NCBI RefSeq assembly: GCF_046119375.1
Contig: NW_027362765.1
Location: forward strand, 471,262,001 to 471,326,000
From: Phyllobates terribilis
Taxonomy: Eukaryota
Length of the DNA: 64,000 nucleotides
Reading direction: 5' to 3'
Within the stretch, counting starts at the first letter, position 1. Every line of letters starts with the position of its first letter. The notes below the pieces were generated by a model, which made no database searches, was not told the DNA's origin, and saw only the letters and a program-made list of their open reading frames with translations. A program made the translations under genes and the position numbers. Shown in pieces: positions 1 to 64,000 of the stretch.

Positions 1-399
1 GCTGACAGAATCACTGTAAATTCCCTATAAAAAATGTTTTTCCTGTACAGTGTCTTTAGCTGTATCAGTATTGTATTGTATTATCTGAGCTGTTACTAAG
101 CGTGAACTCTTGTATATTGCATGATTAGCTGCTTTCTAGAAATGTTATATACACATGCTAAGGTGCTCTTTAACCTTAGCTAATAACATACATTGATGAA
201 CCACACAAGAGAACTAGCGTATACAGGTGATAATAGAGGGCTTGGGGGTAATAGAGGTCAGAGGAAATGCTTGTTAAATCAATAGGGTAAGGAGGTATTG
301 TGCAACTCATGGATGGAAAATGGACTTGAAATAATATTAATGGTTAGATGGTTATAATATAATGGAGAAGATGAAAGAAATAATCAGAATAGCAAATCA

Positions 400-1250
400 C
401 CGTTAAAAAATACCTTTCACCCTTAACCGTTTCTTTTGTATGTAAAAAAGTAATTAAAATAGTAAAAACAAAAAAACAATGCAGGAATTGCTGTTTTTTT
501 GTTCATCTGTGTCTCCAAAATGGAACAAAAAGAAAATAAATTGCAAGTACCCCAAAATGTAATCTTCTTTTATAAAACTTGAGCTTTGTTGATGGAACAA
601 TTAAAAAAAAAAAAGTCACGGCTTTCAGAATATGGCAACAAAGACTTTATTTTTCTAAATGGGTAATATTTGTACAAAGGTAACAAAACACTACAAAATC
701 GATACAATTTTGATATTGCTGTAATTGTTCTGACCAGTAAAAAAAAAGTAAATATGTCAAAAATAGAGTTGGGCAGATCAGTTTATGGGACTCTGGTCCA
801 TCGGCCACAGGCGGCTTATGAATCTCTTATCTGCTGGGATCGCTGGTGTAGCTTTTGATTAGCCAGGCTGGCACAATGTCATCTGTGCATGCTTCATGCC
901 GCAAAGATGACGTCGCACCAGCCCGTTCCAGGGATCCCAGATGGTAAGATTTGTGAGCCTCCAATCTAGAAGCCAGAGGCTACTGACCTAGCTGTTGGAC
1001 TGGAGTCTCGTGAATTGATCCGTCCTACTTTTGTCACTAATATGGCATGGGAAGAAAAATCTGAAAAGGAAACTGCAGAATTGCTGCTTTTTTCACCCTT
1101 CCCCTCTTACATGCCCCCAAAATAATTCAGGTTTCTCAACGCAATATATGCATCCCTAGATGGAACATAAAAAAAATTGCACTGCAAAAACAAGCTCTAT
1201 ACTTCTTGGAACAAAGTAACTATAAAAAAAAGTGCTTTTTTCTCAAGGCC
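400..1250. mobile_element. Degenerate fragments of a non-autonomous DNA transposon (piggyBac-like MITE)
   Basis: Patchy similarity to the reverse complement of the TTAA-flanked element at 22026-23264 (e.g. aaaaaacaatgcaggaattgc, gcaaaaacaagctct); no clear termini. Confidence 0.3.
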
Positions 1251-1771
1251 ATAACTGTGTCACACAAACAACTGCCACGGTATACATATATACAATTATC
1301 TGGCACTGGGTTTTTGAAAACCTCCAGCAACAGCGCCCTCTTGTGACAGTGAACAATAGTTCAATATAAAACAAACCGTATACAGCAATCAAACTCTTTG
1401 GGTCAAACTCTGGGGAATCAGTTAGTCTTTCCAATCTCAGTTTAGGATGGAGGCTATATAATGGTGCATATACAGATTTTTTGTCAAATTAACAGGTCAC
1501 AAAAACTGGACAATATGTTCAAATCTACTATGTAGATAAATCATCATTCATCAGAATTCCCTTCATTCATAGTATAAAATAAATATTTTGTTAAGAATTA
1601 AAAATAACAGCTTTTAAGAGTTTTTAATATTTTTTTATAGAGATTGGTGGAGGTAAGGATCCCGAGACCTCCGTTGATCTCCCAAAAGAGAGAGCTCGCA
1701 CCTAAAGGAGTAAGGAATCATCCGAAAGCATATGACTCTCTCTACTGAATCTGTACTCTATTCTGTTTGTG

Positions 1772-2690
1772 CACTCTTTTTAACATATTTATTAATGACC
1801 TTGTAGGGGGCATATAGAGTAATATTTCAATATTTGCAGATGACACTAAACTCTGCAGGGTAATCAATACAGAGGAGGACAATTTTATATTACAGGAGGA
1901 TCTATGTAAACTAGAAGCTTGGGCTGATAAATGGCAAATGAGCTTTAATAGGGATAAATGTAAGGTAATGCACTTGGGCAGAGGAAATAAAATGTATAAT
2001 TATATGCTTAATTGTAAAACACTGGGCAAAACTGTAACTGAAAAGACCTGGGTGTATTGGTGGACGACAAGCTCACATTTAGTGGCCAGTGTCAGGCAGC
2101 TGCTGCAAAGGCAAATAAAATAATGGGATGCATTAAAAAAGGCATAGATGCTCATGAGGAGAACATAATTTTACCTCATTAGTGCGACCACACTTAGAAT
2201 ACTGTGTACAGTTCTGGTCTCCGGTGTATAAGAAAGACATAGCTGAACTAGAGCGGGTGCAGAGAAGAGCGACCAAGGTTATTAGAGGACTGGGGGGTCT
2301 GCAATACCAAGACAGGTTATTACATTTGGGGTTATTTACTGTGGAAAAAAGAAGGCTTAGAGGTGATCTTATTACTATGTACAAGTATATGAGGGGACAG
2401 TACAAAAACCTTTCTACTGATCTTTTTACTCTGAGGCCTGAGACGGGGACAAGGGGGCATCTTCTACATCTGGAGGAAAGAAGGTTTAATCATAATCACA
2501 GACGGGGATTCTTTACTGTAAGAGCAGTGAGACTATGGAGCTCTCTGCCGCATGATGTTGTAATGAGTGATTCACTGTTAAAATTTAAGAAGGGCATGGA
2601 TGCCTTTCTTGAAAAGTATAATATTACAGGTTATATATACTAGATTCCTTTATAGGGCGTTGATCCAGGGAACTAGTCTGATTGTCGTAT
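1772..2690 (+). mobile_element. CR1-clade LINE, 5'-truncated, frameshifted 3' part of ORF2 plus start of 3'UTR
   Basis: Translates to LFNIFINDL, IFADDTKL (RT YxDD-like), WQMSFNRDKC, RPHLEYCVQFWSP, LERVQRRATK, RRLRGDLI across frameshifts; stop at 2643; UTR begins ttgatccaggga. Confidence 0.93.
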
Positions 2691-4093
2691 GGTGACACAT
2701 TTTGTGTTGGAACCCAAGAGCTTTACGTCCTCGCAGCGTGAACTCACTCAAAATTGCACAAATATTGCTTGTGTGTTTCTTACCAGAACTAGTATAAACT
2801 GTAGTGACTGCATTTAGCCATTGAAGTCTATGACTAAAGCAGACACACAGAACCAATGAATGGAGGAAGCAAAATCCCAGTTTTCTTAATTCCCATAAAT
2901 GTGAAGGATGGGAATACCACTTTAAAAGAAATTATTATTTGCAAGATTTCTAATTGCAAGTAACGCCCTCAACACTACAAGGCGTCATTTTTTGCAATCT
3001 GATGTGGAACTTGCTCTCTGTTTATTCAGATCTACTAAATTTATAATCATTTTTATCATGGTCTACAGCTATAAGGAAGCTTGTTTTGAGAAAAAACATT
3101 GGCAGTACATTGTTTTGTTGTGAAAATGAGAAAGAAGAAAAGCTGTGAAATAAATATTCTGTAGATATAAAAATGACATTAAAAATGAGAAATGACAAAT
3201 TGATGTTGGCATTCATCCTCAAGAGAACCCAGACTGGTTTGGGATGTGGGCAGGTTGCCAGATTCTTTGCACAGATGAGACAAGCTGTATATGAGAAAGT
3301 TTTCAGTCAATCTCGTGAGAAATATTTGAAGACTTGGCGGACTTTGCAAAGAAACTTTTTTTTATCTTAAGAAAAATGCGGAACGTATTTGTATGCAAGG
3401 ATTCGACAGCTGGGCTATCTGAAGGAAATAACTGTAGTAAGCATTCATGTTGTTTACTATTTGATCTAATACAGGCATGTCCAAAGTCCGGCCCGCGGGC
3501 CATTTGCGGCCCGCGGTCCGGACTAATAAGGCCCCCAGGTATCCAGCAGCATGTACCTTGCGGCCGCTGCCGCTCTCGTCGCCACCGCCGCTCTCGTCGC
3601 CACCGCCGCTCAGTACTCCGGCGCAGGGAGAAGAGCCGAAATCTCGGACATCGCGAGATTTCGGCTTTCCTTCTCCCTGCGCCGGAGTACTGAGCGGCGG
3701 CAACCGGCCAGCCAAGATCTCGCGACGTGCGAGATCTCCAGCCCCCAGGGGTTGTAAGACGTTCAGAGGTCAGATAGGCTGAAGACCTCAGCTTAGTTGT
3801 GTAAAATTATATAAATAATATATATATTAAGTTATATATAAGTCCCTGCGCCACCTTACACCTCCAGAAAGGTTAGGCCAGCAGGGCTCTCACACAAGCT
3901 TGTGGTAGCAAGCTGTCATACCCTTCATTAACCCCTGACTGCCTGTCACTGTGCTATAATTCCATTATCTGATGTGCGACTGTTGCACAGCTTGCTATTC
4001 TCTGCCTGTGTTATAAAGCATATAGCAGTATCTTATTTTTGCTGTTCCACCCTCTGCGCCTTTTAATCTCTCCCCTTCTGGCCAATTTTTATA

Positions 4094-5914
4094 ATGGCAA
4101 CTACAAATAAGAAACGAAAAGTTGACAGTGAGGGCCGCCGCTTCCAGGACAAGTGGAAAGTAGAATATTTTTTCACTGAAATAAAGAATCACTGTGTTTG
4201 TCTGATATGCCAAGAGACCGTTGCTGTTTATAAAGAATTTAATGTCAAGCGACACTATCAGACGAGACATAGCACATACGACAAGCTAACAGGGCACGAC
4301 CGAAGTGAAAAGTATAAGCAACTTGAAGCTGTTTTATTGTCACAACAGCGATTTTTTACAAGAGCCCGTGAGTCAAATGAAAATGCCACAAAGGCGAGCT
4401 ATGAGGTGGCAGCGTTAATTGCTAAAAATTGCAAATCTTTTGCAGAGGGTGACTTTATCAAAGAATGTGTTATGAAAATGGTAGAGAATGTCTGTCCCGA
4501 GAAGAAGCAAGAGTTTTCCAACATTTGCCTGGCTCGTAACACTGTAGCACGGAGAATTGAAGAAATTTCATCGGATATTAAGAGACAGTTAATGTCAAAA
4601 GGAGCTGATTTTGACTTCTTTTCAATAGCCTGTGATGAAAGCACGGACCTATCTGACACGGCTCAGTTGCTGATTTTTTTAAGAGGGGTGGACGATGAAA
4701 TGAATGTGACTGAAGAGCTACTTGACCTCCAGAGCCTCAAGGATCAAACAAGAGGGAAAGATTTATTTGATTCTGTTAGTTCTGCCATAGATGACATGAA
4801 ACTGCCTTGGAACAAAGTTACTGGGATTATTACTGATGGGGCACCTGCCATGACTGGTGAACGAAGTGGATTATCAACCCTAATCTGTAACAAGGTGAGC
4901 GAAGAAGGAGGCAAAGCTATTAAACTTCATTGCATCATTCATCAACAAGTTCTCTGTGCTAAACATCTCCAATATGATCATGTTATGAAACCGGTACTAA
5001 AGACCATTAATTTTATCCGCTCTAAAGCCCTGTGCCACCGCCAGTTTAAACAGTTTCTACTGGATATCCAGGCTGAATATGAAGATGTTTCATATCATAA
5101 CGATGTAAGATGGCTCAGTCGGGGGTCTGCACTGCAACGTTTCTACTCTCTCAGAAAGGAAATAGGAGAATTCTTGGAAACAAAGGGACAAACGATGCGA
5201 GAACTATCTGATCCAATTTGGCTGGCTGATTTGGGGTTTCTAGTCGACCTAACAAAGCATCTGAATGTACTGAACATGAATCTTCAGGGCAAAGATGCAG
5301 CGGTGAACCAACTTTATTCACACCTCAAAGCCTTTGGAACAAAGCTGCAACTTTTCCTAAGGCAGTTGTCACAAACACCGCCCAATACCATCCATTTTTC
5401 AGCGCTACAGGAAATAATTAACAGTTTTCCACAGGATGATATCCATGCGCAAATAAGCAGGTATGCAGCAGACATCACATCTCTGGCTGGGGAGTTTCAA
5501 CGGCGCTTTCAAGATTTTGCAGCTATTGAAAAGGAGATCAGCATTTTCTCCTCTCCATTCTCTGTTGACCCCGACAATGCTCCTGATCAGTTGCAGCTCG
5601 AGCTCATTGAGCTACATTGTGACAGCGAGTTACGCAGTCGTCATCAACAGCTCTCTCTTGTTAACTTTTACCGCCAACTGGATAAGAGCCGGTTTCAAGA
5701 GATTCGAACATTGGCTAAGAAAACCCTGAGCTTGTTTGGCTCAACATATTTGTGTGAGAAGACATTCTCTGTTATGAACTTTAACAAGAACCGCGTGAGG
5801 ACAAGACTAAGTGACTCTCACCTGCGTGACATTTTGCGCATCAAAACCACGGCCATTGAACCAGACCTAGTCTATGTGCTGCAGTCCAGATCCCAGTTTC
5901 ACCCTTCACATTAG
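4094..5914 (+). CDS. Intact hAT transposase, 606 aa (SPIN/Buster/GTF2IRD2-like)
   Basis: Uninterrupted ORF with KKRK NLS, CLIC..RHYQTRH zinc finger, catalytic D (IACDESTD), D (IITDGAPAM), CIIH, VRWLS and E (STYLCEKTFS), and C-terminal RTRLSD dimerisation region. Confidence 0.95.
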   Translation: MATTNKKRKVDSEGRRFQDKWKVEYFFTEIKNHCVCLICQETVAVYKEFNVKRHYQTRHSTYDKLTGHDRSEKYKQLEAVLLSQQRFFTRARESNENATKASYEVAALIAKNCKSFAEGDFIKECVMKMVENVCPEKKQEFSNICLARNTVARRIEEISSDIKRQLMSKGADFDFFSIACDESTDLSDTAQLLIFLRGVDDEMNVTEELLDLQSLKDQTRGKDLFDSVSSAIDDMKLPWNKVTGIITDGAPAMTGERSGLSTLICNKVSEEGGKAIKLHCIIHQQVLCAKHLQYDHVMKPVLKTINFIRSKALCHRQFKQFLLDIQAEYEDVSYHNDVRWLSRGSALQRFYSLRKEIGEFLETKGQTMRELSDPIWLADLGFLVDLTKHLNVLNMNLQGKDAAVNQLYSHLKAFGTKLQLFLRQLSQTPPNTIHFSALQEIINSFPQDDIHAQISRYAADITSLAGEFQRRFQDFAAIEKEISIFSSPFSVDPDNAPDQLQLELIELHCDSELRSRHQQLSLVNFYRQLDKSRFQEIRTLAKKTLSLFGSTYLCEKTFSVMNFNKNRVRTRLSDSHLRDILRIKTTAIEPDLVYVLQSRSQFHPSH

Positions 5915-6136
5915 TGCAGGCTAGTTTCTTTTTTTTAATTGAGATTAATATGTTGTAAAATCTCAATTAATGTCAGTTGGATAGACAGTTATATATTTGA
6001 ACACATGTATACTTGCTGTTATGTTCCTGTTCACATTTTTTGAACTTATAAGTTGACAGACAACCTTACATTACTTTGTGTAATGTACTTTAAAATGTTC
6101 CTGAGATATCTCAGTTTCCTGTTTTTATTATATTAA

Positions 6137-6541
6137 AGGGGTTGTCCAAGTTCAGAACCCAGACATACCCCCTTTTTCACCCAGGCAGCCCCCCTGCCAT
6201 GGGCATCAAAGCATCTCATGCTCCGATGTGCTCCCTTGCCCTGTGCTATTTACAATGACACACTGCCGGTAGGAGGCTTCACCGGCTCTAATGTGCAGGC
6301 TTTAGCGCTGCTCTAGCTGGTTTACTGGTGATAAAGCCCGCCCATCAGTGCCGGTGACGTCACTGGGCTTTCTGCCAGCCCCGTGGAGAGCCGGGTATGT
6401 CACTAGAACTCCAGAAAATGCCTTTCCTCTGCGCAATTTAGTGCAGGGCAAAAGTAGGACATTGGAGCATAAACTGCTTCGATGCTCAAGTCGGGGAGGG
6501 GCTTCCTGGGTGAGAATGGGGGTATGTCTGGGTTAACCCCT
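6137..6541. mobile_element. T2/Kolobok-type MITE nested in the hAT 3' subterminal region
   Basis: TTAA at 6133-6136 and 6542-6545; termini AGGGGTT.../...AACCCCT; internally palindromic. Confidence 0.85.
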
Positions 6542-7000
6542 TTAAGGCAGATTGATTAAACACCTGTTTAGATTTGTCATCCAAGTCACAAAATAAAAAG
6601 TATGCCGTTTTCAATAAACTTTGCAAAAAAAGTTTATTTGCATTCATTTTAATGGTCCAAAGAATGTCAAGCAAAATGATCGGCCCTCGCACATGTTCAC
6701 TTCATCAAATTTGGCACTCTTAGAAAAAAGTTTGGACACCCCTGATCTAATATGATCTAAGATTTTATAAACTGTGCCTTTAGTTCAGGAACTTCTCTAT
6801 ATTGGGTCCAGGGGTTGCAGTAGTACCCAGGAGGTTAAGGGAACTCAATAAGTCTTTTTGGCCCAGGAGAAGACCAATACTATTAAAGAGCTGTGATAGT
6901 TGGGGGTCCTGTTGAAGATTTTGATTTTGGGCCTACAAGCTTCATGTTTTGTTACTGTTCTAGTTGGTGGCACTCAGCCATAATATACAATATCTATACA

Positions 7001-7750
7001 TTGAAGGACTTATTACGTAGTGTCAAGATGGAAAACTTAAACATGGGACTGCTACTAAACGCAAAGAAGACAAAGATATTGACTACTGGCAGGTACGACC
7101 GGCACACACTTGAGATGGATGGCGGTGAACTGTGAGTTGTAAAGGACTTTAGCCTACTTGGATCGATGATAGCTCAAGATGCAGCGAAGACACCGGAAGT
7201 CAATAGGCGAATAGCTATGGGCAAATCAACAATGACGTCATTGGACAAGGTCTTCAAATCGAGGAACATTTCACTGGCGATGAAGACCCGGCTCGTACAT
7301 AGTTTGGTGTTTTCTTTGGCAACATATGGATGCAAAACCTGGATGATAAAGAAACAAGACAGAAGAAGAATCTACACCTTCCGAATGTGGTGCTGGAGGA
7401 GGATGCTACCAATACCATGGATGGTAAGAAGAACAAACATATTAATTTTGGAACAAATCAAGCCAGACATATCATCGCAAGGAGCACCAAGCTACGAGTT
7501 GCCTACTTTGGACACATCATACAAAGAGAGCAATCACTGGAGAAGGATATCATGGTCGGAAGAATAGAAGGAACAAGGTGAAGAGGAAGATCAACAAATC
7601 AATGGCATAATGCTATCAAGATAATGGTGGAGAAGACCCCAGGGGACCTATCTAGGCTTGCATAAGATCGATCTTCTTACAGAGTGTTCATCCATCAAGT
7701 AGCCATGGCTCGAGATCAAGCCGAAGGCCATTAAATAATAATAAATAATA
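7001..7750 (+). mobile_element. RTE-clade (BovB-like) LINE 3' fragment, degraded
   Basis: Translates to GLLLNAKKTKIL, EVNRRIAMGK, LATYGCKTW, MWCWRRML, YFGHIIQRE..SLEKDIMVGRIEG with stops and frameshifts; ends in a (TAA/ATA)-rich tail. Confidence 0.88.
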
Positions 7751-7879
7751 AAAATATTACATTGTACTATATGTATATATTGCAGTGCAGTCACAGGGTT
7801 GTTCATCTTGCATACGAAATACAAAAAATGTCTCATTCCCTACTGCAGGACACATGATAAAGCCCCTTTTGTACATATT

Positions 7880-8152
7880 GCAGCTCCCTAGATGGTAGCA
7901 GTACCATAATTTACTGCATTGGGCCGGGGGTGGGGTTACAGCCGCCGCTCTGTATACTCAGAGCGGTGACTGAGAGCATGCTGGCACCGCCTCCGTGACT
8001 TAAACCGGAATGTTGCGGGGGAGAATAAACTTAATTTTCTCCCCGCAGCGTTCGGTTAAGTGCAGGCCCCAGGCAGGTTAATAACACTATTAATCTGCAG
8101 ATTAACCCCATATCTGAAGGTTAATAGCATTTTTTCTGGTGACAGGTTCCCT
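7880..8152. mobile_element. T2/Kolobok MITE, right-end fragment
   Basis: Ends GGTGACAGGTTCCCT followed by TTAA (8153-8156); left end not found. Confidence 0.6.
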
Positions 8153-8541
8153 TTAAACCGTTACACAGATGAGGCCACGGGTAGAGAGGTTATTATGTGG
8201 ACAAAACGCATCCAGTATTTAGACTGACCTTTTAATAGCAGGGCATGCCAATGTGTGTCTTGCGATAAGGAATAAAGCATTTATTATGCAGGGACACAGC
8301 AGGGACTAGCCCATCATTGAAATGAGAGTCACTGATGACGCTTCGTCTCTGGGAGGGGACAGAGGCTGTGACAGTGACCTCAGTCTCTGCCCCCCCCCCC
8401 AATGATGCTTCGTTTGAGTATCTCAGAATGCACTGGGATACTCAAAGAAAGCATCATCACACAAGGAAGTAAGGAAAAAATACAATAGCTGTTAGTGCAG
8501 TTAGGGGACAGTAGGGAATTTTTAATGCAAGCATATTAGAA

Positions 8542-9411
8542 ACTAGATGGGGGCCCAATTCTAACGCATCGGGTATTCTAGAATATGTATGCGGCCGACC
8601 GGGCGCAACTAATCAGCGAAGCAGTGTTTAAATGGGTTGTGCACTACTTTAAATTAACCCCCAAATGTATCCCCCCGGGGCCCCTCCCGACGGCAAGTGT
8701 GAAGGGAGGACCGGGGAGTGAGGCCGCCGGTCGGGGTACTTCTGCTGCGAGCAGCCGGGAGATGACCGGCTAGCATCGGTCATCTCCCGGCTGCATCGCC
8801 GCTGATCTCCCGACGGTGGCCTGCGTGTTTCAAATCTGGCGCCAATTCGCGCCAGTCGCTGATTGGAAGCGGTGTTTTAAATTTGGCGCCAATATCGCTG
8901 ATTGGTCGTGGCCGGGGGGCCGCGGCCAATCAGCAGAGCGGTGTTTAAATTTGGCGCCAATATCGCTGATTGGTCGTGGTCGGCGGCCGCGACCATTCAG
9001 CGAACTGTGTTAGTGAGGAACGGGGAGCGGCGCTGCCTGTGCGGGTAGTTCCGCTGCAAGTAGCCAGGAGATGACCGGCTAACGCCGGTCATCTCCCGGC
9101 TGCATCGCCGCTAACCTCCATGCGGCTACCGTCGGGAGATCAGCGGCTAGGGCCGCTGATCTCCCGACGGCAAGTGTGAAGGGGGGACCGGGGAGTGGCG
9201 TCGCCTAGGCTGCCGGTCGGGGTACTTCTGCTGCTAGTGCTGGTCCTCTCCCGGCAGCATCGCCGCTGACCTCCGTGCGACAGATGAGCCGCTAACGGCC
9301 GCCATCTGTTTCTGAAATCCCGCGTTGCTGATTGGCCGCGGCCGGACCAATCAGCGACGTGGGATTTCCTGGACGGACAGACAGACGGGATAAGCCGATT
9401 ATATATAAGAT
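8542..9411 (+). mobile_element. Non-autonomous Helitron/Helentron-like element
   Basis: Starts ACTAGATGG..CCC..GCATCGGG; ends (GACA)n microsatellite then GATTATATATAAGAT; no TSD; GC-rich internal modules repeated in both orientations. Matches the general DINE-1/Lep1-type layout. Confidence 0.5.
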
Positions 9412-9594
9412 ATTAGTTAAGATTATGCCACTAAATAGATGGGGATTTAGATTAAAATGTATTTGACCTTCAGAGCACCCCTTTAATATAGAATGCCTAT
9501 ATAATTTCAGAGGAATGTCGCAGTGACGGAGAAGAGCCGGTTTACAGTAGATCAAATGTGAGATCTGTGATCTTACGTATCACTAGTTGCACTT

Positions 9595-10080
9595 TTTCCC
9601 AAAAAGGAGTGAGACGCCTTCAGGACCAAAAAATATGTGACAGATCACATTCCTCCTCCCCACATCTCCAACACATGGGAATGGCTTCTGGGAAGATAGA
9701 ATGTAAACGAGTTAGGACTCTATACCACCGAGAGCAGTTTACAGTCGGCCTCGTAAAAGCAAGAGCAAAATGGATGATTTATGCGCTAAAGTGAAGACAT
9801 GCCTCCATTGTTCCCCCAATTGCCCTCCCTTTGGGTTTGAAAATAGGTGGCAGGTTGATCTGGAGGATCATTAAGCAAGGAGTACGAGAAGGATAGAGTA
9901 TGTCTTAGAGGATCCGTACCCGAATACGCCACTTCGAAAGTCGTCTTGTCATTATAAAAAGGTGTGGGAGGGAGAGAATTAAAAAAGTGGGAAAGCTGAC
10001 AGACTCTCCAGGTTCCCAAGGGAGATGGAGTAGAGATGTCGAGAAGGTGTTCCCTTATGTCCAGCTCCAAAATGAGACAC
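9595..10080 (-). mobile_element. L1-clade LINE ORF2 C-terminal fragment
   Basis: Minus strand gives QLSHFFNSL and RWYRVLTRLHSIFP..MCWRCGEEECDLSHIFWS (CCHC-type zinc knuckle of L1 ORF2), with a frameshift and a stop. Confidence 0.8.
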
Positions 10081-10085
10081 TCTAA

Positions 10086-10278
10086 GGTCACGTTTACACG
10101 TTCAGTATTTGGTCAGTATTTTCCATCAGTATTTGTAGCCAAAACCAGAAGTGGGTGAAAAATACAGAAGTGGTGACGTGTTTCTATTATACTTTTCCTC
10201 TGATTGTTCCACTCGTGATTTTGGCTTACAAATACTGATGTAAAATACTGACCGAATACTGAAAGTGTGACCGTGGCC
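10086..10278. mobile_element. PIF/Harbinger-type MITE
   Basis: Imperfect palindrome GGTCACGTTTACAC...GTGTGACCGTGGCC; TAA on left flank only. Confidence 0.65.
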
Positions 10279-11980
10279 ACACAAGCTTATAACAAAGCTG
10301 AGTGCAATGTTTTATTGCATAGCTCTCTCACCAATGTTATACTATGGGGCAGCTCAGATCTGCGAATATTTTCTCATGCTGATTCGGCATGCTGCGAGTG
10401 GCTGTGAGACTCAGCTCACACGCACCCATACAAGTCTATCGGACTGCACTCAGATGTCATCCGAATGCACACCGACATCCGTGGACACAGAGAATGGAGA
10501 AGATGGAGAAATTATTTTCTCCGTCTTCTCCGCACCTTTGCTGCAAAGATGCCATGTGAGAACATATCCTAACCACTGAAGACTCCAATTTTACACATTG
10601 TAAACAATGACGACATTAGACAGGTAATGACTTTATTGGGAACGTTGTCACATTGTGGTCTGCGGGCTGGCAGAGATCTGCAGATATATGGCAGATCGAT
10701 AAAAAGGGTGCAGCTAACCAAAACGCAATGATCACGTTTTGTCACTTTTCCAAAAAGAATCATTTTATTTCTGCTAGGAGTTTGTTTTCCGGGAAGAGAT
10801 GATACAATTTATTACAAATATCTCTTTAATGTTTACGTTTTAAAGTTATATTGAAGAAAACATTGATTTCAAGCAAAATTCCCATGTGCATCTGCAGCTC
10901 CTGACCGTCTGTATTGTATTGGTAGATCCCTGCCAGCTCACAGAATAGTCACATTCATTTAATCTAAAGAAAAGGATAAAATAATGTATCATCCATCATT
11001 TTATTTCACAGATTTATTGGTGGGGCTCTTTTTATTATGTTGGGTATTCTTCAATACCCACATGCAAGAAAAGTGAGAAAAATATTGTTCAATTCAACCT
11101 CCTTAGATAAAAGTCTTGACATATTTCCAAGAAAAGATAAATAAGTGTCAGAACTACTGAATTACATTGTGCATTAGGTTAGTAGCCGACATTCACCTTG
11201 TAATAATCAACAGCAATTTACAGTTTGAGCGCACAAACATACAAATAGATGTCATACACTTGACGCAATCAGTACCCTTATTATAAAGAGAATAATCAAT
11301 GTCACCATACAATGTACATAGATTATGCCCCACGCTGTTCACATTAGTGCCACTATAATGTCCGCATAAATTACACTGACAAACTGTACAAATAAATAAT
11401 TCTGCTATGCTGTACACAAATAATTCCGCCTAATGACGGCAAAGTACCGCCGATGACAGCTCTATTAAAATTACCTTAAAGTGACATCATAGCCAGCCGA
11501 CCGCCATCCAAACACAATTGTGACAACTAAATATAATGAGAAAATATATATTTTGCTATTCAATGCGACCAATTAGTTGGCTTTCAGAGGGAAAAACCTA
11601 GTACCACCCGTTGGAGATGGCTAATCTATAAGTCAAAGTCCAACCTTTTACACATAACACCCCTACTGTTCAGCCATCTTCAGCTGTCGCGGCCGGATGT
11701 AAGAAGTAAGTAGAGATGCAGTAGTACAGCTTTGTACACTATGTAGTGGCCATTCCCAGGTACGGAGGCTAAGCCCCTATGTATCTGAATAGGAGCTAAG
11801 CTGCCGCACCTGAAAATTGCCCCTACACAGTAAATGGAGATTTGCTGTTCTGGCTCCATTCAATGTTAACAATCAACTGCTACAAGACATGAAACCAGCT
11901 CATTGTAACTGTGACAGGTGTCAGACACCACTCATAGGCTATTGAGGTCCTATCGCACAGATAGGACCTCAGTATCTTAA

Positions 11981-14760
11981 AGGAAAACTGTAACAAGGTT
12001 TTTGCCACCCAATCTGAGAGCAGCATAATGTAGAGACAGAGACCCTGATTCCAGTGATATGTAACTTACTGGGCTGCTTACTGTAGTTTTGATAAAATCA
12101 CAGTTTTATCAGCAGGAGATTATCACTCAGGGCTGCCACTAGCAATTTCGGGGCCCCATACTGGCAAAATTTTCGGGCCCCCTTCAGACTCCGCCCAGGC
12201 TCTACCATAGCTCCGCCTCCACCCTTTGAACCTTCCACAGTCCCGACCACTCTTTGAAAAACTCTATTTTCTGCCACACCGTGACCAGACCACATATTAC
12301 CACCAAATAGTGACTGAATAATGCCACACACAGGGGACAAATACCGTCACTCCATGGCCAGACCACATATTACCACCCCATAGTGACTGAATAATACCAC
12401 ATACAAGGTACAAATACCGCCACACCATGACCAGATCAAGTCTATGAGAGCATCGTTCAGGCTTTCAGACTTGCATTGAAAGATTGTGACGTAGCTTTTG
12501 ACTTCCAGCCAGTCATAAGCTGCGCTCACAAGATGGCCCTGTAAGACCGGAGTGGTGCTGAAAATTGATGAAGATGAGTATGACTTACATTTAAAGGGAC
12601 TGTCAGCACAGGATGACTGTTCAAACATAGTCCTGCCATTCAGAGCTTCACGGCAGAACCAATCATTTAAATTCACCTGCCCACCTGTTTGTTTTCCCTC
12701 TATCTGTCCGGGAGTCGGCATTACACATCCTTGAAGCCACGTGATCGCCATTCCTGGCTCTGACACTGGCAAATCGCACAGTGCATACGATGTGAGGATT
12801 CACAAGTCTGCAGTCAGAGTGATGCAGAGGGACTGCAGGCTTGTGGATTTAGACCAGACAACCTCTTTAAGGTGTTGCACAGCTTCTCGATACCCACAGT
12901 TGCGGTAAAAACTTCACAGAGCAGATTACATGGGATAACAAGCTTTTACTTCTCAGAACATGAGGTAAAAGAAAAAACGCACAGTCACACAGTACTGCAC
13001 CAGGAAGTAAGTGCAAAACAGAAAATACAAGAGAGACCTTTTTTCTTTTTACAATACAGTAAACAAGGAACCTTTACACAACATCGCCATCTACTGTCAG
13101 ATCAGCATAAAGTCCTCCTTCACACAAACAAAGAAGTCCACAACTGTTGCATACACCAACATAAGGCTCATTCAGCCGTCAGCGAATATCGGTTTGTGCT
13201 CGGACCGCCGTGCGTGGACTGGCTGCGGGTCCCCTGACCTGAACTCGGCAGCCTCACAGCATGTATGAGGATGCAGGTCAGGAGATCGGCGCCCAGTCCA
13301 TGCACTGCAGGCCGAGCGCAGACCAATTTCTCCCTTTCAATAATTACACTGACATAATAATGTGAGATGTTTCCCAATCATATATACCCACTTATATCAA
13401 TCATTTCCTCCCCTCCCTCCTTCCAGGAAGGGAGGGAATGATTGTATCATACAATCACGTACTGAGATGGTGGACAAATTAATACATGGACTTACGTTAG
13501 CTACTCACACAGCCAGTGGCACCGCCGCCGTGCCTGCCGCCCAGTCAAGAAGAATCTAATGGCCGTCTCAGCCTGCCCACTGCCGCCGCCTCAGCCTGCA
13601 ATCATCGAATTAATAAATGTTAACATTACATATTATTGCATATATATTAACCGATTATACATTACTAAAAATAGCTTTATTGGTATTCATTAAAAACCTT
13701 TAAATTCTGCAATACAAATACACCTCAAAACATAACTCAAAAAGTGATAATATAAAAAAATATAAAAATATATATCAAGTAGTTAAGAGTAAAGGGGGGA
13801 AGGAATCACCCTATTTATCAACTGCTCTTGTGCTTTCTACATTTCTGCGGAGGTTGGCATCCTCTTGATATGCAATTGGCACCCCTGCTCCTCATCGACT
13901 TGCCCTGGTCGTCCTCGCTGCCGCCTCCTCAGCCTCACCCTGCTGAACGCAGCCTCCCCTCAGCACCAGCAGGCCCCCCCTCAACATCAGCAGGCACCCC
14001 TCACCACCAGCAGACCCCTCTCATCATCAGCATGCCCCCCATCATCACCAGCAGGACCCCCATCATCACCAGCATGCTTCCCTCACCATCAGCAGGTCCC
14101 CCCATCATCACCAGCAGGCCTCCCTTCACCATCAGCTCGGCCTCCCATCATCACTAGCAAGCCCCCCTTCAGCACCAGCAGGCCCAACTCGCCCCCAGAC
14201 TCAGCAGCAGCCTCCTCCTCCTGCTCACACACTACCTGCTGCCGCCTCTGAGGCACGCTGCTCTGTTCAGGAATTAACATGAGCATGCAGAGTGTCAGGA
14301 GAACGGTGTCAGGACCATGATCCACCTGGTCGCGGTTTAAAGGTACAGCGCCCATTTCTGTCTTACCGGGTGCATCAGGCATCTGGCATGCGGCGGGGGC
14401 GGCGCTGAACTGTTGCCCCTGACTCTCAGGCCCGGTGAGCAGAAGCAAAGAGTGGAGGGCCCCGGGCTGCCAGCGTGACCGCCCCCCCCCCTTTTTTGCT
14501 TCTTTTCACCAGGCCCCATACAGTAGTAAGGGCAGTAATGACCTGATGGCAGCCATGTTATCACTAGAGGACTAGAAAACCTGCTGCCAGGCAGCCAAGC
14601 ATATTCATGAGTTGTGTATAACCCCACTCCCACCACTAATTGGCAGCCTTCTGTGTAGAAAGCTGCTAATTAGTGGTGTGGTTGGGGTTATACACAGCTG
14701 AACAGTAAGAGAACTGGTAGATGTGCAGCAGAGAAAACAGTGCTTTTATCATTTTAACCT
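11981..14760. mobile_element. T2/Kolobok MITE split by a hAT insertion
   Basis: TTAA|AGGAAAACTGT left end at 11981; sequence resumes after the insertion (..ttatcact|agaggactag); right end is degenerate. Confidence 0.6.
12128..14557. mobile_element. Non-autonomous hAT element, 2.43 kb
   Basis: TIRs CAGGGCTGCCA / TGGCAGCCATG; perfect 8-bp TSD TTATCACT at 12120-12127 and 14558-14565; internal tandem repeats at 12277-12440 and a CATCACCAGCAGG-type minisatellite at 13960-14180. Confidence 0.85.
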
Positions 14761-14989
14761 TGTACTACAGGTTGATTCAAAAGTCTCCATACATAGGGAA
14801 TAGTCACATATGTTCCATGCTCATATAACCAAGTATGATACTTAGAAATGGAGTTCATAATATAAAATGACTATCATTTATCCTATGCTATTCTTTGCTG
14901 AAAATTTTTGGATCTCAAGTCCTCAGACAGTTCTCTTTTCCTCTTTCTGTTCTTCATGCTTAGTGTGCACACACAGACACACAATGCAA

Positions 14990-15315
14990 AAATTGAGTCC
15001 CCTATTTATCTGGTTTCAGGTGTGATTTTCATATTGCCCCCACCTGTTACTTGCCACAGGTGAGTTTGAACAAGCATCACATGCTTGAAACAAAGTTGTA
15101 TACCCACATTTTTGGAAAGGTGCCAACAATTTTGTCCGGCCCATTTTTGGGGTTCTGTGTGAAATTATGTCCAATTTGTTTGTTTTTTCTGTTTTTTTTG
15201 TGTTGTTCAAATTCACACAAAGGAAATAAACATGTGTAGTTGCAATAATATTCTGGGAGAAATACTTTATTTTCTGGAACAATTTCAAGGGTGCCAACAC
15301 TTTCGGCCATGACTG
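14990..15315. mobile_element. Tc1-like terminal fragment
   Basis: Ends in a Tc1-type TIR (reverse complement CAGTCATGGCCGAAAGTGTTGGCACCCTTGAAATTG); no transposase remains. Confidence 0.6.
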
Positions 15316-16203
15316 TGTCTATGCCCCCGTCTATGCACAGTGCTCTGTAGTGGCATAAGCCCTTAGACTGGAATTGTATTTAATAAAATATGTTTAAGAA
15401 AATTAAGTTTAGAACTGAAAATGTTGAGCTAAACATTGTAATTGTTAATTCTTAGAACTGTTTGCGTCATTAGTGTTCATGAGACCTAGTGACGCATATT
15501 AGCCCGTTCTGTAATAGATCTACTGCAGCGTTATAATTTAAATTGTTTTTCACAAAATCCTATAATAGTTGGAGCTATATCTGTAAGGAGGGATGTAATT
15601 TCCCCGTACAATTACATGTAGTCATTTCTAAATAAAGAATTCTCGGAGGAACTTTTCATCCACTTGACAGTACAAATTGCAATTATTGTTTTAACTACTT
15701 TCCCACTTTAATGTTGATTAAATCTCTACTGGCTATTAAATATATTTTTTCTCATTACTGTTACTTTTAGTAGTGGCAACACTGATAACTTCACCCACAG
15801 ATTCCGCCAGGGGATGGACGAAAGTTATTAGCTCAAAGATTTGAGACTTAAATTAATCAAAACAGGAAATTTGGTTGTTAAAAAATGCTACTTTTTGAAA
15901 TCCCGTTTTTCCTTCCCATGCATTTACATTATGAAAATGAATGCCCCATGCTGCATTGTCAGATACCCTTGTCAGATACCCTTGTCGTCCTTTGTATGTA
16001 TGAATAGCTTAGGGAATGGTGAGGGTATTTAAAGTAAAGCAAAGAAATTACAATTTAAAAGCAATTAAAAAAATTGGCACACAGACAAGTTTGTCACCGT
16101 CAGTATCATAAAAGTCAGATCTAAAATATTTTCAGATTTTTTAATTTAAAGATCTTAATCAAAAACACCGGTCAACCTTATACAGATGAAAAAAATATAT
16201 TAA

Positions 16204-16549
16204 AGAGGTTGTCCACTACTTTAACATTGATGGGCTATCCCTAGGATAGGTCATCAATGTCTGATCATTGGGACCACCACCGATCGGCTGTTCTTGGTGT
16301 CGACGGCAGCCGGAACTGCACAATTACGGAGCTGCACAGCACAGCTCCGTCAACTGTCCCCGACTGAGTACTGCACAGCCAATCCCTAGACGGAGCTGAG
16401 CTGTTCTGCTCTGTAACTGGTCAGTTATGGCCACTGGACACCTAGAACAGCTGATCATCGGGAGTACCAGATGTCGCACCCCTACCGATCAGACATTGAT
16501 GACCTATCCTAAGGATAGGCCATCAATGTTAAAGCCCGCGACAACCGCT
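16204..16549. mobile_element. T2/Kolobok MITE
   Basis: TTAA at 16200-16203 and 16550-16553; termini AGAGGTTGTC / GACAACCGCT; long inverted arms. Confidence 0.85.
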
Positions 16550-17031
16550 TTAACTGCCTGATGCCACCATTAGTAGGAGCTTATATTAAACACAGAGTCC
16601 AATAGTTCTCATCTAATTCAGTAGGTGCTTGCAGAGAGACAATATATAATTTAAAGGTAACCTTTCACTAACATCTAGTACAGAGTGTTATGCTAGTTGG
16701 TATAGTCACCTAGTGTATGTCTAGTAATCAGTGAGTCTTAGTTGCCACAAATTCCTCTTCAGTACTGTTGTCTGACTGCAGAGAATGGTACTATAATGCA
16801 AGGACTGGCATAATGCAAATTTTGGACACTCTGGTGCATTTAGTTTTTGCTTTTTTGAGTGATTTTAATTCCAGAAATCGTAATCCAGGAATGATGCAGC
16901 AACTTTCAGCCACGGTCAGTCACTAAACTGGGTTACTGAGAACATTCTAACTTGGTGGTACCGAGTCAAGTAAGTTCATTTTCTGCATCACATTCAAACT
17001 ATTTGCAAGTTTAGCTGGAACAGTCTATGTA

Positions 17032-18662
17032 CAGTACAGACCAAAAGTTTGGACACACCTTCTCATTTAAAGATTTTTCTATATTTTCATGACTATGAAA
17101 ATTGTACATTCACACTGAAGGCATCAAAACTATGAATTAACACATGTGGAATTATATACTTAACAAAAAAGTGTGAAACAACTGAAAATATGTCTTATAT
17201 TCTAGGTTCTTCAAAGTAGCCACCTTTTACTTTGATGACTGCTTTGCACACTCTTGGCATTCTCTTGATGAGCTTCAAGAGGTAGTCACCGGAAATGGTT
17301 TTCACTTCACAGGTGTGCCCTGTCAGGTTTAATAAGTGGGATTTCTTGCATTATAAATGGGGTTGGGACCATCAGTTGTGTTGTGCAGAAGTCTGGTGGA
17401 TACACACCTGATAGTCCTACTGAATAGACTGTTAGCTGTTTTTTTCTTGCCATAATACAAATTGTAAGTAAAGAAAAATGAGTGGCCATCATTACTTTAA
17501 GAAATGAAGGTCAGTGAGTCCGAAAAATTGGGCAAACTTTGAAAGTGTCCCCAAGTGCAGATGCAAAAACCATCAAGCGCTACAAAGAAACTGGCTCACA
17601 TGAGGAACGCCCCAGGAAAGGAAGACCAAGAGTCACCTCTGCTTCTGAGGATAAGTTTATCCGAGTCACCAGCCTCAGAAATCGCAGGTTAACAGCAGTT
17701 CAGATTAGAGACCAGGTCAATGCCACACAGAGTTCTAGCAGCAGACACATCTCTACAACAACTGTTAAGAGGAGACTTTGTGCAGCAGGCCTTTATGGTA
17801 AAATAGCTGCTAGGAAACCACTGCTAAGGACAGGCAACAAGCAGAATAGACTTGTTTGGGCTAAAGAACACAAGGAATGGACATTAGACCAGTGGAAATC
17901 TGTGCTTTGGTCTGATGAGTCCAAATTTAAGATCTTTTGTTCCAACCACCGTGTCTTTGTGCGACGCAAAAAAGGTGAACGTATGGACTCTACATGCCTG
18001 GTTCTCACCGTGAAGCATGGAGGAGGAGGTGTAATGGTGTGGGGGTGCTTTGCTGGTGACACTGTTGGGGATTTATTCAAAATTGAAGGCATACTGAACC
18101 AGCATGGCTACCACAGCATCTGGCAGCAGCATGCTATTTCATCCGGTTTGCATTTAGTTGGACCATCATTTATTTTTCAACAGGACAATGACCCCAAACA
18201 CACCCTCCAGGCTGTGTAAGGGCTATTTGACCAAGAAAGAAAGTGATGGGGTGCTACGCCAGATGACCTGGCCTCCACAGTCACCAGACCTGAACCCAAT
18301 CGAGATGGTTTGGGGTGAGCTGAACCGCAGAGTGAAGGCAAAAGGGCCAACAAGTGCTAAGCATCTCTGGGAACTCCTTCAAGATTGTTGGAAGACCATT
18401 TCCGGTGACTACCTCTTGAAACTCATCAAGAGAATGCCAAGAGTGTGCAAAGCAGTCATCAAAACAAAAGGTGGCTACTTTGAAGAACCTAGAATATAAG
18501 ACATATTTTCAGTTGTTTCACACTTTTTTGTTAAGAATATAATTCCACATGTGTTAATTCATAGTTTTGATGCCTTCAGTGTGAATGTACAATTTTCATG
18601 GTCATGAAAATACAGAAAAATCTTTAAATGAGAAGATGTGTCCAAACTTTTGGTCTGTACTG
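17032..18662 (+). mobile_element. Full-length Tc1-like element with DD38E spacing (Intruder-type), transposase inactivated
   Basis: TA TSDs at 17030-31 and 18663-64; ~200-bp TIRs starting CAGTACAGACCAAAAGTTTGG; WSDESK, QQDNDPKH, SPDLNPIE motifs; +1 frameshift near 18204; 38 residues between the second D and E after correction. Confidence 0.93.
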
Positions 18663-19751
18663 TACATTGTATATAAATGTAGGCATAAGCAAAATGAAAA
18701 ATGTGGTGCAGTCTTATGTCTTAAAACTACTTTTAACTAGAATATTACAATCTTTTATTCAGCTTATATAGCACATTGATAGACCAGGTGCTCTGTTGAC
18801 TTTCCGGTAGTCACAGAATTGTGCAAGATTGGTGAGACTCTGAATCTTGTGTGGCTTTGTCTCTCCCACTTGTGGCTGGCTGACTATTGCCTGGGCGCTG
18901 AATACTTTCCAGTATGCTGAGGAGGATGTAGGAGACCATCTAATCTCCTCCACTGACTATAGTTCTCCATGGACAAATTAGTCTTATTCACCATCACCAA
19001 TGCTTTCTGCTGGGACACACTCAGTCAAACAGGACCACTGGAACACTTTAGGACCATCACCATCTTAGCAACTGTCTAGCTAGTTCCTTGTTTGGTAAGT
19101 CACACAATCATAGTGCACACTGTTGTTGCAGAACAGTATAATCTCCTTGGTCTTGATTAATCAGCATAATGTTCTCCCACCACCAATGTTGTTCTAATAA
19201 TCCATCAGTTATGAGATATACAATTGATTAGCTCAGTCCTTAGAATGCAATCTCCAGGACAGTAGGACATTGCTTTAATCCCCCACCTACTGAACCACTA
19301 TCACAGTATTACCTATTGTTTTAATCTAATTTTTACTGTAAATGTCTTTTGAAATATGTACTTTTTTAATTTTCACTATCACTGTCTATTTAAAATAAAA
19401 GCAGAAATTTTGCCCTTTTCACCTGTGATGTGCAGGGGAGGGGGGGAATTGAAATTAAGTAAGTAGCCGGGTATTTCTTTGCGTCCCTCGGCCGAGAAGC
19501 ATGACAAAACTGATTTAACAAAAAGCAATTTCAAAGCAACCAAACCTCTACTATGGGCCATACAGGTATGTATAGATTTACATTTCTATCACCTCTATGC
19601 CCATATTAGAGGTCTGATAAGTCCAAAGGGGTGACAGATTCCCTTTAAGGCTGACTAGGCTTCTTAAGGACTAGGAGCCATCTATTTTTGCTGAGGCACT
19701 GTTACCTGCACCAGTCAGAGGCCTCTCACCTAGACAAATCACATCTTGTGC

Positions 19752-19796
19752 TTTGCACTGAGGAGGGGAAAATACTCAGAAACATGTGTCTGCAAA
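19752..19796 (+). ncRNA. Degenerate minimal type I hammerhead ribozyme
   Basis: TTTGCA-CTGAGGA-GGGG-AAAATA-CTCA-GAAAC-ATGT-GTC-TGCAAA: core and stem I intact, palindromic stem III (ACATGT), G10.1/A11.1 mismatch in stem II. Confidence 0.65.
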
Positions 19797-20183
19797 TTTA
19801 GTTTCTGGTTTGGCTTCTTATTCTAAGTCATGTGTCAAGGCTCATTAAAGGGTCAATATTGACTTTTAGAATTGCTACTTACAATACATGGCGTTAGAGA
19901 TCAAGTCCCTTTCCTTTCTTAAGAGGATATATTCATATTCAGTATTCAATGGTTAAAAGCACTTTGCACTCTGTGCGGTGGCAATGCGTGTAGATATATT
20001 TATATGTTTGTCAAAGATGACCAATAGCGTACTAGCCTCAAGGATGCAAATTGTCTCTTCAGAAAGGAAGAGGACTAGAACTCTAATGCCACCTATAGGA
20101 AGCAGCAATCCTAAAAGTCAATATCGACTCTCTATCGAGCCTTGCCACATGACTTAGGATAAAAGCCAGAACCAAAATCTCAG

Positions 20184-20226
20184 TTTGCAGACACTGTTTC
20201 AGGGTACTGCCCCTCATCAGTGCAAA
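20184..20226 (-). ncRNA. Minimal type I hammerhead ribozyme
   Basis: Minus strand reads TTTGCA-CTGATGA-GGGG-CAGTA-CCCT-GAAAC-AGT-GTC^TGCAAA: full CUGAUGA/GAAA core, 6-bp stem I, 4-bp stem II, 2-bp stem III, GUC cleavage triplet. Confidence 0.82.
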
Positions 20227-22025
20227 GTGTGACATCTGGCTTGGATTTTAGGATTGTTACTTTCTATAGGTGGCACTAGAGTTCTAGTCCTCTTCCTCTC
20301 TGAAGAGACAATTTGCATATTTCCCAGAGGATCATTGCGGCTTAAAAGTCTCCTCACCTTGACATGCTTAACATGTCACACTCTGCAAGGAGAAACGTTA
20401 CCCCTTGGATCTCAGCCTCAAGGTTGTGATGACACACTGCCTCCTCCCTTATAACACCCCCATGAGAAATAAAGTCACGACTAGACTATAACGTGGGCTC
20501 AAACTTTCCCATGGGCCATTAGGATCTATCAACACAGTTATTTATACTTCTTTAAAATTTGTTTTTTAAAAACAAAAAACAAATTGTGGCCAAAAAGCAC
20601 AAGTCAGGCTTTCAAAAAATAAAAGGTAAAATAAATGGGCTGTGAGAGAATACTATGGGGGCTACCATGGGTTAGTCCAGCCCTGCCTTCACAATGACCT
20701 TTACCCTGATTAAATCATGCTTAGATATAAATAATGTCAGAATCAGTCTATTGCTGCTAATGTCCGTGTGGCTGCTGAAAAGAACAGGAAGTAAAGGTCT
20801 AATATTAGGGCTAGTGGCCAGTATGAAAATTGCAAGATTTTTTTTAACCCCTTCATGCCAGGTTTTTTTGCTTTTTTTTTTACATTGTTATTTTTGCTAT
20901 ATACTGCAAAACTAATCTCCTATGAAGCTCAGGGATTCACAGGTACGGTATGCCAAGACTAAAATTGCAAATTCTGTATAAATCCCTTTCTGTATATTTT
21001 TCCAGATTTTTAATTGCAATGTGTGCAAATGTAAAGAATTTTCACACTATAACTAAACTGATTTCTGGAAATAATGTACGGTAAATGCAACAGAATATAT
21101 CAAATATGATCAAGTATTTATGGTTCTGCATTTGTAATACTTGCTTAGCTAGTGTTATAAAATAACTAATAGCTGGCCATTGTTTCTCCAGTGTTCTCAG
21201 GGTGTTCCATTCTATTTTGCTGAGACGGCACAGCTTTTCAGAGAGGGTATACTTTGGCAAAGCCCGTCAGTTGCTATGGTGACCTAAACCAAGCAGCAGT
21301 GCCCACATTATAGCAATTTCAAAAACACCCACTCTAATGAGCAGTCTCCTTTAGAGATGGGTATGCCCTCCTGCCAGTACCGGTGGATTTTACACTTGGC
21401 CACACACATAGAACATTTTAGCATTGATGTGTTGGAGCTCTATAGAGATTTGTTTGTGAGGGTTGCTGCATTGTGGAAGAATGTAAATCAAGACAAATGT
21501 AAAAATGTAAATCAGTCATCTGGGCTGTAAATGAGCAACTTTATGTGTCATTTTAAATTGGTACAAAATTGGGAAAAAATATTTTTTCTCTAGAAGCAAC
21601 AATGTTTCAGGGTTGAAAAAAAAAACATTGGACACAAATCACGATACAATTGAAATATGTAAGTAATGTATACTCACTAGTGTTGAGCGAGCACTAAAAT
21701 GCTCGGGTGCTCGAAGCTCGGGCCGAGCTCACTGTGATACTCGGGTGCTCGACCCGAGCAACAAGCCCAACGTTAGTCTATGGGAGACCCGAACATTTTT
21801 GCGGCGGCTCCCCCGGCAGTCTGTAGAAAGCCTAAAAAGTGCCCAAAACGATAGTGACAGTACTCAAATGACATGGGGACAGCATGGGGATCGCCCCTGG
21901 AAGCATTTCTGACCCCCAGGTCACTGCTGTCAACAACGTGGTCAGAGGTATTAAGCCACTTTTACAGGCTCACAATAAAACGTTCAAAAACGAAAGTGAA
22001 AGTGCTTTCCTGTGAAATATGTTAA

Positions 22026-23264
22026 CCCCTTAACGACCATGGGTCTTTCTGTTTTTGTGTTTTCCTTTTTTGCTCCTCTTCTTCCCAGAGCCAGAACTTT
22101 TTTAATTTTCGTTCAATATGGCCATGTGAGGGCTTATTTTTTGCGGGACGAGTTGTACTTTTAAACAACATCACTGGTTTTACCATATCGTGTGCTGGAA
22201 AATGGGAAAAAAATTCCAAGTGCAGTGAAACTGCAAAAACAATGCAATTCCACAGTTGTTTTTTGGGTCCTTTTTTTACCACGTTCACAGATTGCTAAAA
22301 CTGACCTGCCATCATTATTTTCCAGGTCGTTACGAGTTCATAGACACCAAACATGTATAGGTTCTTTTTTATTAAAGTGGTGAAAAAAAAATCCAAAGCT
22401 TGCTAAAAAAACAAAAAAAATGACGCCATTTTCCGAGACCCTTAGCTTCTCCATTTTTCGGGATCTGGGGCCAGGTGAGGGCTTATTTTTTGCGTGCCGG
22501 GCTGACGTTTTTATTGATACCATTTTGGTGTAGATCTGATGTTTTGATCGCCCGTTATTGCATTTTATTGCAAAGTTGTAGCGACCAAAAAAACTTAATT
22601 CTGGCGTTTAAAATTTTTTTCTCGTTACGCCGTTTACTGATTGTATTAATTCTTCTTTTATATTGATAGATCGGGCGATTCTGAACGCGGCGATACCAAA
22701 TATGTGTATGTGTTTTTTTTTTATATATATATATATTTTATTTTGAATGGGGCGAAAGGGGGGTGACTTAAACTTTTATATATTTTTTATTTTTTTTATT
22801 TTTTTTAAAAACTTTTTTTTTATACTTTCTGCTTGCTTCTATAGTCTCCGGAGGAGACTAGAAGCAGCAGTTGTCTGATTGCTTCTACTGCATACAAGCG
22901 ATGAGCAGATCGCTTGTATGCAGGAGAAATGCTCACTTGCTATGAGCGCTGACCACTAGGTGGCGTTCATAGCAATTGAGACATGACAACCACAGGCGTC
23001 TGCTGCAGACCCTGAGTTGTCATGCCCACCCATTGGTGACCCGTGATCACGTGACGGGGTCACTGATGGGCGGGGCTTAGGACTCCCGGAAGCGCGAGTT
23101 AAATGCCACTGTCAGAGATTTAACATGTTAACAGCCGCGGGTGGATTGCGATTCCAATAATCAGCTGACATGTGCTCGCTTCAGTGCGGGCTCACCGCCG
23201 GAGCCCCCGCTGAACCTGCCTTCCCGACCTGGTGCGTACTATTACTGACCAGGTCGGAAAGGGG
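22026..23264. mobile_element. Non-autonomous piggyBac-type element
   Basis: TTAA at 22022-25 and 23265-68; termini CCCCTTAACGACC / GGTCGGAAAGGGG; the empty site ATATGTTAAGGA is present in the sister hAT copy near 27074-27085. Confidence 0.9.
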
Positions 23265-24939
23265 TTAAGGAACATCCTTTCCAGGGTAAAGACTTGTGTA
23301 TAAGGTAAAATAAATAACCAAAAACAAAAATACTCCTCCACACCTTGGGCTATGTTCACAAGTAGCATTTTTTATGCGTTTTTGCACGTTTGTATTGCTT
23401 TCAACCGTGACAAATGCATTCACCGGGAAATGTCATTTTAACATTTTACAACCTTATCTGGCCATGTGCTGTGTGACACATGCATATAGTGCTAAAAAGA
23501 CATGGGAACAGCATGGGTAAGACCCCTGGAAGCATCTCTGACACCCAGGTCACTGCCTAAAAGTGTGCCCATCAGAAGTGATCCTTGCCGCATCAGAAGA
23601 TGCAGACTTGCAACTATCCCCGTGCAAGTCCTTGTCCCAGGGCAGTGTTCAATTGTACCTCCCCCATAACTTGCAATACAAGCGCAAGTATGCAGCCTGC
23701 CACCCACCCACCCCCAGGCTGCAATACCATACTGCTAGCTTGCTTGCACTTGAAATTGGGCCTTTTAGGCATGTGGAGGTGGAATCTGGCCACCACGTCA
23801 TGGCTGCGTCGGTAGCCTGGTATTCATACTCAGTCCCCAGCCGCCCGGCGGCCGGGTGTCCACGCTTGGTCCCCAGCCGCCAGGGGGCGGCGGGGTGTCC
23901 ATACTCAGTCCCCAGCCGCCCCGCGGCCGGGTGCCCACACACAGTCCCCAGCCGCGTGGGGGTGTCCGGGTGTCCATAAACGGTCCCCAGTCGCCCCTAT
24001 TTGTCCCGGTGCGCCTTATACACAAGCGTGCATACCAAAACATTACCTGTGCCCTCCCCAGTGCATTTAGTGGGAAGGACAGCCTAACCACAAACACGTG
24101 GACAAGTGAATGTGGCCAGGAATGGTCCATCTCACTGACGCCTTCACACTGGGTTAATATTGTGGAAGCCGGGACACAGTTGGACACTGGGATGCAACAC
24201 GTCCTCCAGACATAGAGGATTGCGGGTCCCGGGTCAATCAGGCTTCAACACAAAGTTCAGAAGGTAGACAGCAGCAGTGGTCGACCTCCTACACAATGAG
24301 TAAATTATTCATGATCATGAGGCCATCCACCTCCTTAGCTTTCTGTTCCTTGGAATGCAAGCGCATGTATGTAGTAGCAGCTAGGCCTGAGGTGGTCAGC
24401 GTTTTGGCGCATATTCTACCTCCTCCGAGGATTGCTGGATGTTTTCCTGCTACTATCCCAGTTCTATGACTCCCGTTAAAAAAAGCTTCAGGTGATGAAT
24501 GATGGATGAGGTGGTGGCAAAGGAGAAAGAGCAGGAGGAACAGGGACCATTCACATCAATATCAGGCCAGCCAACCACACATGTCTTGTAGGATATGTTT
24601 CTGTACCAAAAGGAGCGGTTCAGCTACACAGTTATAAGGCATACAGTGAATGCAATGCCTACCAAAAATTTTGAGGCACTCCAATGCCCCTTGGAAGTGA
24701 CATGGAGGTCAGAGGGCCTTAACTAAACCGTTTTTTCCATTTATAGCAACTGGGTCTCCTGTACACTGTTGGCCTAAGCAGGGAATGGAAGGCTTTCCAA
24801 AAATTATTAGGCACTGCAATGCCCCTTGAAACAGACGTGGATTACAGCGTATTAAAAACCTTCTACCCATTATTGGGGAGTGGGTCTCCCTTAGTGTTCG
24901 CCTATGCATTGAAAAGCAAAAGCTGACAAAAATTAGGAG

Positions 24940-25580
24940 GAAATGCAATGCCCGTTGCAAGAGTCGTGGAGGTTAGAGGTAATTAAAAACAACATGTCAA
25001 TGCCCCTTGGAAGAGCTGTGGAGTTCAGAGTGGTTTAACAAGACGGTTTTAATGCCCCTTAGAAGAGACGTGGAGTTCAGAGTGGTTTAACAAGACAGTT
25101 TTAATGCCCCTTGGAAGAGATGTGGAGGTCACAGTAGCTTAACAAGATGGTTTTAATGCCCCTTGGAAGAGACGTGGAGTTCAGAGTGGTTTAACAAGAC
25201 AGTTTTAATGCCCCTTGGAAGAGTGGTGGAGGTTACAGTGGAATAAAAAGACAATATCAATGCCCAGTGGAAGAGACGTGGAGGTCACAGTAGCTTAACA
25301 AGACGGTTTTAATGCCCCTTGGAAGAGTGGTGGAGGTCACAGTGGAATAAAAAGACAATATCAATGCCCCTTGGAAGAGTGGTGGAGGTTACAGTGGAAT
25401 AAAAAGACAATATCAACGCCCTGTGGAAGAGACGTGGGGGTCACAGTAGCTTAACAAGACGCTTTTAATGCCCCTTGGAAGAGTGGTGGAGGTCGCAGTG
25501 GAATAAAAAGACAATATTAACGACCCTTGGAAGAGACGTGGAGGTCACAGTAGCTTAACAAGACGATTTTAATGCCCCTT
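24940..25580. repeat. 52-bp tandem array (~12 copies) in the hAT 3' subterminal region
   Basis: Unit approximately AATGCCCCTTGGAAGAGACGTGGAGGTCACAGTAGCTTAACAAGACGGTTTT; starts at 25051 and 25103 give a period of 52. Confidence 0.9.
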
Positions 25581-25999
25581 ACAAGAGCCATGCAGTACAG
25601 CATATTAAAAACATTATTCCCATTATTGGGGAGTGGGTCTCCCATAGTCTTTGCCTATGCCTTCCAAGCAAAAGCTGCCAAAAATTAGGAAGGGGGAACT
25701 TGCAATGTCCCTTACAAGAGCCATGCAGTACAGCATATTAAAAACATTCCCATTATTGGGGAGTGGGTCTCCCATAGTCTTTGCCTATGACTTCCAAGCA
25801 AAAGCTGCCACAAATTAGGATAGAGGAACTTGCAATGCTGGCAACATGGACCACGGTTACCCTGGTGGTATAGTGGTCGTGAAGGCTGAGGATAATGAGA
25901 AGAGCAAAAAACAGCCGAAATGAGGAAGCGTATACCCATGTGTGGGTGTGAAGCGATGCATGGGAATACACCTCCCGAAATAACACAGTGGATTTGACT

Positions 26000-26734
26000 T
26001 TATGTTACTCTGTTGTCATTTGGTGGTGATGAGAAGTCTGGCCCAATCCAGCCCTTGTACATTTTGATAAGGGTCAGCTTGTCAGCATTGTCAGTTGACA
26101 GGCGAGTGCGCTTATCAGTTATAATTCCCCCAGCGGCACTAAAAACACGCTCCGATAACACGCTAGCGGCAGGGCAGGCCAGGACCTCCAAGGCATGCAG
26201 AGTGAGTTCATTCCAAGTGTCCAGCTTGGATACCCAATAATTAAAAGGCACAGAGGAATCACGGAGGACGCTGGTACTCCCTCACCATCTTTTGAAAATT
26301 TCCACTCCTTGTGAGAGTACCCTGCGCCTCAGGGCCTGTAAGCTGGGCAGGTCTCAGAAAACTGTCCTAGAACATTGACAGTGTTCCCCTGCCTCTGCTG
26401 GATTGGAGTTGCGTCTCTCTCGCCTGTATGCCTTAGTTGGGCAGCGAACTGTGACCTCTGCCGCTACCGTGTTCAGATGGGAATTTTTTTAATAGTTCTG
26501 CAGCAAGGGCCTTCTGGTACTGCCCCATTTTTGTAGACCTCTCCAACTCAGGAATAAGAGAGTGAAAGTTCTCCTTGTAGAGGGGGTCTAAAAGTGTCAT
26601 CAACCAGTAATGACTGTCACCCAACATTTTGACAATGCGAGGGTCACAGTTAAGGCAGCGTAACATGAAGTCAGCCATGGGTGCCAGACTGGTAACGGGC
26701 AAGACTTCCGTGTCCTCACCAAGATGACGACTGA
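26000..26734 (-). pseudogene. Duplicated C-terminal fragment of the hAT transposase
   Basis: Homologous to 29955-30703 (CPAASVLSERVFS, KRTRLST); cut at the internal TIR; carries a frameshifting microhomology deletion near 26275 and a stop. Confidence 0.9.
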
Positions 26735-28406
26735 TAGTGTTGAGCGATCACTAAAATGCTCGGGTGCTCGAAGCTCGGGCCGAGCTTACCGTGATACTCG
26801 GGTGCTCGACCCGAGCAACGAGCCCAATGTTAGTCTATGAGAGACCCGAGCATTTTTGCGGCAGCACCCCCGGCAGTCTGTAGAAAGCCTAAAAAGTGCC
26901 CAAAACGATAGTGACAGTGCTCAAAAGACATGGGGGCAGCATGGGGATCGCCCCTGGAAGCATTTCTGACCCCCAGGTCACTGCTGTCAACAACGTGGTC
27001 AGAGGTATTAAGCCACTTTTGCGGGCTCACAATAAAACGTTCAAAAACGAAACTGAAACGGTTTTCCTGTGAAATATGTTAAGGAATTTCCTTTCCAGGG
27101 TAAAAACTTGTGTATAAGGTAAAATAAATAACCAAAAACAAAAATACTCCTCCACACCTTGGGCTATGTTCACAAGTAGCATTTTTCATGCGTTTTTGCA
27201 CTTTTGTACTGCTTTCAACCGTGACAAATGCGTTCACCGGGAAATGTCATTTTAACATTTTACAACCTTATCTGGCCATATGCTGTGTGACACATGCATA
27301 CAGTGCTGAAAAGACAAGGGATCAGCATGGGGAAGACCCCTGGAAGCATCTCTGACCCCCAGGTCACTGTCTAAAAGTGTGCCCATCAGAAGTGATCCTT
27401 GCCGCATCAGAAGATGCAGACTTGCAACTATCCCCGTGCAAGTCCTTGTCCCAGGGCAGTGTTCAATTGTACCTCCCCCATTCCTTGCAATGCAAGCGAA
27501 AATATGCAGCCAACCACCCACCCACCCGCAGGCTGCAATACCATACTGCTAGCTTTCACTTGAAATGGGGCCTTTTAGTTTGGAGGAGGCCGAAGCTGGC
27601 CACTACCTCATGGCCGCTTCGGCAGCAAGGTATCCATACTCTGTCCCCAGCCGCCCGGCGGCCGGGTGTCCACGCTCGGTCCCCAGCCGCCAGGTGGCGG
27701 CCAGGTGTCCATACTCGGTCCCCAGCCGCCCTGATTTCTCCTGTCACATTCCCCCACACTTTTCTTAGCCTGGCCTGCTTTAGGGCAGCATTGGACGAGC
27801 CCACCAGAGAACCAGACTCCTCCGGTGGGCCCTGGCTTCTCCATCAGGGGAGTTGAGAGTGCCTAGGTGAGGAGCATGATGATGATGATAGAAGTTAGCA
27901 TCTGCTTTGTTTTCTTGGAATGCAAGCGCATGTATGTAGTAGCGGCTAGGCCTGAGGTGGTCCGCGTTTTGGCGCATATCCTACCTCCTCCGAGGATTGC
28001 TGGATGTTTTCCTGCTACTATCCCAGTTCTATGACTCCCTTTAAAACAAAGTTTCAGGTGATAAATGATGGATGAGGTGGTGGCAAAGGAGAAAGAGCAG
28101 GGGGAACAGGGACCATTCACATCAATATCAGGCCAGTCAACCAGATATGTCTTGTAGGATATGTTTCTGTAACAAAAGGAGCGGTTCGGCTACACAGTTA
28201 TAGGGCATACAGTGAGTGCAATGCCTACCCAAAATTTCGAGGCACTCCAATGCCCCTTGGAAATGACATGGAGGTCAGAGGGCGTTAACTAAACCTTTTT
28301 TTTCGATTTATAGCAACTGGGTCTCCCGTGCACTGTTGGCCTAAGCAGTGAATGGAAGGCTTTCCAAAAATTATGAGGAACTGCAATGCCCCTTACAAGA
28401 GCCATG

Positions 28407-29426
28407 TGTGGCACCCCAGGGGTCTGGTCACCACAGTAATAGAGATATTACGTCGGAGATCAAGTGGGAGGTTTCCTGGTCAGGATCCCTTAAACATGCA
28501 ACATCCTCCTGCCCCAGTCCTGGGAGGGGAGAATTCTGCCCTTATAAACTGGATCTGGGGCGGGGTTGAGTAAGTCAGAGAACAGTCAGAGTCAGAGTGA
28601 GAGCAAGGGAAAGTAACAGCAAGGAGCTCTGTAGGAGCTAGGAGCTAAAGACCAGGGGCTGGAAGCTGAGCAGAGCTCGCCCTGGCAGAAGACAATAGGA
28701 ACCGGACACAGGAGTCCGAAGCTGTGAGGACTTATATATCCAGCAGCAGAAACCAGCCGGCAGGGGATTTCAGGTCCTCTGGCCATAGAAGCCCGGAGGC
28801 TCAGTCACAAGCAAGGGACCAGCACCGCTGTCGTGGAGCGGAGGCTAACAGAAGGCCCCAAGTCACCAGCCATACGGGTGAGCACTACACGGTACACTCA
28901 GGGACGTGGGCTACTTCTACCCGCTTACAGCAAGGTAGCCAGGAAGAGTGCAGACAGACGGGGAGGCCTACAACTCCACCTGGCCAGGGAAACTCCTGCT
29001 TGCTCACAGACTGACCAGGCCTCTTATGCTAGCCAGTACTCCCGGGAGGGTCTACCTTATAATCATCAGTAAAGACCCTGAACTGCACTGCAAAGACTCT
29101 GAGTCGTTCCTGCAGCGCTCGTGCACCATCACCCCCATCATCCACACTCACTGCCCTGAGGCTATACTCCTCCCTTGGGGAGTTATCCCATTCTATGCTG
29201 CGCACACAACACCAGCCTCAGCGGTATGCCTAGCAGCGGTGGTACTCCCTGACCGCAATCCACGGGTGGCGCAGTCGGACAATTAACCTCAAAACCTAAG
29301 AAAGAATGCCACTGGTTTGACCAGCCTGAGCCATGGGACCGGGTCACCGCCACGGAGACTACAGACCCCAGAGACCCGGCACCAGGTATCCCACACACGT
29401 GTACACACGGCCCAGGGGGCGAGTCA
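28407..29426 (-). mobile_element. Solo LTR (probably Gypsy), 1.02 kb
   Basis: TG...CA ends; 4-bp TSD CATG at 28403-06 and 29427-30; the empty site GAGCCATGCAG is seen in neighbouring 133-bp repeat units; termini match the LTR at 45795. Confidence 0.85.
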
Positions 29427-29954
29427 CATGCAGTACAGCATATTACAAACATAAGTCCCATTATTGGGGAGTGGGTGTCCCATAGTATTTGCTTATGCCT
29501 TGCAAGCAAAAGCTGCCAAAAATTAGGACGGAGCAACTTGCAATGCCCCTTACAAGAGCCATGCAGTACAGCATATTACAAACATAAGTCCCATTATTGG
29601 GGAGTGGGTGTCCCATGGTATTTGCTTATGCTTTCCCAGCAAAAGCTGCCAAAAATTAGGACGGAGCAACTTGCTATGCCCCTTACAAGAGCCATGCAGT
29701 ACAACATATTACAAACATAAGTCCCATTATTGGGGAGTGGGTGTCCCATGGTATTTACTTATGCTTTCCCAGCAAAAGCTGCCAAAAATTAGGATGGAGG
29801 AACTTGCAATGCTGGCACCCTGGTGGTATAGTGGTGGTGGAGGCTGAGGAAAAGGAGAAGATTAAACAGCCGAAACGAGGAAGCGTATACCCATGTGTGG
29901 GTGTGAAGCGGTGCATGTGAATACACCTCCCGAAATAACACAGTGGATTTGACT

Positions 29955-32900
29955 TTATGTTACACTGCTGTCATTTGGTGGTGATGAGAAGTCTGGCCCA
30001 ATCCAGCCCTTGTTCATTTTGATAAGGGTCAGCTTGTCAGCGTTGTCAGTTGACAAGCGAGTGCGCTTATCAGTTATAATTTCCCCAGCGGCACTAAAAA
30101 CACGCTCCGATAACACGCTAGCGGCAGGGCAGGCCAAGACCTCCAAGGCGTACAGAGCGAGTTCATTCCAAGTGTCCAGCTTGGATACCCAATAATTAAA
30201 AGGCACAGAGGAATCACGGAGGACGCTGGTACGATCGGCAAGGTACTCCCTCACCATCTTTTGAAACTTTCCACTCCTTGTGAGAGTACCCCGCGCCTCA
30301 GGGCATGTAAGCTGGGCGGGTGTCAGAAAACTGTCCCTGAACGTTGACAGTGTTCCCCTGCCTCTGCTTGATTGGAGTTGCATCTCTCTCGCCTGTACGC
30401 CTTGGTTGGGCAACGAACTGTGACCTCTGCCGCTAGTGTGTTCAGATGGGAATTTTTTTAAAAGTTCTGCAGCAAGGGCCTTCTGGTATTGCCCCATTTT
30501 TGTAGACCTCTCAACCTCAGGAATAAGAGAGTGAAAGTTCTCCTTGTAGCGGGGGTCTACAAGTGTCACCAACCAGTAATGACTGTCACCCAACATTTTG
30601 ACAACGCGAGGGTCACGGTTAAGGCAGCGTAACATAAAGTCAGCCATGCGTGCCAGACTGGTAACGGGCAAGATTTCCGTGTCCTCACCAAGATGACGAC
30701 TGACCATGCTCTCCTCCTCCTCCTCCTCTTCCTCCTCCCCCCTGTCCTCAGGCCACCCACGCTGAACCGACGGTATGACACTTGTACAGGTACTACCGTC
30801 TACAATGCATGATAGCAGCTCCTGTTCTTCCTCCTCCTCCTCCTCCTCCTCTCCCTCATTGTCCCCCAATGCACGTTGGGATGAAATGAGGCTGGGCTGT
30901 GTGTAATCGCCCGCTACGGCTTCTTGATCCATCTCATCATACTCTGGCTGCAATGCCTCCTCTTTAATTCTCTGCAGAGAGCGTTGTAAAAGACAGACAA
31001 GTGGGATGCTGACACTAATGATGGCGTCATCGCCACTCACCATCTTGGTGACCTCCTCAAAGTTTGTCAGGATGGTACATATGTCAGACATCCAGGTCCA
31101 CTCCTGAGGTCTTATGTGTGGAGTCTGACCTGAATATCGACGGCCTTGTTGCAGCTGGTACTCCACAACTGCTCTCTTCTGCTCACAAATCCTTTGCAAC
31201 ATGTAGAGGGTAGAGTTCCAACGCGTGGGGACATCACACACCAGTCAGTGTGCCGGAAGCTGCAAACGCTGCTGCAACACAGCAAGGGCGGCGGAAGCTG
31301 TAGCCGACTTGCGAAAATGAGCTGACAGGCGGCGTACTTTCACGAGCAGATCTGGCAACTCGGGGTATGATTTAAGAAACCGCTGAACCACGAGGTTAAG
31401 CACATGAGCCAGGCATGGTACGTGTGTGATCTCACCTCGCCTCAGAGCCGCCACCAGGTTACGGCCATTGTCACACACGACCATGCCGGGATGTAGGTTC
31501 AGCGGTCTCAGCCACAGATCTGCCTGCTCTTTCACAGCTGTCCACAACTCACAAGCAGTGTGAGGTTTATCACCTAAGCTTATGAGTTTCAGCACAGCCT
31601 GTTGCCGCTTGGCGGAGGCAGTACTGCAATGCTTCCAGCTTGTAACTGATGTGGTGATATCTGAGATGGAGGCTGAACATGAGGAGGAGGAGGAGGATGC
31701 GCAGGAGCTGTACACTGTGGGGGCAACTCTGACTGACATAGGGCCCGCAATCCTCGGTGTGGGGAGGATGTGTTCCGTCCCAAGGTCCGACTGGGTCCCG
31801 GCTTCCACTATGTTTACCCAGTGTGCCGTCAGAGAGATGTACCGTCCCTGGCCACAAGCACTTGTCCACGTGTCCGTTGTCAGGTGGACTCTCCCAGTAA
31901 CTGCGTTGTTGAAGGCACGGCAGATGCTTTGGGACACGTGCTTGTGTAGTGTGGGGATGGCACACCGGGCAAAATAGTGTCGGCTGGGGACCGAGTACCG
32001 AGGGACGGCCACCGCCATAAGATTGCGGAAGGATTCCGTCTCCACCAGCCTAAAAGGCAGCATTTCCAATGCAAGCAGTCGTGAAATGTGCGAATTTAGG
32101 ACTGTGGCCTGTGGGGTGTTAGCTGCGAATTTCCGCTTTCATTCAAAGGTCTGGGATATGGACAATTGAACGCTGCGGTGGGACGTGGACGTGGACGTTG
32201 ATGCTGTTTCTTGAGAAACTGCCATAACAAGTGAAGACTGAGAGGAGGGGGCATCTTTACATGCAGAATGGACAGGGGATTGCCTTGCACACACAACAGG
32301 GGGTTCTATTGCACGCACAACAGTGGAAGAAGCAGTGGTGACACCCGCTGACACTGGTCGTGGACCCTGGGTTTCGCCCCACAAAGTCGGGTGCTTTGCT
32401 GCCATGTGCCTGATCATGCTGGTGGTGGTCAGGCTGGTAGTTTTGTCACCCCTGCTGATGCTGGTATGGCTGGTGGAACATATGGCCTTTTTGGGGTTAT
32501 CAGTAGAGTCTTTAAAAAAATTCCAGACTCTGGAAGACCTACCGCTTGTACTGGCAACGTCCCTCGTGTTGGTGTTACGGGGAACGGTTGCCTGCCTTCT
32601 GTCTGCGGCCACCACACTGCTTCTTCCTGCCTGTTGGGGTACTCTGCCTCCCTCCCCCTGTGTGCTGCTGGCCTCACTCTGCATGTCCTCCTTCCACGTT
32701 GGGTCAGTTACTAGATCATCCACCACCTCCTCCTCTTCCACTTGCGCACCACGATCCTCCTCCTCACTTCCTGGCAATTGTGTCTCGTCATCGTCCACCT
32801 CTTGTGACAGATTGCCAACGTCGACTTCCTGTGGCCGTGGCTGTTGAAATATTTGGGCATCACAACATGGGATCTCCTCTTCCACCACTTCAAGCGTATC

Positions 32901-33320
32901 AGGCGAGGGGCCCAAATATGGAAATGGACCAGTGAACAGCTCTTCAGAGTGTCCAAGTGTGGGATCACTTGCTGTCTGACGACACTCGGCATGGTGGGAG
33001 GAAGGAGCATCAGGGTGAGGAGGAGTATGCGGTCGAGACACACGACTACTAAGAGTTGACCGTGTGGAAGACAGACCGTAGGTGGTGGTGCCCAGGTAAC
33101 TGGAAGTATTGTCTGCTATCCAATTAATAACCTGTTCACACTGATCAGTTCTCAATACTGGTGTTGTTCTGCGCTTCCCTAGTAATTCGGTCAAGAAGTG
33201 GGAGCGAGAAGATGTGGCTGTTGGTTGTGGCACATTTTCACCTTGGCCACGGCCCCGTCCTCTGCACTAACCATCACCAGAACGTCCACTTCCACGTCCC
33301 TTGCCACGCGCCTTGCCCAT
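29955..33320 (-). pseudogene. Ac/ZBED-like hAT transposase, 1122 codons, three in-frame stops, no frameshift
   Basis: ATG at 33320; stops at 33267-69, 32139-41 and 31245-47; motifs VWNFF..AIC (BED finger), HLTTDTWTS, VCDNGRN, CLAH, PTRWNST, SVLSERVFS. Confidence 0.92.
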
Positions 33321-33466
33321 TGTAAATGAAGTAAAATAGCTTACACTTGCACTATCAATGGAAAAAGGGTAATAAAGAGTAGATTAGAACCGTGGAAGAG
33401 GAAAACCACAGTTATTGTTTACTGGGGTATACCACACTTTTTTAAATAGAGATATTTGCGGCTGAA

Positions 33467-34800
33467 CAGTGAGCGACACACTCAAACTGTTTTTTTTTAG
33501 ATACAAATAGACCAAAAGTGGATAATACAGAGGTTTGTACCGTGGAACTGCAAAACCACACTTGTATTTCTCGGGCCTACACCAGACTATTTTCAACAGA
33601 TATATTTGTGTCTGAAAAATCAGGGAGACACTCTTTTTTTTTTTTTTACAGCAAAAAATGCAAAAAGCAGGATAATAGAGATTTTTTACCGTGGAACAGC
33701 AAAAGCACACTTCTGTCTCTCTGGCCTACACCAGACTATTTTCAACAGATATATTTGTGTCTGAAAAATCAGGGAGACACTATTATTATTTTTATACAGC
33801 AAAAAATGCCAAAAACAGGATAATAGAGATGTTTTACCGTGGAACATCAAAACCACAGTAATAATTTACTGGTGTATACCAGGCTTTTTAAAATATATAT
33901 ATATTTGCGGCTGAACAGTGAGCGACACACTCAAACTGTTTTTTTTAGATACAAATGGCCCAAAAGTGGATAATACAGAGGTTTGTACCGTGGAACTGCA
34001 AAACCACACTTGTATTTCTCGGGCCTACACCAGACTATTTTCAACAGATATATTTGTGTCTGAAAAATCAGGGAGACACTATTATTATTTTTATACAGCA
34101 AAAAATGCCAAAAACAGGATAATAGAGATGTTTTACCGTGGAACATCAAAACCACATTAATAATTTACTGGTGTATACCAGGCTTTTTAAAATATATATA
34201 TATTTGCGGCTGAACAGTGAGCGACACACTCAAACTGTTTTTTTTAGATACAAATGGCCCAAAAGTGGATAATACAGAGGTTTGTACCGTGGAACTGCAA
34301 AACCACACTTGTATTTCTCGGGCCTACATCAGACTATTTTCAACAGATATATTTGTGTCTGAAAAATCAGGGAGACACTATTTTTTTTTTTTTTTACAGC
34401 AAAAAATGCAAAAAGCAGGATAATAGAGATTTTTTACCGTGGAACAGCAAAAGCACACTTCTGTCTCTCTGGCCTACACCAGACTATTTTCAACAGATAT
34501 ATTTGTGTCTGAAAAATCAGGGAGACACTATTATTATTTTTATACAGCAAAAAATGCCAAAAACAGGATAATAGAGATGTTTTATCGTGGAACATCAAAA
34601 CCACAGTAATAATTTACTGGTGTATACTAGGCTTTTTAAAATATATATATATTTGTGGCTGAACAGTGAGCGACACACTCAAACTGTTTACTGTTTTTTT
34701 TAGATACAAATGGCCCATAGAACTGCAAAACCACACTTCTATTTCTCTGGCCCACACCAGACTATTTTCAACAGATATATTTGTGTCTGAAAAATCAGAG
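33467..34800. repeat. Higher-order tandem array (~150-bp monomer) upstream of the hAT transposase
   Basis: CAGTGAGCGACACAC recurs at 33467, 33916, 34215 and 34664 (periods 449, 299, 449). Confidence 0.9.
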
Positions 34801-35768
34801 GCACACTTTTTTTTTTTGGCGGGGGGGGACACCAAAAGGTTAATAAGATGGGTATTTGTACATTGTGAAGGAGGAAACAAAAAGAGGATTCAGATAAAAA
34901 AAAGGATTTTTCCTGGCCCCCGGGACCTGGAGCTAAGTCCAGCAATTTCAGCAACAGGAGCAGCACACAGGACTGTAATGCAGCGTTTGCTGGTATAACC
35001 ACTGCGTCTCCTATACAGCCTGCCTGCCTGCCTGCCTGATATACCTGGGATGGATATTAGTCCTGAGAAGGACTGTTTGTTTGATCTGGCAGCCTTTACA
35101 GACCCTACACTAACTATTTTGCAGGATATATCTCTCCCTAAATCAGCAGCGCTGTCCCTACACTGTCTGATCCGGAGCGACTGTGTCCAAGATGGCGGCG
35201 CCTGGTTTTAAATACTCGAGGTGACGCTGTGCGGCCAGCCAATCACTGTAATACCCACAAACAACATGGCTGCGGCATTACAGTGACTGGCTGGCAATCC
35301 CTGCATGTTCATTGGCTCTGTAAAGAGCGCCAAACATGCAGGGCGGAGACCCGAGCTCCCACCCGAGTAACCCGGAAATGCTCGGTGCTCGCCGAACATC
35401 CCGAGTAGCGTGATGCTCGGGCGAGTACCGAGCAGTGTCGAGCATGTTCGCTCAACACTAATACTCACACATTTAATGAGGACATGTCACTGGCTAAAAA
35501 AAAGTTGAGTCATATACAGGTGCTTCGCACAAAATTACAATATCATCAAAAAATTAATTTAATTCAGTTCTTCAATACAAAAAATGAAACTCATATATTA
35601 TATAGAGTCATTACAAACAGAGTGATCTATTTCAGGTGTTTATTTCCGTTAATGTTGATGATTATGGCTTACAGCCAATGAAAACACAAAAGTCATTATC
35701 TCAGTAAATTAGAATAATTAACAAAAAACACCTGCAAAGGCTTCCAACGCGTTTAAAAATGTCCCTTA

Positions 35769-37888
35769 GGCTATGTGCTCACGATGCAGGAATGCTCCGG
35801 ATTTTTTCCTGAGCGTTTCTGCATCTCCCTGGCATAAAAACGCATTCGGATTGTACATGTGTTTTCCTGCCAGGGACAAGCGGATGTGAAGCGTTCTTCA
35901 CTTGCATTTCCACATGCAGGTTGTCAAGCGCTTTCCAAGCGATTTTAGTGTGACGCTCTCAGCCCTTCCTGGGAGAAGGGGTTACTCGGAGCCGGGTCGG
36001 TGTAAGGGGTATCGGGGGAGGCAGTCGTGGCCCGGACCCGGTCCGTGCCCAGGGCGGTCACACAAAAGGTTGTAATGGGCTTTCAGGGTTGAGTGGTATT
36101 TTCCGACTACGCCACCTATCGTTTCCGGTGATGAGCACCAGCGCTGCTTCAGTCCACTGAGGCCGGTGTTACAGACAGCTAAGATGGGACGGCTCACCGC
36201 AGGCAGAGCAGGCTTCAGGGCAGTGTGAGGAAGGATGGTGGGTGCAGTGCCGCGCAGGAAATAACAGGCTGAAGCGGGGTGTGAAGTCATCCAGGGTTTT
36301 ACTCACATTTAGATGAACTTTAGCCGCAAAGCTTCCCTCTGCTCCTCGCGGCGTACTGCGGCCACCAGGAAGGGGGTCCAGTACTTTCCAGGTTGATCAG
36401 GAGCACCTGTCGAGACCCCTCTGGTGGGTGTGTTCCTCTCCTTGACGAGTTCTCCCACTAAGTCTTCACTTGACTGTTTGTGTGGTTAGAACTAGGTGTA
36501 AGTCCGGGTCCCTCTGGATAAACGCAGGTAGAGAGATACAGGTGGCGTAAGCCGCTCCGTCCGTATCCCTCCTGGGATCCACTAAGCCTCCGGGCTTTTC
36601 TGACTGCGACGTGAAGTAACAAAGTCAGATATCGGGGGCCGGTCACCTCTCTTGCAGCAGAAGTCCCTCTGACTAGGCCAGAGTAAGAAATACAGGTGGC
36701 GTATGCTGCTCCATCTGCATCCCCCTGGGAGCTTGTCGCCTCTGCTCCCCTCCAGGCCTTCTTAGGTAGGGACTTTGACCGGGTAGAGACAGTGGTTAAC
36801 TCTGACCCGCTCCTCGTCTCAAGGCCAGAGAACGAGGACCGTGTATCTTCAATAGGCTGCAGGTTATAGCAGAAGGCCACAATCAGCGTTGAAGATCACA
36901 ATCAAAGAACTTGAACCTAAGATGGCTGTAGATTAAATATGAATGAGTAAGTGTAACCTAAAAGTGTGTCCTCCACCCTCACCCACCACATGGTTCCCCC
37001 TATCTTTGGTTCCCCCCCATCTCCTCTATCCTGGGCCGGGGCAGCACACTGGTGCATTTAGGCCCCCTACAGGACAGGAGTGGTTTAGTGTTGAATGGTG
37101 AAGTAGGGTCCTGAGAAGTGCTCCATCCTTACCTGGAAGAGGAGATACCACACCTCAAACTAAGGTGCAGTACCCCTGTGGCGACTGAACCCTCAGGGGT
37201 GCCACATTGGCATCACTTGGAAAGTGCTTCACAACTTGGTCACACTATATAAATCCATGCAACCGGCATGGATTTATATAGTGTGACCGTAAAGAATGTT
37301 AAAAAATAAAAAAATAAATCTATACTTACCTTCTGATGGTCCCCGGAGTCTTTATTCGCTCCGCCCTGGCTTGCCGACAGATGGCGGTGGACTGAAGGAC
37401 CTGCCATCACATGACTAAATGAAGTCAGCGCAGGTCCTTCAGTCCACCGCGATCTGTCAGCAAGCGAAGACAAGTGCACCGCGGGCCATCAGAAGGTAAA
37501 TATAACATTTCTTTTTTATTTTATTCTTTTTTTTTTTTTAACAGATTCTATGGTACCTAGGTCCGGAGGAGAGTCTCCTCTTCTCCACACCCGGGTACCA
37601 TTCGCACATTGAAACTCTTGGATTCCGCATGTACAGATGCAGTGATGCATAATCCATGCGTTCCAATGCAAGTCAATGGCGGCGAAAACGCAGTACTTCC
37701 GCAAAATAATTGGTAGTGCTGCGTTTTTTTCCGCAATGATAATCCGCAGCGGAAATTTCCGCAACATGTGCACAGCACATGCGGATTATCATTGGAACAT
37801 GGCAGGCCTTCTATCAAGCGTTTTTCAAGCTTTTCTGCAGCGGAATTGCCACTGCGGAAACGCTTAAACGCATAGTGGGCACACAGCC
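35769..37888. mobile_element. PIF/Harbinger MITE nested in Tc1
   Basis: TTA TSD at 35766-68 and 37889-91; TIRs GGCTATGTGCTCAC / GTGGGCACACAGCC. Confidence 0.85.
35951..37206 (+). mobile_element. Solo LTR nested in the Harbinger MITE
   Basis: Starts (TG)TGACGCTC and ends GGGGTGCCACA like the other LTRs; TSD imperfect (TTAG/TTGG if the start is 35949). Confidence 0.7.
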
Positions 37889-39186
37889 TTAGTCTGCTTC
37901 AGTAGGCTCCACAATCATGAGGAAGACTGCTGACTTAACAGGTGTCCAGAAGGCAGTCAGTGACACACTCCACAAGGAGGGTAAGCCACAAAAGGTCATC
38001 GCTAAAGATGCTGGCTGTTCAAAGTGCTGTATCCAAGCATATTAATGGAAAGTTGATTGGAAGGAAAAAGTGTGACAGAAAAAGGTGCACAAACAACCGG
38101 GATAACCGCAGCCTTGAAAGGATTGTTAAGAAAAGGGCATTCAAAAATTGGGGTAAGATTCACAAGGAGTGGACTGCTGCTGGAGTCATTGCTTCAAGAG
38201 CCACCACACACAGACATATCCAGGACATGGGCTACAAGTGTCGCATTACTTTTGTCAAGTCACTCATGACCAATAGACAACGCCAGAAGTGTCTTACCTG
38301 GACTGTTGCTCAGTGGCCCAAGGTGTTTTCAGATGAAAGCAAATTTTGCATTTCATTTGGAAATCAAGGTCCCAGAGTTTGGAGGAGAGTGGAGAGGCCA
38401 CAATCCAAGCTGCTTGAGGTCTAGTGTGAAGTTTCCACAATCAGTGACGGTTTGGAGAGCCATGTCATCTGCTGGTGTAGGTCCACTGTGTTTTATCAAG
38501 ACCAAAGTCAGCGCAGCCGTCTACCAGGAAATTTTAGAGCACTTCATGCTTCCCTCTGCCGACAAGCTTTTTGGAGATGGAAATTTCATTCTCCAGCAGG
38601 ACTTGGCATCTGTCCACACTGGCAAAAGTACCAATACCTGGTTTAAAAACAACAGTATCACTGTGCTTGATTGGCAGCAAACTTGCCTGACCTTAACCCG
38701 ATAGAGAATCTATGGGGTATTGTCAAGAGGAAGATGAGAGACACCAGACCCAACAATGCAGACGAGATGAAGGCTGCTATCAAAGCAACCTGGGCTTCCA
38801 TAACACCTCAGCAGTGCCACAGGCTGATCGCCTCCATGCCACGCCGCATTGATGCAGTAATTGATGCGAAAGGAGCACCGACGAAGTATTGAGTTCATTT
38901 ACTGAACATACATTTCAGTAGGCCAACATTTCGGATTTTAAAATCATTTTTCAAGCTGGTGTTATTCAGTATTCTAATTTACTGAGATAATGACTTTTGT
39001 GCTTTCATTGGCTATAAGCAATAATCATCAACATTATCAGAAATAAACACTTGAAATAGATCACTCTGTTTGTGAGCCAAAAAATGACTCTATATAATAT
39101 ATGAGTTTCACTCTTTGTATTGAAGAACTGAAATAAATTAACTTTTTGATGATATTCTAATTTTGTGAGAAGCATCTGTACCTTGT

Positions 39187-40373
39187 TGTAGCGTCGGCGT
39201 CCCTGCCTCCTGCTAGGCAGGGACGCTGTTCCCCTCACCTCTCCGCTCCGTGCCCGGCGTCTTCCTTCCGCTCTGCTGGCAGCGCGCGCTGCTTCCCGGC
39301 CACTGTGCTTAGGGCGCACGCGCGCGCTCCCCCTCTCTTAAAGGGGCCGCGCGCGCCGTCCTAAGGAGTCCCCGGCCAATGGCCGGAGGACCTCACCATA
39401 TATAAGGCATCTCCTCCAAAATGGAGGTGCCCGAGCAATGTTGTTGCATAGCCTATCACTCTACTTCAGCCCTCAGGTCCCGTTAGCAGATACCTGCCAG
39501 TTACCTGCCAGTTACCTGCCAGATTCCTGCTTGATACCTGCCTGATACTTGTCTATCTGCTTACATTCCTGCGGTCCGACAGTCTGCCTACCAGCCCTGC
39601 CAGTCTGTCTATGGATCTGTTTGCCCGCTCACCTGGGAGCGCTCACCTGCTACCTGCCTGCTAGCCTACCTGGAGGCTCTGCCGTCACGTGCTGTGACCA
39701 CCTGCCTGTCCAGAGGCTCTTACCCGCTCACCTGGGAGCGTCCACCTGCTACCTGCCTGCTAGCCTACCTGGAGGCTCTGCCGTCACGTGCTGTGACCAC
39801 CTGCCTGTCCAGAGGCTCTTACCCGCTCACCTGGGAGCGTCCACCTGCTACCTGCCTGCTAGCCTACCTGGAGGCTCTGCCGTCACGTGCTGTGACCACC
39901 TGCCTGTCCAGAGACTCTTACCCGCTCACCTGGGAGCGTCCACCTGCTACCTGCCTGCTAGCCTACCTGGAGGCTCAGCCGTCACTTGCTGTGACCACCT
40001 GCCTGTCCAGAGATTCTTGCCCGCTCACCTGGGAGCGTCCACCTGCTACCTGTCTGCTAGCCTACCTGGAGGCTTAGCCGTCACTTGATATGACCACCTG
40101 CCTGTCCAGAGACTCTTGCCCGCTCACCTGGGAGCATCCACCTGCTACCTGCCTGCTAGCCTATCTGGAGGCTTAGCCGTCACTTGCCGTGACCACCCGC
40201 CTGTCAAGAGACTGACCCCGTCACTTGCCGTGACCTCCTGCCCTTCTACCCAGAGACTGTCCCCGTCACTAGCCGTGACTACCTGCCCGCCTACCCTGGG
40301 AGCCACCCGCTTCCTTACAAGGACTGCCCCTTTGTATAGTTGCTCTGAGGTTCCACCTCCCAGACCCGTTACA
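39187..40373 (+). mobile_element. Solo LTR with internal 99-bp VNTR
   Basis: TGTAGCG...CCGTTACA; perfect 5-bp TSD CTTGT at 39182-86 and 40374-78; TATATAAGG near 39399. Confidence 0.88.
39624..40215. repeat. 99-bp tandem repeat, 6 copies
   Basis: CCCGCTCACCTGGGAGC recurs at 39624, 39723, 39822, 39921, 40020 and 40119. Confidence 0.95.
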
Positions 40374-40706
40374 CTTGTAAACCTGAGTCCACTGATTCTT
40401 CAGCTTTTTTCCGTTTTGCACAGTGTCATTCCATTGCAGAGATATTCACATTCATTACTATTGGAGCGCAGTATGTGAAATCTCTGCTTATAGTGCAACT
40501 ATGTGTTTCTTCAGAGTCTTCTCTAAGGGTGTCAGCTCTCAACTCTCCCACCCAGATGCTGCCAATCACAGCTGTGCAGCGTCTGAGACCGCTAGATCAG
40601 TTAAGCTGTGATTGGCTTCATCGGTGAAGTAAAGGTGCAAGCGAACCCCCCCCCTAACCCCCAGCGAAGACGCTGAAGAAATGAACAGTTGCACTACACA
40701 TACATT

Positions 40707-40862
40707 ATAATAGTAATAATTTTTACTTCTATAGCGCCAACATATTCTGCAGCACTTTACATTTTAGAGGAGATTTGTACAGAAGATATAGACATTACAG
40801 AATAACACATAGCTCAACAGATACCAAAAGGAGTGAGGGCACTGCTCGCCAGCTTACAATCT
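40707..40862 (-). mobile_element. L2-type 3' tail (short L2/SINE insertion)
   Basis: Minus strand ends TGTAAAGTGCTGCAGAATATGTTGGCGCTATAGAAGTAAAAATTATTACTATTAT, the typical L2 3' stem-loop plus short-repeat tail. Confidence 0.65.
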
Positions 40863-41123
40863 TTGAGATAATGCATGTTAAAAGCAATAAATTTGAATAT
40901 CTCTGCAATGAAGTGACGCAGCACAAAACTGAAAAAAAAAAAACTGCAGAATCAGGGGAGCTTAATGATCTTTACAAGGTAATTAACGCAATTTTTGGAC
41001 CAATTGACAGGCCCTCTATAATATCCACTTTTCTAGCTCTTTGTCCTAGTCTACGGGCGATGGACAATGACTGTCGCGTTCCTATCCCTGAAGACACCAA
41101 TCATGTGTATTATGTCCTGTGTC

Positions 41124-41830
41124 CAGGGTCGGACTGGCCTGGCGGAGTATTGGGGAAATCCCTGGTGGGCCCTTGCTGTGGACGAGAGAGATACAGGGAA
41201 AAAAAGCCTGCAGTTTTTAGGGGCACGGGCCATTTAAAAGTGCAGGCAGAGCATGTGCAGGTATGTGCGCATGCAGCGTTCATTACCTGAACTGCCGAGT
41301 CGCACATCACGATGAATGCTGACATTGTTGCATATGACGTCGCCGGGGTATGATGTCACTGTCATGCACTGCCTGTGACGGTCAAACTCACGTCAGACAC
41401 TGGCCTCTGCTAGGTCAGCGGCCATTTCAACATGAGCGTGCCGAATCTGCAAGAAGAGGGTCATGCGGGAGCACAGGCAGGTAAGAGGACTCTTTTTTTT
41501 TTTTTTTTTTCTGTGGATGCGACATGATGCGGGTGCCAGATCAGATATATGGGGGCCAGGATGGACAAGGGACATATGGGGACCAGGATAGATATATGGG
41601 GGCCAGGATGGATATATGGGGGCCAGGATGGATATATGGGGGCCAGATTGGATATATATTGGGGCCAGAATGGACATATGGGGGCCAAAAGAGATATATG
41701 TTTCATAGACATTAGTGGCAAAAAAGTACATTTTTGGTCTCATCTGACCACACTTTCCTCCATACATTTGGGGAGTCTCCCACGTGTCTTTTGGCAAACT
41801 CAAAATGAGCCTTACAATTTTTGTGCTTAA
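41124..41830. mobile_element. hAT-like MITE fragment with 20-bp minisatellite
   Basis: CAGGGTCGGACTGG terminus; ATATGGGGGCCAGGATGGAT repeated ~7 times at 41545-41690; other end not found. Confidence 0.5.
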
Positions 41831-41831
41831 G

Positions 41832-41930
41832 TAAATATGCAAATTGGCTCTTCAGAGAGAAAAAGGACCTATGGAATCAGCAATCCTACAAGTCACAATC
41901 GACCCTTTGACGAGTTGTGCAATATGACTG
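41832..41930. mobile_element. Fragment of the hammerhead-bearing repeat family (no ribozyme retained)
   Basis: AAATATGCAAATTGGCTCTTCAGAGAG..GCAATCCTACAAGTC aligns to 20041-20155 with an internal deletion. Confidence 0.65.
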
Positions 41931-41959
41931 TGCTTAACTAAAGGTTATTTTCTGTCTGC

Positions 41960-42684
41960 CCTTCGATAAAGGCCACCTCTATGGAGTGTACGGCTTGTTA
42001 TGGTCATATGAACAGATCTGTGCTTGGCAACTCTGCAGCTCCTTCAGGGTTACCTTTTGTCTCTGTGCTGCCTCTCTGATTAATGTCCTCTTTGCCCAGG
42101 CTAAGCGTTTTTGTGAGCGGCCCTCTCTTGACAGGTTTGCTGTGTTTCCATGTTTTTTCCATTTGATGACAATGGATTTGATGGTGCTCTGGGGGATCAT
42201 TAGAGATTGGGATATTTTATTTATAATCCAACCCTGACTTGTACTTCTCAACAACTTTGTCCCTGACTTGTTTGGAGATCTACTTGGTCTTCATGGTGGT
42301 GTTTGGTTAGTGGTGCCTCCTGCTTAATGGTGTTGGAGCCTCTGTGGCCTTTCAGAAAAGGTAAAGTGTGTATATACTGACAGACATGTGACACTTAGAT
42401 AGAACACAGGTGGACTTCCTTTCACTAAGCATGCAAAGTTTTTAGGGACTTCATCGCAAAAGTGGTGAATACATATGCACATGCCAATTTTTAGTTACTG
42501 GATCCCATAAATTTAATTTATGTTTATATTTTTGTCACTTCACTTCACCAACTTACACTATTTAGAGCTGATGCATCACACTCAAATCAGATTAAAAATA
42601 TATTTAAGCGCAGATTGTAATTCAACAAAATAGGTAAAAAGCCAAGGGGGGGGGGGGGTGTGTGAATACTTTTGCAAGCCACTG
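41960..42684 (-). mobile_element. Tc1 5' fragment (left TIR plus N-terminal HTH)
   Basis: TIR ends ..GCAAGCCACTG|TA at 42684; minus ORF KISQSLMIPQSTIKSIVIKWKKHG..LIREAAQRQKVTLKELQ. Confidence 0.8.
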
Positions 42685-43037
42685 TATGTGGTGTTTTTTA
42701 AGGCTATAGTTTGGCAGCCGTGGACTAACAAAATAGTCACTGCACCGGGGTTCTGCAAATATTTTTGACCAACTCTAGTGCTGAGAGTCAGAAACCACCG
42801 GTAAAATATTACATCTGTAATTGGACCATCACTACAAACAGAAAAAGAAGTTGCTTAGCCTCCAGGGAGGAACTCCTAAGAGCCCATAATATCAAGTCAC
42901 TTCAGTACTAGTACTAGTTAGATTATATGGTCTATCGGCAGGAACTACTAGGAGCCCATACAATACATTGTATAGTGTATAGGCAGGATCTCTTACAATG
43001 AGGACCTAGTAGGAGTCTGAAGACCTACTAGAAGCTG

Positions 43038-43541
43038 TGTAGATTGGCTCACCCAGCTGCACTCGGAGGTAGACACAGGAACGCTGTTTCTTTAAAATTC
43101 TCAGTGGTTTATTTAAAGCACGGCATAAATCCCTGTAAAAAATCCATAGAAACATAATGGATAAACAAAAGAAAAATGGGTAGCACAGTCCTTACGTTTG
43201 CGGGGATCCACCCACTCCGAGTTAGCAAAAACCACACGGTTCAGTTAAGCAAACAAGACCATGAGCTCTTCTCTGGAGTTAGCCTCTCCAGACACCTGAA
43301 CAACTAATAGCTGAGCAGGTGGTCTATTTAAACCCCAGACCACACCCTGGGGTGGAGATATGGAAAACAACCTCCCAACCGCTCTATGGTTGTTCTAAAA
43401 AACCCAGCCTTTAAAATGGCTGCTTAAACCCTAGACACTTAGTGTGTTGGAGCAAAATTTCTGGGTTTGAAATCACAGAAGCTAATAGCCTCAGTGAAAC
43501 ATACCTCCCTTCCAGCACTTTGCCATTGACTTTGTCCCAGA
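43038..43541. mobile_element. Probable solo LTR (~500 bp)
   Basis: TGTAGATTGG...TTTGTCCCAGA interrupts the satellite; flanks GCTG/GCTT are a near-TSD. Confidence 0.5.
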
Positions 43542-44094
43542 GCTTATACAATAAGGACCTGTCTCTTCACTAGTCATCTAGCTAGAATATATGGGTTACA
43601 GAGAGGACTAACCAGGAGTCCATACATTCAAGTCTCTTCACTAAAAAATACCTACTGGGAGCCCATACATGCTAGTGTCTTCACCAGTGAACGGACTAGA
43701 ATGTATGGGCTGCAGGTGGTCCTAGAGGGAGCCCATACTTGCTAGTGTCTTCACTAGTGAATGGGCTACAAGGTATAGGTTGCAGGGCGGACCTAACGGA
43801 AGCCCATACATTCTAGTATCTTCTTAAGTGAACAAGCTATAGAATGTATGGGCTGTAGGTGGATTTAACGGTAGCCCATATATTCTAGTGTCTTCACCAG
43901 TGAATGGGCTACAATGTATGGGCTGCAGACAGACCTATTGGGAGCCCATATATTCTAGTGTCTTCATTAGTGAACAGGCTAGAATGTATGGGCTGCAGGC
44001 GGAACTAATGGGAGCTCATACATTCTAGTGTCTTCACCAGTGAATGGGCTAGAATGTATGGGCTGCAGGCGGACCTAACAGAAGCCCATACATA

Positions 44095-45685
44095 CAGTGA
44101 GGAAAATAAGTATTTGATCCCTTGCTGTTTTTGTATGTTTTCACACTGACAAAGACATGAACAGTCTATCATTTTAAGGGTAGGTTAATTTTAACATTGA
44201 GACATAGAATAGCCAAAAAAATATTCAAGAAAATCACATTGTATAAATTAGATAAATTTATTTGCATTTTGCAGTGAGAAATAAGTATTTGATCCCCTAC
44301 AAACTATTTTGAGTTTTGGCTCCTAGAGACCAGTTAGACTCTCCTAATCAACTCGTTACGTGCATTAAAGACAGCCGTCTTACATAGTCAGTTGTATAAA
44401 AGACTCCTGTCCACAGACTCAATTAATTAGTCAGACTCTAACCTCTACAACATGGGCAAGACCAAAGAGCTTTCTAAGGATGTCAGAGACAAGATCATAG
44501 ACCTGCACAAAGCTGGAATGGGCTACAAAACCATAAGTAAGATGCTGGGTGAGAAGGAGACAACTGTTGGCGCAATAGTAAGAAAATGGAAGAAATACAA
44601 AATGACGGTCAATCGACATCGATCTGGGGCACCATGCAAAATCTCACCTCGTGGGGTATCCTTGATCATGAGGAAGGTGAGAGATCAGCCTAAAACTTCA
44701 CAGGGGGAACTTGTTAATGATCTCAAGCCAGCTGGAAACACAGTCACCAAGAAAACCATTGATAACACATTACGCCTTTAAAGGTTTAAAATCCTGCAGT
44801 CGCCGCAAGGTCCCCCTGCTCAAGAATGCACATGTGCAGGTCCTTCTGAAGTTTGCCAATGAACACCTGGATGATTCTGTGAGTTATTGGGAGAAGGTGT
44901 TGTGGTCAGATGAGACAAAGTTTAGCTCTTTCGCATTAACTCAACTTGCCGTGTTTGGAGGAAGAGAAATGCTGCCTATAACCCAAAGAACACCATCCCC
45001 AATGTCAAGCATGGAGGTGGAAATAATATGTTTTGGGGGTGTTTCTCTGTTAACGGCACAGGACTACTTCACCGCATCAATGGGAGAATGGAAGGAGCCA
45101 TGTACCGTAAAATCCTGAGTGACAACCTCCTTCCCTCCACCAGTAAAGTAAAAATGGGTCGTGGCTGGGTCTTCCAGCAAGTCAATGACCCAAAACATAC
45201 AGCCAAGGCAACAAAGGAGTGGCTCAAAAAGAAGCACAGTAAGGTCATGGAGTGGCCTAGCCAGTCTCCCAACCTTAATCCCATGGAAAACTTATGGAGG
45301 GAGTTGAAGCTCCGAGTTGCCAAACGACAGCCTCAACATCTTAATGATTTAGAGATGATCTGCAAAGAGGATTGGACCAAAATTCCTCCTGACATGTGCG
45401 CAACCCTCATCATCAGCTACAAAAAATGTCTGACTGCTTTGCTTGCCAACAAGGGTTTTGCCACCAAGTATTAAGTTTTGTTTGCCAGAGGAGTCAAATA
45501 CGTATTTCTCACTGCAAAATGCAAAAAAATGTATCTAATTTATGCAATGTGATTTTCTTGATTTTTGGGGGATATTCTCTCAATGTTAAAATTAACCTAC
45601 CCTTAAAATTAAAGACTGTTCATGTCTTTGTCAGTGGGGAAACTTACAAAAACAGCAATGGATCAAATACTTATTTCCCCCACTG
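44095..45685 (+). mobile_element. Full-length Tc1 (DD34E), transposase inactivated
   Basis: TA TSDs at 44093-94 and 45686-87; TIR CAGTG(A/G)GGAAAATAAGTATTTGATCC; [10 protein letters not shown] start at 44452, stop at 44779, WSDETK, second D mutated to V (QQVNDPKH), GFATKY end. Confidence 0.94.
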
Positions 45686-45794
45686 TACTAGTGTCTTCAC
45701 TAGTGAATGGGCTAGAATGTATGAGCTGCAGGGCAGACCTAGTGGGAGCCTGTACATTCTAGTGTCTTCAACAGTGAACCGGCTTGAATGTATG

Positions 45795-46834
45795 TGACTC
45801 GCCCCCTGGGCCGTGGGGCACTCGGATCCGGGCAATAGGGAAACGATGGGGGTAGTAGTGGCGACCCGGTTCCGTGGCTCAGGGTGGTCAGGCCAGTGGT
45901 AGTCCGTTATGTGTTGTTGATTATGTCCGGCTACGCCACCCGTGGATTTGCGGTTATTAGGAACCGCCGCTGCATGCAGACCGCTGGGGCTGATGAGGTG
46001 TGCAGCTATGGTAGTGTGACTCCCCACGGGAAGAGTGCGGCCCCAGGGCAGTATAGTGGATGGTGGGAGTGATGGTAGTGAGAGTCCCAGTGCTGGTAGT
46101 GCTGGAGGAGCAAGGAGCACACAGACAACAGGTTGCAGTCCAGGGCCTTTACTGAAACAGGTAAACTGACCCATAAACAGTCCTGGCTAGGAGGGGACCT
46201 GGATGTCTGAGAGCAACGGGGAAATTGGCCCTGGTCAGGGTGAGGGTGTAGGCCTACCGTGCTTTCTGCGCTCCTTCTGGCTATCCCCTCCTTATAGAGT
46301 AACAGCCCACGTTCCCGAGCTTTCCGTGTTTTCTCGCCTGTATGGCCTGCGACGTGGGTTCCTTTCTGCTCCCAGCCTTGTACGGCTTTACTGGTCCCTT
46401 CGGTTGTGGCAGGGCCTCCAGGCTTCTTAGGCCAAGGAATGTACAGTCCCTTGCGGACTGGTTCTCTGCTGGGGGATGTGGAATCCTTCCAGCCTCAGAC
46501 ACCAAAGTCTGGTAAGATTAAGTCTTTTCTCTGCCAAGACAGGCTCTCTTCGCCTCTTGTCTCTGGCTTGTGGCTCTCCTCCTGCCACACTTCCTCTTAG
46601 GTGCAACACAACTTTCTGTCCCTGCTCCACTCTGGGACACGTCTCAAAGCTGAGACAGGCAATCCAGTTCTCTCTAACCCTGTCCCCAGTACCAGCTTTT
46701 ATAGGGGCAGCCTGCTCCCCCTACTGGCCTGAGACAGGAGGCATTGCATGCTAATGTTCCCCTGACCAGAGAACCTCCCCCTTGCTCTCAGACACAGCTT
46801 TATTACACTTGTGGCATCCAGGTAGGGTGACACA
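45795..46834 (+). mobile_element. Solo LTR (same family as 28407-29426)
   Basis: TGACTCGCCCCCTGGGCCGTG...GGGTGACACA; 4-bp TSD TATG at 45791-94 and 46835-38. Confidence 0.87.
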
Positions 46835-47289
46835 TATGGACTAAAGGGCCGACGTAACGGAAGCCCATACATTCAAGTGTTTTCACCAGTGAGCGAGCTA
46901 GAATGTATGTGACGCGCCCCCAGGGCCCATACAACCAAGGAACTAGTTACGGAAACTCACATGGAGGGTGACCTTTATTTGTGTACAATTTGCAGACATT
47001 TTTCTGTCATTAAAAGGCTTACTGGAAGGCTAAATTGGCCCTTGGTGAAATGGCGGAAGCCGCACAGTTCATTGCCCTCAAGGGAGACAGATAAGGATGC
47101 AAGTGTACGACCTCTAGTGTTAAGGACATGCATGAAAGGTCGGGGTGAAGTCCTCACAGTATCTGCATCTTTACCTGTGCCATCTGAGGTTTGGCACAGG
47201 AGGCGCAATGAATTCATTTCATCAAACCTTCTGCACTGGTAATAGACATAGCACACAGACATACCCATCATGAAAACGAGGCTAGGTAA

Positions 47290-47750
47290 GGAATTTATTT
47301 TTATATTTGCCAGTGGAGTGGTGGGAAGGATCACCTTACTGGTGGGGCATTGAGGGGTCATCATATTGTGCGGAGTAGGACTGTAGGGTCATCATTATTT
47401 GCGGGGCCTTGAGGACATCATAAAGTATGGGTGACATCAAAATGTGTGTGGGGTCACTTTGTGGACATTATAATGTGTGGAGGAACTGTTGGGGCCTTAT
47501 ATTTTGTGGTGGGTATCATTGTGTGGAGGCACTTGAGGCATTATGTGTGTGAGATCACTGAGGGAATTATAAAGTGCAGTGGTGGACTGTGGGGGCATTA
47601 TACTGTGTGGCAGGTATAATTGTGTGGGGGCGCTGGGGGAATCATAATATGTTAGGGGGCACTTTGGGGGTATCATTGTGTGGAGAACACTGTGGGGGCA
47701 TCATACAGTCTGTAAGGGGCCATGAGTATATTTGGGGTGTTATACTTCAT
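47290..47750. repeat. Degenerate ~30-bp G-rich minisatellite
   Basis: Recurrent GGGGCATCATA(C/T)TGTGTGGAGG-like units, probably the interior of an old MITE. Confidence 0.55.
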
Positions 47751-49964
47751 TTAAGCCACCAAAGAGGTGTTACATGTGGTGTGAACCAAAGTAGGCTTAA
47801 AGAGCGCATCCAGAACTATTTCATTTTTTTACTATGGGCGTAAGGACTAACAGGCAGGTAGTTACGCTGATGTAATGTCGACATAGCAGTGGCTTCTCCT
47901 CTGATCTGCTCTATTGACGAGGCGTGACTGCTGTCATCATGCTGATTGACAGCCGTTCGTTATGTTCACTTTTTGCTGCGCTTCTCTGGCATGTTCCAGG
48001 CAGAATACACCTGAAAAAAGAAGTCATGTGCAAATACCCTAAAACTATGTTCACATGCAGCATTTTTGCAGTGTTTTTTATGCAAATTAAATGCCTCTTT
48101 TTACCAGCAAAAGCTTTGAGATTTTCAGAAATCTCATGCACACGCTTTTTTTTTTTCTCTTGACTAAATTTGAGAACTGCAGCGTCTTTGAAATCGGCAG
48201 CATGTCACTTCTTGCAGCTTTTTTTTCACCCATAGAAGCAATGAGAAAGTGAAAAAAACGCTGCAAAAGAAAAAAACACTCAACAGCATGGCGTTTTGGA
48301 AGCATTTTGGTGAATAAAACTAACTTTATTAAACATGTACTGTAGACAAAGTACACATGTAATCCGCACGCTAAAACACCCACGTAAACGCTGAAAAATG
48401 GTGTCTTTTCTGCCAAGAGAGCAGGTTCTGCTGCAGAAAAGAAAACCACAGCAAAAACACTGAGTATAAACATATTATAGGCTTGGTTATGGTACCATAG
48501 CTGTGTAGTGGGCTTGGTTCTTTTACTGATAATATATAGTTAGCTTGGTTCTAGTACTATTTCTGTGTAATGAGCGTCAGATCTTTGGTGAGGATGTTTC
48601 TATACAGAGTCTGATCATATTGTGCCCACCTCAATGGTGAATTTCATACTGTAAATACAATGATGGGCCACTACTCATGGGCTGTTGCTGTGTGCCTGCC
48701 CCCAGGTCAAAATTTGCCATCCAGCCACTTGCGTCACATCGGATCAACTCTATTAGAAACCTTTACACGCAGTGGTGGGGACAGACCAGAATTACATTTG
48801 TGATATAGTGTTACATACTGTGCTTGGCTCCATGGCTCTGCCCCTGTGGCCCCAGAAGAGCAAAGCAGATGGCGGAACAGCTACTGCTAACTGGGGGCGA
48901 GAAGAAACAGGGGTTTGTGGGAAATGTAATTTACCACTATCACATGGGCAGCACAAAGTGATTTTCACTCAGCAAGGGTTCTGGCCCGTTTAGGATGTGG
49001 GCATTATAAACAGGTCATGGGATGCAACACCTCAATAAGAGCAAGGCGGAAGTAACCACTTTAACTGTTTATTTATTATTAGGTCTGGTTAACGGACCTT
49101 GGCCGGCATCGTCTAGACTCTGCTCATGGACACACTACAACCCGCTCGTTCAGGCATCCTGGCTCGTTCTGGGATCTCGGCCTCGGCATCCCCATGAACA
49201 GATGTTCTGCTCATCTCACCACTTGGCGCCAAGTCCTTTCCCTCCTTGCTGCTCTGGTCTCTTATATCAGGGAACTGTGTCATCAAAGTCACATGACCTG
49301 ATGCTCTGTCTAGACTCTTCCTCCCTGAAACTCTTCTTCTTCCTGTTAGTTCCGCATGGTTCTGTTTAGGCAGTAGGTGGCAGTCTCCGGACACAAATGC
49401 CTCATAGATCTGGGGAATCTCATCCTTTGTGGCACACCCTCTTACAGCATGACGGCTCATGTCAGCGTCAGACACACTATGGCCGGTATTGCAGCTCCTG
49501 CATACCTCCCAACTTTTGAAGAACACAAAGACGAACATATGTTGGCCATGCCCCTTGCCACACCCCAATTCACACCCATTTAACATTATCTTTCTCCCCT
49601 GGCAGGAGGAGTTGTCAGAGGGGCGCTAGCATTGAGGGAAATTCAGCGGACGCCCAAGACTGCAGGTTGTAGACCCAAATCTAGTGTATCCAGGACAGTT
49701 GGGACTAGAGATGAGCGGATGCATTCCGGGGACTTCAGTCCAGGTCAGTGTTACCTTTTGGCTGGACAGGAGGCTGTGAATCTCTTATCTTCCGGCGTCC
49801 CTGGCGGCCTTTGATCACCCAGGGCAGCGCGACGTCATCTGTGTGTCCTGCTCATCTCTAGTTGTGGATTATTTTTTATTCCCTCATTCACAGTTGGAGC
49901 CGCCAGAACTTTCTCAGCGTTATGTTGCGCAACTATACGACATTGGTCTTTTTGGTGTCTGTAA

Positions 49965-50352
49965 GGCCGTGTTCACACGTTGCAGAAATACTGTTGTTTT
50001 TTTTTTTCTGCAGGATCCGCACCAAACTACAGAATAGCAATTTTCTCTAATTATTGCTGCATTTTTTAGGCCCTTTCCCCCTTATTTGATGCGTTTTTGG
50101 TGCAGAAGTAAAGCCACATTTTTTAATTGCTTTTTGTAGTACAGAAAAGCTTTGATTCTTAATAAAATTTCTGCAGTTTTTTACCTGTGTTTTTTTTTTA
50201 GGATGCACCAAAACCGCACAGTTCAGCAGCGTTCTTAGACCACAGGGGGCGCAGTTCTCATGAAATTGCGTCCACTTTGCTTAGACGGCAGAATTTCTGT
50301 GCAAAAAAACAGCAGAAAAAACGCAGCATTTACTCTACATATGAACACGGTC
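49965..50352. mobile_element. PIF/Harbinger MITE
   Basis: TAA TSD at 49962-64 and 50353-55; TIRs GGCCGTGTTCA / TGAACACGGTC. Confidence 0.85.
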
Positions 50353-51108
50353 TAAATATCCAAGCAAAGTGGATGTAATTCCATGAAATCTCTGCCACCT
50401 GTGGTCTGAAGATGCTGCTGAACTCTGCTGTTTTGGTGCATTTTCTCTATAGGCTTCTTCTGAAAAAAAAAACACATGAAGAAAAAAATCTGTTGCATTT
50501 TTAAGAGTAGAATCAAAGCTTTTCTGTACTATAAAAAAGCATTTAAAATGTGGATTCACATCTGCACCAAAATCGCATCAAATAAGCAGGAAAACGCATA
50601 AAAGAAAAGCAGCAAACACGCAATAATCAGAGAAGATTGTTATTGCGTTGTGTGGTGTGTAAACCTGCAGAAAAAGCAGCATTTACACTACGTGTGAACA
50701 CTGCCTCAGCGTTATGTTTTCAATACATTTTTAATACATTTTATATGGGTTTAATAGAGAAAAATATGAATCACGCCATTTTTTTTTACGCCATTTACCG
50801 ATCCCCGTAAATAATCTGATCGCTGTGATGTGCGTGTCGTTACAATTACAGGGACAACAGATAGCTCCGTGTTAACTGCTGATTTATGATGTTTATTATT
50901 TTTTAAAAAGCGCAGTGAAAATAACAATATTTTAAGTGTTTTTCATTATTTTTTCTAATTTTATAGAAATAAAAAAAATCTCTTATTGTCCCTCTAGAAT
51001 ACAATACATAGAAATCCACTGTTATGTGTAATGTATCTCTGTGTAATGTCTGCAGTCAGAGCTGCTATAACAGATCAAGTATGGAAAGTTCTCCACATGC
51101 TCTTACCT

Positions 51109-51183
51109 GAGCTTGTAGCTCAGTGTGTTCAGCTCTTTCCTGGGATACAGAGGGTTGTGGGTTTGATTCCTGGGAGAGGCTCT
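51109..51183 (+). pseudogene. Degenerate tRNA-derived sequence (tRNA pseudogene or SINE head)
   Basis: GAGCTT/AGGCTC acceptor-like pairing, A-box TAGCTCAGTG, B-box GGTTTGATTCC at tRNA spacing; anticodon and T stems are broken. Confidence 0.38.
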
Positions 51184-51687
51184 CACACCAAAAAAAAATA
51201 ATCTCATTTTGTAATTGCTTATAATAAAAATCTTTTAAAGGAATAAAAATCAGACTTTTTTCCACCTCAGAATACAAGTACAAAGATATAAACTGCTGTA
51301 TCCAATGTACTTGTATTCTGTGCATCTGGAGTCACTGCCTGATATAGAGGTTAAGATTACCAGAACCTCCTATATCTCCCATTATGAGCTTTGTCTCATT
51401 GGTAGAGCTGCTCCCTGGGAGGGAAGAGATTGTGCCTGCGAATGAGTTTGAGTCTGGGTAGACCTGAGAGTGAGGTGAATAAATTAAATAGAATTTATGC
51501 ACTTCACAGGGCGGAGCTACAAAGATGTTGGAGAGGTGAGTATAAGTATCATATCCCGGGTGCCCTTATGGTGATTCTTTATTATATTTTAAGGACATTG
51601 GACCTTGTGTCTTTGCAGACCCACGGGCTCCATAATAGTCTCCGATGCCTCTCTTACAAGTGTGGGCCCAGAGGCTTTACTATTATA

Positions 51688-53122
51688 CACTGCTCAAAAA
51701 ATAAAGGGAACACTTAAACAACAGAATATAACTCTAAGTAAATCAGACTTCTGTGAAATCAAACTGTCCACTTAGGAAGCAACACTGATTGACAATCAAT
51801 TTCACATGCTGTTGTGCAAGTGGAATAGACAATAGATGGAAATTATTGGCAAGACTCACTCAATAAAGGAGTGGTTCTGCAGGTGGGGACCACAGACCAC
51901 GTCTCAGTACCAATGCTTTCTGGCTGATGTTTTGATCAATTTTGAATGTTGGTTGTGCTTTCACACTCATGGTAGCATGAGACGGACTCTACAACCCACA
52001 GAAGTTGCTCAGGTAGTGCAGCTCATCCAGGATGGCACATCAATGCGAGCTATGGCAAGAAGGTTTCCTGTGTCTGTCAGCGTAGTGTCCAGAGGCTGGA
52101 TGCGCTACCAGGAGACAGGCCAGTACACCAGGAAATGTGGAGGTGGTCATAGGAGGGCATGAGGGTGGTATAAAGGCCAGACGTGCACAGATGGGGGTTG
52201 TGCTCACAGCCCAACACCGTGCATTACGCTTGGCATTTGCCACAGAGCACCAGGATTGGCAAAGTCGCCACTGGCGCCCTGTGCTCTTCACCGATGAAAG
52301 CAGGTTCACACTGAGCACATGTGACAGATGAGACAGAGTCTGGAGACGCCATGGAGAGCGATCTGCTACCTGCAACATCCTTCAGCATGACCGGTTTGGC
52401 AGTGGGTCAGTAATGGTGTGGGGTGGCATTTCTTTGGAAGGCTGCACAGCCCTCCATGTGCTCGCCAGAGGTAGCCTGACTGCCATTAGGTACCGAGATG
52501 AGATCCTCAGACCCCTTGTGACACCATATGCTGGTGCAGTTGGCCCTGGGTTCTTCCTAATGCAGGACAATGCCAGACCTCATGTGGCTGGAGTGTGTCA
52601 GCAGTTCCTGCAAGATGAAGTCATTGAAGCTATGGACTGGCCCGCCCGTTCCCCAGACCTTAATCCGATTGAGCACAACTGGGACATCATGTCTCTCTCC
52701 ATCCACCAACGTCACGTTGCACCACAGACTGTCCAGGAGTTTGCGGATGCTTTAGTCCAGGTCTGGGAGGAGATCCCACAAGAGACCATCCGCAACCTCA
52801 TCAGGATCATGCCCAGGCGTTGTGGGAGGTCATACAGGCACGTGGAGGCCACACACAATACTGAGCCTCATTTTGACTTGTTTTAAGGACATTACATCAA
52901 AGTTGGATCAGCCTGTAGTGTGTTTTTCCACTTTAATTTTGGGGGTGACTCCAAATCCAGGCCTCCATTGGTTAATAAATTTGATTTCCATGGATGATTT
53001 TTGTGTGATTTTGTTGTCAGCACATTCAACTTTGTACAGAACAAAGTATTCAATGAGAATATTTCATTCATTCAGATCTAGGATGTGTTATTTGAGTGTT
53101 CCCTTTATTTTTTTGAGCAGTG
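51688..53122 (+). mobile_element. Tc1 (DD34E) with internal deletion
   Basis: TA TSDs at 51686-87 and 53123-24; TIR CACTGCTCAAAAAATAAAGGGAACACT; FTDESRF, MQDNARPH, SPDLNPIEH; deletion near 52150. Confidence 0.92.
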
Positions 53123-54340
53123 TATATTTCTTCCATACTGCACTGTTGGTTTGGTATGAGCCGGACATATTTCTGTGTATAAATACATGAACCATGAGAC
53201 TGTTGTCTTTGTTGCAACTCTAGCGTGATCTATATATACTAGTGTCTATCAATTATTTTTACAGATGGTTATTGTGGATGTCCTGCTATGTGGGATGTGG
53301 TCTTCTTTCTCTGGCTGTTTTACATCTGCCACTATTGGCCATTTCTCTCACCTTAGCCACTTATAGTGTACTGTATATATCTTTTCTATTTTGTGGATAA
53401 TAAATATATATTTTTATTAATAGCTCTATCTCTGGCAGTTTTTTTCGAGATCTGTGCCATTCACAAACATTGTTTATGTATTGGCTACAATTCTCTCTCC
53501 TTCGGTATTATATTCTGATAAGAGATAACTGTAATAGGTCTAAATGAGCCGGGAGAAGAGCTGAGTCGAGACGGGACGCAGGACAGTCCCACTGAATACG
53601 GGACGGTTGGGAGCTATAGCTCCTGTCAGTCAGCTTTCCCAGACTCTGTAATATGAAATCTACCCAACTAAGCAGGTAATGTGAGGGGACGTGTCATTAC
53701 ACCATGTACTATTCAGGATGTATGAGAGCTTAGTGATGCCCCCTGTAAGAGCAGTAATGGCAGCCATATTGGTTGTCATCCTGCATTCCCAGATAGAGAT
53801 ACCTAGGGAATGACACAATAGCTGCTCCTATCAAGTACCTCGCTGTGGACGCCTCTCTACAGGGGATTCTCCTTCTTCATGAATGTTCTCTGGAGGATCT
53901 GATCATGTGCCGTCCATGATATGTGGGGTTCTGACTGCAGGGGGCAACATTGTAGATCCACCATCCCCCACTGTGCCACATCCAGTGTATCGAGTCCAGG
54001 CAATGCTCTGTGAGTTTCATAGTTCCCAGCTGCACTGACACATTGTAACAAACCCTCTCCCCTATTATATGAGCAGTAAAATTACTGTCTGGTTTAGAAA
54101 ACCCATTCTTTCCAATGTCCTTTTAGGAAAATCTGGGTAATTGGAGGAGGAACCCAGCTCAGTGTTCTCATTTATTAGCCAAAATGGAGAAAGGTAACAG
54201 CATCTCCTGCTCCGGACCCAACACTCCCAGGAATCACAGCAATTAGCTGATTTATCACCATAGGATGGTAACGATATCGGGGGCATTCGAGCAAATTTAT
54301 TCTAATGTGTATTGGGCCTTAAGACATAAGTGGCAGTATA

Positions 54341-55910
54341 CACTGTGTTCCAAATTATTATGCAAATAATATTTTCTCAGATTTTCCCATATTACCTATA
54401 TGAATTGCAGCCATTGTAATTTTCCAGTCAAATAACTATTAGAGTACAATTGAAAGGTTTTTGTACAAACTGCCTATGATAACAGTATATTTTTAAAAAA
54501 ATAAAAAACTCAAACTGCACTCAAAATGCATGTTCCAAATTATTATGCACAGCAGAGTTTTGAACCTTTTCATTTTAATAAAGAACAAAAAAATGGTCAT
54601 TTTTGAAATTATGAGCATTAGCAGGTTATTACAAACTGAAATCAAACAGTTTTCAACTCAAAACTTTATTCTAAGTGATGTTACATTTGCACATAGGACC
54701 CCTTGTTCGAAAGGAGTTTCTGAACTCTCTCGTCCATTGAATTTGTCAGGTTTTGGATGGTTTCTGCTTTAATTGTTTTGCATGAGGACAGAATACCCTC
54801 CCAGAGCTGTTGCTTAGATGTGAACTGCCTCCCGCCATCATAGACACTCCTTTTGATGATGCTCCAGAGGTTCTCAATGGGGTTGAGGTCAGGGGAGCAT
54901 GGGTGCCACACCATAAGTTTGTCCACTTTTATGCTCATAGCAGCCAGAGATGCAGATGTGTTATGTGCAGCATGAGACGGGGCATTATCATGCATGAAAT
55001 GATCTCGATGGTCCAGATGGATGGAGTGGAGGATGGCTGGTTGATGGACACCCCATGCAAACACGGCTACGGCGCTAACAAGGAGGAGGTGGAGTAATGT
55101 TTTGGGCTGGAATCATGGGGAGAGAGATTGTCGGCCCTTTTAGGATCCCTGAAGGGGTAAAGATGAACTCCATAATTTATGTTGAGTTTCTCAAACAGCA
55201 CTTCCTTCCATGGTTCAAGAAGAAGAACCGTGCATTCCGCAGCAAGATCATTTTCATGCATGATAATGCCCCGTTTCATGCTGCACATAACACATCTGCA
55301 TCTCTGGCTGCTATGGGCATAAAAGGGGACAAACTTATGGTGTGGCACCCATGCTCCCCTGACCTCAACCCCATTGAGAACCTCTGAAGCATCATCAAAA
55401 GGAGTGTCTATGATGGCGGGAGGCAGTTCACATCTAAGCAACAGCTCTGGGAGGGTATTCTGTCCTCATGCAAAACAATTAAAGCAGAAACCATCCAAAA
55501 CCTGACAAATTCAATGGACGAGAGAGTTCAGAAGCTCCTTTCGAACAAGGAGTCCTATGTGCAAATGTAACATCACCTAGAATAAAGTTTTGAGTTGAAA
55601 ACTGTTTGTTTTCAGTTTGTAATAACCTGCTAATGCTCATAATTTCAAAAATTACCATTTTTTTGTTCTTTATTAAAATGAAAAGGTTGAAAACTCTGCT
55701 GTGCATAATAATTTGGAACATGCATTTTGAGTGCAGTTTGAGTTTTTTATTTTTTTAAAAATATACTGTTATCATAGGCAGTTTGTACAAAAGCCTTTCA
55801 ATTGTACTCTAATAGTTATTTGACTGGAAAATTACAATGACTGCAATTCATATAGGTAATTTGGGAAAATCTGAAAAAATATTATTTGCATAATAATTTG
55901 GAACACAATG
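54341..55910. mobile_element. Fold-back derivative of a DD37E (TRT-type) Tc1/mariner element
   Basis: TA TSDs at 54339-40 and 55911-12; 54341-55005 is the reverse complement of 55245-55910; spacer encodes LDGPDGW..GGGVMFWAG; 37 residues between MHD and NPIE. Confidence 0.92.
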
Positions 55911-56052
55911 TAATAATGACTACATGGACGTCCAATGAAATAAAGACAAGCACAAAGATATAAGGGGGGTAAAAAGAAGATTTTATTTATAGATTGAGTT
56001 ATTTTATATTTTAGTATTATGTATATGTGAAAATTATTAATCTATCAGATTT

Positions 56053-56903
56053 AACCTATTTATGGGCCGTGTTGATCCAGAGGAAGGCGAAAACCCCCTG
56101 TAAGGAATAAGCCAATTGTCCTCATATCAGGGGGGAAAATTCCTTCCTGACCCCAAATAAAGTATGGCGGTCAGAATATATCCCAGGATCAAAGGCTGAT
56201 ACCTAATGTAATGTAAATACAAATGAAAAAAATTAAATAATCAAATCCAAACCTACAAAAATAATTTATTTCAATGTCTGAAATTACATATCTTTTCAAC
56301 TAAAATTATTGTAATTTTATACCTTTTTTGTTCTGCTACTATAGTGTGAGTCTCCTTATTAACCTACCATACTAAATGTATTATTATTTATTGTATTTAT
56401 TATTATTAATTTTTTTTTGTATTTATTTATCAGACTTAACCTATTTATGGGCCGTGTTGATCCAGAGGAAGGCGAAAACCCCCTGTGAGGAATAAGCCAA
56501 TTGTCCTCGTATCAGGGGGGAAAATTCCTTCCTGACCCCAAATATGGCGATCAGAATGAATCCCAAGATCAAAGGCTGATACCTAACCTGTGTAATGTAC
56601 CTAACCTGTGTAATGTAAGTGTGATATATAAAAATCATTTTAGTTACTTAGATTAATTATCCTTTTTATTTTTGAAAACTAAATTTATTGTCAACAAAGA
56701 AAATTTTAATTTTTCAAACATTTTTCTTTTGCTACTAGTGTGTGAATCTACTTATTAATTTTTGATACCAAACCTATTTAAGGCCGTGTAGATCCAGAGG
56801 AAGGCGAAAACCTCTATGAGGAATGGGCCAATTGTCCTCATATTAAGGGGAAAAATTCCTTCCTGACCCCAAATATGGCGATCAGATTAAATCCCAGGAT
56901 CAA
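56053..56903 (-). repeat. Three tandem copies of a structured CR1-3'UTR-like module with AT-rich spacers
   Basis: Modules start at 56053, 56438 and 56771; the minus strand begins TTGATCCTGGGA..TCTGA, similar to the CR1 UTR at 2659-2690. Confidence 0.75.
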
Positions 56904-57650
56904 AAGCCAATCTATGTCCTATATCTATGTGTGGAAATGTACGGTGTGCTATATGTTTGCCTATAGTAGTGTGGGTTATGTGATGTGTGATGGGTGCGGT
57001 ACTTACCAGGCCTGTGCTAAGGTGATAATGGCCGCTCTATACATTCTTCTGTTCAGTTGCCCAGGACTATTGTTCTTGAACACATCAGATGGAAACTTAG
57101 CACAGGCCGTCCTGGGGTAGAAGATCTTCTGGATGGAGGGATGTCAGTTGCCAGCCCAGTATTGGAGAAGGCCAAGTCAAGGGTCTGGGGCAGCAAAGCA
57201 ATGGCAGTGGTCCGGCATGAAGATGTTATGGAGAGATATGATGTTGAAGGGCAGCCGAGCTGAAGTACACCAGCAGAGACGAGGTACGGGTCAGGAGGCA
57301 TGAAGTTCTGGGCAGTTGGCACGGGCTCATTCTGCAAGACATAAAAGGACGACATGGATTATTCTCTCTGCCAGATCTTCTGTTATATTAGGGGAATAGT
57401 CTTTAAAATGAACCATTCCCCTATGGAACATAAGATACAATTTACTGATATCATAGGTGTCCTATGTGAACAGAGGTCACTCACCAGATGGTCGTGGATT
57501 CTTTTACAGTCCAGATCTTTTCATCCACCTAAGAGAAACAGAGACATAAAGTCATTGTTAGAAAATGTGAAAAAAGACAAGATGCATGATGATGATTACC
57601 ACAATGTGAGAACAGCACCTGATGGGAGTTATCCCCAGATGAAGAGATCC

Positions 57651-58206
57651 TTACCGGGCCCAGCTTGGTGACACGTACGTAAATCTGTCCACGGGATGAA
57701 GGACTGTATGCTCCGGCCACTGCAGATGATGGTTCTCCAGAACTGGCCTGAATGGTGAAAATGGTGGCTCTGCTCTCCTTTCCTCCAGTTCCTCCCAGCC
57801 GATGGTGCTAAAGAATGGATGCTCCCGGATGTTCCCGCTCACACCCAGGCGTGTCTGAGGGTCTTTGCGCAGCAGCTTCTTGATGAGATGTTTCCCATCA
57901 GCATCAAGCCAAGATGGAAATTTTGGCTTTTCATTGATGATAGCTTTGAAAGCCATTTGCTTGATGGGGCCGTTGTAAAATGGGAATCGTCCTGCTGCCA
58001 TCCTGGACACGACAATCCCCAGGCTCCACCAGTCCACTGCTGCGCCGTATCGTTTTCTACGAAACACCTCAGGAGCCATGTAGTGGAAAGTGCCCGTCAC
58101 TCCAGAGATGTTTTTGGAGGAGGTAACGCCATCTTGGGCAAGCCCAAGGTCGATTATACGGATGTGGCCATCCGCATCCAGCATGATGTTATCTGGCTTT
58201 ATGTCT
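57651..58206 (-). CDS. Kinase exon 4 (catalytic loop to C-terminus)
   Basis: Acceptor tttcattacag; DIKPDN..DLG..APE..DWWSLG..HPFF..PPFSP..RFTYVSP; stop at 57651-53. Confidence 0.95.
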
Positions 58207-61200
58207 CTGTAATGAAAAAAAAATAAAAAAAAAATTAGAAATCTGTCCAGTGATAAAAGAGATGGAAATTGAGTCATTGCAAGATCAGATAGAATAGGTG
58301 GCCGGACACAACGGAAGCTGGTGGTCATATCTCTAGAATGTGAAAGAGACAGAGAGAAGGAGTAGAGATCTGCTTACCGGTGGACGATATTGTGTCCATG
58401 GAGGCCACATACTATCTCTGCTGTGTAGAATCTGATGGAGAGAACAGAGTGTAGTATCAATGTCATCAAATCCTTCTCTAGCAATCCCCAAATACCATGG
58501 AACCCCACCTCCTACATCCAGCACACTAAATACTCTATATGCCTTGCCATTCCTTCCTTAGCTACACCCTGACCTCAGATTTTTTTTCCATCTCCTTAGT
58601 TCTCTTTTACATACATTCTCCCCTTTCTCACCTCACATTGCCGATGTTCAGGCAGCCGCACATCCTGATCAAATTCTCTAGGCTGCCACCGGACAGATAC
58701 TCCGTGATGAAATATGCCCTCTGCAGAGACTGGTGTGCGGCATAGAGGTGGCATAAGAATGGGCAGTCTCTGGCAACCAGGAGTATCTGCCGCTCTCTCA
58801 TGATGGTATCCTCGTTGTCCTCCTTTTTGGTTATCATTTTGACAGCCATTTGGATGTTTCGGCCGGGGACTGATGCCAGGACCACCTAAGAGAGACAAAT
58901 GGAGAATACTTAGAAGGTGTCTGCAGGGAGTGGAAGTAATCTGGTTTTTATAGCACACATGAGTAAACTGAATGGTCGCTCAGTCTGCTGGTAACCAGGA
59001 CTATGTAGAGGAGCAAATCTATCTATCAGCATAATGCACTGCCTGCTCCATGGATGGGCTATGGAAAGGTCTTAAAGGGAACCTGTCATGTCCTGTGTAG
59101 CATCTAAACTGCCCCTTTTGCATTAGTGATGGAATGTGTATCACTAACACGCTTTTTTCATTAAAATTGGCGCTAATCTAATATGTAAAATCCACTTTAT
59201 ATGTTTGTATCATACATGCTCTTTTAGTCATAGAGGTGTGATTCCTTGCATTCAGTCAGAGTTTGTGCCGCGCACGTATTTGAATTCTGCTCCTGGCTTG
59301 CGCTGACGTAAGTATGGGGCGCTTGCGCAGTATGTCATGCCAGCAAAGCTTGTAGAGCTGGGAGCCGCGCATGTGCTGTGACGAGCGTCTCCAGCCGCAC
59401 ACAGTGAAGCTGGGAACTACACAGCAGTGTCACTGTGCAAGCGCAGGGAGCCGCTCATCACAGCGCATACGCGGCTCCCAGCGCTACAAGCTTTGCTGGC
59501 ATGACATACTGCGCAAGCGCCCCATACTTACATCAGCGCAAGCCGGGAGCAGAATTCAAATACGTGGGTGGCACAAACCCTGACTAAATGCGAGGAATCA
59601 CACCTCTATGACTTAAAGAGCAGGTATGATATAAATATGTAAAGTGGATTTTACATACAGTTCTGGCAAAAATTAAGAGACCACTGCACAGTTTTCTAAA
59701 AATCACCATCTCTACATGTCTGACACCCATTCCATTCCAGTGTCAGTTGAATTCCAACCAAAGTCCAACTCCTTCTACTTAATTTGCTTCTGATTAGGTG
59801 ATCACCTGAATCAATCTTATGTAACGAGGGAAAGTATAAAAAACACTGCTGTGGTCTTCACAATCCTCTTGCAATAGGACAAGCTGGATGGCAAAACAAG
59901 TGCTAGGAATAGGCCAAAAGTAATTTGAATGAAAAATAACTTTTAACCATGCCAAAGAAGTTGAAAAGAAAAGTCTTGAGTGAGGAAAAGAAGGGCTCAA
60001 TTCTGGCTTTACTAGCAGAGGGATACAGTGAGCATCATGTTGCCTCCATTCTTAAAATTTTGAAGACTGCAGTCCATTACAACAAGGTCAAGCAGCAGAC
60101 ATTGGGGACAACAAAGCTACAGACCGCTACAGGGCGAAAGCGACTCTCCACTGACCGGCATGACCCCGCAGGATGCCATCAAGTGACCTACAAAAGGAAT
60201 GGCGAATGGTAGCTGGGGTGAAGTGCACGGCAAGAACAGTTCGTAAGAGGCTCCTAGAGGCAGGCCTCAAGTCTTGTAAAGCTAGAAAAAAAACTTTCAT
60301 CAATGAGAAGCAAAGGAGAGCCAGGCTGAAGTTTGCCAAAGACCATAAGGATTGGACCATAGAAGACTGGAGTAAGGTAATCTTCTCTGATGAGTCTAAT
60401 TTTCAGCTTTGCCCAACACCTGGTCGTCTAATGGTTAGATGGAGACCTAGAGAGGCATACAAGCCACAGTGTCTTGTACCCACTGTGAAATTTGTTGGAG
60501 GATCGGTGATGATCTGGGGATGCTTCAGCAAGGCTGGAATTGGGCAGGTTAATCTTATGCGAAGGACATATGAATCAAGCCGCATACAAGGTTATCCTTG
60601 AAAAACACTTGCTTCCTTCTGTTCAGGCAATGTTCCCCAACTCTGAGGACTGTTTTTTTTCCAGCAGGACAATACCCCATGCCACACAGCTAGGTCAATC
60701 AATGTGTGGATGAAGGCGCACCACATCAAGACCCTGTCATGGCTAGCCCAATCTCCAGACCTGAACCTCATTGAAAACCTCTGTAATGTAATCAATAGGA
60801 AGATGGATAGTCACAAGCCATCAAACAAAGAAGAACTGCTTAAATCTTTGTGCCAGGAGTGGCATAAGGTCACCCAAAAGCAGTGTGAAAGACTGGTGGA
60901 AAGCATGCCAAGACGCATGAAAGCTGTGATTAAAAATCATGGTTATTCCACCAAATATTGATTTCTGAACTCTCCCTGAGATAAAACATGAGTGTTGTTG
61001 TTTCTAAATGAATAAGAACTTGTTTTCTTTGCATTATTTGAGGTCTGAAAGCACTGTTTCTTTTTTATTTTGACGATTTCTCATTTGCTGCAAATAAATA
61101 CAAAATTTTTAGCTTTGAATTTCAGAGACATGCTGTCAGTAGTTTATAGAATAAAACAACAATGTACATTTTACTCAAAAATATATCTATAAAGAGAAAA

Positions 61201-62257
61201 ATCAGAGAAAATGAAAATTTTGCAGTGGTCTCTTAATTTTTGCCAGAGCTGTATTATATTAGCGCCAATTTAAATGAAAAAAGCGTGTTAGTGACGCACA
61301 TTGCATCACTAGCAACGCAATGGGGGCAGTTTACATAGTACACAGGACAAGACAGGTTCCCTTTAATGAATAATTATCATTTTAATTTGTATTTCATAAA
61401 TTAATAGCACACATGAAGATAAGCAACTTTGCAATAAATCTTTTCAGAGAAATCTGTTTTTTCTCCGCCAGGACAAATTTTTAATTTTCAAAATTCTGTT
61501 TACTGATAAAATCCATATTCAGTGAAGACAGATTGTTACATTACTGAGATAGGAGATGACAGTTGGTGCTGAAAATATTCTATGTAAGAGGGATGGGGGA
61601 GGAGGGGGAAAGTGGAGGGAGGAGTTCTGCATTTAGCTCCTCGATCTCCCTCCCTCCCCTTTACATGGAATACTATCAGCACCAACTGTCATGCTTTGAG
61701 TTGGCATTAGTGTGGTCAATATCAATGTCTATCTATATTTAATAAAAACACAGAGACCAATGTCATTGACAATATGGCAGCCTGATTGTAGCCTATATTG
61801 ACAATGACATGAAAAAAAACAATGTCCCATACCCCCTACAGCTGTGACCCCTGAGAAAAAACATCCAGCATAAAAAATACCATGTTACAGCAGCACTAGA
61901 CCTAACTATGGTGATATCTTAAATGTAATCTCACAGAAGAACGCTGCAATGACCAACAACAAAGCATGACATGGCTGACAGCAGAGAAGAATACATGGGG
62001 ATATAGCAAATACTTCAGATTTCAAATAAATAAAAAAGATGTAGGACTTACTTTGCCAAAGGCGCCCCTACCCAAGACTTGGTGGATGTTGAAGCGGCTG
62101 ATGTTAAGCCTGGCATAGGGGCTGGATGATCCACGGTCTCCACTGCATCCAGGTGTTGGCTGCTCCATTAATCGCCTCTTCTTGAATCCGGTCACGCTGG
62201 GCTCTTCTCTCTCTCTCTCTTCCCTTCTTTCTCTTGTCCATGTCCAGTAGACGCCAT
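57651..62257 (-). CDS. PKC-delta-like (AGC family) Ser/Thr kinase gene, catalytic domain only, 4 exons; exon-1 frameshift from the first ATG
   Basis: Exons 62257-62052, 58885-58632, 58431-58378 and 58206-57651, all with GT-AG introns in matching phases; motifs LGRGAFGKV, MAVK, RERQIL, HRDIKPDN, IIDLG, YMAPE, VDWWSLG. Confidence 0.9.
58378..58431 (-). CDS. Kinase exon 3 (alphaE to HR)
   Basis: Acceptor ctccatcag; (R)FYTAEIVCGLHGHNIVH(R); donor GTAAG; 54 nt, phase 2/2. Confidence 0.88.
58632..58885 (-). CDS. Kinase exon 2 (subdomains I-V)
   Basis: Acceptor ctcttag; VVLASVPG..MAVKM..RERQILL..CPFLCHL..TEYLSGGSL; donor GTGAG. Confidence 0.92.
59076..61362. mobile_element. Palindromic T2/Kolobok MITE in kinase intron 1, split by a Tc1
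   Basis: TTAA at 59072-75 and 61363-66; termini AGGGAACCTGTC / GACAGGTTCCCT; near-full-length inverted arms. Confidence 0.9.
59658..61251 (+). mobile_element. Full-length Tc1 (DD34E), frameshifted transposase
   Basis: TA TSDs at 59656-57 and 61252-53; TIR CAG(T/C)TCTGGCAAAAATTAAGAGACCACTGCA; FSDESNF, QQDNTP, SPDLNLIE, GYSTKY. Confidence 0.93.
62052..62257 (-). CDS. Kinase exon 1 (MASTG start, Gly-rich loop)
   Basis: ATGGCG at 62257; (AG)7 at 62207-62220 shifts the frame (TGA at 62194); in-frame ATG at 62168 gives MEQPTPG..QVLGRGAFGK; donor GTAAGT at 62051. Confidence 0.85.
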
Positions 62258-63079
62258 TCTCATAATTATCTTCCCGCCTGCAGACCTCGGTCAGATCGCT
62301 TCAGTCGACAGTTGAAAGTAAACGGCAGTTGGTCGTGTGCAGGTGATTCCAGAGGTGACGGAACCCTCCTGTGCTACCTACCAGGCAGCGACTCATGGCC
62401 TGCTCTGCCCTATACACTGATGTGGGCATCATGGGTGACAGTTTAGAGTCCAGAGGAACGGCAGAGAACTTCATGGCGACTGTTAGTGATTTTTTTTTTA
62501 ATATTTATTTCCATATATATAAGAAATAAAAAAAATCATATAAAAAATAATACTATTAATTTACTAGCTCTTCCCCTTACCAATATAATTCTTCCATATT
62601 CCAGAATTTTTTTCTAATTATAAGATGCCACTTTTTATATGTCGTAGTTAGAGAGATTATTTTTCTATACACTATGTGCACAATTATTAGGCAATTTATA
62701 TTTTTGATGATTACTTTTCTTATTAAACAACTACAGTGCTGTCGGTCAATGCAAAAGGTTAATAAAAGTAAAAGCTGAATATTTAAGAAAGTAAAAGTGC
62801 GGGTTTGTCTTTCTTTGGAGAACAATGTGTGCAGAATTATTGGGCAACTAAATAAAAAATATATATTTTCCATCTCAATTACAGTGTACTTATTTTCATC
62901 TGTTAAAATAGAATAAGAACCAAACAGATCAAAATGTACAAAATATATATCAGATGTCTCAAAAATAATATCAGTGCCAATATATTAATATAGTCACCTT
63001 ACATCCTTGGAGTCTGTCAGTTTTTTAATCTGTTGATGATCAACCTCATGGGCGACACCAACCAGAGTTTTCTAGATAC

Positions 63080-64000
63080 TAGTGATGAGCGAGCATGCTC
63101 GCTACTGCTCGGTGCTTGACCGAACATCTCACTGCTCGAGATGCTCAGCGCTCGCCGAGTATTTCCGGGGTTGCTTGGCGGGAGCTCGGGTCCCCTCCAA
63201 TCAACATACAGTGATTGCCTGCCACTCATTGTAATGCCGCAGCCATGGTGGTTGGGGCATTACAGTGATTAGCTGGCTGCACAGCGTCATCAGGTCTATA
63301 TCAGACCTGGCACCGCTGTGCTCGTCACAGTCACTCTGGAATCAGACAGTGTAGGAAGAGGTGCTGCTGCGTCAGGGAGAGATTTGCTTGTGTATTAGGT
63401 AGTGTAGGGAGAAAAACCGTACAATACACACATCCATCTTAACAAACAGTCCTTTAGAGGACTAACTAATCCATCTGCAGAGATATCAGGCAGGCAGTGT
63501 ATATAGGCAGGCAGGCAGGGTATATAGCAGACTGCAGTGCATATAGAACAAGAGGCTCCATTCCAATTCTGTCTTCTGCTGCTGTTAGATATTTCTATAT
63601 GACGCGCCCCCAGGGCCGTGGGGTACCCGGTGCCGGGCCGGTAGATGCTGGGGGAATGTCACAGTGGCGGTGACCCGGTCCGTGACCTAGGGTGGTCAAT
63701 AAAAGGGGTATGGATATGGGATTTATAGTGTTCTTATAGAGTTTGTGACGCCACCTGTGGAATGTGGCTAAATGGAGCCGCCGCTGCGGAGCAGTCCTCT
63801 GAAGCTGATGTTACTGCAGCAGGGATGGTGTGGCTCTCCACAGGAAGAGCTAGCTCCAGGGCAGTGTAGATTATGTTGCAGGTTGTGCTGGGCGTTGTAG
63901 TGCAAGGGTTGATGGCGCAGCAAGAAACACAGAGACAAGGTAGTGCAGTCCTCAGAGTCTTTACTCACGGTTATTGCAGTCCAAGTTACAGACGTCAAAG
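63080..64000 (+). mobile_element. Left end of another Ac-type hAT (runs off the window)
   Basis: TAGTGATGAGCGA terminus; subterminal sequence resembles the reverse complement of 35000-35460. Confidence 0.75.
63600..64000 (+). mobile_element. LTR nested in the hAT end (runs off the window)
   Basis: TGACGCGCCCCCAGGGCCGTGGGG start, homologous to the LTRs at 45795 and 29426; preceded by TATA. Confidence 0.75.

What the first reader, a model, noticed from the sequence alone, without database searches (positions are those of the whole stretch)
20184..20226. Minimal type I hammerhead ribozyme on the minus strand
Seen: every core nucleotide is present (C3-U4-G5-A6-U7-G8-A9, G12-A13-A14-A15.1, GUC triplet), with stem I TTTGCA/TGCAAA, stem II GGGG/CCCT and a 2-bp stem III. 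A homologous copy at 19752-19796 keeps the core and stem I while loop residues differ. Established: minimal type I hammerheads with tiny helix III occur in Penelope-like elements, newt satellite 2 and animal non-LTR retrozymes, and often cleave as dimers. Inference: a self-cleaving RNA family in this frog that may produce small circular RNAs.
Basis: partly seen in the sequence, partly recalled or inferred. Interest (0 to 1): 0.8.

Follow-up and report, generated by a model that had tools for sequence, protein, structure and literature searches.

The report
Hammerhead retrozyme with Penelope-type insertions
The self-cutting RNA motif is real but sits in a worn, solitary copy of a very abundant ~320-base jumping repeat of a known kind (a non-LTR retrozyme), whose insertions carry the footprint of Penelope-like transposon enzymes.

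Summary
The motif is present exactly as described (20226-20184, minus strand). It is a canonical, extended type I hammerhead, not a 'minimal' one. It lies in a 311-333-nt tandem/dispersed repeat family with at least 2,203 copies whose core, helix II and inner helix I are intact. Three subfamily consensuses keep all 12 core bases, and helices I and II covary, so the fold is under selection in the master lineages. Individual copies decay neutrally. The window copy has a G10.1-U11.1 wobble, a 2-nt helix III deletion and no same-strand partner. The second copy is on the opposite strand, older, and has a broken helix II. Insertions end at two fixed sites about 93 nt apart, join back-to-back and carry 7-15-bp target duplications. 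Autonomous Neptune-type elements in this genome show the same signature. Verdict: new member of a known kind (amphibian-type non-LTR retrozyme), with direct footprint evidence for Penelope-like mobilisation. Cleavage, circles and the partner element are not shown. The scan noted similar Penelope-type footprints before in other genomes.

The parts
20184..20226 (-). Type I hammerhead core with helices I (6 bp), II (4 bp, G10.1-U11.1 wobble from CpG decay) and III (2 bp after a 2-nt deletion); predicted cut between 20190 and 20189
20165..20244 (-). Extended ribozyme domain: helix I continues past a 3x1 internal loop into a long stem, covarying in the family and partly damaged in this copy
20044..20244 (-). 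Sense arm of the insertion, unit positions 43-245, 92% identical to the subfamily A working consensus; ends at fixed end A (octamer)
20246..20410 (+). Inverted (back-to-back) arm, unit positions 173-337 (wrapping to 18), 96% identical; ends at fixed end B
20319..20410 (+). About 93-nt 'tail' between end A and end B, present on one arm only
20034..20043 (+). Left copy of the 10-bp target-site duplication
20414..20423 (+). Right copy of the 10-bp target-site duplication
20311..20338 (+). Octamer followed by a 20-nt block invariant in three subfamily consensuses; candidate snRNA-type enhancer (function inferred, not shown). A second octamer copy is at 20044-20051
19710..19939 (+). Independent older insertion (subfamily B, 86%), unit 19-248; hammerhead at 19752-19796 with broken 10.1-11.1 pair
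41833..41929 (-). Third, hammerhead-less fragment of the family (closest to subfamily C, 77%), ending at end A

Best explanation
The motif is the hammerhead of a non-LTR retrozyme, a non-coding ~320-nt unit copied by the enzymes of Penelope-like elements (PLEs). Steps: (1) inferred: tandem master copies are transcribed into multimeric RNA, possibly from an internal snRNA-type promoter as reported for newt satellite 2. (2) inferred from anatomy and covariation: two hammerheads pair through their near-palindromic helix III segments and cut after GUC, giving unit-length RNA that a host ligase can close. (3) footprint shown, enzyme inferred: a PLE endonuclease/reverse transcriptase, most likely of the Neptune type, nicks both DNA strands 7-15 bp apart and starts copying at two fixed internal sites about 93 nt apart, one for each end. 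The two cDNAs join back-to-back at variable points. (4) shown: copies run through the cut site and often exceed one unit, so the template was a circle or an uncut multimer, not a linear cut monomer. (5) shown: after insertion the copies decay neutrally. The window copy is such a solitary, truncated insertion with one hammerhead and is probably inactive or weak.
For: Unit and tandem period 318-333. Three subfamily consensuses: 0 of 12 core positions vary, 2 of 24 stem positions vary (one compensatory pair), 4 of 9 free positions vary, 57 of 236 positions outside vary; Fisher p=0.009. Helix II outer pair genome-wide: 855 G-C, 1,348 C-G, 88 mismatched of 2,291; the same double change appears at matching depth in 4 of 4 runs from four coded organisms. 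Named structure on 76 copies: 90.9% of cells paired, 47 double changes, 0 of 500 shuffles as high, slid controls 21-53%. Ends: 104 of 128 outer 3' ends fall in two windows covering 31 of 319 positions; 23 of 31 in an independent hammerhead-anchored set. Of 38 back-to-back insertions, 23 had both ends in these windows: 22 A+B, 1 A+A, 0 B+B. Duplications >=7 bp: 38 of 89 vs 9 of 400 controls. 5' ends within 5 nt of the cut: 4 of 136 vs 4.7 expected; 77 of 136 segments cross it; 41 of 136 exceed one unit. Neptune-type PLEs of this genome: 4 of 7 back-to-back regions show a 74-86-nt one-sided tail and a 10-14-bp duplication (2 by script, 2 read by eye). Inverted copy plus one-sided tail is the published PLE signature (PMC8557442, PMC3846280, PMC11167929).
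Against: No cleavage, circle or transcript start was shown. No partner element was found: no significant similarity between the units and 30 GIY-YIG loci (apart from one apparently independent insertion) or 10 longer PLE regions. The tail is much longer than the 30-40 bp in print. 51 of 89 insertions had no exact duplication of 7 bp or more. Covariation counts reflect a few lineage events, not independent ones, and the structure was derived from these sequences. The PSE test against this genome's U1 promoter was not better than shuffles. Rfam models do not recognise the motif. In Xenopus only 1 of 9 dimer elements cleaved in vitro (10.64898/2026.07.22.740005). Subfamilies B and C rest on 29 and 17 loci selected by similarity or by an intact hammerhead, which biases C's core towards conservation.
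Confidence: 0.8

Rival explanations
1. Same element and same PLE mobilisation, but the reverse-transcribed template is the uncut multimeric transcript; circles, if they form, are a side product.
For: The insertion data cannot tell a circle from an uncut multimer. Hammerhead mutants did not affect insertion by the anole PLE in vitro (PMC11167929). 8 of 9 Xenopus dimers did not cleave.
Against: Core and helices are kept between subfamilies while the rest diverges, so the ribozyme matters to master lineages. Axolotl retrozymes of the same size form circles (PMC7229834).
Confidence: 0.3
2. The unit is merely the 5'-truncated terminal repeat (pLTR) of an autonomous PLE not yet found.
For: PLE-type ends; 21 Repbase PLEs match Xenopus retrozyme families; only 30 loci and 10 longer regions of at least 4,370 GIY-YIG candidates were examined.
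Against: Arrays consist of the unit alone. 5' ends are spread round the whole unit. 56 upstream flanks share no common sequence beyond a few pairwise repeats, and 9 GIY-YIG queries found no hit in 200 family loci. The hammerhead is canonical, whereas metazoan pLTRs carry min-HHRs.
Confidence: 0.08
3. Mobilised by a LINE through ordinary target-primed reverse transcription with twin priming.
For: 7-15-bp duplications and 5' inversions also occur with LINEs (established knowledge, recalled).
Against: Two fixed internal ends paired A+B in 22 of 23 cases; no A-rich tails seen at the ends printed (read by eye, not counted); same geometry in resident Neptune-type PLEs.
Confidence: 0.05
4. A miniature DNA transposon with 78-bp terminal inverted repeats that happens to hold a hammerhead-like sequence.
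For: Inverted arms 20044-20121 / 20241-20318, 91% complementary.
Against: The arms are parts of one circularly permuted unit, differ in length from copy to copy, extend beyond the inverted part on one side, and 52 of 90 insertions have arms in one orientation only.
Confidence: 0.01
5. This particular copy has been co-opted by the host as a functional ribozyme.
For: All 12 core bases are intact.
Against: 38 of 81 unselected copies also have all 12 intact. This copy has lost G10.1-C11.1 and 2 nt of helix III; predicted helix III self-duplex -4.2 vs -7.0 kcal/mol, hammerhead-compatible fold -20.9 vs -30.2.
Confidence: 0.03

Closest known systems
Animal non-LTR retrozymes: axolotl Rtz_331 / Rtz_353 and newt satellite 2 (PMC7229834; abstract, sections 15 and 17 and passages read)
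   Same: Unit of 311-333 nt, tandem plus dispersed copies, canonical type I hammerhead with weak palindromic helix III, duplications longer than 4 bp.
   Different: Consensus helix III here is 3 bp with a 2-3-nt centre. Sequence homology could not be tested (supplement too large to read). That paper's main text has no occurrence of 'inverted', 'frog' or 'Xenopus' and does not describe fixed paired ends.
Xenopus non-LTR retrozymes incl. REP4 (bioRxiv 10.64898/2026.07.22.740005; parts 1-3 of 5 read, abstract to discussion; supplements closed)
   Same: Retrozymes reported in all seven amphibians sampled, mean consensus 316 bp, mostly monomers; proposed to be non-autonomous PLE derivatives.
   Different: Their case rests on co-occurrence and pLTR similarity; 'tail' does not occur and 'TSD' only for plant elements. 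The family here shows the insertion footprint but no pLTR similarity in the sample tested. Whether it equals one of their families is unknown.
Penelope-like elements of the Neptune / Poseidon type (PMC8557442 and PMC3846280, passages; PMC11167929, parts 1-2 of 4; PMC4209133, parts 1-2 of 4)
   Same: Back-to-back inverted 5'-truncated arm, one-sided tail between two start sites of reverse transcription, 8-14-bp duplications.
   Different: No RT/GIY-YIG frame found beside it; canonical rather than minimal hammerhead; tail about 93 nt rather than 30-40 (resident Neptune-type tails are 74-86 nt).

Membership tests
Canonical type I hammerhead (PMC4209133) | Conserved core and NUH triplet | tested here: met
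   12 of 12 in the window copy and in three consensuses
Canonical type I hammerhead (PMC4209133) | Helix I 6 bp, helix II 4 bp | tested here: met
   95.6% and 88.8% of cells paired in 76 copies; compensatory pair in helix II
Canonical type I hammerhead (PMC4209133) | Short helix III with palindromic loop | tested here: met
   Self-duplex -7.0, -10.3, -7.4 kcal/mol for A, B, C; perfect palindrome only in B; -4.2 in the window copy
Canonical type I hammerhead (PMC4209133) | Loop 1 / loop 2 tertiary contacts | tested here: inconclusive
   Internal loop and extended helix I supported by double changes at two pairs (21 and 14 of 76 copies); the contacts themselves cannot be tested
Canonical type I hammerhead (PMC4209133) | G10.1-C11.1 pair | tested here: not met
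   G-U in the window copy, G-A in the second copy; met in the family consensus
Canonical type I hammerhead (PMC4209133) | Self-cleavage | not testable with these tools
   needs in vitro transcription
Rfam hammerhead families | Match to a covariance model | tested here: not met
   No hammerhead match, including an intact copy
PLE minimal hammerhead (min-HHR) | Helix II 7-8 bp, helix I 4-5 bp, unpaired base before 10.1 | tested here: not met
   4 bp, 6 bp plus extension, no extra base
PLE minimal hammerhead (min-HHR) | Located in a pLTR beside an RT/GIY-YIG frame | tested here: not met
   0 tblastn hits of 9 GIY-YIG regions in 200 loci with 1-1.5 kb flanks
Non-LTR retrozyme | 170-400-nt unit with type I hammerhead in tandem copies | tested here: met
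   319, 311, 333 nt; four intact hammerheads at 332-bp spacing on C1; 41 of 136 segments longer than one unit
Non-LTR retrozyme | At least two consecutive complete hammerheads at this locus ('active' criterion of the 2026 preprint) | tested here: not met
   One hammerhead in the insertion; the neighbour is on the other strand. Met elsewhere in the family
Non-LTR retrozyme | Target duplications longer than 4 bp | tested here: met
   7-15 bp in 38 of 89 vs 9 of 400 controls; 10 bp here
Non-LTR retrozyme | Expression as linear and circular unit-length RNA | not testable with these tools
   Only contig-level runs, none on record as RNA
PLE-mobilised element | Inverted 5'-truncated arm and one-sided tail | tested here: met
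   38 of 90 back-to-back; 22 of 23 classed pairs A+B
PLE-mobilised element | Sequence shared with an autonomous partner | tested here: inconclusive
   None in 30 loci + 10 regions; one 9-10-nt word shared by subfamily C and four related Neptune-type tails, 8-23 of 1000 shuffles, uncorrected
Newt satellite 2 | Internal snRNA-type promoter (stated in PMC2220036, passage; original paper not held) | tested here: inconclusive
   Exact octamer and adjacent invariant block in three consensuses; U1 PSE match not above shuffles
Newt satellite 2 | Sequence homology | not testable with these tools
   No satellite 2 sequence available from a tool

The most novel reading that the evidence does not exclude
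A self-sufficient, satellite-2-like RNA parasite rather than a pLTR fragment: it carries its own snRNA-type promoter, cuts itself as a dimer into a circle, and recruits a Neptune-type PLE enzyme in trans without sequence identity, through two internal start sites about 93 nt apart that are used once each, one per DNA strand. The strict A+B pairing of ends would then be a genomic record of a dimeric PLE enzyme priming both strands on a circular template.
Probability: 0.3. Interest if true: 0.6.

Novelty: new member of a known kind. Interest (0 to 1): 0.4.

Why it matters
The class is known, and amphibian retrozymes of this size are in print. What this family adds is a countable footprint. Published work proposes PLE mobilisation of animal retrozymes from co-occurrence and pLTR similarity and leaves the mechanism open. 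Here the two start sites, their pairing, the duplication length and read-through of the cut site can be mapped from thousands of copies and match resident Neptune-type elements. That names a template, two start sites and a candidate enzyme class for a direct in vitro test. My searches (and in-text finds 35, 62) did not show this footprint described for a retrozyme; subscription papers and supplements were not visible.

Tried and rejected
MITE reading of the 78-bp inverted repeat: rejected. Cis dimer of the two window hammerheads: rejected, opposite strands. Idea that the octamer segment pairs with the 3' strand of helix I to switch the ribozyme off in the circle: predicted probability 0.0 in all six folds, no covariation (103 of 110 segments T/A); rejected. 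Circle stability: z only -1.2 to -2.0 against 40 resampled sequences; uninformative. PSE match to this genome's U1 promoter: not above shuffles in any of 27 windows x 3 units (best 8-9 of 100 shuffles). U2 search gave no answer. Rfam scans negative. Partner search by flank similarity negative. Pfam PF26215 not in the library. Sequencing runs: no RNA holder listed; the four runs laid are contigs guessed to be RNA, so they say nothing on expression, starts or circles; 'goes back' joints are equally explained by genomic tandems. One search used a structure string that was off by one column and is void; one search is the corrected count. Rows dropped before counts: L087 (same place as L086); 8 of 30 loci overlapping other sets; L050 (near-duplicate of L034) for B; 3 of 20 overlapping loci for C; 76 of 151 available domains were aligned, leaving out sets selected on an intact hammerhead. 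PMC544870 (passages) gave no data on a G-U 10.1-11.1 pair; that it lowers activity is recalled.

Full report
Observation. The 43 bases 20226-20184 read on the minus strand as a complete type I hammerhead with the cut between 20190 and 20189. The loose core pattern is not above chance in the window (5 matches, 7.7 expected), the 43-mer folds only modestly better than shuffles, and Rfam models do not detect it or an intact relative. The evidence that it is real comes from its family.

The family. The surrounding sequence has 5,890 first-look candidates in the 10.57-Gb genome (40 scored). It is a circularly permuted unit found both singly and in head-to-tail arrays. An exact 34-mer occurs 1,007 times. 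Strict hammerhead patterns occur 855 times with a G-C outer pair in helix II and 1,348 times with C-G, reversed controls 0; allowing both letters gives 2,291, so only 88 are mismatched. Since 13 of 81 unselected copies match the first pattern, those lineages hold roughly 5,000 hammerheads (a rough lower estimate). Working consensuses of three subfamilies measure 319, 311 and 333 nt. Contigs from four other coded organisms hold relatives and show the same helix II double change at matching depth.

Selection on the ribozyme. Between the three consensuses 0 of 12 core positions and 2 of 24 stem positions vary (those two are the compensatory pair), against 4 of 9 free positions and 57 of 236 positions outside the domain (Fisher p=0.009). 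On 76 copies from sets not chosen for an intact motif, the named structure is paired in 90.9% of cells with 47 double changes; none of 500 shuffles reaches this and slid controls give 21-53%. Helix I continues past a small internal loop into a long stem with two covarying pairs (21 and 14 of 76 copies). These counts reflect few lineage events, and subfamily C was sampled on an intact motif. Against this, among copies of subfamily A the core decays as fast as the rest (93.8% vs 93.6% at non-CpG sites). By the definitions in PMC4209133 the motif is canonical, not minimal.

This copy. The insertion spans 20044-20413 between 10-bp duplications (20034-20043, 20414-20423). A minus-strand arm carries unit positions 43-245 with the hammerhead; a plus-strand arm carries 173-337. 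Relative to the consensus it has CpG decay at N7 and at 11.1 and a 2-nt deletion in helix III; a 2-nt deletion there is seen in 9 of 79 copies and in both sub-lineages, so it is recurrent slippage. Predicted helix III self-pairing falls from -7.0 to -4.2 kcal/mol. It has no same-strand partner and its arm begins downstream of the candidate promoter. I infer that it is inactive or weak.

How copies are made. In 90 insertions on contig C1 anchored on the exact 34-mer, 104 of 128 outer 3' ends fall in two narrow windows, A (unit 239-253, at an octamer) and B (unit 8-23), about 93 nt apart. The anchor lies next to A, so I repeated the count on 22 hammerhead-anchored loci: 23 of 31. 38 of 90 insertions are back-to-back; of the 23 with both ends in A or B, 22 are A+B (p=2e-6 against independent choice). 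Exact duplications of 7-15 bp flank 38 of 89 insertions against 9 of 400 mismatched controls. 5' ends are spread round the unit, with 4 of 136 near the cut site against 4.7 expected; 77 of 136 segments cross it and 41 exceed one unit. A linear cut monomer cannot be the main template; a circle or an uncut multimer can.

The enzyme. An inverted 5'-truncated arm with a tail on one side is the published signature of Penelope-like elements, and the anole PLE protein cuts and extends both strands and starts at two internal sites that define the tail. This genome holds many GIY-YIG elements (4,370 candidates, 150 scored), most of those inspected with a cysteine-rich stretch before the nuclease that I take, from recall, as Neptune-type. 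Four of seven back-to-back regions show a 74-86-nt one-sided tail and a 10-14-bp duplication (two by script, two by eye; three unclear). No partner was identified by sequence: nothing in 30 loci apart from one apparently independent insertion, nothing in 10 longer regions, no nuclease frame beside 200 family loci and no shared upstream flank. So the unit is probably not a truncated pLTR, although only a small part of the PLE diversity was sampled.

Promoter. An exact octamer and an adjacent 20-nt block are invariant in all three consensuses, and this genome's U1 genes have an octamer at -240. Newt satellite 2 is reported to use an snRNA-type promoter (passage of a citing paper). The PSE comparison was not above shuffles, so this remains a lead.

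Comparison and verdict. Canonical hammerheads in 330-350-bp repeats that cleave as dimers and form circles are described in newts and axolotl, and a 2026 preprint reports retrozymes in all seven amphibians sampled, mean 316 bp, proposed to derive from PLEs, with 1 of 9 Xenopus dimers cleaving. This is a new member of that kind. The added value is the footprint evidence for PLE mobilisation, which my searches (finds 35, 62) did not show for a retrozyme; supplements of both key papers could not be read and may bear on this. Earlier notes of this scan describe similar PLE-type footprints in other genomes; they prompted the truncated-pLTR test and are not counted as support. Interest 0.4.

Noticed in passing
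L246, L249-L250, L254, L256 (G000 C5, C3, C7, C1): Neptune-type PLE insertions with 74-86-nt one-sided tails, about twice the 30-40 bp in print; the tails hold a splice-donor-like CAGGTGAG (label recalled).
   Followed up: partly
subfamily C tail (L211-L230) vs Neptune-type tails: A 9-10-nt word is shared (8-23 of 1000 shuffles, uncorrected, four related tails); absent from subfamilies A and B.
   Followed up: partly
L090 and L122: Two insertions with different 5' ends share the same duplication and 88% identical flanks in opposite orientation: apparently independent hits at one position of another repeat.
   Followed up: no
listings: Helix III centres vary (CAG, CUG, CCG, and shortened AGU, ACU); the A- and U-centred variants are exact complements and could form perfect heterodimer helices.
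   Followed up: no
window 20263-20278 (+) and the mirror arm: A CTCF-like motif (resemblance recalled, untested) lies in a block conserved in all three subfamilies; thousands of copies could seed binding sites.
   Followed up: no
G000:C1:534628252-534671568: Tandem U1 snRNA array, 1,079-bp period, 40 matches listed, octamer at -240.
   Followed up: partly
window 57651-58373 (-): 240-aa open frame with a protein kinase C-terminal half (PF00069, E 9e-34): exon or processed copy.
   Followed up: no
window 4067-5914 (+), 17518-18219 (+), 29955-33266 (-), 44926-45474 (+), 52332-52886 (+): DNA transposon remnants: zf-C2H2_12/DUF4371 frame of 615 aa, Tc1-type pieces, hAT with BED finger and dimerisation domain.
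   Followed up: no
window 3606-3697: Near-perfect 92-nt GC-rich hairpin beside an 18-bp tandem repeat.
   Followed up: no
G000:C37 (and C297, C320): Eleven GIY-YIG matches with near-identical scores spaced about 0.8-2 Mb apart on one contig: a very large repeat unit or an assembly artefact.
   Followed up: no
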